Source of the DNA: a virus
Direction: 5' to 3' (one strand)
UHGV virus genome: UHGV-0180947
Length of the DNA: 16,067 nt
Shown: positions 1 through 16,067 of the stretch, in pieces
How positions within the stretch are numbered: the stretch's first letter is position 1
Layout of the letters: each line of letters starts with the position of its first letter
Notes under the pieces: generated by a model
Database searches by the model: none
Told to the model about the DNA's origin: nothing
The model's input: only the letters and a program-made list of their open reading frames with translations
Program-made: the position numbers and the translations under genes

Positions 1-49
1 GTTTCCCCCAGCCGGGTATTGAAAAAATATTTCATGGTTTACCTGCGAT

Positions 50-823
50 TCAGGCGAGATAAGAATGAGGGTTGGGGAAGACGATTTCTTTGTAACAGCG
101 GCAGTTCGGCAGCTCACCAGCGTGACCGGTCATACCGTCAAGCGTTGGAGGTCGGCCCCATTCGACAAACTTACCTTCCATCTCCCGATGAGAATGCCGG
201 ACGTCGCCATCTTCGGCTGTACGCCAGATATAACCATTCGAGCCGATTGACAGCGCACGCGCCTGATCCAATGCACCGGTTGCGCGCCCAAGCTCAGTCC
301 GGGCGATAAGGTTCGCTCGTGAGCGTGACACGTCACCGGAAGCAGCTATCTCTTTCGCGAATGGCTCAGCGCGGCCACCAGTTACTACAGCCTCGATGGC
401 CTTGTTCTGAATGTCATACACCCGATCGGCGGCCTCAAGAGGCAGAGATTTGATGTACTTAATTTGCTCGGCGACGATGGATTTCATCACCTGGCCTACC
501 GGGGCGCGGTCGACCATGTTGCGTAGTTCTGCGCTGATGTTCCGACTGTGCTGACGCCACTGCTTTTCATTCTGGCGCGCAATGTCGGCGGTGAAGCTCT
601 CAGCAACCTTAGTCGCCCAGGGGGTGATGATTTCGCTGTAGCGCTCCAGCGCATCCATTATTTCGGTGACGCTATCGTTTGAACCATCGTAGCGACCATT
701 TACGATATCCCCGACCGCCCGCGCTATCTGCCGTAGGCTCGTTCGATATCGGATCTCCGCCTGGCGGCTCTGGCGGTTTGTCGCCAAGTTCGCCGATGCC
801 TGGCGGCGCTTCGTCTTCGGCAT
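50..823 (-). CDS. Phage head morphogenesis protein (Mu F / SPP1 gp7-like)
   Basis: 257-aa ORF ending in the family-typical C-terminus ...HAGELPNCRCY. It overlaps the portal ORF by about 150 nt in another frame; an internal ATG near 658 would remove the overlap, so the start is uncertain. Confidence 0.75.
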   Translation of the reverse strand: MPKTKRRQASANLATNRQSRQAEIRYRTSLRQIARAVGDIVNGRYDGSNDSVTEIMDALERYSEIITPWATKVAESFTADIARQNEKQWRQHSRNISAELRNMVDRAPVGQVMKSIVAEQIKYIKSLPLEAADRVYDIQNKAIEAVVTGGRAEPFAKEIAASGDVSRSRANLIARTELGRATGALDQARALSIGSNGYIWRTAEDGDVRHSHREMEGKFVEWGRPPTLDGMTGHAGELPNCRCYKEIVFPNPHSYLA

Positions 824-2141
824 TCTCGATATCCTCGTCGGTAATGGATGCCCCGATGCCGGTGACGTCAGAGTTTTCGCGCAGGTCGGTCATCGCCGCC
901 TTACGCGTCATCAATCCGTCGCCCAGCGCGGTACTGATCGCGTTGGTGGTGTTTACGGCCACCGTTGATCGGTCAACGTCTGACATTTGCCATAGCGGGT
1001 TAAACTCAAACGTGAAATCGTCCGGCAGCGGCTTTCCGAGTTCCGAGCGGTGCATAATGTCCAGTATCCGGCGCATCGGCAGCCGTAAGCGGCGCTCCTG
1101 CAATGAGCTCACCCGGTCGTAATAGTTGGCGAGGTCTGCATCACCAGTAGAGAAGCCTTTCGGGGATTGACCGAACAGGCGTACCAGCGGGATACCAACG
1201 GCACCGCTGATCTGCTCAGCAAACTGCGAAAGAATGTCATCCAGACCACTAAAGCTGTACTGGTGGGTTTCGAACTTATCCCGCGAGTCCATGAGCGTCA
1301 TACCTTCATTGCTCTGGAACTGGCGGATCAGGTCGATGTTCTTCAGCAACGCTTCGAACGCCGGGCCTCCAAGCGCGATAAGCTCGCGCAACTTCTCCAC
1401 GCTATAGGTACGCAGATGCGCTTTATAGACCAGCTGCGCCGCGCCGACAGTAGCGCTATCGAACGCAGTAAGCCGATCCCAGATACGCTCTACAACCGAC
1501 ATTCCCCATTCGTTTTCGGTCATCTTCTGCTGGAATGGCAGCGTCACCCCGTCGAAGCGAATCAGGCGGCTGTGATGGATGCGCCAGGCCGGGATGCCCG
1601 TTGCAGTGGTCACCACGTCGTAAAACTCAGGCTTGCCGAGGTCCGGCCCCATATCTTTAATGCGGCGGGTCAGCACCGGGTTAATCATCCAGCGGTCGAG
1701 CGGGAGAATGCCCTTAAACTTGCCTTCTCCAATGGTTTCGAGCCGCAACGGGGTCATTGGTGCCTGCCCCTCAATCATGATGAAGCCCACCGCGCCGCCG
1801 TAGAGACGCGACCATTTCAGCACGTCGTTCAGCGCATCCCAGATCTGCAACTCATCCAGCTGCGCTTCCAGGGTGCCACGGTCTTTGGCGTCAATCTCCG
1901 AAGTGATGCGAATGCCTTTCCGGGTCATATCGTCCGGGATAGCGTCGACCGCTTCGCCGATAACCCACGATCCGCGATATGACCATTCCACCAGCATGCG
2001 GTTGCGGCTGGTGAAGTTCGCCCGGTAGGTCGATGCTGAATGCTGGTTAGGCGTCTGCATCCCCACGCGGGCGACAAAGTTTTCATAGCCATCAGCGGTG
2101 GCCTGCGCCGTTCGCTGAGAGGCTTGCTTGTTTCGTGCCAT
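672..2141 (-). CDS. Phage portal protein
   Basis: 489-aa ORF immediately downstream of the large terminase, with a 1-nt start/stop overlap, and upstream of the head morphogenesis gene; size and acidic C-terminus fit a portal. Call rests on position and size, not on a recognised motif. Confidence 0.75.
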   Translation of the reverse strand: MARNKQASQRTAQATADGYENFVARVGMQTPNQHSASTYRANFTSRNRMLVEWSYRGSWVIGEAVDAIPDDMTRKGIRITSEIDAKDRGTLEAQLDELQIWDALNDVLKWSRLYGGAVGFIMIEGQAPMTPLRLETIGEGKFKGILPLDRWMINPVLTRRIKDMGPDLGKPEFYDVVTTATGIPAWRIHHSRLIRFDGVTLPFQQKMTENEWGMSVVERIWDRLTAFDSATVGAAQLVYKAHLRTYSVEKLRELIALGGPAFEALLKNIDLIRQFQSNEGMTLMDSRDKFETHQYSFSGLDDILSQFAEQISGAVGIPLVRLFGQSPKGFSTGDADLANYYDRVSSLQERRLRLPMRRILDIMHRSELGKPLPDDFTFEFNPLWQMSDVDRSTVAVNTTNAISTALGDGLMTRKAAMTDLRENSDVTGIGASITDEDIENAEDEAPPGIGELGDKPPEPPGGDPISNEPTADSAGGRGYRKWSLRWFKR

Positions 2142-3763
2142 CAGGCCTGTCTCCCTAGCAGCTCCCAGATGTTCAGGGCTGAATTCATTGGCGCGTAGCT
2201 GATCATCACCGAGTCGGCGAGGTTCGGCGACTTGGTGCCGTCAGGCTGTTTATCAACAACGATTTTCCCCACACCGTTAATGGAATAGGTCGGTTGCGAC
2301 AGCTCGATGATGAGTTTGTCTTTGCTCGCCATGGCGCTGCTGATTGAGATAATTTCGTCCGGGTTGTAGGCCATTCCCTCAACCACGGCGCGATAGGTGT
2401 TCTGGAAAAGCTTGCGTAATTGCCACCAGCTCTGGGCCTTGGCGTTAGCAAAGAAGTCCTTGTTCAGGCGGGCGGCCTGTCCGTTGTCGCCGCGCACCGC
2501 TTCGTCGTCCGGATCAAACACCGCGCCGCTACCGCGAAACGGTGTGGCGAGTATTGACGGTCGGCGCGCAGCGTTACGCAGTTCGTTGATGGCGCGTGCA
2601 TCGCCGCGAACGCCAGCGCCCAGGCCGTCCTCGTCGAAGCGAAATTCTTCGAGGTTGTCCTGTTCGCAAAAGCCGAAGACCTTCTCAACGGACTGGTAAA
2701 TGTCGCTGCCCACGCCGGACCATTCCCGCACGTTCTCCAGGAGGAAGCCGTGACGGGTCGAAAAGGCGTTTTTGTCCCGGCCTTCGTCGGCGACGTCCAT
2801 CGCGCCCAGTCGCTTGCCCGTTGGCTGAATACCAAGTTTGATATGCGCGTCGACGGCAGCCTGTACCCAGTCGGACGGGATCAGGACGCCTTCCGCAGAT
2901 GCGCTGTAGTTCAGGTCAAGTTCCTGCGCCACCACCACCGGATTGTCGATTTTCTCGCACTCCCTGCGATACCACTCTTCATCCTTGCGCGGGTCATCTC
3001 GCCAGTGGAACGTGAATACTGGTATTTTTCCGCCGTGGCGCTTCTGCGCGAACGGGTTCGCCATGCCATTAACCGAGCTCAGGTCAATACGGCAACGGGT
3101 GGTTTGCGACAGCGCCGCATCAATCAACAGAGGACGCTGGAGGAATGCAGCTTCATCCACCAGGTAGAGCGTGGTACGGTCACCACGTCCGATATTGTCG
3201 CCAGCCTCGCCTTTGATAACCGCGCCAGTATCGGGAAACTCAACGCGCATGTACGGCGCGTGCTTCTTCTCGTCCCACGAACCGCGAAACTCGACGGGCA
3301 GCGTTTCCACGAACTTGCGCGCCTTCCAGAACAGCGCCTTCGGGTCTCCGGTGCTGTCGACGTATTCCTCTTTACGGGAGCCGAAGCCGATGACCATTTC
3401 TTTGTTGAAGAGGCAGAGCGAACAGGCCAGCCCGATCGCCGTCCAGCTGAGCCCCATTTCGCGGCTCTTTTCGGTGATGCCGTTCTCCAGCCGTTCGCGC
3501 CGCTCCATGATCCAGTGAATCCACTCTTCCTGTTTCGGAAACAGCAGAAAAGGGATGGTGACCGGCAGGCCATAATCGATGTTACGCGGGTCAGTAGTCA
3601 TCCCCCAGTCGATGATGAACTGTGCCGGGTTGGTGCGGTAAAACTGCTTTAGCGCTGGCAGCATTTCAGGGTTCTGGCGAATGCGCTGTAAGCGCTCCAT
3701 CCGCCATTCAAAAACCATCTGGTAATCAGGATGTTTAAAATCGAAGGGGAATGGTAACGGCAT
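2141..3763 (-). CDS. terL: Terminase large subunit
   Basis: 540-aa ORF with an N-terminus (…[37 protein letters not shown]…) typical of enterobacterial lambdoid large terminases; lies directly after the small terminase. Confidence 0.88.
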
Positions 3764-3765
3764 AC

Positions 3766-4317
3766 TTAGCCCATCATTTTTCTATACGCCTCTGCAGCCT
3801 GCTCCGGCGTTAAGTTGGTAATTTCTGTTCTGACTGGTCCTCCATCAGCGCCAGTCACTTCATTTTTGACGTTGTCTTTAAACGCCTGAACAGAAACATG
3901 ACGCCCAAGCAACTCAAGGTTTTTAACCTTATCAGGCCATTTGATTTTCTTCAGAAGTGCGGCGCTATCTGCGGATACCATCTCCACGACATCCATTCCT
4001 GATAGCGTTGTGCGCCATACCTTAGGCCAGTCTTTGATGGGTTTTAGCTCACCGTTTTGCAGGAGAATGTCAAGCACATCCATCTGGTCGATTTCAATAA
4101 GGCGATTAAGTACATATTCTGCATTAATACCAACAAGATCATTGCGTTGCGCTTTCAGTTCGGCGATTCTTAACTTGATGTCAGGTTTTGACAGGTTTTC
4201 GGATGCGGTACGGTTAGCTGTCTTTGCGCTGTACCCCGCCCGAATAGCCGCTTGCGTGGCGTTTAAATCGATGAGGTACTCGCGACAGAACATTTCTTGT
4301 TTGTCGGTGAGTGCCAT
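3766..4317 (-). CDS. terS: Terminase small subunit
   Basis: 183-aa ORF ([30 protein letters not shown]…) with an HTH-like N-terminus, immediately upstream of terL; resembles P27-type small terminases. The segment looks lower in GC than terL. Confidence 0.75.
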
Positions 4318-4344
4318 GTATCTCTCTCTTAAAAAGGAAGCTTT

Positions 4345-4554
4345 ATGTCAAAAAATCCACGTACCCCTAAATTTAAAATCGGCGACATTGTTTATTTGGT
4401 TTCAGGCGGCCCGGCGATGGCTGTTCAGGAGCCAATCATAAACAGCTTTGATGTTTTTGTTGGTGATTACTGGTGTCAGTGGTTTTCAGGAAGGAAGCAA
4501 GAAAGAGCCAGATTTCCAGAAGAATCACTGACTGCTACCAACCCAAAGCCGTAA
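4345..4554 (+). CDS. Small DUF2158 (YodC)-like protein
   Basis: 69-aa ORF with an AAGGAAG Shine-Dalgarno 5 nt upstream. Motif KIGDIVYLVSGGPAMAV…CQWFSG matches the GDxVxLKSGGPxMTV…CxWF pattern of YodC-like proteins. It is opposite in strand to the surrounding late genes. Confidence 0.55.
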   Translation: MSKNPRTPKFKIGDIVYLVSGGPAMAVQEPIINSFDVFVGDYWCQWFSGRKQERARFPEESLTATNPKP

Positions 4555-4589
4555 ACCCAAACGCACTCAAGTTGTCTCTTACAGACGTG

Positions 4590-4838
4590 ATGAAGTGGAT
4601 GATGGCTCAGTTAGAATATGACGGTTGCCTGTATCAGGAAGACGTAGTTGATTATTTAGTCAAACTCGATAATGAGCAGTTTCTGAAAGAAAATGCTGAT
4701 GGTAATCTTGTTTTATCTACACCTGTCATTACCCAATTCCGCAAAGTAAGCGGTGATAAAGTGGTTTGGGTTAAGCCTGAACGATATTGGCGTTATCGCG
4801 TTAATGAAGATGAGCCTGGTCGCGAAGCGCGCGGGTAA
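4590..4838 (+). CDS. Hypothetical protein (second gene of the plus-strand insert)
   Basis: The ORF track gives 4473..4838, but that extension overlaps the previous gene by 82 nt in another frame. The ATG at 4590 gives an 82-aa product (MKWMMAQLEYDG…). No family recognised. A hairpin with a T-rich tail follows at about 4847-4880. Confidence 0.45.
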   Translation: MKWMMAQLEYDGCLYQEDVVDYLVKLDNEQFLKENADGNLVLSTPVITQFRKVSGDKVVWVKPERYWRYRVNEDEPGREARG

Positions 4839-4964
4839 ATAATCTGTGGTGACTCTGTTTTATGGTCACCATTCTTATTCGACGAAATCACAGTCCGGTT
4901 TTGTCATAATTTTGTCCTCGCCTTGACATTATCGAGCCACCTCTGGAAGTGGCTCTGTAATGCC

Positions 4965-5432
4965 TTACTTCAGGCATTGCGTGGTGATGTATTCCTGCAG
5001 GGCTCTCAGGGCTGTTTGGTCGCTGAGGATTCCGGATCGGATACCGAGAACGTTTCGTCCAGCAACTGCAGAGAGTTCGACGGTGGCATCATCGCCCATG
5101 CTGGAGGCGCCGGTGGTTTGGGTTGAGGCTGACACTGGACATTTGCCTTTGACGAGCACCCGACCACCATTATCAAGCTTGCGCTGCAGAGCATCATTTT
5201 CAGCTTTTGCATCGGCTAATTCCTTCGTGTATTTGGCATCGAGCGCTGCGACGTCTCTCTGACGGGTCTGCATGTCAGCGATGGTGTCTTTCGCCAGGCT
5301 GAGCTGCTCAGTCACTTTATCGCGCTGCCTTTTGAACTCGGTGGCGTTGTCATGGTAGTGGCTAGCCAACCATCCGAGACTGACTATCAGGCAGATCACA
5401 ATGGCGCTGATAATGGTAGTTAATCGGCTCAT
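4965..5432 (-). CDS. Rz: Rz-type i-spanin (lysis)
   Basis: N-terminus [21 protein letters not shown]…[26 protein letters not shown] closely matches lambda Rz. The start at 5432 forms an ATGA overlap with the endolysin stop; the ORF track's longer start at 5450 would overlap the endolysin. Confidence 0.85.
5006..5212 (-). CDS. Rz1: Rz1-type o-spanin lipoprotein, embedded in Rz in another frame
   Basis: [21 protein letters not shown]…[14 protein letters not shown] closely matches lambda Rz1: signal peptide, lipobox VVGC, proline-rich mature region. It lies wholly inside Rz, as in lambda. Confidence 0.8.
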
Positions 5433-5938
5433 TTCTGCCCCCACAAACAAACTTCACGCTCAATCTCGCGGCGAGTTACCAGGCCTTTCCACTGCTTGCC
5501 CTTGGCGTAAGTCCAGCGGCGCAGCTGGTCGCACGCACCTTTCTGGTCGCCCTGGTTGATTTTGCGCAGCAGCGTGGAGGTCTGGAAGTTTCCAGCGCCG
5601 ACGTTATACGCGAATGAGTACAGAGCCCCGCGCATTATTTCGGGGATCGGCTTCTGGATGTATGGGTTAATCTGGCGGGCAACGGTGTTCAGGTCTTTGC
5701 TGAGTAGCGCACGGCATTCAGCCTCGGTGTACTTCTTGCCGAGCATGATATCTTTGCCAGTGTGGCCATAACAGACCGTCCAGACGCCTACCACATCCTG
5801 ATAAGGAACATATCGCACACCTTCAAGACCATCGTTACCGGTTGGGCCAGTGATGAGCGCAGAGGCAATGGCTATGGCGCCACCGCCGCCGGCGATCACG
5901 CCAATCAGTTTATTCCTCATTGATGGCGTCATGCTCAC
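5429..5938 (-). CDS. SAR endolysin (phage lysozyme with N-terminal signal-anchor-release domain)
   Basis: 169-aa ORF. The Gly/Ala-rich N-terminal segment [51 protein letters not shown] is very close to phage 21 R21 and P1 Lyz and carries the E…D…T catalytic residues. Its start overlaps the holin stop (ATGA). Confidence 0.9.
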
Positions 5939-6249
5939 CCCTGTGTATCACTTGCGATCCGCTTCAAGGCCTCGGTTACCACTTCGGCTGAAGCCGGGCG
6001 GTCACCTCCAGGCTTTGCGGAGACATCAGCCAGATAACTGGCCAACAGCTGCGTGCGTTTTTTCTCTTCATCCAGTCGCTCTCGCTCTTCCTTGCGCTTT
6101 GCGTAATACGTCTTGATTGTGAAGAAGGCAGAGATCAGGGCGCCAATGATGAAGACATAATCCTGCAGACTCAGGACGGAAAAGATACCAAGCAAGGCTG
6201 ACCACCAGTAAGGCAGATTGTGACCATCGGTTGGGTTCATACGTTGCAT
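5935..6249 (-). CDS. Holin (class II / pinholin-like)
   Basis: 104-aa ORF with two hydrophobic segments ([30 protein letters not shown]) and a charged C-terminus, directly upstream of and overlapping the SAR endolysin; strong GGAGGTGA Shine-Dalgarno. Confidence 0.75.
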
Positions 6250-6276
6250 CTCTCACCTCCGATAATGTTCGGGGTG

Positions 6277-6843
6277 CTATCTGTAGTCAGTAAAAGGTTC
6301 AGGGCCGTCGGGCTGATTTTCCGGGGATACCTTTCCCTGTTTTTGGGGATGGTTATCCCTGTTTTCAGGGATGGTTGGCGCGGCTATTCTGCTATCCCTA
6401 ATTTCAGGGATGGTGATAACCTGCGTTTCAACTTCAGCGACCGGAAAACTCACCGGACATTTAGGGCATTTCGGTTTGGTATAAGCCCATGCATCCAGAC
6501 AGGTGTTGATCCCGATGTATCGTGTTTGCCCAATCCTGCGAACCTTGATGATGTTGCGATAAGCAAGGCTGAGAACCGCTTCAGAAACGTGCTTAACCGC
6601 CAGCATGGTTTTGTCAGCGATGAGGCTGTTAGCGATCCGGTCTTCTTTTTTCGACCAGCCATACGTCAGGCGAACAATTGCATTCAGCACGCGAAATTCG
6701 CGCCCCGAAAGCTCCACTACACACAAGGCGTCCTGAATCTGGTTAGCAAGGCGCAGATAGCCATTGTCCAGATCAGCCATGCGACTCTCCTGCTGTACCT
6801 TTTCCGGCACAGGGAAATTGATTACTTCGGCAGTATTTGCCAT
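6277..6843 (-). CDS. O: Lambda-O-like replication initiator, N-terminal DNA-binding domain plus origin linker only
   Basis: N-terminus MANTAEVINF…RMADLDNGYLRLAN…LSGREFRVLNAIVRLTYGWSKKEDRI aligns with lambda O (…RNVADLDDGYARLSN…LTKRQFKVLLAILRKTYGWNKPMDRI). It is 188 aa against 299 in lambda O, and the C-terminal P-interaction domain is absent. Confidence 0.8.
   Translation of the reverse strand: MANTAEVINFPVPEKVQQESRMADLDNGYLRLANQIQDALCVVELSGREFRVLNAIVRLTYGWSKKEDRIANSLIADKTMLAVKHVSEAVLSLAYRNIIKVRRIGQTRYIGINTCLDAWAYTKPKCPKCPVSFPVAEVETQVITIPEIRDSRIAAPTIPENRDNHPQKQGKVSPENQPDGPEPFTDYR
6317..6413. repeat. Origin iterons (ori-lambda-like) inside the O-like gene
   Basis: Three near-identical 19-bp palindromic repeats: TCCCTGTTTTTGGGGATGG (6334-6352), TCCCTGTTTTCAGGGATGG (6356-6374), TCCCTAATTTCAGGGATGG (6395-6413), plus a degenerate copy near 6317-6331. 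Lambda iterons have the form TCCCTC…GAGGGA. Confidence 0.7.
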
Positions 6844-6928
6844 AATTACTCCTGTGAATTTGTTCAGTTAATTCGCGTAGAAAGCCGTTAGTGTTCTCGC
6901 ACTGCGGCTTTCGCCCTTCTGTTTCCAC

Positions 6929-7150
6929 TCATGCTTCAAAATCACCTTTCTCTCCCGGCCTGTTAGAAATCAGGATGGCCAGCAGTAGCGACATGTTCGG
7001 CAGCAGACTTTCCCGCCAGCGACTCACCGTCGACTTATTCACTCCGGCCACTTTGGCGATATTCGTGGTTCCCAGTTCAGCTATCTGGCTGTGTAACCAG
7101 CTTTCTATCCTGCGAGCCTCCACTTTGTTGCGTGTCGTTGAACTCTCCAT
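6929..7150 (-). CDS. cII: CII-like transcriptional activator
   Basis: …RNKVEARRIESWLHSQIAELGTTNIAKVAGVNKSTVSRWRESLLPNMSLLLAIL aligns with lambda CII (…RNEALRIESALLNKIAMLGTEKTAEAVGVDKSQISRWKRDWIPKFSMLLAVL); sits between cro and O as in lambda. Confidence 0.85.
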   Translation of the reverse strand: MESSTTRNKVEARRIESWLHSQIAELGTTNIAKVAGVNKSTVSRWRESLLPNMSLLLAILISNRPGEKGDFEA

Positions 7151-7229
7151 TTGTGATACTTCCTCTGGTGGTGTTTGGAATGGCTGAATTACTCAGTCAG
7201 AACCCGCTGACTGCTCAATTCAGCTTTGT

Positions 7230-7421
7230 TTAATCAGGATTTCTGTTATGTGGGAAAGGCTTGATCTCCTCAGCCTTAATTTTTCCATCAGGCAGGGTGT
7301 TAACGAAAATCTTCCGCCCTACCCGGATAGCTTTACTAATTGCGGTCTGGTGAACGCCGATGGCATCAGCAGCTCTTGCCTGTCCAACTTCGTCAACGTA
7401 TTCAGCTAAAGAAATTTTCAT
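7230..7421 (-). CDS. cro: Cro-like repressor
   Basis: 63-aa product MKISLAEYVDEVGQARAADAIGVHQTAISKAIRVGRKIFVNTLPDGKIKAEEIKPFPHNRNPD aligns along its length with lambda Cro. The ORF track's 133-aa version is an upstream TTG extension through the operator region and is not credible. Start coordinate is within 1 nt. Confidence 0.85.
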   Translation of the reverse strand: MKISLAEYVDEVGQARAADAIGVHQTAISKAIRVGRKIFVNTLPDGKIKAEEIKPFPHNRNPD

Positions 7422-7448
7422 GTGGTTAGCTCCTATCAACTCATGAGT

Positions 7449-7516
7449 AAACAATACCACAAGTATTAAACATTGCAATACCGCGAGTATTTTTAAAATA
7501 AGAACATTGGTATTAC
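7449..7516. promoter_or_regulatory. Operator cluster (OR1-OR3-like) with divergent promoters for cro and cI
   Basis: 15-bp inverted repeats AATACCACAAGTATT (7453-7467) and AATACCGCGAGTATT (7477-7491), and a degenerate AAGAACATTGGTATT (7500-7514), spaced about 24 bp apart. A TTGCAA -35-like hexamer lies in the middle site and a TATTGT -10 candidate for the cro strand in the cro-proximal site. Exact promoter hexamers are tentative. Confidence 0.6.
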
Positions 7517-7525
7517 TATTTGAAA

Positions 7526-8236
7526 ATGGAAAAGAAAAAGACACTGACATCGGCTCAGATCGCTGACGCAGAAAGGCTGAAAGCCCTCTATGAAGCCAAG
7601 AAAAAAGAGCTTGGGATAACACAGCAATCAATAGCTGACATGCTAGACATATCTCAGGGGGGCGTTGGGCATTACTTGAATGGCAGGAATGCCCTTAATG
7701 CTGCCGTGGCTGCTGTTTTTGCCAGAGCCCTCCAGGTGGATGTCTCTGATTTTAGCCCCAGCCTTGCGAAAGAAATATCTGCAATGAGTGCTTCCGCTAC
7801 ATCGAATGCCAAGTATGCAGGCCAGTACACCCAAGGCATTAAATACCCTGTATTAAGCAAGATTCAGGCTGGGCATTGGTCGGAAGCGTGCGAGCCGTAT
7901 GCACTTAAAGATATCGATCTATGGCTAGAATCAGACGCTCACATCCAGGGGGATGCGTTCTGGTTGTTGGTCGAGGGGGAATCCATGACTGCCCCGGTCG
8001 GGCTCAGCATACCAGAGGGTACCTACGTTTTGTTTGATACCGGCCGAGAGCCAGTAAATGGCAGCCTTGTGATCGCAAAGCTATCCGAATCAAACGAAGC
8101 GACATTCAAAAAGCTGATTATTGATGGGGGCCAGAAGTACCTGAAGGGCTTAAACCCTCAATGGCCATTGGTTCCCATCAACGGAAACTGTCGAATCATT
8201 GGTGTGGCAGTAGAAACTAAGTTAAGGCTTGTGTGA
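7526..8236 (+). CDS. cI: CI-type repressor (HTH plus S24 LexA-like autopeptidase domain)
   Basis: Aligns with lambda CI over its whole length (…LTSAQIADAERLKALYEAKKKELGITQQSIADMLDISQGGVGHYLNGRNALNA…, …FWLLVEGESMTAP…, …TFKKLI…), including the Ser and Lys of the autocleavage dyad. ATG at 7526 with almost no leader; the ORF track's TTG at 7520 is the upstream alternative. Confidence 0.9.
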   Translation: MEKKKTLTSAQIADAERLKALYEAKKKELGITQQSIADMLDISQGGVGHYLNGRNALNAAVAAVFARALQVDVSDFSPSLAKEISAMSASATSNAKYAGQYTQGIKYPVLSKIQAGHWSEACEPYALKDIDLWLESDAHIQGDAFWLLVEGESMTAPVGLSIPEGTYVLFDTGREPVNGSLVIAKLSESNEATFKKLIIDGGQKYLKGLNPQWPLVPINGNCRIIGVAVETKLRLV

Positions 8237-8328
8237 TCGGCAGCATGCCGCAGACGTACAGGAAGCATGGGTAGCCACTTACGTTCGTTTTATCCTTGAT
8301 AAAATGAATTACAACGTATTAAAAAATA

Positions 8329-8616
8329 TTGAATTTTGGAGATAAACAATTGACTGAACGAAACCCGTCACTTACCCCTCAGCACATGACTGCGACCTCA
8401 ACCATTTTGACTCCTGGAAAGGATGAGGTTGTAATTACGTTTTACTCTCATGAATTTACTTATCTTTTACCAGAAAACGTTCAACCGCAAACTGGCATTC
8501 AGGTTAAAGTAGATCTGAGGCCTGAGATTGGTATTTCACTTACAACAGACCAAGCAATTGCGCTTACGAAGGCTCTTAAAACCAATTTGGAAGCGAATGG
8601 ACTTTGGAAACAGTAA
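8329..8616 (+). CDS. Hypothetical protein, first gene downstream of cI
   Basis: ORF-track TTG start at 8329; an in-frame TTG at 8350 with a GGAG Shine-Dalgarno 8 nt upstream is the more plausible start (88 aa). No family recognised. Looks markedly AT-rich against the structural genes. Confidence 0.45.
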   Translation: MNFGDKQLTERNPSLTPQHMTATSTILTPGKDEVVITFYSHEFTYLLPENVQPQTGIQVKVDLRPEIGISLTTDQAIALTKALKTNLEANGLWKQ

Positions 8617-9152
8617 ATCCTGGTTCGGATAATACAACTGTTACGCCTTCAAGTGGTAAGGCGGGATTTGTTATGCCGGGAATTATGGTTAGCGCAGCAT
8701 TAGCCGCGTCGATGGCGCCTTCCTATGGAAGCGTACCTCAGTACCAAATTGCTTTTGAAGATGCTAGTCTTACCAGTAGACCATATGACAAATTTACCAG
8801 TCTGCCGCTGGATAAAGAGACCGAATCACATGGAAGCAGTGTAAACTTGGAGGCCGATGTGAGCTCAGCAAGCAGAGAGGAGATCGACGCAAAACTGGCC
8901 TTGACAAAGGCTGAGATTGAACTATCTCAGGCTCATAACTTTTCGTCAATTGAAAAGCTATTGATTGAAGTTAAAGGAGAAATAGCGTCTTTACGGGGAG
9001 AGCTGTCTGGTAATAAAGATGCTGTCTCTGGGCAAATAGACGGGCTAAAAACATCTATTTCAACGATGCAATGGATGGTGGGGACTGTTCTTGCCATGAT
9101 GGGTATTGCTGTCGCTATTTTAGCCATTCCCGGAATCGATAAACTCCTGTGA
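8604..9152 (+). CDS. Hypothetical coiled-coil protein with one C-terminal transmembrane helix
   Basis: ORF-track TTG at 8604; an ATG at 8673 would give 159 aa. Central region (…EEIDAKLALTKAEIELSQAHNFSSIEKLLIEVKGEIASLRGELSGNKDAVSGQIDGLKTSIST…) is predicted coiled coil, followed by MQWMVGTVLAMMGIAVAILAIPGI. A terminator follows. Confidence 0.5.
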   Translation: METVNPGSDNTTVTPSSGKAGFVMPGIMVSAALAASMAPSYGSVPQYQIAFEDASLTSRPYDKFTSLPLDKETESHGSSVNLEADVSSASREEIDAKLALTKAEIELSQAHNFSSIEKLLIEVKGEIASLRGELSGNKDAVSGQIDGLKTSISTMQWMVGTVLAMMGIAVAILAIPGIDKLL

Positions 9153-9158
9153 TCACCC

Positions 9159-9184
9159 AACCCGGCCACCGCGCCGGGTTTTTA
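9159..9184 (+). terminator. Rho-independent terminator ending the cI operon
   Basis: AACCCGGC-CACCGC-GCCGGGTT stem-loop followed by TTTTT, 7 nt after the stop of the 8604-9152 ORF. Confidence 0.7.
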
Positions 9185-9463
9185 CTGCCCTACTCTTCCC
9201 GCAACATCAGCACATCCAGTGCCAGCTCCACAGCCAGATCGACCTGGTCTTCCTGTCACAACACCTGAATCATCTCTATCAGCGCCTCTCTTGAGGGCTC
9301 GCGCTTCTCAACCAGCAGCTGCATAACCGCTATCCCGATAACCTGCGCTATCTGCGGGTGCATTTCTGCGAAAAACTCATCCTCATTTGACATGCCAACA
9401 CCCCTTTATGATTTTTTTTTGAGCATAACAGCACTTTTTACAAAAATAAATTAACTTTAAAAT

Positions 9464-9533
9464 CATACCTTTAGTATTTTTATTAAATATCATAATACTG
9501 GCGGTATTGATATAAAATAATACCCGGAGTATT
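9464..9533. promoter_or_regulatory. Second operator cluster (OL-like) upstream of the plus-strand early operon
   Basis: Same half-site family as the cI/cro region: AATACTGGCGGTATT (9494-9508), AATACCCGGAGTATT (9519-9533), and a degenerate CATACCTTTAGTATT (9464-9478), set in an AT-rich region. Confidence 0.55.
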
Positions 9534-9614
9534 ATCATCTCATCCAAACAACACCGGCAACGCCGGGGTGAAGTCAAAACGTCCCGTTAGCCGCGATAAG
9601 GCAAAGGTGAAGAG

Positions 9615-9731
9615 ATGATCCGCGAAGAAGATAAAACCGAGTGGTTTAAGTTTCTGGCACACGCATTCGCCATCGTCGTATGCGTACTGATAGCAAGCGC
9701 GTTCTGCCTGATGCCTGGTGGTTCAGCATGA
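9615..9731 (+). CDS. Short hydrophobic peptide (38 aa)
   Basis: Below the ORF-track cutoff. ATG with a GGTGAAGAG Shine-Dalgarno-like stretch upstream; product MIREEDKTEWFKFLAHAFAIVVCVLIASAFCLMPGGSA has one predicted transmembrane helix. First ORF after the OL-like operators. Confidence 0.35.
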   Translation: MIREEDKTEWFKFLAHAFAIVVCVLIASAFCLMPGGSA

Positions 9732-9838
9732 GCAGAAACGGCATTCGTTCACTGATTTACTGCCTGCTGATCTGCGGCATTATCTGGACAGCGTTGATTA
9801 TCAAAATTCTGCACGTTACGGGGGTGTTCAATGGTTAG
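9728..9838 (+). CDS. Short hydrophobic peptide (36 aa)
   Basis: Below the ORF-track cutoff. Its ATG overlaps the previous stop (ATGA); product MSRNGIRSLIYCLLICGIIWTALIIKILHVTGVFNG is a single predicted transmembrane helix. Confidence 0.3.
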   Translation: MSRNGIRSLIYCLLICGIIWTALIIKILHVTGVFNG

Positions 9839-10037
9839 TCATCACTACGGTACACAGACAGTAAACCGCGGCGCAGTTCAGCCGGGGATGCTTGTAAAAC
9901 ACAAAGACTCAACCTGGACCGCATCTGCTAACGCACGCGGTCGCCTGTATCTTCACCGTGGCATCGAACGTACCTACACCAAAGATTTGCTGGTTGAGGT
10001 TTATCTAAACGGTTTAGGTCATGGCCTTAGCCATTAA
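9831..10037 (+). CDS. Hypothetical small basic protein (68 aa)
   Basis: ORF-track ORF whose start overlaps the end of the preceding peptide ORF by 8 nt; no family recognised. Confidence 0.4.
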   Translation: MVSHHYGTQTVNRGAVQPGMLVKHKDSTWTASANARGRLYLHRGIERTYTKDLLVEVYLNGLGHGLSH

Positions 10038-10048
10038 CGGAGTGAGTT

Positions 10049-10210
10049 ATGCAGGAGAAAAAATGCGCGTACTGCCGCAAGCCGATCAAGCAAGGGAAGG
10101 AAGTTAAAAACGAACTGCTCTTTATCCACGGCACGCAGTTGAAACGCGAGCAACGTGATTACTGTTCAGTACGTTGCGCTTCGTTCGACCAGATGGCCCA
10201 CGAAGCATAA
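10049..10210 (+). CDS. Small Cys-rich (zinc-ribbon-like) protein (53 aa)
   Basis: Below the ORF-track cutoff. ATG at 10049 with a GGAGTGAG Shine-Dalgarno-like stretch upstream; product MQEKKCAYCRKPIKQGKEVKNELLFIHGTQLKREQRDYCSVRCASFDQMAHEA has CxxC and CxxxC pairs. Confidence 0.45.
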   Translation: MQEKKCAYCRKPIKQGKEVKNELLFIHGTQLKREQRDYCSVRCASFDQMAHEA

Positions 10211-10348
10211 CGAAAACCCCGCGCAAGGCGGGATTCACGTCCGGTGCCACCGACCAAAGTTACACCGGAATTTATACCAAACCAAAAAACATCCAATGGG
10301 CGCTATCTCTGGCCCGGGGATTCTAACACTCAAAAAAGAGGATCTCAC

Positions 10349-13183
10349 ATGGAATTTTTCCATCTGATAAAAGCCAGTCAGAAGTCTGGCAAGAAAGATG
10401 CAGTGATTTGGTTCACTGCGAAAAGTGTAGCGCGCGCCAATCTCCAACTCGATGTGGCACTGGAAGAAGCCGGAATTGAAGAAACTGGCCGCGGTAAAGA
10501 TTATGCCAAACCAATCCGCACCGATTTCCCGGTATATGACGACCTGCCGGAAGAAGGCGCAGTGGATTACACCTGGTGCAAACGCTACGAACTGCAGAAC
10601 GATGACCGCACCTGGCTGCCAAAAGTCACAGCTGAAAACTCTGACGAGAAAACGGCTCAGACCGTTGATAGTCACATAACTACTGAGTCAACGCTGCCAG
10701 AAACCGCTGGCATCACGCTGGACGAACACGACGACGACTCAACCCTCTACCCGGTAGTGCAGATGCCGTTTCGTAAGCAACTGCTTTCCCAGTTCACCGC
10801 CGACGAACTGCGCCACCACGTAACCCGCGAAGAGTACGAAGCTATCGGCGCGCTGGAGATGGACACTGATAACAGTTACGTCCAGAACTTGCTGTTAGCT
10901 GCTGAGAACTGCCCGGAAGTGAAGGGTTACGACACCAAAGACCTGTGGCGCTACACCGATGCCATTCGCAAAGTGTTCAGCCAGGACAAGCGTCACGAAC
11001 TCGCGCTGGTACTCCGTTTCACCAGAATGTGGGCGGCGACTGATTACATTGACCGTGGCATCCTGGCGCGTGAATGGGCTGCCGGTAATCACATCAGTAG
11101 TGTTCAGCGCACTGACGCAGGTACCAATGCCGATGGTGGATATGTCACCGACCGCGGCGAAGGTGCGCATCACACGCTGGACACACTGGATCTGGAGATC
11201 GCCTGTGCCCTGCTGCCGATGGATTTCAACCACCTTGAGATCCCGGGCAGCATTCACCGTCGCGCCAAAGAAATCGTGGCGAAAAAAGAAGAGCCCTGGA
11301 AATCATGGAGCGCCCTTCTGCGTAACCAGCCTGGCGTTCTGTCGGTAAACCGTGCGGCCATTTTCAACCTGGTACGGATCGCACCGGAAAACATTCATCG
11401 TACGCCGGCGGCCCATCTGGAGTTCGTTAACCAGACCATGACCGCTGAGTTTAACGCCGCAACTGAACTGATGCCCCTGCGCGCGTCCGCGGTTCAGACG
11501 CAAGTAGAGGTTGAGGAACCAACAGCTCAGCCGCAGGTCGCGAACCTCGGCGGTGGCATGTTCTCCATCAATGGCCTGTTGAGTGGAAATACTAACCCGG
11601 TCATCAATATTCCCTCAAATGAAGCAGAAAAACCGGAAACCGTAGTGGAGACCACCAGCGATGTGCAGATGGAAGCGACTCAGCCAGAGAAAGACAAAAC
11701 TGTTGATACGGTACCACCAGGCGAAAGCGCTGATGCAACTGATCCGCAAACAGATACCCTGAACCCGGCTGAGGTGCTCTCCGCCGCGGCGCCGGAGCTG
11801 GCGAACGCCACTACGCAGGAATTGACCACCGAAGCATCAGAGGAGAAAGCGAGCGCGCCGGAAGAGCAACCTTCACAACCGGTCCCGGAATACCCGGCGT
11901 ACTTCGAACCGGGCCGCTATGAAGGCGTGCCGAATGACGTTTATCACGCGGCGAACGGGATCAGTTCCACCCAGGTGAAGGATGCCAGGGTCAGCCTGAT
12001 GTACTTCAACGCGCGCCACGTCGCCAAAACTATCCCGCGGGCCCCTTCCAAGGTGCTGGACATGGGTAATCTGGTTCACGCCCTGGCGCTGCAGCCTGAA
12101 AACCTTGAGGCAGAGTTCAGCGTGGAGCCGGAGATCCCGGAAGATGCTTTTACTACCACCGCCACCCTGCGCGAGTTCATCGATTCGCACAACGCCACCC
12201 TGCCGGCACTGCTGAGCACTGACGATATCAAAGCGCTGCTTGAAGAGCACAACGCCACCCTGCCCGCGCAGCTGCCGCTGGGCGCCAGCCTGGAGGAAAC
12301 GGCCCAGAGCTATATGGCTTTGCCGGCAGAGTACCAGCGCATCGAGCCAGACCAGAAGCAGACCGCAGCAGCTATGAAAGCCTGCATCAAAGAGTACAAC
12401 GCCACCCTGCCCGCGCCGGTTAAAACCAGCGGCAGCCGCGATGCGCTGCTTGAACAGCTGGCAATCATCAACCCTGACCTGGTGGAGCAGGAAGCCCAGA
12501 AGCCGGCACCGCTTAAGGTGTCCGGCAGCAAAGCGGAAATGATCCAAGCGATTAAGTCGGTTAAACCCGATGCCGTATTCGCCGACGAGCTGCTGGACGC
12601 CTGGCGAGAAAATCCGGGCGACAAGATTCTGGTGACGCGCCAGCAGCTGGTGACCGCCCAGGCCATCCAGTCGGCCCTGCTGGCACACCCGACCGCAGGC
12701 ATGCTGCTAACCCACCCGAGCCGCGCCGTTGAGGTGAGCTACTTTGGCTTTGACGAGGAGACGGGACTGGAAGTTCGTGTGCGCCCTGACCTTGAGATCG
12801 ACCTAGACGGCGTGCGTATCGGTGCTGACCTGAAAACCATCAGCATGTGGAATGTTAAGCAGGAAAGCCTGCGCGCCAGGCTACACCGGGAAATTATTGA
12901 ACGTGATTATCACCTGAGCGCGGCTATGTACTGCGAAACCGCAGCGCTGGATCAGTTCTTCTGGATTTTCGTCAACAAAGACGAGAACTACCACTGGATC
13001 GCCATCATCGAGGCATCCGCTGAACTACTGGAGCTGGGTATGCTCGAGTACCGCAAAGCGATGCACAATATCGCAACCGGATTCGACACAGGTGAATGGC
13101 CAGCGCCAATCACTGCTGACTACACCGACGAACTGAACGACTTCGACCTGCGCCGCCTTGAAGCGCTGCGTACTCAGGCATAA
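10349..13183 (+). CDS. recE: RecE-like exodeoxyribonuclease VIII
   Basis: 944 aa from the ATG at 10349 (AAGAGGA Shine-Dalgarno); the ORF-track start at 10244 is an upstream GTG extension. N-terminal and central regions align with Rac RecE (…DAVIWFTAKS…NFPVYDDLPEEGAVDYTW…, …DRGEGAHHTLD…), and the C-terminus has a PD-(D/E)xK nuclease core. Confidence 0.85.
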   Translation: MEFFHLIKASQKSGKKDAVIWFTAKSVARANLQLDVALEEAGIEETGRGKDYAKPIRTDFPVYDDLPEEGAVDYTWCKRYELQNDDRTWLPKVTAENSDEKTAQTVDSHITTESTLPETAGITLDEHDDDSTLYPVVQMPFRKQLLSQFTADELRHHVTREEYEAIGALEMDTDNSYVQNLLLAAENCPEVKGYDTKDLWRYTDAIRKVFSQDKRHELALVLRFTRMWAATDYIDRGILAREWAAGNHISSVQRTDAGTNADGGYVTDRGEGAHHTLDTLDLEIACALLPMDFNHLEIPGSIHRRAKEIVAKKEEPWKSWSALLRNQPGVLSVNRAAIFNLVRIAPENIHRTPAAHLEFVNQTMTAEFNAATELMPLRASAVQTQVEVEEPTAQPQVANLGGGMFSINGLLSGNTNPVINIPSNEAEKPETVVETTSDVQMEATQPEKDKTVDTVPPGESADATDPQTDTLNPAEVLSAAAPELANATTQELTTEASEEKASAPEEQPSQPVPEYPAYFEPGRYEGVPNDVYHAANGISSTQVKDARVSLMYFNARHVAKTIPRAPSKVLDMGNLVHALALQPENLEAEFSVEPEIPEDAFTTTATLREFIDSHNATLPALLSTDDIKALLEEHNATLPAQLPLGASLEETAQSYMALPAEYQRIEPDQKQTAAAMKACIKEYNATLPAPVKTSGSRDALLEQLAIINPDLVEQEAQKPAPLKVSGSKAEMIQAIKSVKPDAVFADELLDAWRENPGDKILVTRQQLVTAQAIQSALLAHPTAGMLLTHPSRAVEVSYFGFDEETGLEVRVRPDLEIDLDGVRIGADLKTISMWNVKQESLRARLHREIIERDYHLSAAMYCETAALDQFFWIFVNKDENYHWIAIIEASAELLELGMLEYRKAMHNIATGFDTGEWPAPITADYTDELNDFDLRRLEALRTQA

Positions 13184-13188
13184 GGGGA

Positions 13189-14307
13189 ATGATGATGGAA
13201 AACACGAATATCGTAACCGCTGAACAGCAGACTCCAAACACGATCTCAGCCAGCAATGCCATTTTCAACGTGCAGGCTTTAACCCAGCTTCAGTCTGTCG
13301 CCGGGTTGATGGCACAGGCAGCCGTAACGGTGCCTGAGCACCTCCGCGGCAATCCGGCAGACTGCATGGCCATCATCATGCAGGCGATGCAGTGGGGTAT
13401 GAACCCTTACGCCGTGGCGCAAAAGACGCACCTGGTTAACGGTGTCCTGGGATACGAAGCGCAACTGGTTAATGCGGTGATCTCCAGCTCAAACGCCATC
13501 GTTGGCCGCTTTCACTATGAGTACGAGGGCGACTGGTCGAAATGTGCCAGCAGCCGCGAGATAACCGTTAAAAAGCCTGCGAAAGGTGGCGGGACGTACG
13601 ACAAGAAAGAAATGGTACGCGGTTGGGAAAGTGCTGATGAACAAGGACTGTCGGTACGGGTAGGTGCCGTTATTCGCGGTGAAAGTGATATCACCTGGGG
13701 AGAGCCTGTTTTCCTCTCCAGCGTAATCACACGTAATTCTCCACTTTGGGTATCAAACCCGAAACAGCAGATCGCTTATCTGGCACTCAAATACTGGGCG
13801 CGCCTGTATTGCCCTGCAGTTGTTCTTGGTGTGTACACCCCTGATGAGATTGAACAGCGCACAGAAAAAGAGATCAACCCAACGCCGCAACGCGTTAGCC
13901 TGGCTGATATCTCAGGTGACACCGTCACAACCACGCAAAGCGCACAGGAATCGTCGGTAAATGTCGGCTCTCTTGCCGATGATTTCCGCGAACGCATCGA
14001 ATCTGCTCAGGACGTGGATAGCGCCAAATCGCTGCGTGCCGACATTGAAACGGCGAAAGCTACGCTGGGATCCGCACTATTCACCGAGCTGAAAAACAAA
14101 GCCGTAAAGCGTTATTACCTAGTGGATGCACGCAACAAGGTTGAGGAGGCTATTAAATCCCTGCCCCAGCCCGACGAGCCGCATGCAGCCGAACGGTTCG
14201 CTGAAGCCGAGCGCATGCTTGCATCTTCAAAGCGTCACTTAGGCGATGAACTGCACGATCAATTCAGCATCACCCTGGCGGATATGAAACCGGAATACGT
14301 GGCCTGA
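13189..14307 (+). CDS. recT: RecT/Bet-family single-strand annealing recombinase
   Basis: Immediately follows recE. Motif …PADCMAIIMQAMQWGMNPYAVAQKTHLVNGVLGYE… resembles lambda Bet (…QFIALLIVANQYGLNPWTKEIYAF…). The third ATG, at 13195, is best placed relative to the AAGGGG Shine-Dalgarno. Confidence 0.8.
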   Translation: MMMENTNIVTAEQQTPNTISASNAIFNVQALTQLQSVAGLMAQAAVTVPEHLRGNPADCMAIIMQAMQWGMNPYAVAQKTHLVNGVLGYEAQLVNAVISSSNAIVGRFHYEYEGDWSKCASSREITVKKPAKGGGTYDKKEMVRGWESADEQGLSVRVGAVIRGESDITWGEPVFLSSVITRNSPLWVSNPKQQIAYLALKYWARLYCPAVVLGVYTPDEIEQRTEKEINPTPQRVSLADISGDTVTTTQSAQESSVNVGSLADDFRERIESAQDVDSAKSLRADIETAKATLGSALFTELKNKAVKRYYLVDARNKVEEAIKSLPQPDEPHAAERFAEAERMLASSKRHLGDELHDQFSITLADMKPEYVA

Positions 14308-14345
14308 CGAGACCGGGAGGGGTAACCCTCCCTCAAGGAGATTAT

Positions 14346-14588
14346 ATGCGACTGATCAATCGAGGAAGTAAGCAATCACCTTTAGCTCGCCAAGCATGCG
14401 ACATCGCGCTGGCAGCTCACTTGCAAACATATGGCGACTATGGGCGAAGCAAGATGAAAGAGACTTATACGGTGAAGGTTGAAGGCGTGAAAGTCTGGGT
14501 GGAGGTGGTGAACCGAAAGGCGAGCTACGTGGCCACAGCGATGACCGGCATGCGCCGTCTCCGCTCCCTGCCCGGGCAGGTTGGTTGA
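14346..14588 (+). CDS. Hypothetical small protein (80 aa)
   Basis: ORF with a CAAGGAG Shine-Dalgarno, between recT and the excisionase, where Rac carries ydaC and ralR; no family recognised from sequence. Confidence 0.5.
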   Translation: MRLINRGSKQSPLARQACDIALAAHLQTYGDYGRSKMKETYTVKVEGVKVWVEVVNRKASYVATAMTGMRRLRSLPGQVG

Positions 14589-14629
14589 AAAAGATTTTGA
14601 ATGGCCCGAACGGGCAACTGGAGAGAGCT

Positions 14630-14827
14630 ATGGATGATATTTTGGTAACGTCAGACCTGACCAGTCGCTACAAAATTTCACGCAAAACCCTTTGGTCATG
14701 GCAAAGTGCAGACACAATGCCTCGGGGCTTCGTATGCCCGTTCCCACCCCCTGACTGGCCCGGCAACCCTAACCGCTGGCGCTCTGAGTCAATCAAAGAG
14801 TGGGAGGATAAAAAGAAGATAAATTAA
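14630..14827 (+). CDS. AlpA-family excisionase / transcriptional regulator
   Basis: 65 aa from the ATG at 14630 (GGAGAG Shine-Dalgarno). The sequence [26 protein letters not shown]… is typical of AlpA/Xis proteins paired with P4-type integrases; its 3' end converges on the integrase stop. Confidence 0.7.
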
Positions 14828-16017
14828 CTGAAGGGCTCTCCGATGATCTCTTCAAGATGGCTCTGCCAAACGCGGAGCCAGTGTTTCTGATCATCGATAT
14901 AGTCATGAAGGTTGTAATGCGCCATAACCCCCACCATCTGATGCCCGAGCAGCTTTTCAATTACGTGCGGCGGGCAACCTAACTCAGAGAGATTTGTGGC
15001 TATCGTCCGCCTCATATCATGAAGCGACCACTCTGCCATACCTGTTCCATTCCAAATAGAACGGGCGTAATTGGATGCCACAGGTGAATGAACGGGCGAA
15101 TCTTTGATCCCGCCATCAATTTTACGTTGTGAAGTCACCAGGTGATTGGTGTTTATTTTCTTGAGGTGATTTCTGACCAAGTTAACGGCGGCGTCTGAGA
15201 GCCCCCTTCTAATATGTACCCGAGTTTTATAACTGCCCGCAGGCACGACCCACTCATTATCATCCAATCGAAACCATGATCTCTCACTAAGTCGAATCTC
15301 AGCCGTACGGCATCCGGTAAGCATAATAAATTTCACCAGGAAAACGGACTCTATCGACATATGGCTTTTCAACCACTGATAGATTTTGCGCAGATCGTCA
15401 TCGTCCATCCTGCGAGTTCTCTTTTTAGGCTTTTGCCCGACATCAGATGGCAGTAATCCCTCGAGTGGGTTTGAGGCGATCACACTTCTGTTAACGCAGA
15501 ACCTAAACGCCCGTTTGCACAGCGAAAGCATGTAATGAGCCATCACCCTGCTTTCTATAGAATCGAAGACGTTGATCCAGTGCATTTTCGCTGTGTTATC
15601 GACTTTGACATTCTTCATCGGTTCGGCGATATGTTTCTCAAACACCTGGCGATAGTAATCGACTTTAACTAGCCCGTTAGCGATACAGTGCCTTTCAATC
15701 CAGTAATTGAACGCTTCGGCAACGGACATCGCTTCCTGTCGGGTCTGCTTATCCAGCTTCACCTGCTCTCGCGGATCCAGTCCCTCAGTTAACCAGTTTC
15801 TGAATTGTTGGCGACGCTCTCTTGCCTGGGTGATACTCATTGCAGGATAATCACCAACATTGAGTTTTACCGCTTTACCGGCCCAGCGATACCGATAGAA
15901 AAATGATATTTTTCCGGCCTGGCTGATTCTGGCGTTGAGCCCGTGCGAATCAGAAATAATCTCGATATCATCTCTTTTCTTGCCGAGCGCCTTCCTGAGC
16001 TTTGTGTCGGTGATCAT
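14824..16017 (-). CDS. int: Tyrosine integrase, P4-type
   Basis: N-terminal arm-binding pattern [20 protein letters not shown]…[10 protein letters not shown]…, and a C-terminal catalytic region with the conserved R…HxxR…Y residues (…[11 protein letters not shown]…[18 protein letters not shown]…). The ORF track's GTG start at 16062 is probably an extension; ATG at 16017 or 16032 is more likely. Confidence 0.88.
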
Positions 16018-16067
16018 TGAATGGGTACACATTTTTGTTTTTGGGTACACAAAAGTGTACACAAAGT

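Follow-up and report, generated by a model that had tools for sequence, protein, structure and literature searches.

In bacteriophage lambda, the initiator O contacts the helicase loader P via the C-terminal part of O, and the gene that follows O is P. Deletions of the lambda nin5 type lie to the right of the replication genes and remove terminators, altering the reach of the early transcript; O, P, Q and the origin are kept, and the phage is viable. Contact of the lambda initiator with the loader P has been described (PMC11087808), and unwinding of the origin requires an AT-rich tract, the iterons by themselves being insufficient (PMC7466680). DLP12 of E. coli K-12, the nearest described defective lambdoid prophage with a whole lysis operon, has kept its complete holin–endolysin–spanin genes while most lytic functions are gone, and the operon is reportedly under a Q-type antiterminator, RpoE and Hha (PMC7918800). 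Rac, also of E. coli K-12, excises but is lost, being unable to replicate (PMC11879457).

The locus reported here lies in a window of 16,067 nt, the whole stretch of DNA that was analysed (virus genome UHGV-0180947), and very probably results from one illegitimate deletion of about 7.2 kb, with a 2-nt microhomology, in a lambdoid E. coli prophage beside kch. Its truncated initiator ORF (O′) shares with lambda O and ori-lambda the PF04492 N-terminal domain, in-gene iterons that align with those of lambda, the order cI-cro-cII-O and a pO/oop-like element at the start of the gene. In contrast to lambda, the window retains no more than the first 175 residues of a 339-aa relative and a truncated iteron 4, with neither AT-rich region nor C-terminal domain; and where P follows O in lambda, the intact relatives of the window carry a DUF6475 gene instead. 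The closest counterparts are E. coli/Klebsiella lambdoid prophages of the DY612 type (NZ_CP047469, 1.94-1.97 Mb; YZMc10-2; ECCRA-119), which are about 99.8% identical to the window at the DNA level over cI-cro-cII-O(1-175) and likewise over holin, endolysin and Rz; they keep 7.2 kb between these two segments, and their outer arms (recombination, terminase and head genes) are unlike those of the window. Unlike DLP12, the window element is without Q and the late promoter and has its lysis cassette right behind cro-cII-O′, while packaging and head genes are retained. With Rac it shares the left-arm content (integrase, DUF4060, recT, recE, ydaE and kil), but it has another integration site (here beside kch), other immunity and replication modules and another deletion. 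With nin5 it has in common the removal of downstream terminators, whereas Q, part of the origin and the gene in the P position are also deleted here. The features of the locus are as follows.

7526..8236, plus strand: cI-type repressor, divergent from cro; PF00717 (E=2.7e-22), PF01381 (HTH_3, E=1.2e-8), with a Peptidase_S24 self-cleaving domain
7422..7525, no strand: cI-cro intergenic region with repeated ATAC...GTAT operator-like half-palindromes, read from the sequence
within 7422..7525, minus strand: weak PR candidate, TTGCAA-16-TATTGT, 8/12 consensus positions
7230..7421, minus strand: cro; PF09048 Cro (E=1.3e-23)
6929..7150, minus strand: cII-type activator; PF05269 Phage_CII (E=9.5e-13)
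about 6853-6925, plus strand: oop-like antisense RNA with a strong terminal hairpin, ending just before the cII stop codon
6818-6846, plus strand: pO-like promoter, TTGATT-17-CATAAT with TG, inside the first codons of O′
6277..6843, minus strand: O′ initiator ORF, 188 aa; residues 1-175 of a 339-aa O-type protein plus 13 foreign residues
6394..6411, no strand: ori iteron 1, ATCCCTAATTTCAGGGAT; from the repeat family and alignment with lambda iteron 1
6355..6372, no strand: ori iteron 2, ATCCCTGTTTTCAGGGAT; from the repeat family and lambda alignment
6333..6350, no strand: ori iteron 3, TTCCCTGTTTTTGGGGAT; from the repeat family and lambda alignment
6318..6328, no strand: remnant of iteron 4, 11/18 nt kept, the TTCCCTG half (7 nt) gone
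6318..6319, no strand: deletion junction, TT common to both parental flanks; 7,224 bp missing relative to the DY612 prophage
6250..6317, minus strand: native holin leader, the 3′ end of a small ORF; gives the last 13 codons and stop of O′ and the holin ribosome-binding site
5935..6249, minus strand: holin; PHROG 1350 (E=2.7e-33), weak PF16080 match
5429..5932, minus strand: endolysin with a hydrophobic N-terminal segment; PF00959 Phage_lysozyme (E=9.6e-46)
4965..5432, minus strand: Rz-type spanin; PF03245 (E=6.8e-29)
5006..5212, minus strand: Rz1-like lipoprotein ORF, nested in Rz in another frame; its N-terminus resembles a lipoprotein signal

Every gene in the neighbourhood is on the minus strand, the repressor excepted. 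The repressor and the "LexA family protein" of the DY612 prophage share 99.8% identity, and close phage relatives of the endolysin are annotated as SAR or R21-like endolysins. The weak PR candidate, at 8/12 positions, falls below the threshold of the promoter scan, and we infer the PR assignment from it. In the gap between cro and cII (7186-7226, minus strand), at the position of lambda nutR/tR1, there is a long hairpin that lacks a U-run (GCTGAATTGAGCAGTCAGCGGGTTCTGACTGAGTAATTCAGC). The window has no recognisable N-like protein, both ORFs after cI being without a Pfam match. Beyond Rz, the plus strand at 4345-4838 carries a DUF2158 gene (69 aa) and a DUF6953 gene (82 aa as called on the 20.6-kb contig L003), situated between Rz and terS, convergent with the late genes and followed by a terminator-like hairpin (4881-4905, plus strand); the two appear to be an accessory cassette ("moron") that was inserted here. 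Past this pair come terS, terL and portal, and on the other side, past the repressor, the Rac-like arm (~9,800-16,062) carries kil, ydaE, recE, recT, DUF4060 and the integrase (14824-16062).

The joint was located by alignment with the intact DY612 prophage (L002). Window 4926-6319 corresponds to L002 3383-4776 with 99.79% identity and window 6318-8273 to L002 12001-13956 with 99.85% (BLAST), so that the coordinates overlap by 2 nt and L002 4777-12000, that is, 7,224 bp, is absent from the window. Consistently, the similarity of the lysis side to phage records ends at window 6322, and that of the O/immunity side to E. coli genomes begins at 6318. At the joint the window reads TCGGGCTGATTTTCCGGGGA, the lysis-side parent TCGGGCTGATTTacc and the O-side parent cctgTTTCCGGGGA; in detail, TCGGGCTGA-TTTT-CCGGGGA is found in the window, ...CTGATTT in the lysis flank and TTTCCGGGGA in the O flank, and the shared TT sits in an imperfect CTG(A)TTT match between the flanks. 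Such a 2-nt microhomology joint is typical of illegitimate, microhomology-mediated joining. The deletion thus has one end inside iteron 4, within the O gene, and the other 69 nt upstream of the holin start codon. A deletion scar had been one of two possibilities offered by an earlier, sequence-only reading of the window, and the presence of both flanks in one intact prophage, 7,224 bp apart, bears this out. That reading had placed the junction near 6250-6300, about 20-70 nt away from the 6318/6319 obtained here by alignment with the intact prophage, and had let the ORF stop just after the iterons, which does not agree with a break inside iteron 4. The deletion is read from a mosaic relative because DY612 shares the central module only, and no direct ancestor was found that combines the arms of the window with an intact centre.

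The N-terminal part of O′ is that of a genuine O-type initiator. Its residues 21-119 match the full 95-position profile of Pfam PF04492 Phage_rep_O (E=2.3e-28), it shares 41% identity with lambda O over residues 1-126 of the latter, and all 175 of its first 175 residues are identical to those of the DY612 O (175/175). However, O′ covers only profile positions 1-155 of 318 in PHROG 277 "replication initiation O-like" (E=2.3e-57), whereas the intact DY612 O covers positions 1-317, and residues 176-339, the C-terminal domain, are gone, so O′ does not belong to the family as a full-length member. Its last 13 residues (NQPDGPEPFTDYR) are not from O; they are the tail of the small ORF located in front of the holin in intact phages and annotated as hypothetical in Klebsiella phage MK448230. 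In the 90%-identity protein cluster of O′, which has 457 members, the listed proteins are of 339 aa, or of 318 aa with a later start codon; the 188-aa form occurs on 4-5 contigs only, while one intact member alone occurs on 303. The 318-aa form was considered as an iteron-number variant and rejected, as it reflects a different start-codon call. A PDB sequence search with O′ returned no solved relative. Truncation of the initiator with loss of its C-terminal domain, already proposed from the sequence, is thereby upheld, as is the spacing of 27 nt (6250-6276) between the O′ stop and the holin at 5935-6249; the length of 188 aa was also right, although the 299 aa of lambda O taken for comparison should be replaced by the 339-aa protein.

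The origin is disrupted by the same break. The iterons are 18-nt inverted repeats of the lambda type (ATCCCTnnnnnnAGGGAT), and their columns match lambda ori iterons 1-3 throughout. In an intact origin of this type, four iterons line up with lambda iterons 1-4, and the stretch behind them (69% AT) corresponds in the alignment to the AT-rich region of lambda. The window has three whole iterons and 11/18 nt of the fourth, that is, fewer than the four of an intact origin, while the intact iteron 4, TTCCCTGTTTCCGGGGAT, was present in all nine relatives examined. [quoted passage not shown] The pO-like site is the sole promoter-like site that the promoter scan returned in 3600-8400, and the pO/oop-like element aligns with lambda pO/oop, with a U-run weaker than that of lambda. 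The oop-like RNA is predicted to fold with -25.1 kcal/mol (z=-4.4); an Rfam scan of the whole window at the gathering threshold gave no match, leaving this RNA without family support. Judged by these alignments, the remnant belongs to the lambda O/ori family but is broken.

In DY612, the deleted block comprises the C-terminal 164 codons of O, the DUF6475 gene in the P position, ren, a ParB-like gene, several small genes, DUF1367, NinE, a metallophosphoesterase, NinG, YlcG, Q and two tRNAs; the AT-rich unwinding region, a candidate late promoter and all candidate terminators before the holin are also within it. Replacements were searched for by tblastn in the window and the identical 20.6-kb contig (L003). 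The queries were lambda P, ren, NinB, NinG and Q, the P of a Klebsiella phage, a loader of the DnaC type, DUF6475 and five Q proteins; none gave a hit better than E=0.077, in agreement with the earlier statement that a P/DnaC-like loader, the nin region and Q are missing. Similarly, the precomputed Pfam list of L003 contained no loader and no antiterminator. L003 covers 20.6 kb, from kch through the integrase to the head genes, of the 36.7-kb source contig; a loader or antiterminator in the last 13.4 kb of that contig, beyond the part searched, would be out of place in the gene order of a lambdoid phage. In intact relatives, DUF6475 (196 aa, PHROG 10105; L002 10917-11507 and L017 14917-15507) lies between O and ren. 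It may be an uncharacterised loader; a literature search for DUF6475 found no paper, and the helicase-loader paper PMC11087808 does not mention it.

The element is integrated in a host chromosome, as its integrase adjoins host genes and the flank on L003 shares 99.88% identity with E. coli sequence around kch. In the intact prophages of EH09-18-41 and YZMc10-2, which occupy this kch site too, the replication genes come first, then nin, Q and lysis, and this order is kept in all 10 prophages with an identical portal (10/10). With the loss of the origin, the C-terminal half of O, the P-position gene, nin and Q, which intact relatives need for the lytic cycle, the element as a whole fits a defective (cryptic) prophage. 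In one of the genomes with the identical portal (L009, 13553-21470), the head block is interrupted after a Pa193_gp24-like gene by an insert whose integrase, TumE-like gene and primase (Toprim/DUF927) are suggestive of a satellite or island within that prophage.

The window is 100% identical to ENA contig ERZ27227238 k141_1661, and the identical junction was found in a second assembly (ERZ28509015 NODE_117, L004), 11 SNPs apart. Ten of the 11 SNPs fall within 345 bp (window 9088-9432), at the end of a 182-aa ORF (8604-9152) and in the spacer after it, and this cluster resembles a short patch of recombination or a hypervariable site. The eleventh, the only one outside the cluster, changes endolysin codon 109 from TAT to TAA (Y109*) at L004 10653 (window 5606). 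This nonsense codon fits either selection against the PR-lysis arrangement or simple decay; as a single event in L004, for which the contig name gives about 10x coverage, it may be a sequencing error. Beyond these assemblies the junction is rare. It was absent from 50,697 phage records and 5,426 complete E. coli genomes, and exact searches found none in GTDB representatives (37-mer and 23-mer), JGI metagenome contigs or IMG/VR, while a positive control with the adjacent iteron sequence returned seven IMG/VR contigs, all with an intact origin. Inducible, plaque-forming relatives with the same O–holin junction, which the sequence-only reading had said would speak against its proposal, were thus encountered in none of these collections.

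The transcription of the lysis genes is likely affected as well. In the parent (L002), the region after Q has a promoter-like site (5278-5251) and terminator-like hairpins at 5249-5227 and 4841-4824, and the nin region has three terminator-like sites on the coding strand (9375-9340, 9239-9213 and 8888-8871). All five terminator-like sites fall within the deleted block, whose end is about 47 nt beyond the last hairpin. On the minus strand of the window, from the cI-cro region to Rz, the scan detected a single weak terminator-like site, which lies in the holin gene, and nothing promoter-like. The native sequence upstream of the holin amounts to 69 nt with no promoter-like site, and five Q types had no match, so that a Q-dependent late operon is not recognised. 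With no visible promoter or strong terminator from PR to Rz, no route to the lysis genes other than PR transcripts is apparent. Read-through from the cro promoter had been put forward as an alternative to a deletion scar; it fails as an alternative, since the candidate terminators between O and holin were deleted and PR read-through therefore follows from the same deletion. The read-through itself, like its fading before terS, is what we infer from consensus scans that are blind to Rho-dependent terminators and weak promoters.

From these features, the behaviour of the element can be predicted. Because the AT-rich tract, the C-terminal part of O and the loader are all gone, the element should not replicate: it would be unable to start its own replication, having neither the unwinding element nor the loader-recruiting domain nor the loader, and replication would be expected to fail even with replication proteins supplied in trans. 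Q-dependent late transcription should be impossible. Once the repressor is cleaved in the SOS response, holin, endolysin and spanins would be transcribed from PR only, as early genes, with the lysis cassette placed behind cro-cII-O′ and no recognisable intrinsic terminator between. Beyond Rz, the transcript would meet about 620 nt with no translation on its strand, a stretch that contains the opposite-strand pair at 4345-4838 and in which Rho should stop an unmodified polymerase, and transcription would probably fade before terS and the packaging genes. The expected phenotype would be SOS-triggered lysis with few or no particles.

Other origins of this arrangement were weighed against a single deletion. 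An assembly chimera is barely credible: the window is identical to a metagenome-assembly contig and no isolate genome with the junction was found among complete E. coli genomes and GTDB representatives, but the same junction is present in at least two assemblies that differ by 11 SNPs elsewhere and whose contig-name formats (k141_... vs. NODE_...) suggest different assembly software, the exact fusion protein is recorded on 4-5 contigs, and the flanks share 2 nt, too little for a k-mer assembler to misjoin. Illegitimate recombination between two phages, as when one superinfects a lysogen of the other, instead of a deletion within one prophage, is unlikely. Mosaicism is extensive among the lambdoid prophages here, the window and DY612 have different arms, and the lysis side also matches Klebsiella phages at 94-95%; nevertheless, one prophage has both flanks in the same order and orientation at 99.8%, which makes a single deletion the simplest account, and the product would lack the same functions either way.

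Two further explanations would give the arrangement a function. It is very improbable that the layout is a natural, working one, that is, a phage or satellite that borrows its loader and antiterminator from a helper. The packaging and head genes do look intact and identical to those of full prophages, but the break cuts an iteron and an ORF and leaves a 13-residue foreign tail, replication proteins acting in trans would meet no complete origin as the unwinding element is gone, the junction occurs in no phage record or IMG/VR contig, and a phage-sized element with lysis genes is unlike known E. coli satellites. Classification as a satellite (PICI or capsid-forming PICI) was also tried and rejected, given the absence of a replication module, the full lysis cassette, the head genes of an ordinary prophage and the in-gene break. 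That the remnant is under selection as a module useful to the host, either as an SOS-triggered lysis or release device or as a block on same-origin phages via O′, the iterons and the oop-like RNA, has only a small chance of being right. The repressor, cro, cII, the pO/oop-like element, the O′ N-terminal domain, three iterons and the lysis genes are all intact; plasmids with lambda oop and iterons block the plating of phages of the lambda replication type, the AT-rich part being unneeded (PMC3349717), and the transcribed lysis module of DLP12 affects vesicle production (PMC7918800). Against this, the junction is very rare (4-5 contigs; 0/5,426 complete E. coli genomes), the endolysin already has a nonsense codon in one lineage, and divergence is too small to give a signal of long-term conservation. 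Moreover, the inhibition in lambda needs iterons 3-4 (PMC3349717), and with iteron 4 cut in the window only a weak version of an oop/iteron-type inhibition might be expected. It is just as doubtful that the deletion made a compact SOS-controlled module which the lineage has kept, combining PR-driven lysis without Q or replication with O′/iteron/oop-like interference with same-origin phages; if true, such a module could possibly release cell contents or a few particles packaged in place.

The deletion of about 7.2 kb within one prophage is ordinary prophage decay, rare and recent; this specific deletion is undescribed, and its kind is well known. Internal disabling deletions are common in prophages, and the significance of this one is mostly small. 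As to annotation, the 188-aa "replication protein" should be flagged as a truncated fusion pseudogene and the prophage as defective. The value of the locus is that of a clean example, in which the parental flanks are known at 99.8% and the joint is mapped to the base inside an origin iteron, and in which a side effect of the deletion is to leave a complete lysis cassette directly behind the early promoter with no terminator between.

Follow-up and report, generated by a model that had tools for sequence, protein, structure and literature searches.

RexB of phage lambda is a polytopic channel protein with four helices. Together with the soluble RexA (279 aa), it is encoded by two genes that lie on the cI strand, in the slot between cI and pL, and that are presumed to be expressed in the lysogen. 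The Rex system is characterised by exclusion of T4 rII and other phages, with a loss of membrane potential. In wild phages of lambda immunity, rexAB is replaced in the same slot, and with the same two-gene layout, by the HK542/HK244 pair (144 aa and 206 aa). The region between cI and N has been described as a mosaic hotspot holding rexAB and bstA, and BstA, a prophage abortive infection protein encoded downstream of cI, is an earlier instance of a defence gene expressed from that operon (PMC8585504). Coliphage HK97 has at this place two genes, sequenced in 2000, whose products are gp49 (NP_037734) and gp48 (NP_037733). Despite decades of study of HK97, gp15 is the only exclusion gene reported for it (PMC3594210). 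A literature search for functional studies of gp48, gp49 or their PHROG families returned none, and no phenotype was found in the literature searched for any member of the family.

We analysed a stretch of 16,067 nucleotides, hereafter the window, which belongs to a Klebsiella lambdoid prophage. There, cI is followed by two overlapping ORFs on the + strand, ORF1 and ORF2, and by a hairpin terminator (Table 1). The initial annotation had proposed two same-strand genes after cI, in the rexAB position, ending at a terminator and with none in between. This arrangement was confirmed (genes at 8350-9152), and the Klebsiella phage ST101-KPC2phi6.1 was found to carry RexA/RexB in the same slot, with the same joint and terminator. 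The initial annotation had also called the module unrecognised, which no longer holds: by sequence comparison, ORF1 and ORF2 are homologues of HK97 gp49 (46% identity, E = 2e-21, tblastn) and gp48 (36% identity over 99% coverage, E = 2e-14, tblastn), and not family-less genes; the same family is present in HK225 and in Lambdavirus PDP110P1. The two loci share the gene order cI, A, B, pL/N, a 13-nt overlap between A and B, the head motif, the stalk and the C-terminal membrane helix. They differ in that gp48 continues past this helix with a 40-residue P/Q/S-rich tail, absent from the B protein of the window, in the gap between cI and A (425 nt in HK97, 113 nt here), and in the start codon of B, ATG in HK97 and TTG here. 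As for the statement that the first product matches no family, it stands for Pfam, NCBIfam and PADLOC, where ORF1 had no match, and falls for PHROGs, where ORF1 matches PHROG 26809 (E = 1.7e-24). ORF2 matches PHROG 5820 (E = 2.9e-25), and no Pfam, NCBIfam or PADLOC model passes its threshold with it. Both PHROGs are of unknown function.

Table 1. Features of the cassette and its surroundings, in window coordinates
Feature	Position	Strand	Description
Cro	7233-7421	-	divergent from cI
cI repressor	7526-8236	+	Pfam HTH_3 (1.2e-8) and Peptidase_S24 (2.7e-22); PHROG 4
Left boundary joint, 41 bp (GTGATCGGCAGCATGCCGCAGACGTACAGGAAGCATGGGTA)	8233-8273	+	95-100% conserved where the adjoining cI alleles and cargo are unrelated
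Cassette-specific AT-rich leader	8274-8349	+	SD GGAG at 8338-8341
ORF1, "A" partner	8350-8616	+	88 aa, soluble acidic protein, TTG start; 46% identity to HK97 gp49
ORF2, "B" protein	8604-9152	+	182 aa, TTG start; 36% identity to HK97 gp48
B head, aa 1-87	8604-8864	+	acidic, predicted disordered; AF2 pLDDT <50; conserved hydrophobic motif PGIMVSAALAAS
B neck and coiled-coil stalk, aa 88-152	8865-9059	+	opens with the motif S-R-E-E-I-D-A-K-L
Internal recombination boundary in B	8973-9158	+	blastn of the window against L009, L010 and L011
B C-terminal transmembrane anchor (WMVGTVLAMMGIAVAILAIP)	9072-9131	+	KD hydropathy 2.33; only 6 residues follow
Intrinsic terminator, right boundary of the slot	9159-9184	+	8-bp stem, U5 tail, -14.6 kcal/mol

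ORF1 had been listed from a TTG at 8329, but the TTG at 8350 is the better start, because a GGAG lies 8 nt before it, the resulting length fits that of all homologues (87-88 aa), and the identical gene of MK448228 is annotated with 267 bp. An exhaustive profile search among 1.84 billion representatives recovered only about 8 small relatives of this protein; long proteins with internal repeats (PEGA-type-looking domains) that also came up were judged spurious. Searches of the PDB with ORF1, by sequence and by profile, found nothing. The TTG of ORF2 is placed within the conserved GLWK codons of ORF1. A is small and soluble, and its translation and that of B are coupled.

B is a membrane protein. 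Its N-terminal head is variable; a neck and a coiled-coil stalk come next, and the protein closes with a C-terminal transmembrane helix that is highly conserved. The coiled coil and the C-terminal helix predicted in the initial annotation were both recovered: ORF2 has a single strong hydrophobic segment (aa 151-182), and a heptad periodicity over aa 88-152 that is significant against shuffles (p = 0.0035). The AF2 models, built from shallow alignments, are of low confidence for both proteins (pLDDT 52.6 for ORF1 and 49.1 for ORF2); that of ORF2 is helical over aa 91-173. In the alignment of the B family, residues R91, L98 and E104 of the stalk are invariant, as are Q156, W157, G160, A164, A174 and P176 of the anchor region across 17 clusters. 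The head differs from one B subtype to another, in step with the type of A that accompanies it. The head includes a conserved stretch of marginal hydrophobicity (aa 17-41, KD 1.68) which, used as a first membrane segment, could place the stalk in the periplasm. However, the B proteins of other subtypes (HK542, L006, L007) show no hydrophobic segment at the N-terminus while keeping this stalk and anchor, so that a cytoplasmic stalk is the more parsimonious topology. We infer that B is a tail-anchored inner-membrane protein whose head and stalk are cytoplasmic.

With an N-terminal head, a coiled-coil stalk and a C-terminal membrane anchor, this layout resembles that of the DUF1640/CCDC90-like proteins (PF07798), which are trimeric and whose stalk opens with a beta-layer neck motif. 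A similar motif begins the stalk of B proteins and reads [ST]-[RK]-[ED]-E-[LI] (S-R-E-E-I here, T-K-D-E-L in L015), as against [aliphatic]-A-T-K-x-[DE] in DUF1640, where the motif was described (PMC4786415). PF07798 gave matches at E ≤1 in 12 of the 17 B family members, all of them sub-threshold, the best at 5.3e-7; ORF2 itself scored 11.6 bits for a cut-off of 33.5 (E = 0.25). As MCUR1 is a mitochondrial scaffold protein, no function transfers from this likeness. The only PDB match of ORF2 was a weak one to 8qox_B, in its coiled coil and anchor, which looks compositional (best-stretch i-Evalue 0.31) and was not retained as a homologue.

No sequence relationship was found with the Rex proteins. 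The RexA models (PF15969 and PADLOC RexA) gave no match to the cassette at E up to 1, whereas they recognise the true RexA of the sister phage at 1e-81 and 2e-109. The cassette and rexAB are alike in their interchangeable position and in the association of a soluble with a membrane protein, but A is much shorter than RexA, and B, with one strong C-terminal helix, a long coiled coil and the marginal segment, is not polytopic like RexB. BstA occupies the same slot in sister prophages, but is a single soluble DNA-associated protein of 307 aa with no homology to ORF1 or ORF2. The HK542/HK244 pair is closer, its second protein having the stalk-anchor module in common with B (34% identity over aa 83-178); its B head is nevertheless unrelated, as is its partner, which belongs to a 145-aa type related to L006_A and L009_A.

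The cassette is probably co-transcribed with cI, the presumed promoter-proximal gene of the operon, as judged from the spacing and from the lack of a terminator between them. The spacer between cI and ORF1 (8237-8349, 113 nt, 37% GC), which includes the leader, has no significant fold (z = -0.42). No convincing terminator was detected between cI and ORF1, terminator-like matches of the scan lying inside coding sequence and not exceeding shuffle expectation. Scanning the leader for promoter-like sites of at least 9/12 gave none, and its sole candidate is weak (TTGATA-N18-TAAAAA). A promoter-like site at 8604-8633, considered as a possible analogue of pLIT, was rejected, the number of promoter-like matches (7, for 4.4 +/- 2.3 expected) not being above chance. 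The terminator at 9159-9184 is kept in every related locus, after every type of cargo; it is therefore a feature of the backbone, and not, as first annotated, a part of the module. The idea of an AT-rich acquired insert was right in part. The cargo has 42.8% GC; the window as a whole has 52.4%, and the portal, terminase and RecE genes reach 57-58%. In MK448228 the cassette is 99.2% identical and adjoins an unrelated cI allele, which shows that it is horizontally exchanged. AT-richness is however not specific to the insert, because cro (44.8%), cI (49.2%) and OL/pL (38.5%) are also low in GC. The prophage around the cassette looks defective. A small antisense gene adjoining the cassette is disrupted by a nonsense mutation; a link between this gene and the cassette was discarded, as its presence or absence varies across all cargo types.

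To the left, the slot is delimited by the 41-bp joint, which in other phages is coding and forms the C-terminus of a different cI allele (ending in VIGSMPQTYRKHG followed by the stop codon), while in the window it is a non-coding remnant past the cI stop codon. A survey with the 26-bp core of this joint as query retrieved 120 viral contigs. In 96 related loci, the slot contained 36 cargo architectures comprising 46 protein families, among which BstA (E = 1e-123; present in 5 sister-prophage loci), RexA (E = 2e-109), PD-Lambda-2 A and B, HEC-04, the candidate systems PDC-M63A/B and PDC-M66B, and HigB, PIN and NYN proteins. The slot is thus a defence hotspot, as the initial annotation had supposed. 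By a tally of per-architecture counts over the 87 loci recovered by the joint scan only, about 31% have recognised or candidate defence or toxin-antitoxin cargo, and the A+B pair is found in about 10%. Other cargo, including a lipoprotein and a ParA-like ATPase, has no defence annotation, and about 60% of the cargo types have no known function, so that position alone is not proof of a defence role. None of the HMMs of PADLOC-DB v2.0.0, a collection named in the initial annotation as a check on the defence hypothesis, matched ORF1, ORF2 or six of their relatives.

The pair is not confined to this prophage. The same A+B pair, at 58% identity, follows cI in the independent lambdoid contig L005, and distant B homologues with a small upstream partner follow cI in L009, L012 and HK542. 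A+B-type pairs were also found at two other accessory-gene (moron) positions, next to baseplate/tail genes (L006) and at a prophage end (L007). Stalk-anchor proteins are always preceded by a small partner gene, of one of three types (88 aa, about 95 aa and about 145 aa), and the partner type tracks the B head; the head motif P[GS]I[MIV]V[ST]A was found only with the 88-aa type. In hhalign comparisons, the 88-aa and 95-aa families gave a weak collinear alignment (E = 0.019), and no relationship was detected between the 88-aa and the 145-aa families. From about position 8973 rightwards, the DNA of the window is 84-90% identical to loci having an unrelated A gene and B head. HK97-type pairs, conserved at 99% or more, are present in 52 of 5426 complete E. 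coli genomes (about 1%), whereas a megablast search of these genomes with the Klebsiella cassette gave no match. Comparison with a homologue 82-90% identical yielded dN/dS values of 0.15 for ORF1 and 0.07 for ORF2, which indicates that both genes are under purifying selection.

The reading we favour, with a probability of about one half, is that the two genes form a mobile accessory cassette belonging to the HK97 gp49/gp48 family, which is inserted in the cI-to-pL slot of a lambdoid prophage of Klebsiella, is most likely expressed by the lysogen as part of the cI transcript, and acts as a phage-exclusion pair. Position and modularity are good reasons to suspect a defence role of this kind. Under the model that we think likeliest, A would bind the head of B, and the two together would sense a component of the superinfecting phage; the conserved stalk-anchor part, probably as an oligomer, would then perturb the inner membrane and the infection would be aborted. 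Such a mechanism would be functionally Rex-like, with a sensor and a membrane effector, but would use unrelated proteins. The weak TTG starts of both genes would hold a potentially toxic effector at a low level. More tentatively, and with somewhat more doubt than belief, we propose that gp49/gp48-type pairs make up a modular prophage defence family not recognised before, in which the tail-anchored stalk-anchor effector perturbs the membrane, the head and its co-varying partner, of three interchangeable types, set phage specificity, and the sensor half is shuffled by recombination inside the effector gene.

Superinfection might instead be excluded at DNA entry, B blocking genome injection from the inner membrane without killing the cell, like HK97 gp15, P22 SieA or T4 Imm, possibly with a periplasmic stalk if aa 17-41 formed a signal-anchor. 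Membrane exclusion proteins are common as prophage cargo (PMC3594210; PMC10883804) and B is a membrane protein; moreover, A-type heads have a hydrophobic segment, the ends of which are signal-peptidase-like in some homologues (...GVTA/YD in L015), and some B proteins carry P/Q/S-rich tails of 30-45 residues past the membrane helix. We consider this rather unlikely, since the subtypes without an N-terminal hydrophobic segment keep the same stalk and anchor, and a simple injection block would not be expected to involve a soluble cytoplasmic partner that co-varies with the head. It is more improbable still that the module regulates the life cycle of the prophage itself (switch bias, induction, lysis timing or membrane preparation) and not defence, although it sits in the immunity operon and its coiled coil followed by a C-terminal membrane helix recalls lysis-associated membrane proteins. 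A precedent would be the role of RexA/RexB in the lysogeny-to-lytic transition, recently described (bioRxiv 10.1101/2021.04.19.439022; PMC11077077). The cassette is however dispensable, and is swapped with unrelated cargo beside many different cI alleles, and its occurrence beside tail genes, outside immunity regions, is not predicted by a switch-specific role. Furthermore, none of the holin or XhlA models of Pfam came up with ORF2 at E ≤1, and the 17 B proteins gave a single holin match, in one member (Phage_holin_2_1, E = 0.017).

The tail-anchored coiled-coil architecture of B also brings to mind ElaB and YqjD, tail-anchored proteins that tether ribosomes to the membrane. On this further reading, the pair would be lysogenic-conversion cargo unrelated to phages, conferring a membrane or stress fitness trait, for instance by tethering a cytoplasmic factor to the membrane in a like manner. 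Several types of cargo in the slot are without defence annotation, the lipoprotein and the ParA-like ATPase among them. We find this reading distinctly improbable: A and the B head diversify rapidly and shuffle domains, as is typical of conflict systems, and the great majority of those neighbours in the slot that can be recognised are defence or toxin-antitoxin genes. Finally, TTG starts on both genes, in a prophage that looks defective and next to a small gene with a nonsense mutation, could suggest that the ORFs are non-functional, decaying or untranslated, and carried along with the immunity region. The low dN/dS values, the reading frames that stay intact, with overlap and motifs conserved, in lineages down to 36-46% identity, and the conservation of the HK97-type pair in E. 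coli make this hardly credible.

We conclude that the cassette consists of conserved prophage genes, and is a credible candidate defence module from a family already sequenced. If it is a defence system, it would represent a new prophage effector architecture, a single-helix tail-anchored coiled coil with swappable heads, and genes 48 and 49 of HK97 would gain a function. The defence idea lends itself to direct testing, given that the model phage HK97 and about 1% of complete E. coli genomes carry the gp49/gp48 family. Beyond this pair, the 26-bp joint and the conserved terminator delimit a slot with very diverse cargo in Klebsiella and enterobacterial lambdoid prophages. Its 36 or more architectures, most of them of unknown function, constitute a ready list of discovery targets for Klebsiella, a host in which resistance encoded by prophages matters for phage therapy.

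The two genes downstream of cI in this Klebsiella lambdoid prophage form a real, selected and horizontally exchanged unit of the HK97 gp49/gp48 family, placed in a defence hotspot. The features of the window are collected in the table below. Its immunity region is flanked on both sides by operator-like inverted repeats, AATAC(C)-N4-5-(G)GTATT. The prophage appears defective. Its replication-O gene has a length of only 188 aa and is directly adjoined by homology to a Klebsiella phage lysis cassette, and no P/DnaC, nin or Q genes were seen between the replication and lysis genes of the window. An Rfam match to the Hfq-binding sRNA isrB is weak, with 25.4 bits where the gathering score is 35 (E 0.11), and probably due to chance.

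Features of the window
Feature	Coordinates	Strand	Remarks
Mu-F-like head gene, portal, small terminase, lysozyme		-
Homology to lysis cassette (holin, lysozyme)	~4891-6322		starts at ~6322
Replication-O gene (short)	~6280-6843	-
Cro gene	7233-7421	-
Operator-like repeats	7453-7492		presumably OR
cI	7526-8236	+	HTH_3, Peptidase_S24
Left joint	8233-8273		41 bp
ORF1 (A)	8350-8616	+	88 aa
ORF2 (B)	8604-9152	+	182 aa
Promoter-like site	8604-8633	+	TTGGAA-N18-GATAAT
Terminator	9159-9184
Small convergent gene	9185-9393	-	between terminator and OL/pL
Operator-like repeats	9490-9535		presumably OL
RecE, RecT		+	after ORF2
isrB match	10212-10298	-	Rfam
Integrase	right end	-

Both ORFs exist as the initial annotation described them, except that ORF1 most likely starts at TTG 8350 rather than at 8329: a GGAG lies 8 nt upstream, the homologues are all 87-88 aa long, and the identical gene of MK448228, a related record, is annotated as 267 bp. 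The TTG start of ORF2 lies within the conserved C-terminal GLWK codons of ORF1, giving an overlap of 13 nt. The HK97 pair also overlaps by 13 nt, but with an ATG start (CTA-TGG, versus CTT-TGG in the window). Comparison with a homologue whose proteins are 82-90% identical gave dN/dS values of 0.15 for ORF1 and 0.07 for ORF2, so that both are translated and constrained. The cassette would be transcribed together with cI; the 113-nt spacer between cI and ORF1 showed no significant structure (z = -0.42) and no promoter-like site scoring at least 9/12. A promoter-like site does sit exactly on the ORF1/ORF2 junction, a position resembling that of lambda pLIT inside rexA. A transcript begun there could only specify a B truncated at its N-terminus, with Met24 as the start. 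In this region, promoter-like matches did not exceed the shuffle expectation. The cargo is AT-rich, as had been claimed for an acquired insert (42.8% GC versus 52.4% for the window), but cro, cI and OL/pL are low in GC too, which makes AT-richness a trait of the whole immunity region.

Neither protein gave a significant match in Pfam, NCBIfam or PADLOC, the last being a check that had been proposed at the outset. The statement that the first product matches no family held only in part: PHROG placed ORF1 in family 26809 and ORF2 in family 5820, both of unknown function, and tblastn against phage genomes showed ORF1 to be a homologue of HK97 gp49 (46%) and ORF2 one of HK97 gp48 (36%, full length). 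In HK97 these genes lie between cI (gp50) and N (gp47), matching the placement in the window. HK225 has further homologues, and so does Klebsiella phage 6 LV-2017, in a stretch left without annotation. Of 5426 complete E. coli genomes, 52 carry the HK97 version at 99% conservation or more, annotated there only as hypothetical. A literature search found no paper giving gp48, gp49 or their relatives a function; the known exclusion gene of HK97 is gp15 (PMC3594210). The ORF1 family is tiny: a search of 1.84 billion representatives brought up about 8 small relatives. Its profile (positions ~27-72) also matched long proteins with PEGA-type-looking internal repeats (P0028-P0034, P0036 and P0037), at several stretches per protein and with E down to 6e-9; this probably reflects a similar beta-strand pattern instead of homology.

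The left boundary of the cassette is the 41-bp joint, in other phages the 3′ end of another cI allele, where it encodes the cI C-terminus; the right boundary is the terminator. The latter is present as first described (-14.6 kcal/mol, 8-bp stem, U5 tail), but belongs to the backbone and not to the module. In MK448228 the cassette is 99.2% identical and stands beside an unrelated cI. Many related phages carry the joint twice, with core copies starting 203 bp apart; in the related loci L002 (2498-2538, 2713-2742) and L004, the latter arranged likewise, the two copies flank a 120-bp ORF. Together with a degenerate copy (~429) preceding the A+B pair of locus L006, a pair not placed in an immunity region, these doublings make the joint look, from sequence comparison, like a recombination handle for cassette exchange.

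The same boundaries in sister phages enclose RexA/RexB, a ParA-like ATPase or small ORFs, which bears out the assignment to the rexAB position. A scan for the 26-bp joint core in viral contigs gave at least 120 loci, and both boundaries were present in at least 96, a count that includes the window and 8 loci already compared. Their cargo spans 621-2168 bp, at least 36 architectures and at least 46 protein families; recognisable among the loci listed were BstA, RexA, PD-Lambda-2 A and B, HEC-04 (an OLD-like ATPase), PDC-M63A/B, PDC-M66B, HigB, PIN and NYN. Among the matches listed, recognised or candidate defence or toxin-antitoxin cargo occupied about 27 of the 87 loci found by the joint scan only (tallied per architecture), and the A+B pair 9 of them. 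The cI-N interval has also, independently, been described as a mosaic hotspot holding rexAB and bstA (PMC8585504). The case for a hotspot is by now a strong and quantitative one. The commonest cargo among the matches listed (12 of 96 loci: L096, L101, L110, L113 and 8 others; 621 bp) is a 126-aa predicted lipoprotein (MRKILIAAMMASLLAGC...) without Pfam or PADLOC match, which may be an exclusion lipoprotein; a ParA-like ATPase of 351-368 aa comes second (11 loci among those listed).

Beside the slot, sister phages carry the small convergent gene as a conserved ORF of 67 codons (MSNEDEFFAEMHPQIAQVIGIAV...), with no Pfam or NCBIfam match. The window copy is cut to 45 aa by a Trp46 TGG to TGA change at 9256-9258. 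Since it is present or absent across all cargo types, it is not linked to the A+B cassette.

A small partner gene precedes every B-type gene examined, and three types were found: 88 aa, the gp49 type (window, MK448228, L005, L102, HK97, L015); ~95 aa (L012 and L007, whose copies share 30% identity); and ~145 aa (L009, L006, HK542 and four scan loci). The conserved motif of the B head, P[GS]I[MIV]V[ST]A, is confined to pairs with the 88-aa partner. DNA comparison located a recombination boundary within ORF2, the window from ~8973 on being 84-90% identical to loci with an unrelated partner and head. Pairs also occur outside immunity regions, adjoining baseplate/tail genes or at a prophage end.

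Aligning B proteins from 17 clusters showed a variable N-terminal and a conserved C-terminal half. The latter opens with S-R-E-E-I-D-A-K-L, continues as a helix whose heptad periodicity is significant (p = 0.0035), and closes with a transmembrane helix of striking conservation (Q156, W157, G160, A164, A174 and P176 invariant) followed by only 6 residues, in agreement with the coiled coil and C-terminal helix first noticed. Sub-threshold matches to PF07798 (CCDC90-like/DUF1640) came from 12 of the 17 proteins (best E 5e-7); the window B is below the Pfam threshold, and is therefore termed CCDC90-like/DUF1640 in architecture, not a family member. In CCDC90-like/DUF1640 proteins the C-terminal stalk opens with a beta-layer motif, [aliphatic]-A-T-K-[polar]-[DE] (PMC4786415), and a similar motif is found at the same point in B. 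Relatives in HK542, L006 and L007 keep the stalk and anchor without any N-terminal hydrophobic segment, which argues for a tail-anchored B whose head and stalk are cytoplasmic. The head motif (aa 17-41) is marginally hydrophobic (KD 1.68), and another topology may be possible. Predicted structures of both proteins were of low confidence.

The initial reading of a novel defence module thus stands in part: the observation and the hotspot hold, the unknown family does not, and the defence role is one we still infer. The pair may instead regulate the phage's own life cycle or serve host fitness in a way unrelated to phages; if it does exclude phages, as we suppose, it could do so by blocking injection. 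We favour an abortive, Rex-like logic because recombination separates the variable and constant halves, the transmembrane helix is conserved beyond the needs of a passive anchor, and both genes have weak TTG starts. A would bind the B head; in such an abortive system the two would form a variable sensor, and the stalk and anchor of B would act as the conserved membrane effector.

Follow-up and report, generated by a model that had tools for sequence, protein, structure and literature searches.

The early-left operon of this prophage opens with two short, overlapping genes, orfA and orfB, which we conclude from their pattern of conservation to be genuine protein-coding genes for one-helix inner-membrane mini-proteins. 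Two aspects are new: these conserved mini-proteins form the fixed head of the operon in at least about 10 heteroimmune lambdoid phages of Klebsiella and Raoultella, and orfB always overlaps an interchangeable “Kil slot”. The best explanation overall, to which we give a probability of about 0.7, is a CI-repressed early-left operon carrying orfA and orfB as independent early inner-membrane effectors, together with homologues of KilR and YdaE. The operon itself is a routine early-left operon of the Rac/lambda type, and KilR and YdaE are known families; orfA and orfB are, as far as homology searches reach, two narrow, uncharacterised families confined to lambdoid phages of the Klebsiella/Raoultella type.

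The operator–promoter region and the four short ORFs

The window, that is, the whole stretch of 16,067 nucleotides that was analysed (UHGV virus genome UHGV-0180947), carries on its minus strand the head, portal, terminase and lysis genes, a truncated O-like gene, a CII-like gene and the cro side, as well as the integrase. The plus strand holds, in order, a LexA/CI-like repressor, two unknown genes, four short ORFs, RecE, RecT, a DUF4060 protein and an excisionase (Table 1). The cI-like, cII-like and cro-side genes are arranged as in lambda, and the CII-like activator is clearly recognised by its profile (PHROG 3638, E=1.5e-48; PF05269 in sister loci). Gene order and control signals are best explained if a CI-repressed early-left (PL/OL) operon begins here, in a mosaic lambdoid prophage that is probably defective.

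The palindrome AATAC-N5-GTATT, searched for with a tolerance of up to one mismatch, occurs six times in the window against 0.26 expected: three of the copies lie at the OL position and two at the OR position. The sequence-only reading had placed the short ORFs directly behind OL-like operators, and this count, along with a promoter that the operators overlap, bears it out. That promoter, TTGATA-17-TATTAT, is the top promoter match of the region. All elements of a lambda-type OL/PL region are thus found here, with operators at both OL and OR, a sigma-70 promoter overlapped by them and the cI-like gene in between; because of the paired operators and the overlapping promoter, the sequence logic supports reading the genes downstream as an OL-controlled operon. 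The 5′ leader that follows is kept across about 10 different operator (immunity) types. The lambda PL operon resembles this one in being a leftward early operon under repressor control, with triple operators and recombination genes further on. It differs at the front, as neither an N antiterminator gene nor nutL was found as a first element of the operon in the window: there is no N-like ORF in 9542-10210, and orfA comes first.

Just downstream of the promoter–operator cluster, the four ORFs follow one another on the same strand. They had been described beforehand as encoding 38, 36, 68 and 53 residues, the last of them Cys-rich, with overlapping or closely spaced stops and starts, and all of this was recovered: the junctions are an ATGA, an 8-nt overlap and an 11-nt gap, an arrangement suited to translational coupling. 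Each start is preceded by a credible ribosome-binding site, the anti-SD duplex energies being -7.4, -5.6, -9.9 and -6.1 kcal/mol for ORFs 1-4, all stronger than the background of all ATGs in the window (-2.5 +/- 2.5 kcal/mol). Of these sites that of kil pairs most strongly, and no stable structure hides it, so that coupling should be dispensable for kil. That the first two ORFs are essentially one hydrophobic helix each was likewise upheld: their maxima of Kyte–Doolittle hydropathy over 17 residues (KD17) are 2.83 for orfA and 2.69 for orfB, and the others among the 44 ATG-ORFs of 30-45 aa in the window reach 2.25 at most.

Folding of the leader and of both junctions gave z-scores of 0.2-1.1 (leader z = 0.19), which is no unusual stability, and Rfam returned no match in the window; an explanation by structured RNA is for these two reasons unsupported. 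The GC-rich hairpin after the fourth ORF was not called in the terminator scan.

Table 1. Features of the early-left region, in positions of the window
Feature	Position	Strand	Remarks
Two further operator copies, OR position	7453-7491		Between the cro side and the cI-like gene
LexA/CI-like repressor gene	7520-8236	+	
Three OL-type operator palindromes, AATAC-N5-GTATT	9464-9478, 9494-9508, 9519-9533	+	Motif count against expectation
PL-like sigma-70 promoter, TTGATA-17-TATTAT	9507-9535	+	Consensus match only, 10/12 positions; two operators overlap
5′ leader of the early-left transcript	9542-9614	+	Hairpin CCGGC-AAC-GCCGG (9554-9566); orfA SD AAGGTGA (9604-9610)
orfA	9615-9731	+	38 aa; first cistron
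orfB	9728-9838	+	36 aa; ATG overlaps the orfA TGA as ATGA
KilR-family protein, predicted FtsZ/cell-division inhibitor (third ORF)	9831-10037	+	68 aa; ATG 8 nt inside orfB (ATGGTTAG); NF008465, PHROG 294, PF27398
YdaE-family protein (fourth ORF)	10049-10210	+	53 aa; 11-nt spacer with GGAG before the start; NF041288, PF27493
GC-rich hairpin CCCGC-GCAAG-GCGGG, no T-run	10218-10232	+	After ydaE; read from the sequence
RecE-family exonuclease VIII	10349-13183	+	PF06630, PF12684; NF007259; PHROG 607
RecT-family annealing protein	13189-14307	+	PF03837, 125 bits; PHROG 561

The Kil and YdaE proteins of the operon

The third ORF lies where a Kil protein belongs, in the early-left operon directly 5′ of ydaE and recE, and its product matches the NCBIfam model NF008465, “FtsZ inhibitor protein”, over residues 1-66 (E=7.7e-18). 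This match scores 64 bits against a curated cutoff of 92 bits, and the protein is for that reason taken as a member of the KilR family, not as an equivalog. It also matches PHROG 294 “Kil” (E=8e-35), is 36% identical to KilR of the Rac prophage (BLASTP, E=2e-14), and the identical 68-aa protein is recorded with PF27398 (KilR) in public assemblies. The sequence-only reading had likened the two hydrophobic peptides to Kil; given these homologies, however, the Kil of the operon is the soluble 68-aa protein, and neither orfA nor orfB matches a Kil family. Rac KilR has been shown by experiment to inhibit FtsZ and MreB in E. coli; its expression blocks Z-ring formation and gives filamentation, which is known for Rac KilR only, and the protein is cytoplasmic and works alone when expressed (PMC12482147).

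The 53-aa product of the fourth ORF belongs to the YdaE family (NF041288, 99.4 bits against a cutoff of 35; PF27493). Its four cysteines (C6, C9, C39, C43) are spaced as CxxC...CxxxC, and Rac YdaE, named a “zinc-binding protein” in RefSeq, shares 50% identity with it; zinc binding is here a putative property. PDB sequence searches with YdaE and KilR found no relatives.

The comparison of this operon head with the kil regions of lambda and Rac, made in the sequence-only reading, held well: KilR, YdaE, RecE and RecT follow one after the other. In the Rac prophage of E. coli K-12, the families kilR-ydaE-racC-recE-recT stand in matching order and orientation, 3′ of the immunity region. The two differ upstream of kilR, where Rac has ydaG, ydaF, sieB on the opposite strand and the KilS sRNA region in place of orfA and orfB, and they differ again within the operon: racC is present in Rac and missing from the window, and the kilR stop abuts the ydaE start in Rac, while the window has its spacer.

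Closest in gene content at the head is Klebsiella phage Mulock, whose genes CPT_Mulock_044/043/042 (and their equivalents in phage GZ7) encode an orfA product with 100% identity, an orfB product with 97% identity and then a 68-aa “cell division inhibitor”, with the same overlaps and with all three genes annotated. What comes next is different: a 323-aa protein, GamL and Bet in Mulock, and YdaE, RecE and RecT in the window.

Coding evidence and family range of orfA and orfB

We compared 98 related loci, drawn from phage records, E. coli genomes, GTDB species genomes, IMG/VR and assemblies. In every one of them orfB is intact and exactly 36 codons long, and orfA accompanies it in 94. Conservation and dN/dS across related prophages had been named beforehand as a check on the short frames, and orfA came through it with a low in-frame ratio, orfB in its fixed length and, region by region, in its ends, as set out below.

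The orfA product consists of the segment MIREEDKTEW followed by a predicted transmembrane (TM) helix. It occurs in three sequence types (38, 35 and 35-36 aa), which have in common the N-terminus MIRE(E/H)(D/E)..W and differ in their TM helices; the open frame and the helix are retained in all three, diverged as they are. The ATGA overlap ends orfA in all 82 loci where it abuts orfB, and in 12 loci a gene of PHROG 2201, likewise ending in ATGA, is inserted between the two. Selection on orfA is specific to the reading frame: pN/pS is 0.20 in frame for type 1, against 1.9 and 3.3 off frame, and 0.43 in frame for type 2, the off-frame values for both types together spanning 1.3-3.3. Synonymous variation is found at codons 2-3.

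In orfB, the conserved parts are the two ends, MSRNGIRSL at the N-terminus and IKILHVTGVFNG at the C-terminus, on either side of a predicted TM segment. Codons 26-36 have a pN/pS of 0.10, with synonymous change continuing, and codons 1-9 in the diverged group have pN = 0 at a pS of 0.21. The TM core is free to change in sequence and keeps its hydrophobicity (KD 2.2-3.0). The basic N-terminus leads us to predict an N-in/C-out topology for orfB. The whole-gene pN/pS is only 0.5-0.6, near one off-frame control, so that it is the ends, the fixed length and the hydrophobicity that carry the case for coding. Part of the C-terminal conservation could be at the level of the nucleotide sequence, because the kil ribosome-binding site overlaps there. 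The hydrophobic helices of both peptides persist across variants with little sequence in common. Our confidence that the frame is coding is higher for orfA than for orfB, the reverse of annotation practice: RefSeq/PGAP and assembly gene calls already include orfB and the 68-aa and 53-aa genes, while orfA is skipped by PGAP and by assembly gene callers, and is entered as a putative membrane protein by the annotators of phages Mulock and GZ7. Of the earlier expectation that three of the four ORFs would be missed by annotation, the part concerning orfA stands and the remainder does not.

Both families are narrow. Protein databases were queried with native in-frame extensions of the 38- and 36-aa peptides: orfB gathered 111 protein clusters, every one a “hypothetical protein” of Klebsiella or Raoultella and none with a Pfam domain, and orfA type 1 gathered only 8. 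A HMMER profile scan of 1.84 billion representatives found only 22 relatives of orfB and nothing outside the orfB family. The orfB gene is present in 30 of 50,697 phage records, all of them Klebsiella phages, in 366 IMG/VR contigs and in 6 of 185,579 species genomes. An ancestral gene in which orfA and orfB were fused was considered and rejected, the natural fusions (P0005, P0007, P0021) being single-base frameshift variants.

Searches of Pfam, NCBIfam, PHROGs and PADLOC gave no match of orfA or orfB to a Kil, cIII, type I toxin or defence family. In Pfam, neither lambda Kil (PF06301, at E<=0.1) nor lambda CIII (PF02061) matched either peptide; the PF06301 profile is able to recognise a genuine homologue of lambda Kil, that of sister phage L094. 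Matches to LptF/LptG and UL2 were discarded as sub-threshold hydrophobic noise. When lambda CIII and lambda Kil were compared by tblastn with all of the roughly 100 related early-left regions, nothing was found (none below E=2 for CIII), in a search insensitive enough to miss the lambda-Kil of L094 as well. The literature on KilR/YdaE, on ribosome profiling of Klebsiella small proteins, and on Kil and small membrane proteins yielded nothing on orfA or orfB.

The Kil slot and candidate functions of the two peptides

The gene behind orfB overlaps it by the same 8 nt in all 98 loci and encodes one of three unrelated kinds of protein: the KilR type, the lambda-Kil type (PF06301, 40.5 bits against a cutoff of 27.6, in phage ST405-OXA48phi1.2), and a 64-aa protein of PHROG 3722. 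No relationship between the KilR-type and PHROG 3722 proteins was found by hhalign (probability 0.6%), and the latter might make up an as yet unrecognised third family of division inhibitors in phages. One and the same orfB type precedes all three kinds, and more generally the orfA types, orfB types and downstream types occur in free combination, with no co-variation between orfB and the slot. The junction itself is sharp: the identity of the window's DNA to E. coli prophages rises to 99% precisely at the kil ATG, and these relatives have neither orfA nor orfB. No small TM ORF stands 5′ of kil in Rac, in mEp237 or in the 99%-identical E. coli prophage, and the 76 closest KilR genes in IMG/VR with a locatable kil start divide into 19 that carry orfB and 57 where no ORF of >=20 aa terminates at that start.

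KilR genes often go without the two peptides and the modules reassort freely, and orfA and orfB are for these reasons probably independent membrane effectors. KilR works without them and the Kil type shows no co-variation with orfB, so we read the overlap of orfB and kil as a link in expression and a recombination joint, not as a physical partnership. Against this, orfB was never found without an overlapping Kil-slot gene, which could still reflect a functional tie.

Such a tie would be strongest if orfB served the division inhibitor specifically, anchoring it to the membrane, chaperoning it or acting as its antidote, and the orfA-orfB-Kil set acted jointly on the divisome. The constant 8-nt overlap, whichever of the three proteins follows, speaks for this, and small single-pass division inhibitors exist elsewhere (SidA, DidA, YneA). 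The pairing of one orfB type with unrelated proteins speaks against it, however, as do the 57 of 76 close KilR genes that stand without an upstream peptide, and we hold such a partnership to be very unlikely; Rac KilR, moreover, is cytoplasmic and acts alone (PMC12482147). We find it equally hard to believe that the two frames lack a protein function altogether, and are upstream ORFs or chance frames that set the level of kil by coupling or shield the transcript from Rho. The tightly overlapping junctions would suit such a role, nucleotide conservation is strong at the boundaries of the genes, where the mosaic recombination joints also lie, and the whole-gene pN/pS of orfB is weak. Yet the purifying selection is frame-specific, the hydrophobic helices are kept between variants that share little sequence, the kil SD is both the strongest of the four and unsequestered, and E. 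coli relatives have the same kil behind a peptide-free leader.

The sequence-only reading had also called the peptides type-I-toxin-like. Hok, TisB, Ldr and Ibs are small peptides with a single hydrophobic helix, and in their size (30-40 aa, as in SidA and DidA) and their one helix orfA and orfB do resemble them; as “Kil-like” or type I toxins they would depolarise the inner membrane or make it permeable, and arrest the host, and their predicted expression, only after derepression and beside another toxic protein, KilR, would suit this. The likeness does not extend beyond the peptide, however. There is no toxin family match in the four collections searched, no promoter of their own, no antisense promoter-like site within 9615-9838, no Rfam sRNA and no stable 5′ fold; a cognate antisense or adjacent sRNA and a separately promoted locus were thus not found, which, consensus scans being weak, is a soft negative. 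Type I toxins and SidA or DidA differ from the two peptides in homology, in antisense RNA, in their stand-alone loci and in their SOS- or own-promoter context, whereas orfA and orfB lie as cistrons, each with an SD site, inside a CI-controlled operon. They are, furthermore, early genes of plaque-forming temperate phages, whose development an early collapse of the membrane would hurt, and the polar ends kept in orfB point to specific contacts, not to bulk damage of the membrane. We consider membrane-damaging toxins unlikely.

Position offers a different analogy. In lambda, cIII overlaps kil (by 32 nt, against 8 nt for orfB), so that orfB, a small gene overlapping the start of a division inhibitor, holds the cIII position immediately 5′ of the kil slot. 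By that analogy orfB, with or without orfA, might be a new transmembrane analogue of CIII, an inhibitor or decoy of FtsH/HflKC that would stabilise the CII-like activator and favour lysogeny. The phage does carry such an activator, the insensitive tblastn search detected no cIII homologue in the roughly 100 related regions, and FtsH is membrane-anchored, with SpoVM and MgtR known as small membrane peptides that modulate it. The argument would nevertheless be one from position alone: the sequences have no similarity to CIII, and lambda CIII is an amphipathic peripheral helix, while orfA and orfB are TM peptides. In a separate difference from lambda, the Kil of the window is of the KilR type, though some sister phages carry a lambda-Kil (PF06301) in that slot. 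An analogue of CIII is in our view improbable; if it were true, orfB would control the lysis–lysogeny decision in Klebsiella lambdoid phages with no recognisable cIII.

We therefore return to the reading of orfA and orfB as independent early effectors. Under it, loss of the repressor would lead to a single transcript, from which ribosomes would translate orfA, orfB, the KilR-type division inhibitor and YdaE in turn, across the ATGA, the 8-nt overlap and the 11-nt spacer, before continuing into RecE and RecT. The orfA and orfB products would insert into the inner membrane, where each may bind and modulate a conserved host inner-membrane protein as an early “host-takeover” effector, and the overlap with the Kil slot would tie expression together, as lambda cIII overlaps kil. 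Such binding and modulation is what the majority of characterised small membrane proteins do. Which protein this might be is a guess, since no homology ties either peptide to a characterised family: we would look first at the FtsH/HflKC protease system, because of the cIII-like position, the CII-like gene and the failure to detect a cIII, and then at the divisome/elongasome, each of them a long shot.

For annotation, orfA shows that standard pipelines drop real genes of 35-38 codons. For the biology of these phages, orfA and orfB are compact candidates for new phage–host interactions, located at the inner membrane in a host of clinical importance.

The early-left leader and the head of the operon

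About ten operator (immunity) types share the leader at the 5′ end of the early-left transcript (9542-9614), CATCCAAACAACA ... GTTAGCCGCGATAAGGCAAAGGTGAAGAGATG, with its middle segment occurring in two alternative forms (loci L002-L098 of the related loci collected for comparison). As neither an N gene nor an Rfam family is present, the leader could serve in regulation or antitermination, or could just be a recombination linker.

The head of the operon, with its one-helix membrane mini-proteins orfA and orfB, accepts optional inserted genes that keep the same ATGA junctions (L008, L032, L042 and L051, among others, and L095 at 1207-1368). In 12 loci, orfA and orfB are separated by a PHROG 2201 protein of 71-90 aa; other loci have a 53-aa protein (MTAKK...) between the leader and orfA. 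The two mini-proteins are also found naturally fused, in public proteins P0005, P0007 and P0021 (72-74 aa, from a few assemblies); these fusions arise from single-base frameshifts close to the 3′ end of orfA, which could reflect either errors in sequencing or variation that is tolerated.

The slot after orfB

In the slot that overlaps the orfB stop, a 64-aa protein (MANSIPNNGRAVMMRN..., PHROG 3722) swaps with KilR and lambda Kil; it is found in L015, L024, L053 and L095, among others. It has no Pfam match, and hhalign found no homology between it and KilR. The protein is a candidate for a third type of division inhibitor.

The mosaic joints at kil, at 9831 (its ATG) and at about 10032-10037, fall on gene overlaps. 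Upstream of the joints the DNA is of Klebsiella-phage type and, as far as 10032, has approximately 92% identity to the E. coli sequence JNQH497; identity to E. coli Rac-like prophages is 99% in the DNA that starts at the kil ATG. Beyond kil, the GC-rich hairpin between ydaE and recE is without a T-run and was not called by the terminator scan.

Surrounding genes and the state of the prophage

Features of the window outside the coding sequences of the operon head
Feature	Position	Strand	Description
Holin gene	5935-6249		
O-like replication gene	6277-6843		188 aa; profile match
Gene pair following the cI-like repressor	8329-9152		95 aa and 182 aa; PHROG 26809 and PHROG 5820
Short ORF	9256-9393	minus	45 aa; shortened copy of the 67-aa PHROG 3946 protein
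Hairpin between ydaE and recE	10218-10232		CCCGC-GCAAG-GCGGG
Excisionase gene	14585-14827	plus	
Integrase gene	14824-16062	minus	

The gene pair downstream of the repressor sits in the rexAB position, and the 182-aa protein has a hydrophobic segment at its C-terminal end; neither protein has a PADLOC match. The PHROG 3946 protein is intact in sister loci L005-L007, and the gene calls of assembly L099 include the same shortened form. The excisionase and integrase genes are convergent with a 4-nt overlap. The int gene of lambda and that of Rac point the same way as the early-left operon.

The O-like gene matches its profiles over their first half only and directly adjoins the holin gene; P, nin and Q are absent. 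On this basis, the prophage looks deleted and defective.
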